Counted from the whole stretch's first letter, positions 1-63,511 are shown. The stretch: DNA of 63,511 bases, filler included, from Klebsormidium nitens (GCA_000708835.1; 5 parts of 5 records of this genome joined end to end with filler, not necessarily neighbours in it); one strand, 5' to 3'. Notes: generated by a model not told the origin, from the letters alone. Program-made: numbers and translations.

Positions 1-570
1 CTCATTGGCTGCGTCAAAGGACATTGAATTGCAAATTGCTAGTAGCGATAGATGCAATGAAATGAAACGGATGGACTTTCACTATGCATGAAATCCCGTC
101 CATACGAAATCCGTGATGTGAATACTAGTGCTGGCTAGAATCCGAGATCTGGAGCTGTGTGCCCCATTTTGAATTTTGACTGTGCCGCCCGTTTCCGAGA
201 GGAAATGCCACGTCAGTACTTCAAATTGCCCCAAAATATAGTCCCGGCATTAGATCGAGTTCCGTTGGCCTAGATGTCCGTTCGAATTTCATGTGAATCA
301 AATGTAGGCAGCCGTTGCATTGACCATCGATGGGGTAGAGAAATTGGTATTAAATTGGTTTGTATCGGAGTGGAATTTTTGGGAGAACAGTGGATCAGAA
401 CAGAACCCAAACAAATATAGGCCGTGGATTAGATGGTAGGGTCGGAATCCGTTATAGGCTGGCCGATGCTAAGAAGTAGCTATGACCTTGAACAATATCA
501 CGTTATGTGCACTCATTCCTAGTGGTTGTGCTTACTTGAAAAGCGCTTGCTTTCAATAGAAGGAAGTCGC

Positions 571-706
571 TTGTGAGGCGCTTTGCGTGTTCCTTGGATG
601 CATGGCTGCCGTCAATGAGCGACGAAAATGGGTCCCGTGCAACACAAAAAGACTCAATGACGAGTAAGCAACTACGTTATGAGACCCTCACCGAAAACTC
701 CAGCAC
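571..706 (+). repeat. Short (~135 bp) LTR-like repeat, family A, copy 1
   Basis: TGTGAGGCGC...GATGCATGGCTGCCGTCAATGAGCGACG...ATGACGAGTA...CCAGCA aligns by eye with 2076-2188 and 2709-2845; it begins with TG and ends with CA. The right boundary is approximate. Confidence 0.55.
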
Positions 707-1376
707 AGCCGGGGCACATCTACTTTCAATGCATGGCCAGATGTGGAGGGATGACACTTATGCAAGTGACAAAGAGCAGCGTGACTAGCCGGCTTCGAGC
801 TCGGAATTCGTCAACTTTGGCCGGACCCGTTGAACACCGGCAACAAATGAGTAGCGCACAGCATCTATATCATGGTCGTAACGTTATTTTGGATTAACGG
901 TTCATAAATTCCCCATAAGCGCATTTCTGATTTTGAAGAAATGAGAACAAAAATGAAGCGCGATAGGAATAATTTTAGTCTCAAATCTGCTTGCTGAAGT
1001 CAAGAACCAATACTCGATGCATGCCAGATTTCCGTCTTCTTTGAATGCAGTGCAGGTTGAAACGTGCTATTCGGAGGAAGCAACGGGTGTTCCTTGCTGT
1101 CTTCAAACCGCTTGATGTCGCCAACAAGGACTTTCTTTCTACCTCGTCACTGGCTGCATCTGCAACAACGAAACCGTTGTACTCGACTCTAAATCTCGGT
1201 GACGCTGCTTCAAGGGAGATGTGGAAGTCCTATTTCAAACATACATCTTCTGCTATGTTTACAAATCCTTTGCTTGTTGATCTTCGTCCAGAGCGAGAAC
1301 AAGATAATTCGGTCTCCGTTGACTCCATTCATCCACCTTTATATGGGCCAATGTACCGTTTAACTCCTATGAAATA

Positions 1377-1500
1377 TGTTGAAATTTGGTGATATGGTCA
1401 GCCGATTACTATGTGATTAGCGTTCGACCCGAGTGAGCCTAGAAGGCTAGTGAGCCCAGTGGAACGTGAGACAATAGTGGAGAGAAACACTATTGACATA
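1377..1500 (+). repeat. LTR-like repeat, family B, copy 1 (runs toward gap)
   Basis: TGTTGAAATTTGGTGATATGGTCAGCCGATTACTATGTGATTAGCGTTCGACCCGA matches 4761-4815 and 2336-2400. Confidence 0.5.
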
Positions 1501-2075
1501 CATCATTCTAAGAGAANNNNNNNNNNNNNNNNNNNNNNNNNNNNNNNNNNNNNNNNNNNNNNNNNNNNNNNNNNNNNNNNNNNNNNNNNNNNNNNNNNNN
1601 NNNNNNNNNNNNNNNNNNNNNNNNNNNNNNNNNNNNNNNNNNNNNNNNNNNNNNNNNNNNNNNNNNNNNNNNNNNNNNNNNNNNNNNNNNNNNNNNNNNN
1701 NNNNNNNNNNNNNNNNNNNNNNNNNNNNNNNNNNNNNNNNNNNNNNNNNNNNNNNNNNNNNNNNNNNNNNNNNNNNNNNNNNNNNNNNNNNNNNNNNNNN
1801 NNNNNNNNNNNNNNNNNNNNNNNNNNNNNNNNNNNNNNNNNNNNNNNNNNNNNNNNNNNNNNNNNNNNNNNNNNNNNNNNNNNNNNNNNNNNNNNNNNNN
1901 NNNNNNNNNNNNNNNNNNNNNNNNNNNNNNNNNNNNNNNNNNNNNNNNNNNNNNNNNNNNNNNNNNNNNNNNNNNNNNNNNNNNNNNNNNNNNNNNNNNN
2001 NNNNNNNNNNNNNNNNNNNNNNNNNNNNNNNNNNNNNNNNNNNNNNNNNNNNNNNNNNNNNNNNNNNNNNNNNNN

Positions 2076-2188
2076 CGTGTGCATGGCTGCCATCAATGAG
2101 TGATTCGAGCATGGGTGCCAAGCAACATGATAAAACCCGATGACGAGTACCTCGACTACACTATGACTCTCTACCATGGGTTTCTATA
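2076..2188 (+). repeat. LTR-like repeat, family A, copy 2 (5' part in gap)
   Basis: GCATGGCTGCCATCAATGAGTGA...GCATGGGTGCC...GATGACGAGTA is shared with the other two copies and is immediately followed by a PBS-like motif. Confidence 0.6.
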
Positions 2189-2200
2189 GATTATGGGCCC
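2189..2200 (+). promoter_or_regulatory. Putative primer-binding site complementary to the anticodon arm of initiator tRNA-Met (half-tRNA priming type)
   Basis: GATTATGGGCCC is 11/12 identical to GGTTATGGGCCC, the internal tRNAi-Met PBS used by Drosophila copia. It lies directly after an LTR-like repeat and before a gag-start-like GPLEGQNLNT segment. Confidence 0.55.
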
Positions 2201-2335
2201 ATAACGCTTGGTTGTGAAGAGGGCGCACAGATTCAAATTTGGTCCTTTAGAAGGTCAGAATTTGAATACTCTCGCCAATAGCCTGTGACGAAAAGGAGCG
2301 GAGAGTTTAGTTCAAATGGCGGGAGACAAAGGTGT

Positions 2336-2595
2336 TGTTAGAATTCGGCAAATATAGTCAGCCGAATTACTTTTTGTTAGGGTTCGGCCCGAGTTAGGGT
2401 TTGAACTAGTGAGCGCTGGCGTGCGTATATTCGACGGTTGAACGGTCAAATCGTCCACCACCATAAGTCTTACGGGTCTCTCTTGTTCCACTAGGCTCGC
2501 TAGCCTACTAAGGTTACTAGCCCAAGTCACACACTACTAGGCTCACTAGCCTAGCTCACAGTCACACTCAAATCAAGCTCTTGATATCCTCATCA
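2336..2595 (+). repeat. LTR-like repeat, family B, copy 2 (possible solo LTR)
   Basis: Starts TGTTAGAATTCGG, is homologous to the 1377 and 4761 copies, and ends near ...CCTCATCA. No target-site duplication seen. Confidence 0.45.
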
Positions 2596-2708
2596 CGGCT
2601 TACACTGCAGTACGGCCGCTCTCAACCGCCTAACCTCCAAACCGCCCGTGGAAACAACTAACGTGAAACATCATTGTATGGGACGTTTGGGGAGAGAAAG
2701 AAGCCGCT

Positions 2709-2845
2709 TGTAAGGCGCTTCGTGTGCTCCTCTTAGGATGCATGGTTGCCATCAATGAGTGACGAGCATGGGTGCCGGGCAACACGATAAGATCCGGTGA
2801 CGAGTAAATCAACCACACTACGACTGTCTACTATGATTTTCAACA
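2709..2845 (+). repeat. LTR-like repeat, family A, copy 3
   Basis: TGTAAGGCGC...TTTTCAACA (TG...CA), preceded by purine-rich GGGGAGAGAAAG (PPT-like) and followed directly by gag sequence. Confidence 0.6.
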
Positions 2846-2849
2846 GGCG

Positions 2850-4700
2850 TCGGATCCCGCAGCTTTGTGGTGAAAACTGGTCAACGTGGAATTTAAGGCC
2901 AAGTTCCGTAAGTTTCTTGCATACAATGGATGCCTGTGTGCATTGGAGGAGCCGGAGTCCGTGGAAGGGAGGAAAGTGTCAACAAAGCAAGGGGGCTAAT
3001 GCTGATCCACACGGAAGATGCATATGAGAAATTGATTGAGGGTCAACCCACTATAGCAAAAGCGTGGAAGAAGTCGGAAGACAACTTTGAAAAGAAGAGC
3101 AATGCGCGCATGATTCTGCTTAGGAGGGAGTTGATCGGTCTAAGGTTGATCAAGGAGAAAGCCATTGCAAAGTATCTAGGGGAATTCCGGGAGCTCAAGC
3201 CAGATGTGCAGGCGGCGGGACAAACCGTCTCAGAGGGTGAGCTGGCCGTGCACGTCTTGGAAGAACCATTGTGAAGTTCTCGGAGCTCGGCGAGGAAGAG
3301 CTGACCCTAGTCGAGATTGAGCCAAAGCTAATGCAGAATGAGCAGACGCTAAAGTTGGGGGCTGAAGCGAGGTCCTTGGAGGGGATTTCAGGTGGAGATG
3401 GAGGATTGGCGTATGCCGCCAAACATAGGGGCTACTCGAGCCCAGAGAAGGGCCGGGGAAGCTTAAACGAGCTAGAAAGAAGCTGGGAGGTGAGAGGCGG
3501 GAGCTCAAACCTGCCAACGTGCTATTGTTTGGGCAATGTGGGCCACATGAAGGCAAGATGCAGGTTTGCAAAACGCGGAGTGCCCCAAGTGCAGCGACAG
3601 GGGCCACACAAACGTGGTGTGTAGGCATCTACAGCGCGGCGCAAGTGGCCGCGCAAAGGATAGAGGGTTTGTGGAGGATGTAAACGGAGCAGCCTTTGTG
3701 GTGTGGGGCGACGACGTGGATGTGCGCAAAGGGGTGTGGATTGTTGACTCGGGCAGCACCCAGCATGTCACGGACAATCCGAGCCAATTCACGAGCTCTA
3801 ATCAGCTCGTGCGTGATGAGAAGATCGTGGGGATTTGTGGCAAGTCTTCGGTTGCAATAGGAATCGGAGATTGGAGTTGAAGTGTAAATCTGGAGCGGTG
3901 CGAGTGCGGTAACCTTGAGGAACTTGCGGCACACTCCGAGGGCACATGCGACTCATTTTGTTCGCTCTGACAAGGGCGATCGACATGGGAGCACGAGTGG
4001 TGCTCGAAGAAAGAACTGCGAAGATCGAAGCAGACGGTGTGGTCCATATGGAGGCATTCAAATGTGGGGGACTGTGGGAGATGGGGAAGCAGAAGGCATT
4101 CCTTGCAAGGGGTTCGGTAAAGGGGTACCGGGTGTGCTCCAGGGTGTGCTCCATTGCAAAGAGGCCAGTAAGAGCGGAAAGCGTGGTGAAAAAGACGGCG
4201 AAGGTCGTGGAGATCGATCTAGACGAGTCGGACGACGAGAATGAGGGCGTCGAACGAGAGAGGGGGACTTTTGTGGGGGCGGAAACTAAAATGAAGCGCG
4301 AGGGAGACGCGCCTGCGCTTAGACAAACGACGGCCGCGCCGCGGGCGTAGATTCAATAAGGGCCAATATGGGCCGATTGTGGACGGATGATACGCAAAGT
4401 CGTGGAGGTGTTGCAGGAGATGGAAAGGGCAAGGAGGCCCCGAAAACGGCGGTAGAAGCAAGCCCGCCGATGTGGAAAAGGCAATGAACAGGCCTGTGGT
4501 GCACTATCCGGACTTTGGAGATATCTCGAGAGTGCGACGGCAGCCCGTCGAGTGGTATCGGCCAAATGTGGAAGCAGCAACGGAAGCCGTGGGAACACAA
4601 GAGCCGGAGCACGGAGTGGAGAAGACGTCGCCAGAGGAGTGCTCAACGATGGCGACAGTGAAGGCTTTTGGGTGACGCCAAAGGAAAGACAACAGCCCAG
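2850..4700 (+). mobile_element. Degenerate Ty1/copia gag-protease region (frameshifted; integrase and RT absent)
   Basis: IPQLCGENWSTWNLR (gag N-terminus); AKAWKKSEDNFEKKSNARMILLRRELIGLRL (Retrotran_gag_2/UBN2-like); zinc-knuckle remnant TCYCLGNVGHMKARC; copia protease WIVDSGSTQHVTDN; post-integrase-like RVRRQPVEWY. The motifs lie in several different frames. Confidence 0.85.
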
Positions 4701-4758
4701 CGCGCAAGAGAAAGCGTGACGGGTTAGAGGCTTCGAGTGATTCGTCTGAACTTGGGAG

Positions 4759-4865
4759 GGTTAGAATTTGGTGATAATGGTCAGCCGAGTTACTGTGTGA
4801 TTAGTGTTCGACCCGATAGGGTTTGGACTAGCGAGCGCCGGCGTGTGTGCACGGCGGTTAGGTGG
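4759..4865 (+). repeat. LTR-like repeat, family B, copy 3 (truncated)
   Basis: TTAGAATTTGGTGATAATGGTCAGCCGAGTTAC...GTTCGACCCGATAGGGTTTGGACTAGCGAGCGCCGGCGTG aligns with 2338-2430 and follows GGGAGGG (PPT-like). Confidence 0.55.
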
Positions 4866-4866
4866 T

Positions 4867-5960
4867 TCAACCATTAAGCGGCCGGTTTGGAGTATAGGCG
4901 GTTGAGAGAGCCGACGTAAATGTGTCACACTCGAGCGATATAGACGTCATGGGCTTCGACTGCTGTGAAGCCATCGGATGCTCTAAAAGCCGTATTGTCC
5001 TTTGGTTCTTGCAATAAATCCAAACCGTCCAACTCAAGATCTCCCCCAAGCTTGCAATACCACAGCGCCTCCTTCACTGCTTGCGTTGCGCTCAGGTACT
5101 CAGCTTCCACTTCCGAGCCGCCACTGCTGGCTGCAATTTGCTCGACTATCGTACACCTTGAAGACGTACCCCGTTGTGGACCGCCTCGTGTGCACGTCAC
5201 CCGCGTAATTGGTGTTATAGGAATTGACGAGAGTCTCCTCGCTCCTTCCGTCCTCTACCGTCCTCGCCAAGTAGGGCACCACATCAAGCGCCGCCTGCCA
5301 GTGCGCCTTCGTCGGCCTTGCCATGTAGCGCGCAAGCGCGTGACCGACTGTGCAATGTTGGGCCAAGGGCACACAGTTAGGTACAGCAAGATTCCCACAC
5401 ACTCGCTGTATGGAAACCGCTTTGTGTCGAGGGCTCACCCTCTCCCTTCAATTTGATCCCCGTTCCAAGAAGGATGCTACGCGCCCGCACGTCCGCCAGT
5501 CCGTAACGTCCGACAAGCTTCTCTTGCGTCAACTTCAGAATGCGCCTCACTGTTGCGTGTCAGCTCCATCCGGAAGAAGCGTTTCGTATTCTCCGGATTG
5601 CGCACGTTGAACTTTCTGGCCAAGTGCGCCTTCACCTTCGCCAATGCGCTCTCTCCTCCGGCTGCCACGAGGATGTCGTCTACTACCCACACCAGAAAGT
5701 AGACCCGCTTCTCGGTTATGACTCCTGTGAAGAGCGCTCGTCCGGACGCCACGAACTTGAAGTTTCCGAGCTCATTCTAAAGGCGCCCACGCACGCGGCG
5801 CCTGGCGGCGCCTGGCCCAACCTATACAAGGTGCGCTTGAGGCGGCAGACCACCTCAGGCTTGCCTTGCTTGTATCTGTGCGGCTGTTGCATGTGGACCT
5901 TCCCCTTCAACTCTCCATTAAGGAAAGCCGTCTTGACGTCCAGCTAGTGTAGCTCCTAAT
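4867..5960 (-). mobile_element. Degenerate Ty1/copia reverse transcriptase-RNase H fragment
   Basis: LDVKTAFLNGELKGKVHMQQP; VVCRLKRTLY; FLVWVVDDILVA (YVDD relic); ARYMARPTKAHWQAALDV; YAGDVHTRRSTTGYVF; EAEYLSATQAVKEALW. Multiple frameshifts. Confidence 0.9.
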
Positions 5961-7653
5961 TGCGCCTTGCTACTGGCGCGAGCAGCGCACGCAACGTCGT
6001 GTGCTTGCTCACTGGGACGTAGACCTCGTCGAAGTCATTCCTCTGCTTTTGCAGGGAGCTTTTCGCCATTAGCCGGGACTTGTATTGCTGCATGTTTGCT
6101 CGAGCACCCCACTTGTTCTTGTGAATGCGCTTCAAGGAAACCGCACCGGATAGCTATAATGCGGAAGTTGCGGACCGGCAAACTCATTGGTATTACCGTG
6201 TAGATCCACCGGCAAACTCATTGGTATCTGTTGAAACACAGCGTTGTTGGAAGTGATATTCAATCNNNNNNNNNNNNNNNNNNNNNNNNNNNNNNNNNNN
6301 NNNNNNNNNTTAATTAATTAANNNNNNNNNNNNNNNNNNNNNNNNNNNNNNNNNNNNNNNNNNNNCATTGACACGGCAAGACACAGGGATTGGCCGGCAT
6401 AGGCAACATTCCGAGGACCAGCGCAAAGTTTACGCAGAAACCTCGAAATGGATGATGATCGTAAACTTTGCGCAAAACGACGAAATTGCATATTATAAAA
6501 CGACTAGCTACAATGTTTTTGCCTAGGACACTTAGGACGCCACGATGCTCTCAGAATGCACGAAAAGCCTTTCTCAATGCCCAAAACTTCTGCAAAAACT
6601 TCCGCCCTGCGGTACTGCTCCGGAAAACTTTGCTCAGAAAAGCGAAGTTTCCGCCCCGACTTCGCTCCGCTCAGGGGGGCTCCAACTTTGCTTTGCTTCG
6701 CTCAGTTTTCCTCCGCTTATTGCAACATGGATCTGCTACCAACAAAGTAGAAACTTCCTTCAAATATAACGGCTCTAAGAACTTACATAACAGCTCCTTC
6801 ATAAGCGTTGCTCCCGCGTTCCTGCGGAGATAATGCGCTCGAATGAGTCTAGGCGCGCAGATTACGCTGAAACCTCCATATGCCTCACCAGCGTAAGTTG
6901 TGCGCCAGCAGCAAAGACACATTGAAAATGACAGGCACTCACGTAATTGGTCAAGACATCAATTGAGATCAACCTACATACTACCGTCAACGCTTGACAA
7001 GGTAGTATAACTCGTGTCTCACCCTCAATTGTTGCCTTTCTTGATCATCACGCAGACCTTGATTGACAACAATGCTTATCCTGCAATGTACAATTAGCAG
7101 ACAAATGAGCGATTGAGGTAATCAGTGGGAATGATCCAACTCAATATCAAGCTGCAAAGCTGGTTTGTACATGAGAACTCTATCAGCAAACATTGCAATG
7201 ATGACAGTCAAGATGAACAACTCTCACACAATTCTTCAGAGAATCCACTTGAGTCACCTGCACGTACGCAAATGGCGGTAACTTACTATGCCACTGCGGC
7301 ATCCGGTGCCATCTTCAAAAGACTCGCATCTACCTGAATCTCTTACTTTATCTAGCTAGAGCTTGATTAAGAGTTCTGGAAGCCGAGCATAATGCCCGCA
7401 TAATGTTGCATATGCTCTCTTTCCTTTGGGGTTGTCTCCACATGTTGCGCTCCATTTGGAAGTCAGCCGCCTCTTGTCTGACATCTGCGATCCCCGGCCG
7501 CCATTGCTCCGCTGCTCTATTAACGCACACGGACAATGCCGTTGCAGGGTGTCATTGCACTGAAATCTGAAGGTAACTTGGAAGGCCCGCGCCATGTGGC
7601 GCCCTACAACACGGCGCCCGAGTCATGGGTTACCTAGCTAGCGACCTACTTCA

Positions 7654-8040
7654 CTGTCGAGTCTAGGCCTATATTATGTGTCGAATCTAGGCCTAGGTTG
7701 AGTCCAGGCTAGGTAGGTAGGTAGGTCACTGCGTGAGTGACTGAGTGAGTCGAATTTTGAATTTGAACTACCTATTTGAGTTGGCCACGGGCCCGAATTT
7801 TGAACTCCGACCGTCGATGCGATCATCGACGGCGGATGGAGAGATCGCAGATCGTCGGTACATACCCTAGGCCAGGTATGTACCACTCTGAGTAGTATGG
7901 ACCGGGAGGCGCCACAGGACCGACCGCGGTGCGGTCCGGGGATAGGGACCGGTTGGCGACACGACACGCGGGCAAGGCCCTAGGTTGGCCGCTCAAATTT
8001 CACCCGGAAATTGACAGTGGCCGACCGGTAGATAACAACA
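7654..8040. repeat. Possible solo LTR with internal hairpins
   Basis: Bounded by TGTCGA... and ...AACAACA; contains (AGGT)n and (GAGT)n tracts and three stem-loops. The minus-strand start TGTTGTTA resembles the family B start. No TSD found. Confidence 0.3.
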
Positions 8041-8504
8041 ATATATAAATTTAATGTTTACTTGTCCCTGCCGCAATCGATAGTAGCTTAGTGGTAGCGC
8101 GCCTGGTTTTCTTAGGCTGCGATCGAAATATGACGGGTTCGATTCTCATCTCAATGTAGCTTTTCTCGGTTTCGCCTTCTGGCGCACAGTTTACGCTGCA
8201 TAGCGGTATCACCATGTTCAACGTAAACTGCGCGCCAGTACTCACTCCTTTTTTATTTGGGTCCACGACTTTTCCCGAGGTCTCTTTTTCATCCCCAAGT
8301 GCCCTCGCGAGCAGGGCAGTGGCTAGTAGTTCAGGGAAACTTAGTTTAAGACGCTCAGACCCTTCCAGACTTTTTAAATGTGCACTGAGCCTGAAGCAAC
8401 TAAAGAGATCCCAGCGCGCACTTTACGCCCGACAGGTCGGATAAGGCTACACATCGTAACGTGTGCAAGCCTCGTCCCGTGTTCAAACCGGTACCGAGTG
8501 ATAC

Positions 8505-8812
8505 AGTGGCGGCACGGTGGGCGGCATGTGTCCGGCACTATTGAAAAGTGGCAGTATTGCGTGCGGCATATGCACGAGCCGTCACGGCAGCCGGCGAAGC
8601 TGGCACGGAGATCGGCTGCCGCGCACGAACGTGACGGCTTGCCTGTACGGCACAAACATGAGGCCGTCCGGCAGCCATAGACATTGCCGGCATCATGCGG
8701 CACTTGTTGCGGCAAACAGAGTGCCGAACGGTGGGCTGCAGCAGGTGGGCAGCAGTCAACGGCACGCGTGCGGCACTAAAGCTGTCTGGTCGGCATGTCT
8801 GCGGCACCTGGT
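8505..8812 (+). repeat. Dense array of CGGCA motifs
   Basis: About 14 CGGCA on + and 3 on - in about 300 bp with irregular spacing (hand count). Confidence 0.6.
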
Positions 8813-9211
8813 CGGTTTATTGGAAATTTTGCGATGGGTCTGTATTCATGGGCCGGGTGTTTTGATGTTCATGAGAGGTTTCGATCAGACCGCGTCAGCC
8901 TCTACAGCGAGCTTTCTTGCTGTCCATCGAGCTGCGCTTCGAGCACTAGCTCCTGATTCGGGGATAGAGTACGACAACTTGGGCGCCCATTTACCGAAGT
9001 TGCTCGACCAGCAGGAGTAGCGAAGTACTGGATTATTAGGCGGGTACCGCCCACTAACAGGTCCATCTTACCACACTCGCATGACCAGTATCTGGCTGCG
9101 GCTCTACAAGATTCTTTAAACTTTCTTGTCCAAGACCCTCACTGGGGGACTCATGACGATCCAATAAGGTTTCTTGCGGAGGTCAAGAACAATGTATGAG
9201 AAGCCCCGTGA

Positions 9212-9571
9212 TTATTTCCCGGTTAGGTTAAAATTTTTCTTGACTATTTCTTTCAAACTGCACAAGACCACGATAATCTCATAGTTCAGAGCCAACGTTG
9301 TCCATTCGGCTTTCAGTAACGCCCGCTCCTTGGCAAACCGCTTGCCTAATGTCACGGCGCTAGTTGTCATAGCCGCCCTTTTCAACAAATCTCGAAGGCG
9401 TTCGGGGCCGACCTGATTGACGGCTTGAGCAGCCATTAAATTGAGCCGGGAGAAACACCTTTCGGCCTCAGGAAGACACACAGGGAGTTTCAGATCCAGA
9501 GCGGACTGAGCGGTTGCTAGGAACATGTGAATGTCGACCATATAAGTACTTAGCGGCAAGCAACCGATCAT
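9212..9571 (-). pseudogene. Possible KDZ (Kyakuja-Dileera-Zisupton) transposase relic
   Basis: 119-codon open frame with EAERCFSRLNLMA...QVGPERLRDLL...TLGKRFAK, recalling the ERxWSxLN / MGPxxRxDxL / LGKxL order of the KDZ C-terminal core. From recall only; homologous copies at 15.5 kb and 20.2 kb do not preserve the motifs. Confidence 0.35.
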
Positions 9572-11079
9572 GCTAATACTCGCTTCTGCAGAAGCAGACG
9601 CATACGGCGCGTCTCGTGCTCATCGTGTGCAGTTGCTCGACGCCCTCACTGGGTCCTCCAACCAGAAAAGCTGGAGAGACTCAACATCAAAGACTTAAAA
9701 ACAACTTCAACCGAGCGACTCGTGGTTTCCAAGGAGGCTTCTTACGGGCTCGTGCGCCTCAGTACGCCTTTTTATGAAGGTCCAAATGAAAAGGCGCATC
9801 GTTATGGCTCTATAGGCATAAGCGAATCGGCGGCTCGTTCCTGTCTCGCGATCACCAAAGAGTCACAAGCCGCCCAACCCTAGTGGAGAAAAACGATACT
9901 TCAATAGGATGTTGAAGCTGTGGGTGCCAGCTGCAATTTTGAATGGTTTCTTGGGAAAATCAAGATGCTGTAAGCACGCAAGCTGATCATGATCTTTCGG
10001 CTGAGTTTCCCGAAAGGCGAGCGATCTTCCGTACAACCGCCGGTTAGAAGCGAGCCCGTGGGTCAAAGATTTGCAGGATCAGAAGCACAAACTAATAGTT
10101 GACGACAGGATCGTTCTAACCCTCATGTGCTGAGGCCTTGCAAGATGGAAGATTCTGCGGCTTCGGCAAGATCACAGTCCATGCATCCGTGGCAAAGGCG
10201 AAGAGTGCCAGAAGCAAGTTGTTCTTCAAGGCCATTGATATTAAGAATCATCAAAGATCAGGAAAGCCGTGTGAGGATCTCGGCATTCACTCCCACTTAA
10301 GCCCACGGCGCTCGAACGTCGAAAAGCAATTAACTTTACTGACTTGATCGGCTTTGAGAGATAAGAAGAGAGAAGAGCCGCGGCCAACTCCTGATGCCGT
10401 CAGAAGACAATCCCGAACTCGACAGCTGCTCATGGACGACTTTCCAACCAGGGGACGAAGTTTTTCAGTGAATTTATTCTTCAATCACGATGAAGCAAAC
10501 CCGTGGATTGCCATAATACGCTAAACGGTATGAGCATGCAGAACGGCTTCTCCAACCATCAAGTCCGGAGTCTGGCCAACTAAAGGCCAGACCGGCGCAA
10601 TGATCATAGCCGTCATTTATCTTTGGATATACCTGTAGTGCTGCCACTAATCGACAGCCCAAAAACAAGTCAAGCGAGCAGTAGAACTGAAATGCAAACC
10701 AAGATGGGTCTTGGTCTTGGAGACCCACCTCGAAGTGCCAACCAAAGTACTGACCTGAGTCGGAAGCAACAGCGGAGAGTCCCATTGGTACTGCTAGCAA
10801 GCGATCATGCCACCTTTCTGTACCGCCGTATTGCCGTTGCCGCTGGCAGGAAAATGCAATCATCATACAAAGGACAACATGTGAAGGCACTTCTGCATTC
10901 TAAAGGTAAGTTGACCGCTTAGCAAGATTCTTCGCCCGCCAGCAAATATGCAGTATTAAAACGGCAAGTCCACATTTCAGAAGGTACCCAAAAAAGCCAC
11001 TCAATTCAATGTTCGGGGTATGAAAACAGACTCAGAAAGCGTTGCTCGTCTCGCCTGAACGGATTCTGCGGAAGAATCC

Positions 11080-14000
11080 TTCCTCTATTCTAAAGGAGAC
11101 CCAAAACCTTCGCCGGGCCCTTTGCAAATCACATTGTCATCGAAACGGGTCAGTTCACAGCCAAAAATGAGGCAAGCCTGCAACAGACATTCAATAAAGG
11201 TTCGCGCGGCAAAGAACTGAAGCTGCCTTCGAATGCTTTGGCTCTATGCACTAGCCACGCTTCCAGACCAACCAATCTAACATGGGCTTCGAGTTTTCCT
11301 GACTGCGGCCGCTAGTCGCGAAAGCGTCACAGTCGTACGCGTGACAATCACGTTTCAAGACGTACAGAACTCCTGTGACACGCGCCTCCGGGTTTTTCCA
11401 GGCAAGGCCTACGCCCAAACTAAAGTTGCCTCGCGCCGGCGCGGCCGTGGCGCCGCTGCATTGGTTGCGCGGCGCCCACAACTTCTACCCGCGCCGCGGC
11501 CGCACCACGCGGCCAACCGCGCGTTTCCAGTGGGCACGCGCCGCGCCGAGTGGATTGAATGGCCGAGCCATTATGTCTGTTGCCAAGCAACCGCGCTCGG
11601 CGGGCGGCCGGGCCGCTCACAGTATCAGCTGCGCGAACCAGTTAACTGCACTTTCAATGCCTTTCATCAACTGAGGGCGAGCCAGTATCACGTAAGTGAC
11701 TTTCGTGGTTACGGAGCTTTCAGATAAATACCCGTTGGTATACGATCTTTTCTGTCCGCTTGGTCAGCCCGAAAGAGTAGAAGGAATCCATAGAAGTTCC
11801 CTTCCGAAGCCGTCGTACTTATGTGACGTGTTGGCGTGTAATTCGGATTGCCCCCAAATGGTTCTCTGGATGCCACCACTGCTGTGGTACAGTACTTGAG
11901 AACAAGTTGGCAGATTTCTTCGCACCAAAATCGGGTCTCCTAAGCTATTAAAACACCGAGTGAGCGCAACGGAGACAATTGCATCTCGGCTCAGATGATG
12001 GGTCCACTGAATCCTGCTGCTGACGCCTGTTCAACACCAAGCGCAAATTGGTCATAGCCGAGGCGATGTACCGCGCAAAATAAAAAATTAGGCTTTCATT
12101 TCAAGGCGAATGAAGGCAGTTGTAGAGTCAATAGATCACGTTAACAGATCTGGCATCCGAGTCACAAAATGTCAAAACTGCAGTGGGTTTGCAAATTCGG
12201 GTGTGCGTATCTTCACCGCCAGATCGGAGTGAGTGCCAACAAGCAAGCGAGGTCGGTCCAAAAAGTGTCGCAAACATGTCACTTCTGCTTCGAAAGTTTG
12301 CCTTATAAGCAGGAAATGCTTACCTGCCTCATTAAGAGCGTTTGCTTTTCGGGAACAAAGTTGAACACGACAGCGCGAGAAAGCTCGTCAGGTCCAAGAG
12401 TGCAGTAAGTTCGTAACCCAATCCAAGCAGGACCGGCGCCCAGTTCCTTGAGTGCAAACTGTGCAAGATGTAGCTACGATTCCCTGTCAAGTCCGAACAT
12501 CTCAGGGCACGCTTAAGACATTCAACCAGCCCATTGGCGTCCAAAGATCGTTGAAAGGTGGTGTGATCACAGCGTGCTTGGCCTTGCTAAATGAGGGTAA
12601 TTTTTGGTCCGATCCTGATCCATGTGTTCTGAATCCGTCCGGAAGGAAAGGAAGCGAGGAAACATTGGGCAGTGACTGAAGTTGGTCCCGGACGTTAAAC
12701 ATGTCAAAAGGCGTTGGGCGCGTGTTAATTTGGGACGTACTTATTGGCGCTTCAACTGATATTGGACAATTCCAATTTTGACTGGAGACCATGGGTCCCC
12801 AGCATCGCCTGTAACTTCTTTCAAGTCATGAGCTGCAAACGACATCTCATTTCAGGATTCTATCTGTTCCGTTTTGAAGAGCAAACGTCTCTTCTTTTAA
12901 CGTGCCTTGCCCGCAAGCGACCTATTCTGCACGCCGAAGTGTCTGCAGACAAAAAGGCTGATTAAGTAAACATGTCATTCTCAATTCGAACCGAAACACG
13001 TACAACCTTCTGGTGGTCAAGTCCTGGTTTACATAGTACACCACACATACATCTTCCAGTGTCAAAGGCCCAATCAATGTTGAAGTGAGGCGAAGCATCG
13101 ACGCCCCCACAGACGTCACACTTGCAAAGCAGAGTGACGCCCTCGCTTTTGAATGCCGTGTCCGCCAGTCGAGGGAGGTCGAAAGTAAAGGCGACCTCGT
13201 GCCTTCAACATCCAGAATCTAAAAAGGCTCAACACTTGCACTACGCCCGTCATTGCAGACGTCGTTGCGGAACTCTCACAGGACACGATGAGTCTTGTGG
13301 GATCAGGTGTAACATCCTTAGCCTCATCACTGAGTCTGTAAATGTTCAGCGCCGGATCTGCCTAATTCTCGGCACGTATATTCTCTTGCAAGGACCCGCT
13401 CAAGAACGTCGACCAAAGATTGGCAAGGCGTCTTTTTCCACAACCAGGCTTCGGAAAGTGCTAGCAATTTCATGGTTCAAATGTGCTTCATATGTGCTCC
13501 GGACGGGAGAAAGTAAGGTAGACGGATTGCTTGGCCAAACTTCGAGCGATTGTCCGACGTAGAACTTGCTCAACCGCTTCAGCCAGTGGAACTACCTATG
13601 AGGATTGAGTCTTCAATTGGGTACGTGAGCGGTATGATCATGAGCCACAAGTGCATAAAACCTATGCAGCCGGAGACCAGACGGGAGAGACGAACGCTTA
13701 CTGTGACTGGCCTTGCCCGGATTCAGATCGAAGATGACCAAATCTCACGCTATTCAAGTGAAAGCTGATCATTTTTGGCTCTAAGACGCCTCAGAAACGT
13801 CCGTCGAACGCAAACTTCTGGTGGCGCTTCGAAAGTAGCCCAGTCGTGCAGAACAGATAGCACAACGCCGCCAGGAAGAATACGCAAAAGACGCCTCGAA
13901 TGAAAAGCTTTGGCTTTGCAGCGAGAAGCCCAGGGAGAGCGTGTTCAAAGCTGAGCACGAATTGCGTGCTGCCGTGCGTCTAGCGTCCGCTCAATTCTGA

Positions 14001-15725
14001 GCCGGGACAACCCCTCTTCATTCTTTTCTACGATAGTGGCCGTTTTCTCGATCATGGAGCCTCTCTTGTCAATCCATACGGTCTGTGGCATCATGGTGCG
14101 TAAAGAGAACCCCAGATAATGGCAAGTGGCTGCCATCAACGTCACGCATCTTTCTCCTAGCCGCCGACTAATTTTGGCTAGTTTTAAATCTAACCAAGTC
14201 CAAACCCGGCCGGGCCCACACTCAGAAAGGAAGGGCTTGCGGTAATCAATCAACTGTGTTGATTTTGACAGGTTTTTGACAAGCATCAAACCCCTGCGCG
14301 CGCGCATGTGGGATCTGAGTGCTCGAGCTCATGGGCTCTGCAAGCGTTCAGCAGTAAGCACGGCGGAGCGCGGCCGAGCACGCGGCCGCCTACATGCTCT
14401 GCGCTCCTGAATGTGCGCGCATATTGTGTAACTGTCAACGAGAAGCAGTTCGAGGGGCTGTCAAAAGCTAGAAGTTGCAGCAGTACGAGGTCCAAACCCT
14501 TTAGGATGGTAAACGCATCTGAATGTGTGATGCTTTCAAAATCGTTTTTGCGGTGCAGCCGACGGGGGAGGAACACCCGAGAAAATTGCACAGCTGCACG
14601 TTAGATAAAATCATGTAGTAGAGGCATATATGCAGATGTTCGAGTGACGAATCAGATGCTAGCCAAGGCAATAACATGCAGTCTCGGCTCATGTAACAAA
14701 GAGAGATTGCCATAATTGGCGTCTCATGCAATACTGAGACGTCGTCCGCGCATCTGTCATAGCCAGAATCATACTTCAATAGGAAGAAGACGGACCGACG
14801 ACCAAACCTGGATTCGGAAAAGAACAGCGCCTCCAAATCTTCCTTTAAGATCTGCAAACCGCAAAAGATGATGTGCAGATTATCGCAAAGACGACCGCGG
14901 AATATAAATGCAGATTTAATGTTTGGCATCAGACGGACTCGTGGGCCAGAGAATGGGTCCTTCTCAAAGATCCCGACGTATCAAGTGGCGTCACTGCCAG
15001 ACCTACGAGCGCCAGCACTCAGGCAATCTGTGTCGTATCTTTGGACCTTGCAAGCCAAAGACACGACTTCAAAAACGGGAGTTTGCTAAAGCGCGCTCCG
15101 ACCTGGGGAATTATTACGGCCGATCGAATGGCTGTGAGCACGCCAAGACCGCTCTGTACAAACAGATTCGAAAGTGCTCAAGGCAATGGCTACATACTCG
15201 GGAACTCTTCAGGGGCCATCCTGTAAAATATCATCAACCAGAAATACTAGTGGGTCTAGACTTCCACCGCCCACTAGCAGCCTCATCATGCCAAAATTTT
15301 AAAGACATGCAAGCAATGGCCTCTAAGGTCTTGGAAGATATCACCTTTTCCAGAACGAAGGATGACGTATGATTAACCGCAGCTTCTGCAAAGATCAAAG
15401 CGATAAGAAACCCAACAGTTCGCTTCATTTCGAACAAAACATTGCTGTCACTGACTGACATAAAAATCGAAGCTTTCGAATACGCTTTGTCTTTTAGTGC
15501 AGAAATTTTTCCACTCGGCATGCGCACCAGCCAAACATCAGCTTGGCAAACGGCTTGCCAAAGCTCAACTGCACTCTGTTATAGCCGCCACATTTTATCG
15601 TCTTGGCTTTCCGGGAACCACATCTGACGCGGCTGGTTCAAGAAATAAGACGGATATAAAGAGTCAAATCAAAGTTCCTGGCCTCAGATAGATAAAGATA
15701 GATACACTTGGAGCGCCAGATGTAA
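11080..15725. repeat. Degenerate ~4.6 kb tandem unit, family A, copy 1
   Basis: Collinear anchors with copy 2: 11107/15752, 11689/16325, 13117/17725, 15543/20175 (offsets 4608-4645). Confidence 0.85.
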
Positions 15726-15729
15726 CAAA

Positions 15730-18700
15730 AACTCCATCCTAGAGAGCAAACCCTTCGCCGGGCCCTTCGCAGATCATTTGTCAGCGAAGAGAGTTTCACA
15801 GTCAATAAGCGAAGGCAAGCCTGCCGAAACATCTGGGAAAGGTTTGCGAGCCAAAGGCGTGAAGCTGCCTTCGAATCTGTTCGCTTCAAGCAAGCCACGC
15901 GTCCATACAGATGGGCGTCGAAATTTGCCCCGACGACAGCCGCTTGTCGCGAGAGCGTTGATAAGTACCTTTCCGGACTACGACGTACAGGATTTTGTAA
16001 CAAGTGCCTCCGGGTTTGTCCATGCAAGGCCTACGCCAAATCCACAAGTGCTTCGCGCCGGCCTCTGCCGCGGCGCCGTTGCATTGGTTGCGCGGCCGCC
16101 CACAACTCCTACCGCCGCGGCAGGGCCGCGGCCGACCGCGCCTTCTCAGCGCGCGCGCGCCGCGAGGTACTTGGGCCATGGAAGCTGAGCGGCGCAATAA
16201 ATCAAAGGTCCGAGCCATTCTCAGGCGCCAAGCAAGTGTACTCGGCGCGCGGCCGCCCACAGTATCAGCCGCGGGAATAGGGTTACCACACCAATACTGC
16301 CTTTCATCAAGAGCGAGCCAGTGTCACGTAGGTGACTTTCGTGGTTACGAAGATTTTGAAGACCCGTTGGTAAGCGATATCTTCTGTCCGTTCGGACAGC
16401 CCAAAAGTGCAGAAGGAAGTCTTACTTCCCTTTGGTGGCCGTCGTACTTCGTATGGATAATTGCAGATGCCGTACAAATGTATGCCCAAGTCACTGCTGT
16501 AGTACAACTGAGAACACATTGACATAGAATTCGTACGGCATAGTTAGGGGTTTCCTAAGCCTATTTGCCTCTAATGAGTACACGGAGAAGCACTGCAATA
16601 GTCGGAGACAACGTACTGCATCTCGGCTCTCGCAGATGCCTGTCGACGCCAGTTTAACATCAATCGCAGTGTCGTCCTAGCCGAGAGATTTGCACCGCGC
16701 AAAATCAAACGCTAGTCTTTCAAGGCGAATCAAACAGTAGTAATTTAAATAACGAAAGTAACACCTCTGGCATCCGAAGCACAAAACAAATTTGCAGTGG
16801 GTTTGCAAACGCGGGTGGGCGTATCTTCGCCGCCAGATCTGGATGAGTGCCATTGCAGCAAACGAAGTCGGTCCAACAATTCATGAAACATGCTGCCTTC
16901 GCAAAGAATATCTGTATTACAAGCTAAGCAGCCGGAGATTCATATCTGCCTCATTAGGAACGTTCTTGTTTTGGAATCGAGTTGCTCACGATAGTGTGAG
17001 AAAGCTTGTCAGGATTCAAAGCTTTGTAAGCCATTTCAAGAAGCACTTGCCCGAATCTTTGCATGCAGACATGTGCCATATGTAGCTGCGAGCTCCGGTC
17101 AGATCCGAAGTTCTTCAGGCACGCTATCGAGTCGCAAGCAGGCCATCGGCGTTGCAGATTGTGAAAAGTAATTTAATCACGGCTGCGTACTCGACCTCGC
17201 AAAATAGGAGCGAGTCTTCGTGATCCTGGGCCAGATAGAAGGTTCTGATTACATAAGGAAGCGAGGAAAGAACTTCTCAATTATTGGCCATAGTCAATTG
17301 TTAAGAATGCATTAAGCGTCAAACGGGTGTCTTCCAATCGTCATGCGCTTCCACTAGTGGATCCAATGGATTAGCGGATGTCATTGAGGACCGAGTCCCC
17401 AGCATCGCTTGTGTTGTTTAGATCATGAGATGTAAAATTTCATGCGAGCATTCCATCCTTCCGTTTTAAAGAGCAAACGCCTTCTTCTTTGGCATGCCCT
17501 GAACGGAAGCGACCTAGACTGCACGCTCTGTGAGCACCGTAAGTGGCTGTATAAGTATAAGCTTTCAAAGCAGAAACGTCCTTCTTGATCAAAAGGGTAA
17601 ACGTAAACCAGTTGGTACTCTAAAAACACCTAGTCGTGAGACTATTACAGCCCACATCCAAGTCTGATTGTCAAAGGCCCACCGAAAATTGAGAAAAGGA
17701 GAAGCATCGAAGCCCCAGAAACGTCACACTTGCAAAGCAGAGCGACGCCCTCGCTTTCAATTCCCGTGTCCGGGTCGAGGGAGGTCGAAAGGGGGCCTCG
17801 TGCCTTAAATGCTTGGAATGATGATTGGCATCAACTGCACTACGTCTTCAACAACCGAGGACAGCCCAGCCCGTCAGTGACTACACGCAAGAATTTTAGA
17901 AGATATGCAGACCTTGTGGAATCTTGTATGTCACATTCTTAGCCTCATCTCTGACTCTCTATTGTCCCGCGCCGGGTCCACTAGATGAAAGGAAACGTAT
18001 ATACCACTGCAAGTAGCCGTTTAAGATCGTCGACCAAGAACTCTGCAGGTATTTTCCACTACCAGGCCTCGACAAGAGCTAGCAGATTTATGATGTAGAC
18101 GTTCCTCACCTGTGCGCCTCCGGACGAAATTAGTGTAGACGGACGATATTTGCAGCTTGGTAGATGCTGGGCGATTGTGATGCTTGGGCATTGAAAGTGT
18201 GCTTAGCACTTGACCAGCGCTTCAAGCGGCGCATGAGAAACCACATCTGAGGATCGAGTCCTCAGCGTTCGTGAGTGGCCATGAGCAACATTTGCATGAC
18301 ACCTATGCAAAAGAAGAACAGATGGAGGGGACAACATCTTGCTTTAAATGGCCTTGCACGGACTCAAATCGCGAAGACAACAGAAGCTGTGCTTGAACGC
18401 GGAGCTGCGTTTTGGTTCTAGAACGCCGCAAAATTCTTGTGGCGGTGTAACATGAATCCGTTTTGCATGTTGTGCAGAACAGATAGCAAAAAGCCGCCAG
18501 CGGAAAAGGCGAACGAAGCTTCGAAAAGGAAGAATTGGCTTTGCAGTGCAAAGCCCAGAGAGCGCGCGCTCAAAGCTGAGCACAGACTGCGTGCTTCCGT
18601 GCGCTAAGCGCGGTCGATTCCTAGCCGGAACAATCCAGCTTCAATTCTTTTGGAGATATTTTCCCTACATACCGGCCGCTTAATTTCTCGATCATGGAGC

Positions 18701-20370
18701 CTCTCTTGTCGAATTCGTCTCGTCTGCGGCATCATGATGCGCAACCGCTACACTGCAATACCAGTGGCAACCCGGCTGCCATTAACGTCACGCATCTTTT
18801 CACAGCCGCTAGCTACTAGCTAACTCTCTTTGCTGTCTACGCTTCTACAATTTCTTTGAGTTTAACCAAGCCCAAATCCAGACCCCAAAAACAGAGGCTT
18901 GCAGATGTTCGATCGACTGTGCATAAGAATCAGCAAGAAAACGAAAACTTTGCGCGCACGCACATAGAAATTGGAATAGTTGCGCGAGCTTATGCTCCGA
19001 GAATCGCTGCGTCCAGCAATAAGCACGGCCGAGCACGGCCGAGCATGCACACGACCGCCTACATGCTCTGCCTTCTTAAATGTGCGCGGATATTTTGTTT
19101 TTATTCCGTCAGTAAGAAGCAATTCGAGGGGCTGCACTGCAGCCAGATAGAACCTGCAGCACCGCGTGTTCCCAAAGGTACTTGAAAGCGTGATCCACTG
19201 GAATCCATTTACTCAGCCGGTGCAGATCGGCGGGCCAAAAAAAGCCAGGAAAACATCAGAGCTCGTCACAAGAAACCCACGTACTAAACGAATCTTTGCA
19301 GATCCTCGAGTGATAATACAGATGCTGCCAAGGCACTTGTACATAAAAAGCAGTCTCGGCTCATGGAACACGTAGGGATGCCCGTAAATGGCGTCTCACG
19401 CAATGAAACGTCGTCCGCTTATATTCATGGCCAGAAGCATACACAAAGGCAAGGGCGTACTGACGACCGACTTTATACTTTGAATATAACAACCGCGCCT
19501 CCAAAGCTTTTGGAAAGATGTGCAGACCGCAAACGATGATCTTGTGCAGTTTACCACCGAAGATGACTGCTAGATGTCTAGCATCCGGCCAACTCCAAGG
19601 CCAGACCATGGGTCCTTCTCAAGAGCCCGTGTCAAGCGGTGTCTCGTCCCTGAGCCAGAACTATGAGCGCCAGCACCCAAGCAAGGTCCGAAATCACGAC
19701 TCCAAAAACCTTGGTTTGCCATAGCCCGCTCCGACCTAAGAACATGTTTCTTTCAAGACCAACCTGGTTGTGAGCACGCCAAGGGCGCCGCTCCAGTCAA
19801 ACAGATCGGAAAGTGCTCAGGAGCGATGGCTTCATGTTTGGGGTTTGTCGGGGCTCAATATCTGAGAGACTATCAACCGGAAACACTAAAAGGTCTAGAC
19901 GTTTACCGCCCACTAGCAGCCTCATAAAGCCAAAGTTGAAAGCAACGGCCTCTAAGCGCATGTCAGATGTCTCCTATTCCATGGCCAAGTATGACGCACC
20001 ATCAAACGGGCACCAAACTCAGCTTCTGCAGACATCAGAAGCGATGAAATACCCAGATATCTATTAAGTACTTTAAGCAGAAACTTTTGGTGAATTTCTG
20101 ACTAACAGCCCTTGGGATTTCGGATCTGCTTGTTCTGTTAGTCTCGATTCGGCTTCAGAATTAACAACCAAGCTTTGGCAAACGGCTTGCCAGAGCTCTA
20201 CTGCCCGTTTTTCATAGCCGTCATATTTTATCGTTTCGCTTTTCCATGAGCCAAATCCGACGGCTAGGTCAAGAACTAAGACGGACCGTCTAGTTTAAAC
20301 GAACAAAGCATCCCAGGCTGGCCTTATATAGATACAGATAGTCACAGTTGGCCGAGTGCGAGATGTAGGG
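15730..20370. repeat. Degenerate ~4.6 kb tandem unit, family A, copy 2
   Basis: Collinear with 11080-15725 over its whole length, with many substitutions and indels; no long ORF. Confidence 0.85.
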
Positions 20371-20749
20371 CGGTTCAAGAGATTCCTTGCAAGCACGTAA
20401 GGATTGACCCGGGAGATCAACAAGCTGTTGCGTAGACACCACCTAGTAAGGTTCCGAATTTGGAAAGCAGCAGGACAGACTTCCCGTGTTTGCCGCCTCT
20501 TTTTAGATACGTATACGTCGAAAGTTGAAATGAGTAAGAGCGGCTTTTCAAGGTCACTTCTTTCTTTCAAGATGAATCTGGGACTCGTCGCTCAGACTGT
20601 CTTGCTTAAAATAGTTTACAGGCGCAGCCCAGCAGAGCAAGAGACGACCTAACCTTGTAGAAAGACAGAAAATAGAGCTAGCTAAGGTTCAATTCACTGA
20701 AAAGAATGTTCGGTTTGGAAAAAAACGGATTCATTTCAGCGATCTCGTG

Positions 20750-23700
20750 AATTGAAGACTTTCTAAGAGACACGTTCGGTTAACATTGCTAGTGAGCTTT
20801 GGCCTTCGGTGGACACAAATGAGCGCAGTGGCCGGGAAGTGGTCAGTAGCTCGTGGCTTCGTCACAGCCAGTCGTCGGACTCTCCACAAAAGACGTGTGG
20901 ATGATAAACTAGTAACATCTCGAGGAGCTCTCCTCATTCGCAGCAAGTGCTAGTCCCTTTGAGGGGAAAGGGGTCTTGCAAAGGGACCACATATCAACAT
21001 CCGTCTTAACACTGCTCTCCGACCAACAGTTGCGAGGAGAGGAAGGGGGAACGATATTTCGAAGAGAGCAGGGATTGCACATCCAGAGACGATCGAGAAT
21101 AGAAGCAAAGTCTTGGGTGACGGATCGGATGCTGCCAATGGCACAATTGCAGAGTCGGCTCACAGAACAGTGTTGTTCTGAATCTGGCGTCTCTATGAGA
21201 CACTGTGGCCACGTTCCAAAAAGGCGGGTCGGCTTCTGCTTCGGTCCCTTCGGATTCATGTGGCAGAGGACACTGCCACAAACGTATGCATCCTAGCCTT
21301 CCGACTGCTTGGCGAGTAACACAACATCCTCTTCGACGAGTGTCAAACCATATTAATATAAGCAAACTCGCACTCGTCGCGTCACAGGTAACAGGGCTGC
21401 CGTAAGCACTCCAGCAAAAAGCAGACCTGTAGCACCGCATCTCCCATGAAATTCAGGCGGACTTTCAGGGGGAACGCACCCAAGTCGCGACACGCGAAAG
21501 CCACCAGATAAAGAGGGGGAAGAGCCCGGGCAGACAAGCGAGAGAATGACTTCGTCAAGAGAAAATCCGATGGATGGTCTGCATATCCGCCACTGAAACA
21601 AATCCATGAGCGAATGAGTGCGTTTTTAGAACACCCTGCTGACGTCACCTGTTCCGGCTACGTCACAACCCGTCTGCGCTTCGAGAAGCGGGTACGTGAT
21701 GCGCACGTGAGAGAATAGCATCACAGACTCCTAGATACCGTTTGATTTCGGCAAGACTGCGACGCTCTTCAAAAAATGGATGCACCGAACATAACATGAA
21801 TGACGCAGCCTTGGCTTCGAACTGGGCGGAATACCATCCATCTCTACATGAAGAAAGTTGTCCTGTTGGAACTACAGGTCGCCAGCGAAACTTCGTCACA
21901 GCCACCTTGCTGCCAGACGTTTCTAACAAAGACGTGCGTCTTATTGCCGCATCCGCATCTTGTTGACGGGGATTGGTTTCAATCGGAGCCAGTCGCCATC
22001 AAATGGCCGACGGCCGGCAAAAGGAAGAGGCTGAAAGACAGAGCGAGAGCTAACTCCAAGTTGGTTCGGAACTCAAACAGCGTTGCCGCAAACACACACG
22101 TAGAGCAGGAGAGTCCTCTGTGCAACTTCGTGAGAGCAAATGAAATGTTTCTCAGAGATATCATGGGACCTCGAATCCTGCAAGAAAGGCGTCCGGTTCA
22201 ACAGCGGCGTCCACGGCAAAATGTCTCTGCCAGACCAGCCTGTTTTCGTCAAAGCCAGAGGAATATGCGAGGTGCCCAAATATCCTCACATGTAGTGATT
22301 GTCACGCTCAGTGATCGAGCCAAGCAAACAGGAAAGGCTGCGACTCAAAATCAGCCCGAGCAAAACAAAAGGGCTTTCTGAAGCCGCAGCTAAAGCGTAG
22401 ACCATGTCGCAGAATAGCACGCTGTCTGAAAAGTTGGGCATCTAAAAGTGCCCAATATTGGGAAGGCACGATGCGTGCATCAGCGTTAGTAGTTGCTTCA
22501 TTATATCGCGTCTCTTGAATTATTTTATCAAATTGAGAGTATGGGAAACGTCAGAAAAGCAGGGGGGGACGATATCGATGTCTCCCAACTGAAGCCTGGC
22601 ATTGTTTAAAGCTAATGTCAACCACATCACAGAGGCCGTCCAGTTTTTCAAGTTTGACGTTTTCGTCACAAATGAAAGCCCTTTTAAATGGTGTGCTGTG
22701 GACGCCCGTAGTGAGATCTCTCCTTCTATTGCTATGTTGAAGCGCACTTCTTTGAAACAGGGCCTAACAAATGACATCATAGATTACACGGTTTAGTTGT
22801 ACAGCAGGAGATGCTCATGTCAAGATTGCGCGGCGCTTGGACGCCATCAACAGCTTATGAAACTTCAAAACAAGCTGAGAAGTGTGAAAAGCGTCAGAGA
22901 CGAGTCCGATCATTCGTTCGGAAAAGCAAGGGATCTCGACAGCGCTTGATAGAATTGCAAAACACTCTTACGTATTGGCATCAGTTGGTAGATCTTTCTG
23001 ACTCCGCAAGTGGCGAAGATGATTGCCATCAACTGGATGAGATCATGGCCGCTAGCGCCGGCGAACGTACATTTTCCTATCATCGCGCGTACGAGTTTGG
23101 AATAACGGACGTGACTGTAAAGCTCATATAGAAGAAAGCAGAAGCGCCCCACGGAATGGGCATCGCATGTATGTCCTTCAAAAGATACTTCGCATAAAGC
23201 TTAAGTGCTCGATACATACGTGTCAAAAAAAATCTGGCTGCGGGGCAGAAAAGGACGCCTCATCTCCTGTCCATGAGTGCAGGGCTGGGAAGCCTGGCGA
23301 GGTCTTAACTGGGCAGCACCGACAGGCAATTGCATGAGAGGTCGTATGCAGACGTACCATTAAACCCTAAACAATTGAGCCCGTCAATGCGTATCCGCGT
23401 TTTGATGTTGCCCTTGAAAGCGCTAGCATAAGGCGCCCAAATTTGAAAGAAACCCATGATACTGAGGGATCGTTCGGTTCAAAGAACAGAACTCAAGGGT
23501 TGTCAATCGTCCTCACAACTCCTAAACTCCTTAAAAGATATATATAACACTAGAGTAAATAACACTAACGGCGCAAAAAGCCAGTCAGTTTGACATTGGA
23601 ATGCAAGCTGGAAACTGGGCTGTTCTGTCAAGCATATCCAGTATGAAATGAAGAATCACAATGCGGCCTACGAAGTGGACGTACACATCAAGCTGTAAGC

Positions 23701-24700
23701 TTTCGCCAATCAAACTCGGGCTAAGTGAGATAGCTTGGCTTCAAAAGTTACGCGCCACTGTTTTTGGCAGCGAGTCTGCCATCCGTAGGCTCGTATGTCC
23801 TTGCCACACGTGTCCTCCGCTGTCTGGTCGCCGAATCTTAACCTTCTTACCACTTGCACTTTCTCTTCGTAACGGCGCTGGGTCTCGTATCAGGCAAGTG
23901 CTGCCCAACCAATCACTCACTCGGCACGTGCTTTGATTCAAGTCGCACACGAAGTAAGCGGCCGGCTTATCAAAGCAATCCGAGTCCTGACTCCCGTGCC
24001 GCCCGCGGAAAGGGGTCCTTGAGTTATATTTTCAGACCGAAAGACGAAGAGGCCAATTATCTAGGACGAAAGGTATGCCAAGGGTTTAGAAAGGCCCAGG
24101 ACTGTAAGCATAGCACTTTGCTATAGCTGCTCTACATCTAGAGGAGATTAGATCAGGGGAGGGTAGGGAAACGCAACGGCTTGACAGTTTACTAGCTAGG
24201 TTTAATAGGTCTGCCGATCAGGGGCGGAAAACCAAAGTCTCAAAACGGAGAATTCTAGATGCTCAATTCAATGACATCATAGTGCTAGAGTCATCCCTGC
24301 CCTTGTGCACAAGATTTTTGGAAGGGACTCGATGTCAGGCCCACTTAATCTTGGGAGGGCCGGCTCGACCTGCTTTCGAGGCCATCAGAGTGCCCAAAGG
24401 TAGCTAGAGACAAGACTGAGTTGAGATTCACAGCCCAGATTTGAATCATTGTGGCCCGTGCCTTTCTTTGTTGTAGATCGAGTTGAGCGCTCTTTGATGC
24501 CAAAGCGATGACGTGGCTGTTGACATCAAGCGGCCCAGAGAAGATCTCGTTAGCTAGCAACCTTAAAGCCGGCTATTATGACAGCACAGCTGTCAGAGGC
24601 AATCACTAATCCGAGCCGATTTAAATCGGCGCTCTATCGAAGTCGAGCCGATCATTCACCGCAAAATAAGAAACTCAGAATGTCCTCGATATGTTTCTAA
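20750..24700. repeat. Degenerate ~3.9 kb unit, family B, copy 1
   Basis: 31-nt identity GACACTGCCACAAACGTATGCATCCTAGCCT at 21269/25193; TTCGTCACAGCCA at 21892/25785/27500; TGCAACTT at 22121/26009/27729. Boundaries approximate. Confidence 0.75.
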
Positions 24701-24749
24701 AAAAGAACTGAGCCTCCCTCACAATCACATCTCTTTCAAGGCCAGGATT

Positions 24750-26757
24750 TGTGGTCTACCAGCCGCAATCGAGAATGTCGTAGTCCTAAATTTCATTAGC
24801 GAACAGTATGCGATGTGCTTCAGCGCAGCAGCGTGATCAACCGTCAAAAACAACCGGTCAATGATCTTCACAAGAGCTAGACAGAGCGGACCTAGGGGAG
24901 TACATGAGATTGACGGCAGATCCAGGGTGGGGACGTTGAGAGATACCTTTAAAGCGTTTGGGAGCAGCGGAACGATGGATATCTGCTGGTGGTGGCTTGA
25001 AGTAACCGCAACGAAATTGGGCGACCGACTGGCCGAACTTCCACTTTTGCTGTCGCTCAAATGGGCCGCTTGCTCCAAAACCGTACCCCCATGTCCGTCG
25101 AAAGTGCGGCCGCAAGCGACGTGAAAGAGATGCCATCTTTAAGAATGCGGGTCGGCATCTGCTGCAGTTTTCGACTCATTCATATGGCAGACGACACTGC
25201 CACAAACGTATGCATCCTAGCCTCAATTTCGCCTGGTTGGCGAGTAAAAGAACCTCTTCTTCGACGAGTATTGCACCAGATTATCTTAAGCAGACTCGCA
25301 CTCGCTTTGAGTACGACGGGTAACAGGCTGCCGTGGGTGCACTTTAGCTGAAAACAGATCTGTAGCTGCACCGCAAAAGTAAGGCGAACTTTTAGGAGGA
25401 TCGCAAACACTTCACGACTTTCAAAAGGAACCAGACAAAGCGGGAGAAGAGTTGTGCAGACAGCGGGAGAGCGACTTGCCTCAAGATAACGCAGTGAGCG
25501 GTTTGTATATCTGCGACGGAAAAAATCAACGTGACTGGGTACATTCAGAAAGTCGATTAACTCCCTGCTGACGTCACCTGCTTCGGAAGACAATTAGTCT
25601 GCGATTCGAGAAGTGGGCACGTGATAGGCCGAAAAGTTCAGCACTGCAGATTCCAAGATACCGTTTGGCTTCGGCAAAGACGCCCTTGAGATAGATGCGC
25701 CACGCAGAACACACGTGACGCCTTGGCTCAGAAATTGGCACTGGAAAGGATCGGTCTGTTGAATCTACAGATCGCCAGCAGAATTTCGTCACAGCCACCT
25801 CCTGGTGGATGTTCGAGCGCAAACATGTTGTTTTTGTCGCATCCTTGATTCACGGGGAGTAGTTTCGAACGGAGCCAGTCGGCAGCCGACGACTGAGGGC
25901 CGGCGAAAGGAGGAGGCTGAGCAACGGAGTGAGAGCTGACTGCAAGCTGGTTGAGGACCTTAACAGCGTCGTCGCCGATTCGACGACCTATCGCAAGAAA
26001 GTCGTTATTGCAACTTTGTCAGGCTAGCATTGTGGTCCTCAAAGATGTCGTGCGACCTTGTATCTGAAGAGAGGCACTCCGAATTGTGCGCCTCTGGCAG
26101 TAAACTCTACCGGAGCAGCCATTTTTGTCACAGCCAGACAAACAAGGGAAGAGGGAAGATCAGTCCACATGTGACTGAATTGTTAAATCGAAGCAAGCAA
26201 CCAGGAAAGCAACTAGCCGGGGAAGGCTGCGAAACCAGTCCAGCCTGAAGATAGTTAAAAAGGGCTGTTTGAAGCAGTAAACGCATAGACCTTATCTCAG
26301 AATACCACGTGGCCCCAAACTTAACAATCATACGCGTGGACACCGTGGCCTCTCCTGCTATTCAAAGGGGTGATTTTGTCGTGCAGTAAGCTCGTCGTGG
26401 CAGGCTCCCGCCGCTTATGAACGCAAGCTACTCTAAGTCAGGCCCCACTGATTCTTAGGAGGGCCAGCTCCACTGTCGAGGCCACATATTGCCAGAGAAT
26501 TGCGGAAGTACTGGGTCGAAGAGTGTCACCGCGCGCCCAGACTTGCACCATCAACGGCCTTTCCGACCTTGCCTCAAGAACAGGCTAAGTTCGAAGGATG
26601 AACTCTCAATGATGCAATAATGTTGCTGCTTTCACCAAGCCGGCCGTGACACGTGTCTCGTTCTCTAATATCTTTGAAGCAGCCTACCATGTGACAGCAT
26701 ATCGTGAGAGTCGTATACTGACCGTCCGCGGCTTGAGAATGTTAGAAGTATTTGCGC
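24750..26757. repeat. Family B unit, copy 2 (runs into gap)
   Basis: Collinear with about 20.8-22.7 kb at an offset of about 3.9 kb. Confidence 0.75.
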
Positions 26758-27280
26758 NNNNNNNNNNNNNNNNNNNNNNNNNNNNNNNNNNNNNNNNNNN
26801 NNNNNNNNNNNNNNNNNNNNNNNNNNNNNNNNNNNNNNNNNNNNNNNNNNNNNNNNNNNNNNNNNNNNNNNNNNNNNNNNNNNNNNNNNNNNNNNNNNNN
26901 NNNNNNNNNNNNNNNNNNNNNNNNNNNNNNNNNNNNNNNNNNNNNNNNNNNNNNNNNNNNNNNNNNNNNNNNNNNNNNNNNNNNNNNNNNNNNNNNNNNN
27001 NNNNNNNNNNNNNNNNNNNNNNNNNNNNNNNNNNNNNNNNNNNNNNNNNNNNNNNNNNNNNNNNNNNNNNNNNNNNNNNNNNNNNNNNNNNNNNNNNNNN
27101 NNNNNNNNNNNNNNNNNNNNNNNNNNNNNNNNNNNNNNNNNNNNNNNNNNNNNNNNNNNNNNNNNNNNNNNNNNNNNNNNNNNNNNNNNNNNNNNNNNNN
27201 NNNNNNNNNNNNNNNNNNNNNNNNNNNNNNNNNNNNNNNNNNNNNNNNNNNNNNNNNNNNNNNNNNNNNNNNNNNNNNNN

Positions 27281-28750
27281 NCTGGCAGTGCGCAAATACT
27301 TCTAACAGAGAAGCGGGTACATCATGTGCCGAAGAAAGTAGCGACATCGCATGGTTTTAAGTACCTTTTGGCTTTGGCAAAGAGGCCCTTGGATAGATGC
27401 ATGCGTCACAATACCACACGTGATGCACTGGCTTAGGATCTGGCAATGCCGGAGATTATCGCTCTGTTCCATGGCAAAGTTACAGGTCGCCAGCACAACT
27501 TCGTCACAGCCAACTTCTGCCAAACGTTTCGAGCACGAGCGTGGGTTCTGTTGCCGCATCCCGAGATGCTTTCGGGGTGTCGGTTCAGATGCAGCCAGTC
27601 GCCAGCCGACGACTGACGGCCGGCGAAAGGGAGGGGCTGGAAATATGAGCGAGAGCTGACTCCAAGTTGCTGCAGAACTCGACAGCTTTGCAGCAGATAC
27701 ACTGCACGTAGAGCAAGAGATTCGTCTTTGCAACTTCGTGAGAGCGGGTAAAGGAATGTGGTCCTCGGAGGTGTTGTACGACCTCAGATTAGCAAGAAGG
27801 GCATCCGAGTCTTCAAGAAGCGCCGATGACAAATATCTCTGCCAGAGCAGCCTGTTTTCGTCAGAGCCAATTGAATGTGATAGTGAAATCCATTTTCTCA
27901 TACGATGATTGAAATGCTCAGTGATCGAATCAAGCAACAGGAAATGCTGGAACCGACTTCAGCCCGAGAAGAACTAAAGGCTTCTTCGGAGCCCCGGCAA
28001 AAGCTTAGAACATGATCCCAAGTAGCAAGCTGATCGTTGCAATTCTGGGCATCTTAAGGTGCCAATATATTGTCAGCAAAGTGCGATTTCGTGCACTTAT
28101 TTACAGTATCATTGCGATTCGACCGCGCGTCTCTCGCAGAAGATTACAGTAATTGGCCTCTTAATGGTTTCAGAATAACAAAAAGCAGGGGCGAAAGATG
28201 CCCGAAAGATGCACCCTGACTGCGCGAATGCAGATGATAAACGTCTCATGTTTGATTCACGTAGTGGGACTCTTTTTGTAACAGCTATGATGAGCTGTCT
28301 AGGAGACGATCGCTTGAAACCTCTCGACTTCTGACAAAGTTTGCAATGGGTCACGGTGCAGGCTCGAAAGGAACATAACTGTTCTGTGAGGATTTGGCAA
28401 TCAGAGTTCCGAGAGTTGGGCTTGGCTAGTTGGCTTCCGAGTCAGGTACGACCTTGACCACTGGCAGCGAGTGTGCCATCCGTCCGAGAATTACGTCCCA
28501 GCAGCCGCGTCCTTCTTCAGTGCTTTGCACATTGAGTATCGAAGCGGACCAAGCCAGTGAGCAACTTGAAAGACCGGAAAGTGATTTTGTTCAAGTACGT
28601 CTCAGGCACGGGTCGCAATTATCACCACTTTTCTGGACCTTTTATAGACCCCAATGCATCCCGAGGTTGCGGGACGCTTGACCTACCTCTGGCAGAAGGG
28701 ACCGGAGGAGGAGAAGTTACAGGGGAACACGACTTCAGTATTAATGAGAA
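27281..28750. repeat. Family B unit, copy 3 (5' part in gap)
   Basis: Collinear with about 21.7-24.1 kb, with internal deletions (e.g. TGGCAGCGAGTxTGCCATCCGT at ~23765 and ~28464). Confidence 0.7.
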
Positions 28751-30930
28751 CCACTAATCCACTTATCCAAGATCGGGACACTCCTTTCTTACAAGAATTC
28801 TATGGAAATCTTGTTGCACGAAAGCCTGCCTCCGCTACGTACAGCCTTTGTGGAGTTCAATGCCATGTTGGCAAACATGCCAGCAGCACGGTTCGTCATG
28901 GGCTCCAGACAGGCTGAGGTAAACAACCTTGTAAATGAAGATATCTTGCAGCAACTGATCAGCAGCAACAGGACAGCTTTCGCAAAACATCGATCTACGG
29001 CTTCTTTTTTGTAGTCTGAGAAGAAGGAAGAAGAAGAGAGAAGCGCAGCGAAACAATGAACCGATATTTGCAGCATAGAAGTCAAAGCGTAAGTTAAAGA
29101 ACATGTTCTAGTCACTGCATGGCTTAATTCGATCTCCGAACCCGTCCTGAAGAAGCGCAACAAGAGCGATAGTCGTGAAGGGATGGAAGCAGAAACTTAT
29201 GCAGACCAGCAAATAGCAGATTTCCAATAGACTTTGAGTCGTCCTTGGGCGTGTTGCCTCAAACATGTGTCTTAACCACCAAAACGTCTTGGGCCAACCT
29301 GGCAACAACTTTCGGGGTACCAAGGGATTGTGAAACTTGAAAAGGGGAGTCTCAGCCCAAGCGCGCAGGTGGGCAGAAAAATTGCATGACGGCCTTCAAC
29401 TTTCCCAAGCTAGCTCCAGTGAGGGACGATGCAAACTCAGAGCGAGCAAGAATCATTGCCGTCTCAATCATTTCGCAATTACGCGCCACCAAATAAGTAG
29501 TCATGGTCATAACAAAATGGCGGACACTCGGCCACCCGTTTCACTTGTACTATGAATGGACAGCTTGAAGGTATTTCGATCCGCTCGATTGCAACTACTA
29601 GTTTTCAGACGTTGATACTTGAGTTCAACTCATCTGCCTAAAAGTTTGCCAAGAGTCTATGCACGCTTCAGTCCCGACGGCAACGGAACCGAGTTTTGGT
29701 AGATGCAACCGCTTCGATCATGCAACGAGATGGAGGGTTCCGAAAAAGACTACCCGTTCAATGCTTGTGTGCATCTGATCTAAGGAATACCCTCTTTCAT
29801 CAAACATTCACCTAGTAAATGCAGACTCCAAGATGAAAACTGGACCGGCGTTTTGGCGCACCCAGATCGTACGGTGTCATTTTTAACCGGATCTGCCAAG
29901 CGGCTATGGAAGGACCTCAGTGGCTGAACACGCGCGCTCCATGCAAGACCGTCCGGTCAGCAGGATTCGGTCCTGCGCGGCACACAAAATTTGCATATTA
30001 AGAATCGGATCGATCGAGCACCTTTGTCAAAACCAGGGTTACCACCAAATTCACGAGAAGGACTCCCTTCTTCTCAAATTGATTATGGGAAACTTTTATA
30101 CATGGCAATCTATATACCGGAAATNNNNNNNNNNNNNNNNNNNNNNNNNNNNNNNNNNNNNNNNNNNNTTAATTAATTAANNNNNNNNNNNNNNNNNNNN
30201 NNNNNNNNNNNNNNNNNNNNNNNNACCTACGGTAGTTCTTCGTATTCACACGCGCCCTAACCCACCCTGCGACGACGGTTGATAGATTTGGTTAGGCGTG
30301 CCTACCAACGTAACCAGCCACGAACCTGGTGAATGAATGTGTCACTGCACGAACTTCAATCTGCACAAGCAGAGCTCTCAAAATTGTCAAATTCAAAGCT
30401 GAGCAAAGCTCCGACTTCTCTCAAGCCTAGAGAGGAGGAAGTAAAGGCACTTGTGCCCTTGCTAGCTAGGTATATGGAGCTTTGCGGAGTTTGCAGGCCA
30501 GGGTCGTGGTGGCTTCGAGGAGAATCAGAGCAGGAAGAGGAGCTGGCTGCAAAACCTACCTGGATTCTATTATTTGTACAAAAGGACGGCGAAACCCTAA
30601 ATATGCATTTGCAGGATTGAGCGGCCTCAATGCAACATATCAGTGGCTTTGATCAATGCACCTTAAGTTGTACACATTCTGCAAGTTAGCTGGATTTCCA
30701 TGATCAGATGGTCGTTTATGATTTTATGATTTTCCAGTTCACAACACTTGTTTGAGAATCTGCAGCCTGGACAAGAGTGGGCTCCTCAACATAATAGTAG
30801 CTTTGACCACTATGACTTGGAGCATGTAGTACCCCTTCTGCAAGTCAGCTGTCAACAATCCAGATCAGGTGGTTGTTCACATTGTATACCCTCCGTTCAC
30901 ACTTGTTTAGCAATTTATCATTGCACAAGA

Positions 30931-33900
30931 ATGGGTGTCCTCCCTGGCCCCCCCCAGCGCGACAACCGGGGCGCCGCAGACTGCAACTACGCCGGGCTGC
31001 TAGCTTACGCCTGCGGCTCTTCGGTTGCAATTGTGGAGCTGCAATCTATGCAAATTGTGCACGCTCTGTGGGGAGATAAACCAGACGTGTATGTGACCGC
31101 TGTCTCCTGGTCGCCTGAGAGCCTCTCGCGAGACCTCAGCGGTCAGGTGGCCAATCTGAAGCTCGCGACTGGGGACAGCACTGGCAGGGTTGCACTCTGG
31201 GATGCTGTGGGGGGTCAGTTTGTTATGTGGTTGGGGGGAGGGGAGGGAGCTCCGCGGAGTGGGGGGATCATCCTCGATCTATGTTGGGTGCTCGGTCGGC
31301 CCTGGCAGCTCGCAGCTCTGCAGGCGCCTTCATCGCTGGTCATCCTAGACACCACCAGGTCAGCTAGCATCCAGAGGGACTGTACGGAACAAACTTCTGA
31401 CTTGTTTCCTTGTGTTCCTTATGGGGGCCAATATATAATTTCTGAGAAGAACTCCCTTTCAGCCTAGTCATTGTGGCTGACGGCCAGCGATAAACAGGGC
31501 CATGTTGTTTCAATGAGCTTGGTTGAAGTCCTCTTGTACACAATTGATCTGTAAACAAGTACATTCCTACGTGTCCTCTTGATGCCAGTGACTGTTCCCA
31601 TAGATTGTTTTGTGGCCAATAAGCGAGGCAAGCTACACTTGAGCTCACACATCAAACTTCCAACTAGATCCTCGACTAAACAAAGTCAGCAGGGCGAAAT
31701 ATTGCACTTTGTCGATCTCTTTTGGCACATGAATCCCTGCAACCGTTCTGCAGTGGAAAGCCACTCTGGCGGCTTGAGGCAACAGAGCCCCTGACTTGCT
31801 TAAGATGTGACCCGTTCGATGCCCGCCAGCTCTGCGCCATGGGATCTAGAGGGCTACTGCTTCTCTTGACTCTGAATGGGACAAGTAAGTCTTTCTGAAA
31901 TTACTTTTCAGCTTCTCACATCTTCTCACATCTGTTTTGTCCAGAAGATAACCTCAACTTTGAATTACGAGCCTTTCCGGTACTATCTTTGTGCGTTTTT
32001 CCAAAATGGCACTGTCTCTGATTCGAGCATTGGTCTCTACTGTGATCCTTGCGGATCAAATGTCCAGATTTGATCTAGAAAACGGTTTTCGAGTTCCTGG
32101 GAAGGTTTGTTGAAAATTCACATAAGGTAGTCCAGCAAGGAGTCGCAGACAGATGCGCTCCACGTTTGCAAGGGGTTGCAGTGCTTGGGAGTCTTCATAC
32201 TATCTTCACCAATGAACAAAGGAGGAAAGTTTCACAGCCGCTCTAACAGCCTCCCAAACCCCTTCACCTGAACGTGAGCTCGCCCTTCTGTCCATTTTGC
32301 AGAATCGCAAGACATTCAGCACACAGAGCATCGTGTCCCGCTGGGCGATGCTCTGGAGGCTCCAAAGAAGGTCGACAAGAAGGACGAGAAGAAGGAAAAG
32401 GACGAGGCGCCGCAACTCAACCTGCGGTGTATGTTTTCTCCAGGGGTAAGGGCCCAGTGCTTCTGCTAAGTGTCGTCTCGTCTGTTTCAGGAATCCTGAT
32501 GATACCTACGTGCGGCTCTGGTTTGACATCATCATCTTTCAGCGACTCATGTAATGATTCTCATATAATGATTGAACTTCGAAGGTTTATTGTGCATTTT
32601 GTCAAGAGAGGTAGATTGCCCCTCGGTATTGGCTGGCGGCTGGTAGCGCGAAACTGGAAAGTTGGACCGTTTTAAAGGTTAGGTCCCATCCAAAGGATGC
32701 GCTTTCGTCTTAATACAGTGATGTGCCGCTTTGTGGCTAACAAAGTACCTCGATTTCTACGACATCTCCTCGTCGTTCTTTCCAGGTGCCAAAGCTTGTG
32801 TACGTCATGCTGCCAAAGGAGATTCTGGCTTTCGACATTGAATGTAAGTCCTGGCAGCCATTCGCACAGCCTTTTCGACAAGGACCAGTCAGCTTTTGAG
32901 GCTCTCGTGCGACACCACGGTCTGAAGCTAAGCTGGACAGTTCGCACCAGTCTTGTTAACGGACTTTCGAACAAAGTAAACCGTCTGGTCTCAATGTATA
33001 CTGCCCCTTCATTCAACTGGACGTGTGTGCGAGTAGTGTTCGCTTATTTGTACCACTTCCGATATAGGAAGACTGGTCAGCCCCTGCTTGCATGGTAACA
33101 ATTCCGTTGGATCGCAAGGCGCCGTTTCGACGTCTCTCCCAGTCTCCTGCAGATTTCACTTGATTCGCTCATCAAGATCTTACTAAGCGTTTGCTTGTTT
33201 GCTGAGCCCTCTCCATCAGCCGACGGTTTTTTATGTAACCTTGTCACAGTCCTTGCTGCTTGGTCTGACCCTTCCTCCGTCCCCTTTGCCCATGAGATAT
33301 CGGTACCGGGCTCACACCTTAACTGAAGCAAAAATCAGACAAGCTCCACACTGAAATTCACTTGAAAGCCCCGTATTCACCCCGCCCGTCCCCCAGATTC
33401 GGTCCTTCCTTCACGTATGATTCAACGTTTCTTTGCTACGTTTCCAACGTCTCGCTTCTTTATAGACCGTCAACGGGCTACCAAGAGAATCTGAATGTAA
33501 AAGGGTTTCACCTTTTGCTCCTAAGTCGCCTCGTCTTGCTGACTTAACCTCCGCTTCAGACCTCTGCCCCGTACAGTCTGCCTCTAACCCAGTTCTTGAA
33601 ACCCTGAGCGTTTCAATTCCCGCACAGTCTATCTCTAACCCGATTTCAAACCCGATTCGGCAGTTGGCCAAGTGGTGGCTTCCACACCAGTCCCCAGGAA
33701 TTATGCGAAGCTGCTCGACCTCTTGACTGTGATCGACGGCGAACTGCTCTACTGCCTGCATTCAGATGGGAAGCTCAGCGCCTGGCTAAGAAAAGAGTGA
33801 GTCTGCCTTCTCTCCCAACGGCTCATTTTCTTGTGTTTCTTGGACCGCAAGGTTTCTTACAAATTCGTTTTTGGGCCATGGCGGAGCCCCGATTGTGTTA

Positions 33901-36900
33901 TGCAATTGAATGGCTTTGCTAAACCTCTAGAAGCTTGAACATTCAAGTATCGGCGGGGGACCGTAAGCATGGTTGTTGGACCCCTTGCTTGAGCCACACT
34001 GATTTAAAAGTGCAAAAGTCGGTCTAGCACTTTACTCACTAAAGGGTCAGATGAGCTTCTCTCCCTTCCTCTCGCAATCCGAGCATCGGTTTCGGATTGA
34101 AGGAGCAGTTGCTTGCTGAGAGTCAACCGAGACTTTTCGTTCCCGCAGGAAGAAGCAAACGTTTGCCATGAAGCACGTGGAAAATCTGCTTCCGTCACTA
34201 GCCACCCAAACGGGCGTCAGCGTCCAGGTCCTAGCAGCCGCGCACGCCCCAACTCTCCATGACGCCCCAGGCCTCAGCCTCGGTTCCGTCCCGCTAACCC
34301 CTGCCGAAACTTCCGGAACCCCCCCGGGAACCGTCGGAACATCGCTCCTGTCCATAACGGACGACGGTCGGGTCTGGAAGTGGGAGATAAGCGCACATTC
34401 TCACAACCCGCCCGTTAACCCGGCCCCTGACCAGGCGGAGGGGCCCACTTTCCGTGCAGTACTAGCGGGGATTCTGCACACGCTCCCTGGGTTAACCACC
34501 ACGCTTTCGGTTCCAAACCCATCTGCACTAACCCCACAGTCCACCCCCTTCGACGGCCTTCCCCGGACGCCCCCCCCTCCGGTCCCATTAGCCGCTCTCG
34601 CCACGTCAGCCGGGAGTATCGAGATCGTTGACACCGCGGCGCTCTCCGTAGTCTCGTCCTTTTCTGTGCACTCTGGCGCGGTGCGGGGGGTGCGCTGGCT
34701 CGGCAACTCGCGCCTCGTCTCGTTCAGCTCGGCCGAGGTCAAGGGCAAAACCCCCGGGTTTATGAACAAGTTAGCGGTGACCTGCGTCCGCTCGGGGCTA
34801 ACCAAACCCTTTCGGGTGCGCACGACCGCGGAACGGGGCTCGATGCGCGGGCTGCGAACCTCGTCGAGCGGTCGGTACCTCCTCGTTCTCTTCCGGGACG
34901 CCCCCGCAGAGGTCTGGGCGATGACACGTGTCCCCCAGATGCTGCGCTCGCTCGCGCTCCCGTTCGCGGTGATGGAATGGTCGATCCCGGGCGAAAACCT
35001 CCTCGGCTCTAGTTCCCACTCGCCCCTCTCTTCTTACAACCCCTCCCCCCGGAGCAGCATCGCGGCCGCCGCCGCCTCTGCCGCAAGCTCGTCTTCTCTG
35101 GAGCTGACGCAGGGGGGGGGTACTCCGACCCCCCCGAAAGAGGAGCCGGGGGAGAGCTTTGCGTTTGCATTGGTCAACGGGTCGCTAGGGGTGTTCGAAC
35201 TCAGGGGGCGGCGCGTGAGGGACTTCCGGCCCAAGTGGCCGACGTCGAGCTTTGCGGCGGGTGACGTCCTCGTGACCTCGATGGCCTACCGGCTGCCGTA
35301 CGTGGTGATGGGCGACCGGGGGGGAAATGTCAGGTGGGTTTGGGCCCTTCAGTAAGGGCTTTACCGTTCGGAATCCAGGCATCCGAAACCAAACCGCAGT
35401 CTGTGTCCAATCCAGTGCGTTTCCGCCTTCTGTCAGGGACTTGCTCTCGTGAACCCTGCTCGTGCTTCATTGGCTAGGCCTCAAATGGCATACTGCAGCC
35501 TGGGTCCGAGCCTGAATCAACGACTCTGACAGGCTCATGTCCCGCGAGTGCGCCGGCTCCACATGCAGGAAGCGTTCTATTTTTCACGTCCAGCAAGGCG
35601 AGCTCAAGAAGATGAGCCAAATCGCTATACTCGGCACTATGTTTACAATCAAGCCCTACACCTTCGAAGATGTACACCTAATCTTTGTCTCGCTGCCAGG
35701 TGGTGGGATGTTAAATCAGGCCTAAGCGGCTCGTTTCCTCTGCACCGTGGGGGCATCCGGCGGCTCAAATTCGCCCCCATCGCTAGCGGCGCGTCGAGCG
35801 ACGACAAGGGCAAAGTCGCGGCCCTGTTCACGGACCACTCCATCGGGATCTTCGACTTGGACTCGGGGGAGCCGTTCAACGAGGCGTTCGTTAACAAGGC
35901 CCATGCCAGCTTGCCGGTAAGTTGTCTTTGCGGACCATAAGGCTTTGATGCGTTTATGAATGCGTGTCGGTCTGCATAATCATTGTCATCTGAGCCTTTG
36001 ACGCTTGAGTACGGGCGTGTGCTCAGCATCCTTGCGATGAGTGCGAATTCCGCTTCTGCAAAGCCACTAAGGTGCTAATGATTTGACAGAGGTGCTCGTG
36101 GGGCGGTTTTACTTGAGCTTTGGGAAAATAGTAGAGCTCGAGCGTCTGCATCTGCATGCGGACGTCACTTCGGTGCCAGGAGTGCGCCGCGATCTTGGCG
36201 CTTGAAGATTGTTCCTATGAAGGCAACCGGAAAGGCCTCTTTGCCTGAACGGATCTGTTTGGGAGGGCCCGTCAACCGCACTCCTCATAGTGTTGAAACA
36301 GATCCTTCTCTTCTCGTCGATTGCCCCACGTAATGCTCCTCCCCAGAAAACTTCTTAGATCGTGCTCCAGAAAGTTCAGTTTTCTGAGATCAAAGGATTC
36401 CGCGCAGGTCTTCGAGATGGAGTGGCTGCCCCACTCGGGCGACCCGCACGAGCCCCTTCTCCTGGCGGTGGTCGCTGCCGACGGCAGCTACCGGCACCTG
36501 GACGTCCATTCCGACGTCCTGCGGGCCCACCCCCGGAACCGGAAACTCATCCGGCCGCAACCCCTGAAACCCCTCCCTCGATTCCGGCCGGTTCCGCTGA
36601 CGAGCCCCCTGCTGCTGCCGCAAGCGCAGGCGCTCGCGTTGAGAATGTTGCTGCAGCAGGGGGTGCGGCCAGAGTGGCTGGAGGGGGAGGGAGGCGGCGC
36701 GCAGCCTGGGGATATGAGGTGGGTGCTTTCGCCAGAGATCACTTTTGTCTCTGTCGTCATTTTGGCGTCGTGGCAGGAGAGCTTTCTGCCCGCTTGCATG
36801 CAGTCCCTCCTTTAGGTCTTCTCATGGAGAGTGAGTAAGACGGGGCTTCTCAAAAGTAGTCGTCTTGGGGAGACGAACGATTGAACTCCTCAAGGGTAAT

Positions 36901-39900
36901 TCTCTTGGGTGAAGAATGATTGAAAAGCCTCTCTTGCGCATTCTGCCATTGTGAGAGCAGAGCCTTAGGACTAACCAGGATATTTCCTTCATGGGCGGTC
37001 CGTGCCAAGCGCTCAAACCCCTGGTTTCAGAGATGCAAGCACGTCTCCCATCAAGCAAAACCGCACTCTCCTCCAAGATCCTTCTGCGATACGTTCTCCA
37101 AAAGCATCCGGGGCTATGACGTTTTAGATTGTGACTGGGCAATCTGAAGGGATGCGTCTTTGCTGCCTCTGTGCCCTGAATCTCCGTGCAACTGACAATC
37201 TCACAAATACGCGAGCGATTCGTGGACCCTCCTTACCGTACCCAAATCGCCACTCCCCCTTCTCCCAGGGCCGCCATGCTATACGCCACACCCCCCCTCG
37301 GCGAGCAAGCCATTCCCGAGGTCCTCCTCAACTCCCTCGAGCCCATCCGATTAGCCGGGCGGCTTCTCGACCCCCCTGCCGCGGCCGCGTACTCAACAAT
37401 CGCTGAAAACGGCGCTGCGGCCCGCTGCGCATTCGCAGCGGCACTGTTTGGTGACGTCATCGAGGCGGCGTTCTGGGTGCGCCTCCCGGGGGAGCTGCAA
37501 AGGCTCGCGGACGGTTCAGCGGGGCCGGACGCGTTCTGGACACATGCTACGGACAGCGGGTGAGCGCATTGGACTGCCAGCTCAGATGCTTCAGTCTGCT
37601 TTTATTTTTTAATGCAATTTAGAGGCCGTAAAAGTCTTTGGTGGAGTCCGGCTCAAGGCTTCTGTCTCCTTCGTTCATGGACCCATTCGGCGGGGCCGGA
37701 CGCGTCTTGGACACGCGCTGCGGACAGCGGGAGAGGATTGCGGAGTGCAAGCTCAGATGCTTCTGTCCCCGTCGGTTTCCTTCTATATACAGGTCCTTAA
37801 ACTCTTCAGCGCGAGTCCAGTTCAAGGCTTCTGTCTTTTCGTTATTATTGTGAGATAGAGGTCCTGAGATCTCTCAGCGCGCGTGAGTCCGGTGATACTT
37901 GTTGCGCAAAACGCATTGGTGGGGAAGGACAGATACCATGTTTGGAATCTTTCGCATCGAATTTAACATTGACTGTACCGAAGGTCGCTTCAGTGACGCG
38001 CACAGTCTTGACTCCCTCTGCAATTTATGATCTCAGCTTCTTCAACTTAGACGCTTCGAAGTCGACCATATTGCGTATTACTCAATCTCCTTCACGTACT
38101 CAGAGCATCCAAAAAGAGGAGCCGAAGACGCGCAAATATCCTCTCAGCGTCCGCATCATGATTGTCGACCTCCGTTTCTAACCTATTTTCGACCATTTCG
38201 GACAGAGCTCCTAGCGAACAACCACCCCGGCGATCGTCCGCTTCCGGCGACCCGTCCAAAGTGGAGCCGACTCGCGTGCCGCCGCCCCTGCCCACCCCCG
38301 CGCCCAGCAACGGCCACGTGTCCCCCGCCCTGACCCGGTTGAACAGCGCGGCCTGGACCGAAAAGGACGCCCTCAAGAAGCTAGCCCGGGAAAGGATTGC
38401 CTGGCACGAGCGGTTACCGGGAGTTGAGGCTTCGCAGAAGAGGGTGCATGAGTAAGTTCTTTCACCCTCCTTTGGACTCGTACAGGGCAGCGAGTTCAGA
38501 ATGTGTTGTCGCGGCTCTGACGTCAGTCTTTCGTACTCTTTCCGAAGTTCAGGAGCTTTCTGAAAGGAGCTGATAGTTTTACGACGTCGAGGAAGTTGGT
38601 AAGACTTCGGTAAAGGATGAGAGTTGCGCTGCAAAAGGTCCATGAGAGAGGGAAAGGGGAAAAGAGGCGACGTTGGAAAGCCGATTTACTGGAGATCTTA
38701 GAGCTGCTTGTTCCGACAAACACACCAAACATCCTTCGATCATGAGGGCTCTCCAATTTATACTCCGCAGTCCAAAGATGGATGTACAGCATGTGTAAAG
38801 AGGTACATGAACCGCACTATTCACACTCACTCCTTCCTGATCAGATTCATCGCAACTGGAGACTACGAGTCCGCTGTGACCCTGCTCTTGTCGACGCCAC
38901 CCGACGCCGCTACCTTCCATAGCGACTCTCTCCGAGCAGTGGTTTTGGCGGCCGCCGTATCGCCCGCGATGCACGCGCTCGCTGTCAAGGTAAGCGGCAC
39001 TACCGGTGTGGTAACGTGAGCACTACCGGTTCGACTACGTGGGCACTACCGGTTCGATTACCGGATCACTACTAGTGCGCTTCTGTAAGCAGCACCGGCC
39101 CGATTACTTAAGCACACCCGGTTCGTCCACCCGTCTTCCAAAAAGGGCCAAGGTTTCCAAACGCTTTCGACATCGCGGAAACTTTGCCCAGACCTATTGT
39201 TTGAGCTTGATCCGGGAAATGGCACTGACAAACTTTGGGCAATTTTTAACCTGGCAAGCCCGCCGAGCTGAACAAGTCATTTGTGGATGTGGAAACCACA
39301 GAGAGGCGCCGCTTTTCGAAAGCACTTGTTTGTATGCGCAGGTCGTGGCTGCGAACATGGTCACCACGCATGACCCGTTAGTGGGCACCCATCTCCTATG
39401 CGCCATCAACCAATACGTGGAGGCCTGCAGTCAGGTAAGGCCAGAACAGTTTCTGACGGAGGCTTTTGTATCATATCTTTGAAGAAGCAGCCAGCCGGAT
39501 GGCATCGGTTGAAAGATCATACATTACATTCCCGATTAGGAGACACGACCCAAGTCTCGTAGAACCATGAAAGCGCGCTGTCTTGTCCTTTCCTGTTCTT
39601 TCCGAGCACCGTTGAACGATTGTAGATCACCCAAAACGTAGTTGCCTTGTTGGCTGGTTTTTGGATCGTACAGCTCTGAAGCAGTCCTCTGTATACTGCT
39701 GATGTTTTTAGCGTCAGCCAGTCCGATCCCTACGATTTTTCTGCACATAAACCAGTCATCTACCCTCCTTGCCCCGCAGAGCAAGCGCCTTCTAACCCCA
39801 GAAATAAGTCAGTAAGTCAAAATGAGCCGTTACTTCCCGTGAAAACAGTTTCTTCGCCTCCAGGACAGCCTTCAAAATACCTTCTCTGCACGCACGTTTC

Positions 39901-40490
39901 GCGTGCCTCACCATAATCTTTCGGGCTCGATGCAGTTGCAAGAAGCCGGCCGATGGACCGACGCCGGGACCCTTGCGGTGACCCATCTCGACGGCCTGGA
40001 GCGCGCGCGTGTTTTGGACCGGTGGGCCACGCACGTTTTGTACAGCGAGCAGAGCTTGTGGCGCGCGCTCATTCTATTCGTTGCGGCCGGAAATCTCTCC
40101 GAGGCGTTGGCCGCGCTCCACAGCGCGCGGCTGCCCGACACGGCCGCGATGTTCCTGCTCGCCTGCCACGAGGCCAAGGCAGCGGCGGAACGGAAACGGA
40201 GCGGAGTGGAACGGAACGACGAGGAAAGCGAAACGGAGAGTAGGAGTGAGACGCAAGGTTCTAAAAAGAATCTCGCTGATAAAAGTGGGGGCGAAGGATT
40301 GAAGCCCAGTGTAAGCGCCGAGGGGAAGGAGGCCGCAGCTGAAGGGGGGAATGCTGGTATTCACGGAGGGGGCTTGAGCTTGCCGGGAAGCTTGCACAGG
40401 GAAGAGATCACTGTTGTGGTGGACCATTACGGTCAGTTCCAGCGTTGGCTCGCCCACGTTGTCGGGTCAAGTAGTATATCGTCAGATTAG
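30931..40490 (+). CDS. WDR11: WD repeat-containing protein 11 homolog (plant-type), 13 exons, ~1311 aa
   Basis: Exons 30931-31358, 31754-31884, 32303-32445, 32786-32843, 33664-33796, 34149-35333, 35700-35916, 36408-36718, 37269-37559, 38206-38451, 38845-38989, 39342-39434, 39936-40490. All introns are GT-AG and phases are consistent (3936 nt). Motifs recalled from plant WDR11: LPGPPQRDNRGAAD, CDPFDARQLC, LLYCLHSDGKLSAW, SSSGRYLLVLFRDAPAEVW, MAYRLPYVVMGDRGGNVRWWDV, LQEAGRWTDA. Confidence 0.93.
37515..37856 (+). repeat. Tandem duplication (171 bp period) spanning the end of WDR11 exon 9 and its donor site
   Basis: GCGGGGCCGGACGCG at 37519/37690; GCTCAGATGCT at 37580/37751; CAAGGCTTCTGTCT at 37654/37823. 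Confidence 0.85.
38997..39065 (+). repeat. 23-bp intronic minisatellite (GCACTACCGGT core, 3 copies)
   Basis: Core at 38997, 39020 and 39043, with degenerate copies to about 39125. Confidence 0.85.
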
Positions 40491-41829
40491 ACTGACCCAA
40501 AGAGATGGCAACAAAAAGTCGGAGTAGCCCTGGATCTCTGTCCTCAGGTGCCACTGATGCATCGCTGCTCTGTAGATTTAAATACTGGGCCAGCCTGGCC
40601 GTGACGAGCAAGCAAGGCTGTCGATACCGTTAGCACCTCGGTACGTTAAGTGGACGAGGAATCAAGAGACACACACTCGATGTACCGACTTTAATTGCGT
40701 GTACTCCGAACCCTCGACATCATGCACGGTGCTAGTCCTTCTCAGAAGGATGACGTAACAGCATTACATATTCGAAGCGGCCTGATCACGTGTCGCTTGA
40801 GGTCACTACGTTCATTTGCAGATCGTGAGCAGTAGTGGAGTCCGTTAAGATGCCCCATCATTACAGACTTATGCTGACGAGGTAACGCTGCTTCTGTCCC
40901 GTCGAATGACGCTTACGGGTACATCGGTCGGACGGGTCAGACCATGCTCTCAAAGTATATCATGTGTCTACCGCAATTTCATGATGAGCCGGCTCGCGCT
41001 CCTCTTCCACTATGTCATCATCATGGTGCGCATTGACATCTGCAGCTGCCCATGAGTCTGGTTTTGTATGTTTCATCACATATTTTCAGTCCTTTGTGAA
41101 AAGGACACGCTCTTATAGGTCCACCTAGGTCCAATAGCACTCCGTCTGCATGCTCAGGCTGTCGCGGCAAACGCTTTTGTTTCAACTTTACATATGCTGG
41201 CTTTCAACATGAGCTTCATTTGAGCACTGGGCAATTATAGCCTGGTTTTTCTTGATCGACTCCGACTCTGACTTTGAGTGACTCCGACGCATGCCTAGGT
41301 GGCATGGATGCCTTTCTACGAAATCAGATTGAACGTCTGTATGCGTTAGGACTGAGCCTGCTCAGGCCGCATCTCCTGTACAAGAGAATATTTGCCAGCA
41401 GCGGAACGTAGCTGTCATCAATGATGAACCTGAGCTCATTGCGGGGGACCTTGTCCACACGAAATAGGCGGGCGCAGCTAGCCTAGGTGTCACGGCCCTG
41501 ATTGCGGGACGGGGACATATTCCACGGCCTTTGAACAGTCGAAAAGAAAACAGAAATTGCATACTTTGAAGGCATGCCATGAGATTTGATCCATCTCTTT
41601 CGAATCACAGATTTCTAATTAGTGACTTTTACCTTCCTTGAGGTCCGTCTTTCAGGCCTGCCTTCGGGAAACTACCCAGAACGATGTTGCTCCAAAAGGT
41701 TCGGAGCCTGATTTCAAGTGTTTAGCCTAGTCACGTTAGACCAACAATGGATTCTACCACGACCGATGTTGTAGGTCACATGTGGCTTTATAGACGACTG
41801 ATCTTAGGACATCATGCTAAATAGGCTGC

Positions 41830-41920
41830 TACTACTATAGTCCATAGGGCTTTCTGAGTGGGAGTCTGCCAGCCTACTACTACAGTCCATGGGGCTGTCT
41901 ATGTGGAGTCCGCTGACGCC
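41830..41920 (+). repeat. ~45-bp tandem repeat, 2 diverged copies
   Basis: TACTACTATAGTCCATAGGGCT... and TACTACTACAGTCCATGGGGCT... Confidence 0.7.
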
Positions 41921-42389
41921 CTTGAACACTTCGAGCCCTGAAAGTCCGTTTCAAGTGTAGCTGAGCACACACACTCTGCAAATCGCAAATTATACCTCTG
42001 GCTGCCAATTCCCGCCCCGCCCTACTCAACCTCAATTGACAATTGGTAGATGCAAAGACATTATTGTTTCTGTCAGTCCTCTTCGACGAGCCACTATACC
42101 TTGAAAGCGAGAGTTGATCCAGGTTGCGAGCAGGCAACGAACATACTTAATTCTTCTAAGCCTCAGAGGGCGGTAGCTAAAGTACCAGAGTAGGCCGTGA
42201 CAATATACAGCCAGTATGTCAAGTTACACACCAAACGCGTCGCTCTGGATGGAGGCGGTGCAACAGGGACTGCCGGCGTGGCAGGCACCACTTGAGTCGC
42301 CGTTGTTGAGCATTTCCCCGCATCTCTAGTTAGACAGCACGGCGCTGCGGCAGGGGCTGCTAGCACACCCAGGGTTTGCGGGTTTGGGG

Positions 42390-44276
42390 TTAGCGCGGGT
42401 GCGAGTGCGGGCATGGGGTTTCGCGGGTGTGGGCCTGGGGCCGGGGAATCATTTGCGGGCGACTGTTTGCGGGGGGAGGGGGTAGCATGAGCAGAATGTA
42501 CGGCTGCGGTGCCTCGAGGATCGTGCCTGGTTCCAGCCGGACCAGGATGACGTCAAACGGGGCGATGGGGCCGAGCGCGATGATGCCAGTGTCGTAGTTG
42601 GGATAGAACACGCGCTGCAGCCAAACAAATCAACGGATTTGCGAGACAGTGCGGAGCACGTCACTGTAAGGTAGCAGGTCTTCGAAGTTGAGGCAAGCGG
42701 GTCGCTCTTTCTGCTCTTTGACGTTGTCTTCAGTCGCTGGATGGACCTTCACTTCTTTGCCATTCCGATCGGCCCAATGTTCGGCTGAGCCGGATTCTCA
42801 GGGCTGGGGGGCGGCAAGCGACAAATTTGGTCCAGCGCGAGCCGAATCTGAGAGCTTGCTGTAGACAAAGACAATCTGACGGGACGTCAAAAAAGTCAAG
42901 AAAGAGAGCGTCTTCTCAGGAGACATTCGGAACGCCCTCAGAAAGTCGAAGATCGACCAGTTTGAGGCCTTGTTTATATAGCAAGCGCCAAGCGAAGGCG
43001 ATGTTATGGAGCGAAATCTTCTGCCAGTCGTAGAAAACACTAGAAACTCTCCCTACCTGCCAACAATACCGAGCGATGACCCGAGCCCCGGGGGGAACGT
43101 CCATATCCGCCCAGGCGGCGGTTATGCTGACCGATTCGAAAGAAGAACGATGAGATGATTGCCTGAGCGTGCAAACCGGCCCACACCTGCAAAACGAAAG
43201 TGCTTGTCATGCTTCTGTCCCAATGGCCCAGTGGAGTAATATCGGCTCCTTGCAATCGCAAAGACAATCGCTTCTTGTTTTCTATCGTCCCTGCTGACTC
43301 GAGAGAGTTAGGGGGTGCCGCTGCACTGGCCACTTTTCGACTTCTGGAAAAAGAACAGAACAGAGGGTTTTCCAATCGATTGGACGGCTTGAATGCTGGA
43401 GCGAAGCTCTGGGTCCCAGTCTTCGAAGCCTTCACAGGCTGACCACTCCGTCTCTAACACTCCGCGTCTAACACTCCGCGTCGTTCTCTTCAGTCGAGTA
43501 TCTTCACCTGCCTGTCTGCGGAGCCGCCGACTCAAAGAACGTGAACCGGCGAAGCCTTATGGCAGGGGGTAAGAAAGATGCTAAAGCCAATTCTGAGCCG
43601 AAGTATCAATCAGAAAAGCAAACAAACGAGAAGTTCTTCAACGATGCGCCACTAGTACTCTCTATTAGCCGAAGTCTTCCCCGAACCTCTCAACTTAAGC
43701 TCCAATGAGTTGTGCAAACGCTCGGTGGTCTGTGCTCTAACTTCTGCAGATTTTGGAGCGCCCCAGCCTCTTTTTAAAAGAGCCAAAAGGCGAGTCGGAG
43801 CCTCAGCCCCTCACCTCAAGCTCCGACGAACTTTCAAGCCTGATCTGTGCTTCTAAAAACAAACGACCGAGACACTCCTCAAAGGCAGCCTCCTTTCACC
43901 AACCCCTCCCCTAGAACCACGAACGGTGCACGGGTTAATTGTTCTGTTCTTCTAAATGCTCTAAACTGTCTTTCAAAAAAGCCAAAAAGAGACGAGCTCG
44001 TGCACCAACCCACCTCTAGCCTCGACAACTTGTCCATGCGCACAGTCCCTACGCGCCCTGGCTGTCAAAGCAACGCCGTAAACCTCTCAAACCTCAGTTT
44101 CGCAAGTTCAGGATCGTGAAAACGCAAAGGCAAACGTTTGCACGAACCCCTCACCTGAAGCTCAGACGAGATGTGAACGCGCACGGTCGCGTGCGCGCCC
44201 TGCTTGTTCTGGTTGACGTCGATCACCTCCTTGTCGCTGAAGAGGGCGTCCGTTTCCGTGGTCAGGTTGACCAGGT
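42390..44276 (-). CDS. Unidentified multi-exon gene or pseudogene fragments
   Basis: Exon-like segment 44276-44155 with high GC3 and flanking AG/GT (DLVNLTTETDALFSDKEVIDVNQNKQGAHATVRVHISSELQ), and a segment from ~42620 (RVFYPNYDTGIIALGPIAPFDVILVRLEPGTILEAPQPYILLML). I could not build a phase-consistent model. Confidence 0.35.
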
Positions 44277-46673
44277 CTGTTTTCCAAGAACAGGGGCAAC
44301 TGCGGGACGGAAAGGCATAGCAAAACCGGTGTCAAATGTACGTCCGATTATTTAAGGACAGCCTTGGGAAGCTTCGTTTATACGACAGCAGCCCAAAACG
44401 GGCTTTGAATGAACATGTCAGAGCCGGTTCGTTGATTGCGGCCATCTTCCCCGCCTTCAAAGGGTTTGACAAGCAGGAGCGGTTGAAACGGGCAACTTAG
44501 GCCGGAAATTTTGCAACATGCTCGCCTGCCCTTTGGGCGATCCGCACCTCAAAAGCCCGGAGCTGCGAATAGGTGAAAGAGGAAGTCCAGGTTGCTTGAC
44601 CAAAATCCTAATTGGAACATCTTTGTAAAAAGGAACCTCGCTTGCCCCGCTCAAAAGACCCTTGCCATCCTCAGAAGATCAGCTGCAAACACTCAATCCT
44701 TATTGTGACAAGGCATAGAGCGAGTGCAGACCTTACTCTGACGATCGCCCACACGCTAAAGTGGCCCTTCACTTCCTCAAAGGTCAAATCCCGTTCCCGA
44801 TCTCAAAGCACGTTGGCGTCGTCTGATCCTGGCATTTTTAACCTGCACGAAAACACCATGTATGAAGCTCACGTCGACACTGCAAAGCAGGTAGCTGGCC
44901 CTATGCAAAAGTGACCCTCGCAAAATAATCCGATATAAAACAGATGTACCCACTTTTCGATCCATGCGGCTAACTTTTCGACTAGCAGTCACCATCGACT
45001 TATAGTAGTAAGCTCTTCGTTCGTCGAAGTTTCGAAAAGCTGGGAACCATGAAAAGCTGGGACTCCTGATATCCTCCATTCCGGCAAAGATTGAATCAGT
45101 AGGGACTCCAGACGTTTGCAAAGCGGTCGGCTCTTATGAAGCGGACATTCAATTCTGCTTCGCCACAAGATAGTTCCCTGCTTAGTCAACCAGAATCACA
45201 AGGATCCTTGTAAAAGTACAAGTTGAGAAGTACGTCAGGTGTTTTTGAACAGTACGGCACTTTGCGCTTCTACTTAGTGTTGGACAACCTACCAACAGCA
45301 TCTTGCAGAACTTGGTAGAGCCTAAGAATGACTGTGACATATTGCAACTATGTACCGCCTTCCGGGCACCCGGGGAAGGTCTACCAATACACAGGATCAA
45401 ATGCAAAGATCCTCAGACAAACTCTCATCGGGGAGAATTGAATCTGGAACATGACATCTGCTCTGGGTATCTTTGTATTCAGCCATTTACATCAGCGTCC
45501 ATAACTATATCTTCCCTTATATACAAACGAGCTGCTTAGTGTTCATGACGTACCACAAAAATATGCACCCCTTAGTCAAAACCATGCGGGGAATACTGAT
45601 AGGCACGACTTCCTCCGCACAGTCAGTCTTTCTTTCAACACTTGAGGGAGTGCATTGGGAAGAAGGTCAGACGACGGGCAAAAGTGCCTTACTCTGAGGA
45701 TGCATAGATCCTAACGTTGAGCCCCTTGCTGTATATTCAGTCCCTAAGCGCCTTCATTGGCGATGTATCGGCTATCAGGCCCACCTGCAGCCGCCTTCCC
45801 ATGTCTAGTCTTTCAGCATCTGGCGGTCGTCAAAGCAAACCCAGTCATAACCTGCTTGACTTTATCCAATCGCAACAGGTGCGTCCGCAGACTGCCGGAT
45901 GACGGTTTTATTAGCCGGGGAAGTGGACTGATTCCAGGGGTTCCACCTGGCAAGGAGAGGCGGGAAATTGTTAATCACAGGCTTGGGTAGGCATTCATGC
46001 ATGGCATAACCTAGTTCATTTGAAGCAAATGTTTCTGACCAATACCAGGGCAGACCACATTTCCATGGTCTCTCTTAGGTGAGGGGTTAGCTGAGAACCC
46101 TGCCGATTGCATAAGATGGTCGAGCTTAGTGAGGTTCCGGGTAGTAATAACAGGCATGAGCGGCAAACGCATTAGGCCGTTCATCAGTTGCTTGAAGTAA
46201 CGCTCACTACATGTGCAGTGGTTTTGTTGGCGACGTGCTCGAAGAATTGACAATCCGCAGCCCCTCATCAAAGTGTGGGGAGGCAGCCTCTTTAACCTCC
46301 ACCAAGATTAGAGCCTTCACCATGGTTACATCTTTCACCAGCAGAGGCGTGTGATTGACCGGTTTGCGAAAGGAAGACCAGTTAAGCCTTCAGAATCCTA
46401 CAGAACCTTGGCATCTGACAGCCAGTCAAGAAGCAAAGCAAGAGGAATGTTTGCTGAGAGCACATGAGTGGTGTGATCTCGGCGGTCTCTGTACGGGCTC
46501 TCAATTGCCCCCCGTCATTCAACTTCTGCCGCTGATGATCGGACTGCCCCAGCCATGATACAGGGCAATAGCTTTCAGACACCGGCCAGACCAACCCAGT
46601 GTTGGGCAACTTTCTCCATACTCGCGGATGATGCTTACCCTAGTGATTGCAACTTCCGTGTTGACCATTGCCT

Positions 46674-47084
46674 TCATCGCTGCTCTGCGTCCGGCTCACG
46701 TTCAGGATAGGGAGGGGGGGTCTGTTGGCCTGGGACATGGCGCTGCAGAACCCGTTCAAGAAACGCTGTGGTAACTTTCTCGGCTTCAGGAGAACAAAAG
46801 ATTGGGGCAAGAACGCCCCGCATGATCTCGCTCCCGCATCGCTGCGCCATCTCTCGCGCGACTTCCTGCCAGGGCACCCATCTGCCGCGGATATAGACTG
46901 ATCCTTCTGGGATTGACTCAGTTGTTGCGTGGGCAGGCCCCAGGTGTTGCGCAGGGGGTTCGCGGATGCCCTGTCCCGCGAGCGCGCCACCCGCATTTGT
47001 GATTGTCTTCGCACGCTTTCTGTCGCTCGCCTCCTTTCCTTCTTCGTCGCTGCCTGTGCCCTCCTCAGCACTTCTTTTCCCCAT
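46674..47084 (-). CDS. Hypothetical ORF or exon (136 aa)
   Basis: GC-rich open frame with a charged N-terminus and a KRAK motif (MGKRSAEEG...DRKRAK); no family recognised. Confidence 0.25.
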   Translation of the reverse strand: MGKRSAEEGTGSDEEGKEASDRKRAKTITNAGGALAGQGIREPPAQHLGPAHATTESIPEGSVYIRGRWVPWQEVAREMAQRCGSEIMRGVLAPIFCSPEAEKVTTAFLERVLQRHVPGQQTPPPYPEREPDAEQR

Positions 47085-48905
47085 AGCTACCCGCGTCTTC
47101 CTGTGCCGTGCAGCTGGTCAGGGCGGCGAGGTCGGGGGAGGGGCAGGGGATGGGTCAGGGCTTGGCCTTCTTTGAATCTCCTCACCCTTTGGGTCCACCA
47201 GAAACGCCTTTAGCCGTGCACCGGCGCGCTGGTTGACAGAGCAAGAACAGCTGGTCCCAACATTATTCGTAGATTCTGTACACAGTACACAAATCTTGCA
47301 ACCATGCCTCTGTTGCTGGAAAGTGTACTGTTACAACGTGAAAAGTTCTTCCTGTGTGCTCACTGATTGATGCACGCAATGTTGCTGCTATCAGATCAGA
47401 AAAACAAGCAGGACTTCGGGGCTGCATTCGGGCACAAAGCTGTGCACAATATGGTCAGGATTGTGGAAAATACTCATCAAACTCTTCCCCTAGCTTGTGG
47501 TGACGGCCTTGCTTGATTTTGATGTCTCTGTCAAGAAGAGGTCTGCCTCCTTTACTGTCAGTGTCATGCTGCTGCCTCATGCAGTGTCACTTCCTTAACT
47601 GCACTCTGCATTTCTGCATTGCGAAAACGTCGAAAAATGTGAACAAGCTTCTCAAAGCGATCGCATCTATCGACGGCTGTGAACAGACAAATACATCCAT
47701 ACTGCTGACATGGCAGAATCCAATCAGACCATGGGAATCTGCTTTCAAAAAGTTGTGTGTTCACACTCCTGTCTGGCATGAACCTCCGTCCGCTGGCCTG
47801 GTTAAGTAATTTTTGGCGTACCGGGCGCAGTCCGGGCATCCAACGGTGAAATCGTTCTATTTTCTAAGATCGGACGGTACGCCGATTGCCTTTGCTGAAC
47901 AGAAGGCTGAGTCCATCCCCGCCTAAAGGTCGCAGAAAGGAGGGACAGCGCCCGAAAGTGGTGAAGTCCAAAATTGTTATTTTGCCCAGCACCTCAGACT
48001 GGCCGCCATGGCTGCCGACATGGCTGAAATGAGCTGGGAGCAGCACCCATGACCAAAATTTCTCAAACCCAACGGCAACCTGAAGCTATGTGCAACCTAT
48101 AAATTGAATACCAGCTGCTTTCAAAGGTAAATTTGATGCACATTCTCCCCCCAAATCCAAAATGTGCCTTTCAACCCTAAAAGGAGCCTCGGAGGCGCAA
48201 TGGAGGTTTTGTTGAAAGTCGCCGGGGCAACTATACATCAAATTTTGCAATCTCAACGGCAAGACTGCTCTACAAAAAGCAATCCTAGCTTGCTGAAATG
48301 CAAAGTTTGTGGAGAAAGACCTTCTACTCTCCCCCCACAGCCCGTCCCTGCCTCCTCAAGCCCTGAGCACAAGGCAGCCATTGCGGCAGTCTTCTGCTTC
48401 AAATTACTGGCTGTAGGTGTTCCGGTTTAGGCCTTGACTTCCGGGACTTTGGTTTTACTGAGCACTTTGTCAGTCTTGGGCAACCGCTGAAAGTGCCCGG
48501 GGATTCAGCGGAAGTGACCGTCGATGTCACTTCCTCTGGTTCTGAACCGTCCGATGCACATATTTATCTGAACATTCTAGGGGACAAGAAGTTTATGCCA
48601 GACAGGACACTGGTGGGCCTGCTTGGGCGCTTGCGGCTTGATCATGATTTTGCAGATTCCAGAGCTTCAAAGTTCCAACTGCACAAGAAAGGTTCAGTGT
48701 GCAGCGAACATAAAACAGGTGCCCACATGCGCAGGACCAGGAATCAAGCAGACCATTGGCATCAGACATTCTCCAGCTCTCTCTCAGCTCCACAAGGTGT
48801 CAAGCAAGGGCCTGTTACGTCTTTTGATTCAAGTTCTGCGGCGGTTGTTTTTGTTGGGGACCTGGGTTTTGAAACAAAAGAAGGTGCCATCAGAGACCAG
48901 GAACG

Positions 48906-51900
48906 ATGCCAAAGTCTAAGAGAAACAAAGTTGGTAAGTGATCTGCGTGGGATTTTGATTGTAATGTGGTCAGGGTGGTATTGGTTGGATCGTCGCTTCG
49001 TTTCAGTACTTTATTGTCGGCGACTGCTTGCAGGTGGTATGTTGCGAGATGTACCGATAGTTCAAGGGTTTTGGAAAGCGGCGTTTATTTTTCCAAGTAC
49101 TTCATGTGGTTGTATTGATGCACCACCTTCCCATCGAACATATAAACCTGCCTTTTCGTCCATATGTGTGTTTGCCAAAGTGGTACACCATTACCATATA
49201 GTTTGAAGCGGCGCCGTTCGTTCTAACTTTGTCAGGCGACAGCTGCTTGTCAATCAGAAGTGATGTTAAAGTTGCCACATTCTCTGCCATGTTATGTTTC
49301 GCAGTGCTGAAAAGTGGTATACGAGCGTCAGATTGGCGGTTGCCACCGATTCAAGGCTGCTCATTATCTACCCATTTTCACACCGCTTCTTGTCTTGCAG
49401 TGACGTTGAGTCAGACGAAGAAGAAAGGCCGCGAGCAAAAAGAGGGTGTCATTAACAAAGTCCGGGCATGCTTTGACGAGTATTCGTCAATGTATGTGTT
49501 CCGGTATGAAAATATGCGGAACACGAAACTGAAGGAGCTGCGTGACCGCTTGGCCAGCAGCAGCAGGTAAGAGCTCCCACCAAGTGTAGCTTGAAGGATG
49601 ATTTCGCCGTGATCGAGATGGTGGTGTTCTTGCTGAAATGGCATTCACCTCTAGCCTCCAGATTGCCAGGAACCAGTCAAGTTCTGACCTATCTGACTTG
49701 TGAAAGCGGCGAACCGAACAACAGCGTGTCGTCATATATGGTTCAAATTCAGCCTTGCTCATTTGAAGGAGTATTGTGAGGCTGTGATGCCGTCGAGGTC
49801 CCCCTCTCTCGACACCGACTGCTTTTGTGCATCTGCGCTCTTACAAGACAAATCGTTTTTGATGGACATCTTCCCCTTCCGTAGCTTTGCCTCTCGTGTT
49901 CCGTCTGATATCCACTCACCAAATGTGGTGACTTTTGAGATAGCAGCGTCAACTAAACCATCGTTTAGGGATGGCTGCTGTCAGCATTTTGAAGTTTGCT
50001 GCTAGCCAGTTTGAAGCCTTTAGCTTATGACGCGCTTTTGAGAGCCGCACGGCTGTTTCACCCCTGTACAACTCTGAAGTACATTCTGGTCCAGTTTATC
50101 GCATGCTCTGCTTCGGAAGCTTGTAGCAAGGTTTTGTGCTGCTCGAAACCAGGCTCCCGGCCGACTTCTTTACTACGCCCGCTGGGAGATCATTGTATCA
50201 GACTGCTTTTCTTAGACTTTTCATCAGGATAGATAAGCCCAAAGATGGGCGAGCTGTTGGGTTAAGTGTCCGGCGGTGGTGGGGGCTCAAGGCGCAGACA
50301 ATGATGACGCAACTCGCACCTGAGATGTATCATTGAGGAGACAGATTACCTTCTACTCATTCTGAGACTGCGCACTTGAGACCACTTGCGGACATGCAGA
50401 ACTAGAGCCATGGCCCTGAGCAAAACTGCTCCTTACAAACCGGTGTCCTTGCATATGCAAAATTTGGGGCGCATAGTTGCATTGCAATCTTTGGAAGATC
50501 ATGTGTCCCTTTGCATCTCAACTTCTGGATATTCCTTAGTCCTTCTTCACGAGACGTTTCATTCCTGGGAGAACAAGTCAGCAGAGCACAATGATGATAC
50601 CACTCGCACCTGAGACTCGTCTCTGAGGATAGAACACCTTCTACTCATTCTGAGTGCTCTGCCAACAGTTCCTGTCAAAATGTCTCTCTGCGCTTGGGTG
50701 ATGCAACCATGGATGCATTATATGGGGTGGACATACATCTGCAATGACCCTAGAGGTTGCCCGGGACACTGTTCTTTTGCCGTTCTTCTGTTGTTGTATC
50801 AGTTTTGTCCTTGCCGTGTGATATGCTCGGACTACTTTCTTTTCCAAAACAAGAATTCTTGACGCTGGACATTCATACTTGTTCTGTTCGACTTTGATCG
50901 ACTCATTTATATCAACTTTTGTTCTACGCTGAATGCCAAATTGGGCTGCACTTGAGCCGTTGAACGACTATAAGCGTCGCGCCTAGCCCACCTTGAACCT
51001 AGGTCGGTCGCCGATCAATATAATTTCATAATTACCCTTGTGCCCCAGGAATGTTTTGGTTCTCACTGTCTGTGTATACTGCCCGTACGCGGACCTGGGC
51101 ACAAGTTCCTGTATGGTTGCTTCTGCTGCTGGCTCCACTTGCGGGTGGTGTCAAAGTCATGTACTAGTGGCAACGTAGAGCGACAGGTCTCACAGAAACT
51201 CATTCTGTCCTTTCTGCCTGGTCTGCGGAGGTTTACAGAGGTCCTGAGCGCTCCTTCCAAGCTGCTGGATACAGAAGCAGTGTTGCAAGTCATGTCTTGA
51301 GCGTGAGCTGGCTGTGCAAAGCATAGTCAGTTACGAGCGCAGCTTCTAACGACCGAAAGGCTGACTTGTGCGATGTCTGGCCGTTGCAGGTTCTTTCTGG
51401 GGTCGAACAAGGTGCTGCAAGTCGCCCTTGGCAAAACCGACGCCGAGGAGTATAGGGACGGTGCTCACAAAGCGGCAGAGGTGAGAGGTTCCGTTTTTAG
51501 CAGTCTACTGGCCGTTTGCTACTAGACGGTCGACAGAAGGCGGTGGACTGGATACTTTCACATCAATCGCCGCGCTTAGCAAGCACGTCTGAACGAAATC
51601 ATCTGCTTGGTTGGTTTTGCTGCTAAGCTGTTGGAAAGAGGTGTCGGATGTCCCGTCTGGTCGCTTCGCTGACTTAGTTCATTTGGACGGTGAGGGAAAA
51701 GCTTCTGCTCAAATCTGCTTTAACTATTTCGCGACACCCGTCATATTTGTCATGCTCATTGTCTGTTCGTTTCTGTGCAGCTTGTCAGCGGCAACAGAGG
51801 GCTCTTCTTCACCAACTTAAGCAAAGATGAAGTGATGAAGTGAGCGATCCGGGTTGCACCTCTCTCTTTCTATGCTGCACAGAGACCAGGATTTTATGTC

Positions 51901-54504
51901 CACAGATGGAAACAAACGTCTCATCGTTTGGAATCGAACGTTTACTTCCTTAAGGTCTTCTGTTGGAAAAGTTCTTATAGACACCCTGGTCCTCGTGCTG
52001 CCCTTTCCCTTCCCTGCTCCTGAGTTTTCCATGTTGTGGACGGTCGATGTCATTATCCAGTGTTTGGAACGGCATGCTCATTCGTATATAGGCAGACGAA
52101 CGTTGCCACTTTGTTGTTGCTTCGTACCAATACATGTCAAACCGCCGGAACGACAACTAATCAACAGCTGAGGGTGTTTTTATGTGCTCATTGTCATCTG
52201 CTGCCTATCTTGCGCCACCTGTCTTGCGGGCACCACCAAGAACGAAACTATGTCGGTTAGGGAGCATGACTCTGGCAATTCTGACATTGTGACCGGGGCG
52301 CTTTTGGCAGGCTATTCGAAGACTACGAAGAACTCGACTACGCTCGGACAGGAACGAAAGCGACGAAAACGGTATGTACAATAAAAGTGATTTCAATTCA
52401 AGCAGGACCCTGCAGACTTGCTGATTACGTATGTAGATGTTGACAAATTTCTACTTCCTAGCATTAGAAAGACTCGAATGTTGCTGGAAAGCAACATAAC
52501 GACATCAGTGCTAAAACCAGAATTCTGGTCGCCTCTTTGTTGTCCATTCGAAAATTCAGTAAGCGACCTCGTTGTGATGGTCTTGACTGACGAGACAGCT
52601 CGTTACTTCCCCGATTCGCAGTCTTCTTTTAAAACCGTACCAGGGCGCAGTCCCCATAGTATCATCGAAACAAGCTGTCCTCAGGCGGGCTGCATTTCAC
52701 CAACCCATCTCATGACCCAAACACAAAGTTTCGTTGCACACAGGGCGACCATTGGGTTCCAATTCCATCTACGGATCAATGACCAAGTCACCCGGTTAAC
52801 CGCGAGGTTATCGACTAACCACGATCTGACCAGTGCAGGTAGAGCTGCCGGAGGGGCCCCTAGAAATGTTCACGCACGACCAGGAGCCGTTCCTTCGGAA
52901 ACAAGGCATGCCCACGAAACTAAACCGAGGTCAGTGGCCGCCGCCCCCCCCCCTGCGGCGGCATCCGTCTCTCTCCACCAGTGTTTCTGTCCTCCTTTAT
53001 CTAGTTCTTCTTGTTAAGCAGCCAGCCGTGTTCAGTCAATTGGAAGGTGAAAGTTTTTTTGTGCAGTCTGATGAAGGACTTAGTATAGCGCATCTGCGAC
53101 AGAGCGCTTCATTCAGACGTCCGACTTTGTTCACTTTGCTAGGGCTGCTTATTCTTGACCGCCAAGAATGTTACAATTACTGAAACAGAACGATTACGCA
53201 TGGGTCAGTCAACTCCGCTTTCCTTTAGTTCCCACTCGCTTCGACCGTTGTTCCTAGCTTCTGGGACCCCGTTCGATGGAAGGCCTCCTTATTGGGGGAC
53301 GCTCGAAATGAAAATTGTTCTGGAATTTCGTTCAATGAAAGCATCACTGGCACAGCACACATGGTGCCTTCTCTTTCGCCAAGTCAGGTTCGACATAAGT
53401 GCAATTCTGTCGCACTTTGCAAGTGTCGGCGACCAGAGACGCTGTGGGCGAGCTTTTTAGTCGCCGAAAGTTACGAAGTACAGCACGCCTCCATATCGAA
53501 TAGGACTGAACGAGAAGTGAAGCTCGAGGATCTTGACGTTGCCCTTATTTGACACCACTTTCGTTGTTCAGGAGTGGTAGAGCTGGTGTCCGACTTCACG
53601 GTGTGTAAAGAAGGGGCGCCGCTCGCCCCCGAAGCCGCCAGAATACTGGTGAGCCACCTAGCCCTTTCCCCCGCTCTTAATGTTGACGCCAGGTGCCGGA
53701 CGATTCGAGACCGTTTAGAATCAAGCTTTGATGAACTCGCAGGTTGTTGAGAGCTTATTATTATCCGTTCGAGTGCGGACTCTGCTAGTTTGCCCTGTCC
53801 TGAGAATAGGCCTTAACGTTTTCTAGGCTGGAGTTAACGTGGATTGATTCTCGTGCTGTAGTCCAAGCAGCATATGCAAGTGGTGATTGAACGTTATAAG
53901 ACTTGTGGCCGAACACTGCCTCGCTGGCCAATGACGGGCCCTTGCCTGGATGTTGCCTGATCTTACTAGGAGGAGCCGAAAAGATGCTCATACAAGTTTC
54001 TGTCAGTTGAGGAACTAGGAGGAGCGTTAAAACGTGCCCATAGATACATCTGTCACTTAGGAGATGGAAGCAATGGCCTTTGATTGTGAGTAAAGCGCTC
54101 GGAGGGTTACCAAGCAAACCCCTGTGGCCTTATTGCTTGTCGTTGGGGGGCCCGATGTAACAGCCGCTGGACACGGCTCCACCATGAAATGGCTGGACGT
54201 TGTGCACAATCACAGAGGATTCAGACAATCTGTATAAGTGTCGGTATCTCGTCCGAGTGGGTTTTCTGTGTTACACCAGTCTAAATCGCTCTCCATCTGC
54301 TCTTCGTCTACAGTTTTCCAATCTAAATAATCGTCTCGTTTCTTGCAGAGGCTACTAGGAGAACAATTGGCAGCCTTTAGAATAACCCCTATAGCGCTCT
54401 GGACGAGTGACAGCTTTGAGCTTTTGGTCAGCGAAGAGGAGGCGGCTCCGGGCGCGCAGGACGATGAAGGGGAGATGGAGGAAGTAGAGACGATAGATAT
54501 GTAG
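48906..54504 (+). CDS. MRT4: mRNA turnover protein 4 / ribosome assembly factor (uL10/P0 paralog), 8 exons, 242 aa
   Basis: Exons 48906-48933, 49401-49566, 51390-51480, 51781-51839, 52311-52371, 52839-52929, 53572-53648, 54349-54504 (729 nt, phase-consistent, GT-AG). MPKSKRNKVVTLSQTKKKGRE, ENMRN, RFFLGSNKVLQVALG, DYARTG, GPLEMFTHDQEPFLRKQGMPTKLNRGVVEL. Confidence 0.96.
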
Positions 54505-55301
54505 GTCAAGCAATCGCACAGCCTTCATAGGACACCTCAACGATCCAAGAAAAGTGATGCGCATTTTTCCGGGATCTTATGTTTCAGCCATTTAGTTAAG
54601 AGTTTCCGTTTCTGGCAGCGCAAGCTTGTGAGCCCACTCCTTGATTCTCGCACATCAGTGTGTGCAACTGATCCCCTTTTGTTGTCACATCTTTCCGCTC
54701 TACCTTAAGCTTATGCACAGCGACACTGTGTCGGGTCTTTCGATGAATGCGCGAATGCATCGGATATCTTTCGGTCAAGTAGATTCTTCCAGCCATGATG
54801 AATCCTGTCGTGTTTTTGCGGTTGCCAGGCTCACGGGCGGCGCACATGTATGCATATCAAAATTCTGTCGACGAGACACGGCTCGGCGATCTTATGTGAA
54901 TCGCTCTCATGACCGTACAGCGCGAGATTCAGGCCGGCCAGCAATGGTAGCATGCACAAATATACGAATCAAGACGAGAAGAAGGCTGCGATATGTGCGC
55001 GGGTGGCGCCAATCAAATGCGTACAGCGTATCGTGCAGGGAAGTAAACGAAGATATCGTCATCAAAGCTACGTTGCAGTGCACATGATTGACGGGTCCGG
55101 CTCCGAGCTGCAAGTCTACATTCGATGATCCGTTGATCCATAGCCGTTCAATCCTATGGCCGGAACTACCCGGCACAGCTAACTATGAGACCAGCGCGGC
55201 GCATCAGTGACAGAGGAGGTGTGCGCTCGCGGCCGCCGGGCACGTGCCAGTCATGATGGACAAACGCACTTGCACAAAGTAGTCGCACTAACGTACTCAA
55301 G

Positions 55302-57734
55302 TCAGCAATTTTCGCTCAAGTTCGACCTTAGCTTGCCTAAGAAGTCCTCAATCCGATCTTTATCTAGCGCCCCCTCAGCTTCATCCGTCCGCGGCTCGCT
55401 CATCAAAAAAGGCAACCGTCCTGTCTTTCGCCTTCTACTACTACTCTCAATGAAGAATGACGCCTTTAGGCCAAAGCCAGCCTCGACCTCCTTACATCTG
55501 ACATGAGTGGAAAATGCTAACCGCATAGTCATCCTTCTAATCGTACATGTTCCGCTACACCATAATCCTGCACGTGCACATAATTCACAGTCGTCAACAC
55601 TCATGATCTGATGCAAGTTTTCAGAAGGCCACGAACAAAGATCTTGTTCCCTGAACCCCACCCATACTGTCCTTATAAGCATGATTGAGAAACACGCCTC
55701 CGGCACCCCATTTGTTTGGCACCCCATTTCTTTCCACACTTGAAACATCGATATCAGTGACGACTGGCAGCAAAAGAAAACCCGTGATAGCGAGCAGGTA
55801 ATGACCTAGTCGAAGAGACAAAGTCTGACCATTCAAATTAGGCGTGCCATCGTTCAACACGGGCAGCACCTGCGACCAAAGCGATCCCGTCTCATACATA
55901 ACAACAAAAAGAGGACTGGAATCTCGACCGACGTCTTCAAGCCGGTGAAAAGGCCCCGGTTCCAAAGCACGCTGGTCCGCTCAAAGCGCATCTACGTGCA
56001 AAAGCAGTCCTTTTTCAATAGCCTTCCACTCACCACGATAAGTTTCCGCGCCCGACCGCTTATGGGTGGCCCGCCATAAGCGTGAAGTTCCTCAGCAGCC
56101 TATACAGGCGGCTCTTCAGCGGCGGGTCTTCTTCCACCGTTACGCTCCTCGAGATTTCCACCGTCACCCGAGTCGCCTCCTCTCCGCGGACGTCCCCCCC
56201 GGGTTCCGTCACCGGAAGCGGAACCGGAACTGGACCGGTCGCGCCCGAGGGCTGCTCCCGGTCCATTGCCGCTGCGATGGCCCTTTGCCGCTCCCCATAG
56301 TCCGCCAGGCTCACGTCAGCGTCCTCCACCGCTTCGACGGCGAACTCTTGGCCCAGGTTTCCGGGCACGATGTCGCCCATCTTCTCCCTGCGTGTGTACC
56401 GAAGGTTTTGTCTCGCACATGATCAAAGAGCGCGAGTTTCAGGAGTCGCAGCAAGCTGTGGCTTCCGAAATGGGATTTGAGATTGACTGGTCTTGAAGAC
56501 GGTTGATCCAATTGGCTCTTTCAGGAGTTGCGTGTTTTAGCGAAGGGCACACGTACGGGTTTTCAGCAGCGAATCGGAAGGTATGAAACGTACGTATATT
56601 GTTTCGGAAGGTTCGGTGATGCAGTTGACCTGGTGATGCTTGCCCCTGTGGTTGACAAATTCAAATCAGAAGAGGATCAGGAAGATCTAGTTCTGTCAAG
56701 AAAGTACGCCGAGGTCTGTATAGAAGTACCTTCGCGAGCGAGCCTTCAGAAGGGGGCGCTGAGAAACACCGTCTGCTTCTAAGAAACACCGTCTGCTTCC
56801 TTTCAACAGATTCTGTCAACTCCTCGTATTCGAGGTCGAAGTTTCTGACACAAGCAAGAACGTCAACAGAGAAAAGAATCTACCCTAGCGGATTCTGAAG
56901 TACCATGGAACGTGACTCTATCCTAGCTTTCATTCAGACAACTTCGCAGAACCAGGAAACTGTCAAAGACTAGTTTGAACGGAGTCTCCAATCTATCTTC
57001 TTTACCTGTAGTAGACGACTCCCGGCTCTCGGGGTGCTTTCGTCCCAATCGGATCGACGTCGTGCTCGATCCCCGCGCGAATGATCACCACGCCCCTCCC
57101 CGGTGCGCCGGGTCCCCACCTCCCCACGTACTCATATTTGATGTCGGTTTGCGCCTAGCAGGCAGTGAAATAATCAAGTCAAGCGGAGTGGCTATCAAAA
57201 TTGGTTCAAATCTCCGCCCAGGGAACGGACGGGGGCTCCTTCAGGGATTAAAAGTCAGTCCAAAGCGACGGGTCCAACAAACGATGCATGTGAAAGATGG
57301 TAAACGCTCAGAGTCGTATTGTGAGTTCTGGGGAGCCACTCTGTCTTACTACAAAACAAACAACCTCCCCATTTTCGTTGAGTTGAGCGAGACGATAACG
57401 GAGCACCTTCTTTTCAAGTTCATGGATTTTACAACGTCAAGAATGGCCTGTCTCAACACAGAGTAACAAGTACCTGGTAGGCCTCGGGGGACCAGTGCCG
57501 CAGCATTGGTGGAGTCTTGCGCGGCTGCCCGGGGGGCACAGCGACGCCCGGGTTGCCCGTGGCCATGCCGCGCGCGGACAGCGCACGCCCGGCGGCGGAC
57601 GCGCGCGCGGCGCCCCGAGCAGTCGCGACGCCCTGGTCGCCGGTGGCGAAGAGCGCGCGCGGGGCGGAGGGTGCGCGCGGGGCGCAGCGCCGCGCGGAGG
57701 CGGCCGCGAGCAGGCTTCGTCTGGCAGCCAGCAT
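55302..57734 (-). CDS. Uncharacterised protein with an organelle-type (Ala/Arg-rich) N-terminal presequence
   Basis: Phase-consistent exons 57734-57474, 57154-57006 and 56387-(stop at 56060), giving 245 aa. A possible extension through 55991-55870 and 55497-55302 needs a 1-nt frameshift near 56063. The first three exons are well supported; the 3' extension is tentative. Confidence 0.6.
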
Positions 57735-58466
57735 GTTCCTGTGGAAGAAGGACCACCAGAGAGTCTGATGATTGGAATGATTGGAATTCCTATTTGGTAT
57801 TCTGACCGTTTAAGAAGGCTTGGATTTGTGAAATGGATGAAGCGTGATACGCGAGATTGTCAACGGACGGGGTGCCTCTGTGGATAAGATTACTGAAAGT
57901 TAGCGGGCCAAGTCCCGAATCGTTGCGAGGAAGTTATAAAGAAGCACCTGATCACATTCGCAAGTGACGACAATTAAAAGTACTGGGGATCACGAAGGCA
58001 TGAAGATCAAATGGTCAACGGTCCCTTCAAGTCTTTCCAGAGTTTGACGACTTTCTGCGGTTACGCTATCACTGTGTTCGTTTGGAACATCGAAGGATCC
58101 TGATTGTTGCCCCGCTTTCTACAGAGAGACAGCTCAGTACTAGAAGCCACGACATCTTGCTCACGCAGAAACGACTACAGGCTGGTTACACTCCCGAGAA
58201 TTCGACTAGAACTTTCTTCAAACCTCGCAGTCAGAAGGAGACCCGAATGCAGCCGCTTGTATCACCTACACTGACGGGAATAACTCGACCAATTGTGCAG
58301 AAAACCGTCTTATTGGAAGATGTGTCAACTCTGACGACCACCGTGGATCTGAGCTGGGCTTCCAGCTCGCACACTAGCATTGTCGTGTACTTGACAATGC
58401 AGGTTTCGAGCAGAGCGGTAGCGCAGCTAACATGGATATGCAAAGGAGCCAGCGAACTCAAACACT

Positions 58467-58506
58467 AGGAAGGAAGGAAGAAGGAAGAAAGGAAGGAAGG
58501 AAGAAG
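58467..58506 (+). repeat. Imperfect (GGAA)n/(GAAG)n purine microsatellite
   Basis: GGAAGGAAGGAAGAAGGAAGAAAGGAAGGAAGGAAGAAG. Confidence 0.85.
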
Positions 58507-58892
58507 TGACAAAGACACTGAGGCTGAGGGACAGGAAAGATGCAACGTAGACCTTCATGCACTGCTCTGCCCGGGACTGACCGAATCAAGGACTCTGAGG
58601 GCTAGCTCAAAACAAACCTCTTACCCTGGAAGTTGTTCGTTGAGCTCAGCATCTCGTACATTAGTCAAGCCTTTAGCGACTTCTATAAATCGATGCGTGG
58701 TTTGATATACGGACCACATTCTTGCAAGTTGACTGCAAAAAGGCCAAGGCCGAAAAGTACAACCCAGAAAAGCTGAGCCGCTTTATGTGGTCNNNNNNNN
58801 NNNNNNNNNNNNNNNNNNNNNNNNNNNNNNNNNNNNTTAATTAATTAANNNNNNNNNNNNNNNNNNNNNNNNNNNNNNNNNNNNNNNNNNNN

Positions 58893-61229
58893 GCTGCCAC
58901 GTGGCTTGCTGCTGGCGCGCGCAGGCAACTCCGCTGGGGGGTCGGGTGGGCAGCCCAGGCTGCCTGGCGGCACGCTTTCTGCTTGCGGGGGCAAGACGGC
59001 TGGGGCGTCGGGGGGGTAGCCTGGGCTGCCACGTGGCGTTTCGCTCGCGCGTGCAGGCGACTCCGGTGTGGCACCAGGGGTGCAGCCCGGGCTGGCAAGT
59101 GGCACGCTCGTCGTGCGCCGGAGGCTGGTGGGCGTTGGGGCAGGAGAAGCTTGATCCCGTACCGCCTCCATCGGGTCAAACTTGTGCGCGCGGCAAACAA
59201 CTGTACCCTTGGCACAGCAGGGCTTGCAGAGCTGGGACACGCACGCCTTTGAACGGAAGTTCTTGTCACACTCGGCGCATTTGACCATAGCCTGCCGCGG
59301 TGCAGGTCCGTTTCCCCGCTCCTTTGCCGCGCAGTACTTCAAAACGGCAGTGTTGCATCTTTTCCGGGTTACTTCTACCTTCTTCCGCTCGCGCCGCCGG
59401 ATTTCCACCGCCGCTTCTTGAAACAACTTCAACATCAGCTTCTTCCGAGCAGCCCTCTCTTTCGCCTCATTCCTTTCTCGTTCGCGATCAACTTCGGGCA
59501 CCATCTCCGGTGCCAACTTTTCTTTCTCCGCCTTCAGGTTTACACCTCTTTCCGCTGCAGGCCGAAGCTCCGGCCTATTGGGAACCGTCGACTTTCCTGC
59601 TGCCTTGTCAAGCGCCGCGAGGAGGGCCACCAGCTTGCCTTTCATTATCTCCAACCCGAGCTCCTTTCCCGCAGCGGTGAAGTTGATGTCCTCACCCGTG
59701 TACGTTTCGCTCAGCACATGCTTCCGAAAACGCAGCTGATCTTTGACGGCTTCAAGCCGTGCGGCCTCCAATCGTTTCGCAATCCGGTCGGAGCTCCCCC
59801 CCAACTCCCCTGCCGGCAGCTCCACATGCTCCAGGCCACTCTCAACTTCTTCTTCCGACTTCCAAAGACCTCCCAAAGCCGTCACTTTCACTACAAGCTC
59901 CGCTTTTACCTCCGCCTCCTTCCGCCTCTTCACTGCCTCTCTTTCCCGCGCCTCCCTCAGTTTCGTCTCCGCTTGCTCCCGGTTTGTCGCCTGCCGCTGT
60001 CGGTGGAGCGCATCCAGCTCCGGCTTCAGTTTCATTGCTGCATGCACTAGCGCCGCCCTTCGCTCCGATCCCATTGCCCCCAGCCAGCCGGCCGACCCAT
60101 TGTTCTTGAAGAGCAGCACCCCTTCGAGCGCAATCGTCAGGAAGTTCGGCTTCTCCCGCATGACACGGTCGAGGGTCGCAAAGTCCCTCTCCGACACGTC
60201 GTTCTCCTTCTTTACACTTGCCAAATCCGCCCGCTTCCCTTCGTTCACCCCGTCAAACTTCCCTTCCGGAAGCTGATCTTTTGCCATCCTCTCTAGCACA
60301 ACCAACCAGACGCAGAAGTTGAGCTCCAGCATCTCCTTCACCACCGTGTCCTGCTCCACATACCGCTTGAGCGCATCCAGCACTTCGTCCTCCTCCCGCT
60401 CCCCCAAGTCCGGAAACAGCAACTCCCCTTCCAGGAACGCGGTCGCATCCTTTGACCATCGCGTGAACTTCTTCCGCATCTCGAGGTAACGAGTGTTGGC
60501 ATCCAGAATGTGCCCACTTCGCTTGAACGCCATCATAATGCGCCCTGCCGCCTGCTTCTCCAAAAGACCAAGAGTTTTCAGCCCCGCCAGCATGAGCGGG
60601 TACCGGAACCCATCTCGGACGGCAAGAAGGAGCTTGTTAAGAGGCCCGCCGTGGATCAACTCCCAGACAGACTTGCCCCGATCCTCCCTGCCGTCGAGGA
60701 AATCGAGGATGGCGCCTTGCAGCCTTAGGAGCTCCCCCGAGTTCCGGTACAGCGCTAAGTACCGATGCCCTTTGAAGGCAACGAGGTTTGGCTTAAGCTC
60801 GAGGCGAGCGCAGTGTTCTTTGAAGCGCTCCGGCACACCAGCCTGCTCGGACCCCCGTTTCTGCAGAGCTTTGCATCCAGCCCGCACAAGCCCGCACACC
60901 CTTGCCTCCCCCCTCTTATCCTTGTGTTTCCGCTCCGCCTCCGTTTCGCCCCCCTCTCCTACAAGGCCATCCAGACCCCCCTGCGGCTCGTTGAAGCAGC
61001 ACGCCTCGTACACCTTCATGGTTTTGGCTGAACCTTCCATAAACCCGATTCCCATATGCATGGCGCAGTACAGGGTTGACCGGTGCTAAAGCCTTTTTGG
61101 CGTCAAGCCCGAGCTGCTCCCACTCCTCCGGCGAGATGCCAAACTGTTCAAACCGGTACTGCGCCAGCTGCTCCGCTCGGTACTCCAGCAGAAAGTGCTC
61201 ATTGAAGAGCTTCTGGGAGGCTGCCCTGC
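58893..61229 (-). CDS. DDE cut-and-paste transposase (CxxH-motif group related to hAT/P/MuDR/Kolobok; superfamily not assigned) with a C-terminal Cys/His finger
   Basis: More than 720 uninterrupted codons from 61061 into the gap. The upstream segment AASQKLFNEH...WEQL...PVN joins LYCAMH (CxxH) through a 1-nt frameshift; FKGHRYLALY; KKENDVSERDFATLDR (ERxF-type catalytic Glu context); coiled, charged C-terminal half. The 5' exon(s) were not seen. Confidence 0.75.
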
Positions 61230-62563
61230 AGATTCGAGAGTTGCAAAATTGTTTGCTACCATTTTATCCGTGTATGTTTCTTGAGCTCAATGATGGTTGA
61301 CATGCAGAATCTGCTCAAACGACAAAGTAGCTGGTCGAGGATGCTCAAAGTCTTGGAAAGGTAATCTATTCCGGAAAGCAATCATCAGCATGTTGGAGTG
61401 CCACCCAAGATACAATTACTAGAAGGCAACCTGGATATTCACAAACACGCAGTCAGAATCGCAAGTGTAACATGATTGCACAAGTCCATCAGAGGCCTTT
61501 GTGTCTCTTGGAAGTGGCCCCCACAAGAATTGATAATACTCTCTGGCGTCAACCTGTTGCCTTGGCCTCATATAGTGAATCAGGTCGATGCTAACTGAAT
61601 GAATCTGACAATTGGGACGCAAGAAAGTCTTCCTAAGCAGGGATTCTCACCCGAGACTCTTGTCTAATGTAACGGCGCTAGCTTTCCGAGCCCCTCGTGG
61701 GGATCCCCCGGTAGCTATACGNNNNNNNNNNNNNNNNNNNNNNNNNNNNNNNNNNNNNNNNNNNNTTAATTAATTAANNNNNNNNNNNNNNNNNNNNNNN
61801 NNNNNNNNNNNNNNNNNNNNNGGTCACCATGTTCAGAAATTCAGGGTTCAGAAGGAACCCGAATGTATAATAAATGAAGCCCGGTTCACGGACGAAGGTA
61901 ACGCACCCGGTCGCCAATCCCGGTCTTGTTCGGAGATTCAGAGTTCATGCAGAAGGAACCCGAATGAGTTGGAATTGAAGCCCGGTTCATTTCTAGGATA
62001 CCCGGCGCCCGGGCCGCGCCGGTGCGCCGGTCCCCTTGTTCAAATACCTATTCAGGGTTCAGAGGGAACCCGAATGGACCTGAACTGATTCCGGCACATG
62101 TAAGTTCACCCTACATTGCTAGTCGGTTTTAACGTTTAGCATGGTCCCGAGCTGCCGTGATTTTGCATTTTGCCATCCATTTTAAAAATAGAATATTCAA
62201 TCTAGCCCTCATTGCTACTCGGTTTTAACTTTTGACGTTTAGCATGGTTCCGGCTGTTGTGATTTGCTTTTCGCAATGCCATTTGATTTGATCTTATATA
62301 CGGATAATGGAAGACTTATATACGTACAGCTGGTAGCCGACCTTCGTACCAGTGGCTAAGCGATTCTACCAGTAGACGGTGCCCGGTGCAACACGTCAAA
62401 ATCCAACCTGCCGTAAGTACCGGAAATTTCCCGAAAATATCGCGATTCTGCATGATGCAGTCTGTACAAGTGCGCAAACTCACAAATTACATGATAAATG
62501 TAGACCCGCGGCGGCAAACGAAATTGAAGGACGGTCCGAGCCCCGGGGGCTCGGTTCAGACGT

Positions 62564-62652
62564 TCAGGGTTCAGGAGAACCCTGAATGAACCCCGAATGA
62601 TTAGTTACGCGGAGTTCATTCAGGGTTCATTCAGGGTTCTCCTGAATCCTGA
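62564..62652. repeat. 37-bp inverted repeat with a 15-nt spacer
   Basis: 62564-62600 versus the reverse complement of 62616-62652: 35/37 identical. Confidence 0.9.
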
Positions 62653-63175
62653 GTTTCTGGAAACCCCCAGGGGGCTGGCCCCCGGGCTAACTTGGACCAA
62701 ACCGCTACCCTTGAACTTTAACCACAGACCATAGGCCCTACCACTTATTCCAGAAATTCAGGATTCAGCAGGAGCCTGAATGAAGTCTGAATGAATGGTT
62801 GAAGATCATTTCATTTTCGTGTACAAGTCCGGTACGTACCTATAGACTTACGTGGTAGCACGATACGTATGTCTACGGTACCTACTGGCAACTGGGTCTT
62901 GCTGAGTAAATGTGTACTATGGTACCTCTTAAATGGTACATTCAGGCACCGTAGTACCGTACTGGGCGGTACTGGAATCTGAATTCGATGGAAATTCAAA
63001 GATAGTTTGCAAGATTTTGCGCGAAACGCGCAAAATTTTGCAGTCGAGCCTTAATGGTCTTGTTCAGATAGCGCGCGATGGATTTCAGGCGCGCATGGGT
63101 CCTGCCTGAAGGAATCCAAATGAAGCCCCAAAAATGGGTGTTCAGGCCCCCACTGACATAGTATGGCGGATGGAA

Positions 63176-63511
63176 AGACGAGGACATAACGTGCCTAGTA
63201 CCAATAAGCTCCGTCACCCCTTTCCAAAACACACTCGTGAACCGCTTATCACGATCTGTAATAAACTCTTTGCTCAGGCCATGGAGAGCCCAGACCCGAT
63301 CAATATAGAGCCGCTGCAAAATCTTTTGCAGATAAGTCTTCACGGCAAGCTACAAAGTGCACCATCTTTGTCAGCTTATCCACAAAGACACAGATACTGT
63401 CATTCCCACGCGCTGTCTTAGGCAACTTGACAATAAAGTCAAACGTGACAGTTTCCCAAGCTTTCTCAGGAATGGGAAGAGGCTGCAATGCACCAAACGG
63501 CCTGTGGCGCC
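63176..63511 (-). mobile_element. Ty3/gypsy integrase core fragment (truncated before the catalytic Glu)
   Basis: QPLPIPEKAWETVTFDFIVKLPKTARGNDSICVFVDKLTKMVHFVAC...HGLSKEFITDRDKRFTSVFW...SSSFHP; 1 frameshift; homology stops before QTDGQTE. Confidence 0.92.

Follow-up and report, generated by a model that had tools for sequence, protein, structure and literature searches.

A Cys7His finger at the C-terminal end of a Hermes-like transposase in Klebsormidium nitens has a ligand spacing that resembles that of SRS transcription factors

In this work, a finger of seven cysteines and one histidine was located near the end of a long open reading frame (ORF) in the window, the whole stretch of 63,511 nt of Klebsormidium nitens DNA, filler included, that was analysed. 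We consider it fairly likely that this finger is the end module of a Hermes/hAT-like transposase family for which Pfam has no model, that its likeness to the SHI/STY/SRS/LRP1 (SRS) finger is one of spacing, and that the copy in K. nitens represents a relic, or a decaying or domesticating gene. What is new here is a Cys7His finger, specific to one lineage, on a transposase family of Hermes fold that Pfam does not model, and beside it a gene model that is probably mis-annotated.

Positions 58893-61721 of the window are the end of K. nitens scaffold DF237343.1 (GCA_000708835.1), which confirms the streptophyte-alga host proposed in an earlier note on this DNA. The locus (L001) was taken as the reverse complement of that scaffold end, starting at window position 61721, and all features given below in window positions lie on the minus strand. 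The long ORF (58893-61061) comprises 723 codons from MHMGIGF to the edge of the piece, beyond which the assembly carries it on into a gap of N. Over 77% of its length, the ORF is 100% identical to the deposited K. nitens protein KFL_003940140. Residues 1-345 (60027-61061) were assigned by model and by alignment with P0003 (a distant relative introduced below) and 60 relatives to the C-terminal two thirds of a hAT-like catalytic domain, and they hold the last catalytic helix and an insertion domain composed entirely of helices. The candidate catalytic glutamate is E291 (60189-60191) in the context NDVSERDF, which corresponds to the invariant Glu of the relatives' alignment (E476 in the numbering of P0003:190-720). 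A helical, coiled-coil-like linker with the family motifs GLW and QLRFR (alignments A1 and A2) follows as residues 346-585 (59307-60026), and the Cys7His finger occupies residues 595-626 (59184-59279). The last ~70 codons of the ORF (58893-59108) are Pro-rich, have no aligned counterpart in the close relative P0002 described below, and are encoded by a degenerate, G+C-rich 66-nt tandem repeat that runs into the assembly gap. This repeat contains CCACGTGGCAGC; its direct repeats span L001 2614-2832, and a further copy stands beside another gap (L001 6511-6597). The Pro-rich repeat tail is probably not the native C-terminus of the protein.

Upstream of the long ORF, three-frame translation revealed an exon in another frame (61075-61225, AASQKLFNEH...KKALAPVN), which is collinear with residues 44-102 of P0002 and is preceded by an AG acceptor at 61226-61227. 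The AT-richer stretch from 61226 to 61721 is read as an intron from this acceptor, from the exon match to P0002 and from its G+C content of 44-48%, compared with 56-64% in the ORF. Of the conserved catalytic motifs, the window itself holds only CxxH (LYCAMH, in the shifted frame) and E291; the two catalytic Asp lie in exons past the contig end. The surroundings of the locus are repeat-rich. Just past the gap, L001 4558-5799 (minus strand of L001) encodes a 413-aa retrotransposon Gag-like ORF with two CCHC zinc knuckles, CYRCG..H...C and C..C...GH....C.

A regular expression run on the translation of window:58893-61061 recovered the finger peptide CAECDKNF...VVCRAH, CAECDKNFRSKACVSQLCKPCCAKGTVVCRAH, with the spacing C-X2-C-X8-C-X4-C-X2-CC-X6-C-X2-H and eight ligands. 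The peptide, its frame and its Cys/His spacing at 59184-59279 match the earlier description exactly. Seven of the 17 Cys of the ORF and one His are concentrated in these 32 residues. A word search returned two close proteins, namely P0001, which is the deposited KFL_003940140 (568 aa), and P0002, a protein of 780 aa encoded on a JGI metagenome contig (L002) and 52-54% identical to the window ORF. The finger of P0002, CPKCKKSVRSKACVSKLCKACCAKGLLQCKAH, has the same spacing and keeps eight of eight ligands. P0002 is the sole close relative found besides P0001, and this conservation indicates that the motif is not a chance feature. Moreover, the two proteins are identical at 21 of 32 finger positions (66%) but at only 32 of 106 positions (30%) of the preceding linker and 10 of 54 after the finger, so the finger forms an island of conservation and can be regarded as a constrained domain. 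The finger-bearing members found are two, both algal; metagenome scans with the whole protein and with the finger alignment gave no match after tblastn confirmation. The Cys7His finger probably binds two zinc ions; its ligand pairing and binding partner are putative. A PDB sequence search with the finger returned C2H2, LIM or RING rows, none of them significant (E >= 0.77). The structural model of the finger, built from two sequences, reached a pLDDT of 63.7, and fold searches with it (Atlas, PDB by Foldseek, VIA-wide) gave at best Z 2.4 or E 0.29 to generic C2H2-like rows. As this model is weak, the blanks of the fold searches are uninformative and were not counted as evidence.

The deposited gene model of KFL_003940140 lacks most of this finger. 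By reconstructing its junction, a 137-nt intron was placed at 59201-59337, which deletes residues 575-620; because its length is no multiple of three, the frame shifts and a stop follows eight codons later, so that P0001 ends ...TAVLNCLPRAQV. If the deposited model were correct, the intron would be spliced and the finger never made. The end of P0001 and the GT...AG ends of the junction agree with this reading, but we regard it as very improbable. The intron leads straight into a stop, and none of the words of the stretch is present in the RNA-like runs of K. nitens, which thus gave evidence neither for the deposited model nor against it. Furthermore, conservation within the C-terminal third is highest in the finger region, and the ORF runs through it uninterrupted in P0002. 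In view of this in-frame conservation, the deposited 137-nt intron is probably a prediction artefact.

The protein that carries the finger was called a transposase in the earlier note, and its fold bears this out. When the finger, both halves of the ORF, P0002 and the upstream ORFs of L002 were scanned against Pfam and NCBIfam, nothing but weak coiled-coil noise was returned. A more distant relative, P0003 (27% identity over full coverage), opens a family of at least 246 proteins named for bivalves and a sponge, all of them labelled 'uncharacterized' and many in multi-member clusters. Among 65 sequences, D83, D156, C202xxH205 and E476 (P0003:190-720 numbering) are conserved in at least 90%, the H and the E being invariant; the two Asp stand in DETSKF and MSDRAAT, followed by C-x-x-H and by a Glu in SE..F..LD. 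An AlphaFold model of the core (P0003:190-720), built on alignment A4, which includes the window ORF, reached a pLDDT of 94.5. The twelve best matches of this model in a Foldseek search of the PDB were all the Hermes hAT transposase (E 5e-7, probability 1.0). By VIA-align, it was superposed on Hermes with Z 19.4 and an rmsd of 3.4 over 340 residues, and the next families were ISCth4 (Z 11.2), the P element (9.7) and retroviral integrases (~9). The match to Hermes thus supports the label 'transposase' and points to a hAT-like DDE lineage without Pfam coverage.

The family resembles Hermes (PDB 4D1Q/6DWZ/2BW3) in its RNase-H-like DDE core, in a CxxH that follows the second Asp, in a large insertion, helical throughout, that precedes the catalytic Glu and in a helical C-terminal region, and the structural alignment reaches residue 609, where Hermes ends. 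Neither the hAT dimerisation domain (PF05699, Dimer_Tnp_hAT) nor BED nor any other hAT domain of Pfam was matched by the window ORF, by P0002, by the upstream ORFs of L002 or by nine animal relatives. Unlike Hermes, the family has long coiled-coil segments on either side of the core and an extra C-terminal module, which is either the finger or a Spin/Ssty unit. The missing N-terminal half of the algal protein is carried by L002 as collinear upstream ORFs (E 1e-6 and 0.005 vs P0003), where the exons of the window and of L002 were compared separately. No convincing terminal inverted repeats were found in L002, which has only 437 nt after the stop; the search gave short chance-like inverted-repeat pairs, and no 8-bp target-site duplications were seen. 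The K. nitens contig stops within the gene and meets a gap. Directly upstream of the algal transposase gene, L002 contains a Ty3-type retroelement (223-4272) with capsid, RT, RNase H and integrase.

The C-terminal end of the family differs between animals and algae. The finger was absent from all of about 120 animal relatives listed, of 246 matches, and many of these animal proteins end instead in a Spin/Ssty (PF02513) unit at the extreme C-terminus, which is the position of the finger in the algal proteins. Like the finger, the Spin/Ssty unit stands after a coiled-coil linker; unlike it, the unit has a Tudor-like fold without cysteines. The proteins P0003-P0122 were seen to be a multi-copy bivalve and sponge family with a Hermes-like core lacking a Pfam model and with long coiled coils, and some animal members have been named 'SPIN3-like' by NCBI on the Spin/Ssty unit alone. 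In Pfam scans, no BED, THAP or other recognised DNA-binding domain was detected in the family. The common position of finger and Spin/Ssty, taken together with this result, leads us to infer that the end module may be an exchangeable tether. In the proposed layout, a coiled-coil N-terminus would be followed by the RNase-H-like DDE core with CxxH and helical insertion, by a linker of ~240-250 residues and by the end module. This module would bring the transposase to DNA or chromatin, at its own ends or at target sites. In animals it would be a unit of the methyl-lysine-reader type, and in algae the two-zinc finger may act on DNA or chromatin and thereby guide the recognition of ends or the choice of targets. 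In piggyBac and PiggyMac, the C-terminal cysteine-rich domain is a small two-zinc cross-brace module that binds DNA at transposon ends. As the terminal module of another DDE transposase, it offers a functional analogy for the algal finger, but it belongs to another transposase superfamily and has another ligand pattern. The PiggyMac domain (6ZOP) matched the finger model only in an insignificant Foldseek row (E 1.9, TM 0.25).

The main alternative concerns the origin of the finger. It could be a genuine, though strongly diverged, homologue of the SRS/DUF702 finger: a transposase in streptophyte algae would have captured an SRS-type finger of its host, or SRS would have descended from such a transposon module. 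We judge either course unlikely. The spacing speaks for such a kinship. The SRS finger has been described by the formula CX2CX7CX4CX2C2X6C (PMC9846857), with which the spacing given for SRS in the earlier note agrees. The algal finger shares with this RING-like finger (PF05142, DUF702) the arrangement CX2C-X7/8-C-X4-C-X2-CC-X6-C(-X2-H). In both algal proteins, six of the seven spacers are identical and the seventh is longer by one residue (X8 for X7), just as had been claimed; that so many spacers should match is improbable, which lends a distant SRS relation some weight. The two fingers have the streptophyte lineage in common, and the reported origin of SRS in the streptophyte ancestor (PMC7027972) fits this lineage. 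SRS proteins are transcription factors of 200-370 residues, whereas the algal finger stands at the end of a transposase. In SRS, a His lies inside the X4 spacer (C-x-H-x2-C), as in its C3HC3H description. This His is missing in the algal finger, as the earlier note had recognised, since the spacer reads VSQL in the window and VSKL in P0002. Likewise, no IXGH motif (I.GH or [ILV]GGH) is present in the window ORF or in P0002.

Beyond the ligands, the kinship found no support in profile searches. The comparison with Pfam DUF702 suggested in the earlier note was carried out by hmmscan against Pfam-A, and PF05142 was not matched at E up to 10 by the finger (77 aa), the C-terminal 212 aa, the whole ORF or P0002, with the limit that HMMER filters may hide matches with E above ~0.1. 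NCBIfam gave no match for either algal finger at E up to 10. A finger profile of two sequences (A3), run by hmmsearch with an E limit of 0.001 against 1.84 billion representative proteins, returned only P0002 and two unrelated repeat proteins, with no SRS protein among the matches. These two repeat proteins, one with a C2H2-like and one with an MBD-like repeat, were rejected as spurious. The 21 non-ligand positions, scored against the SRS consensus given in the earlier note, gave BLOSUM62 sums of -6 and -8, which is the level of shuffled sequences (p 0.42 and 0.60). DUF702 was also absent from the Atlas, PDB and VIA-wide fold searches with the weak finger model. One search pointed the other way: by language-model features over the 7.7 million clusters of the Atlas, both fingers were nearest to the same arthropod cluster of 150-aa proteins, 19% of whose members carry PF05142, at a score of 0.83. 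This is under the reliability line of 0.9, and in one case out of three a shuffled protein also reaches 0.8. The cluster is arthropod and not plant, and the window and P0002 queries are close relatives, so this neighbour counts as one weak lead. Taken over the Pfam, NCBIfam, profile, non-ligand and fold tests, no profile or structural match beyond the Cys spacing was obtained, and the relation to SHI/STY/SRS proposed in the earlier note found no support. The fusion of an SRS finger with a transposase is not established, and an exchange of SRS with transposons, or its domestication from them, remains speculation. A broader form of this alternative, in which the finger and SRS/DUF702 would make up one ancient finger class of shared origin by capture or domestication, with a C-terminal 'reader' swapped between kingdoms (Spin/Ssty in animals, the finger in algae), appears a little more doubtful still. 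The reading of the finger as the end module of a Hermes-like family, with spacing as its likeness to SRS, is retained as the favoured one.

A different question is whether the K. nitens copy still functions. By comparison with P0002, a frameshift of +1 base or -2 was located at 61074-61077, where APVN is followed by (T)LYCAMH in the window and by S-LYCAMH in P0002. It splits the upstream exon (...KKALAPVN) from the CxxH motif and the long ORF, and the copy as assembled cannot supply the whole catalytic domain from a single reading frame. A 2714-nt contig in a K. nitens DNA run matches 58982-61695 exactly at a depth of 10.7, and no other contig at least 80% identical was found in that run to cover the ORF. 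Because this run may be the assembly's own source, it gives the frameshift no independent support. The ~54 nt at the contig end (61668-61721) are a repeat with a summed contig depth of ~900-1700, compared with 10.7 elsewhere, and it continues into many different flanks in the same run; it is probably a high-copy element that broke the assembly. In the run of another organism, four short contigs are 90-95% identical to 59597-60932, none of them reaching the finger. The codon differences listed from that homologue are 30 synonymous and 9 non-synonymous, which indicates purifying selection on the protein. That organism thus has a conserved orthologue or sister copy of the gene, and since its run may be RNA, the gene may be expressed there. 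The K. nitens locus itself reads as a single damaged copy of a gene that appears to have been constrained until recently. The transposase had been described in the earlier note as mobile; with a copy that has single-copy depth, is frameshifted and is cut by the contig end, its mobility is unproven.

It could also be supposed that the locus is a domesticated host gene derived from a transposase, in which the finger would have a putative cellular DNA- or chromatin-binding role. The single-copy-like depth of the one exact contig, with no second contig over the ORF, and the purifying selection seen against the other organism's homologue fit a host gene, as does an intron position common to the window and L002. 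We consider domestication unlikely nevertheless, about as much so as homology of the finger with SRS. The frameshift puts the CxxH motif out of frame with the upstream exon, and the RNA-like runs from K. nitens are blank for the stretch. Moreover, the copy stands between a high-copy repeat and a gap and adjoins the Gag-like ORF, the animal relatives are multi-copy and transposon-like, and the catalytic residues are kept in L002. A relic, or a gene that is decaying or on the way to domestication, remains the favoured description of the K. nitens copy.

In literature searches, no paper linking DUF702 with transposases and nothing relevant joining Ssty with hAT transposases was found. If the finger were related to SRS after all, it would provide a concrete and testable origin, at the root of the streptophytes, for a family of transcription factors specific to plants, but the present evidence does not support this. 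The deposited K. nitens gene model has overlooked a conserved finger of the two-zinc type. More generally, a widespread transposase family with the Hermes fold exists without a Pfam model, and its C-terminal modules differ between animals and algae. This swap of modules suggests a tethering function for the C-terminal end of these transposases.
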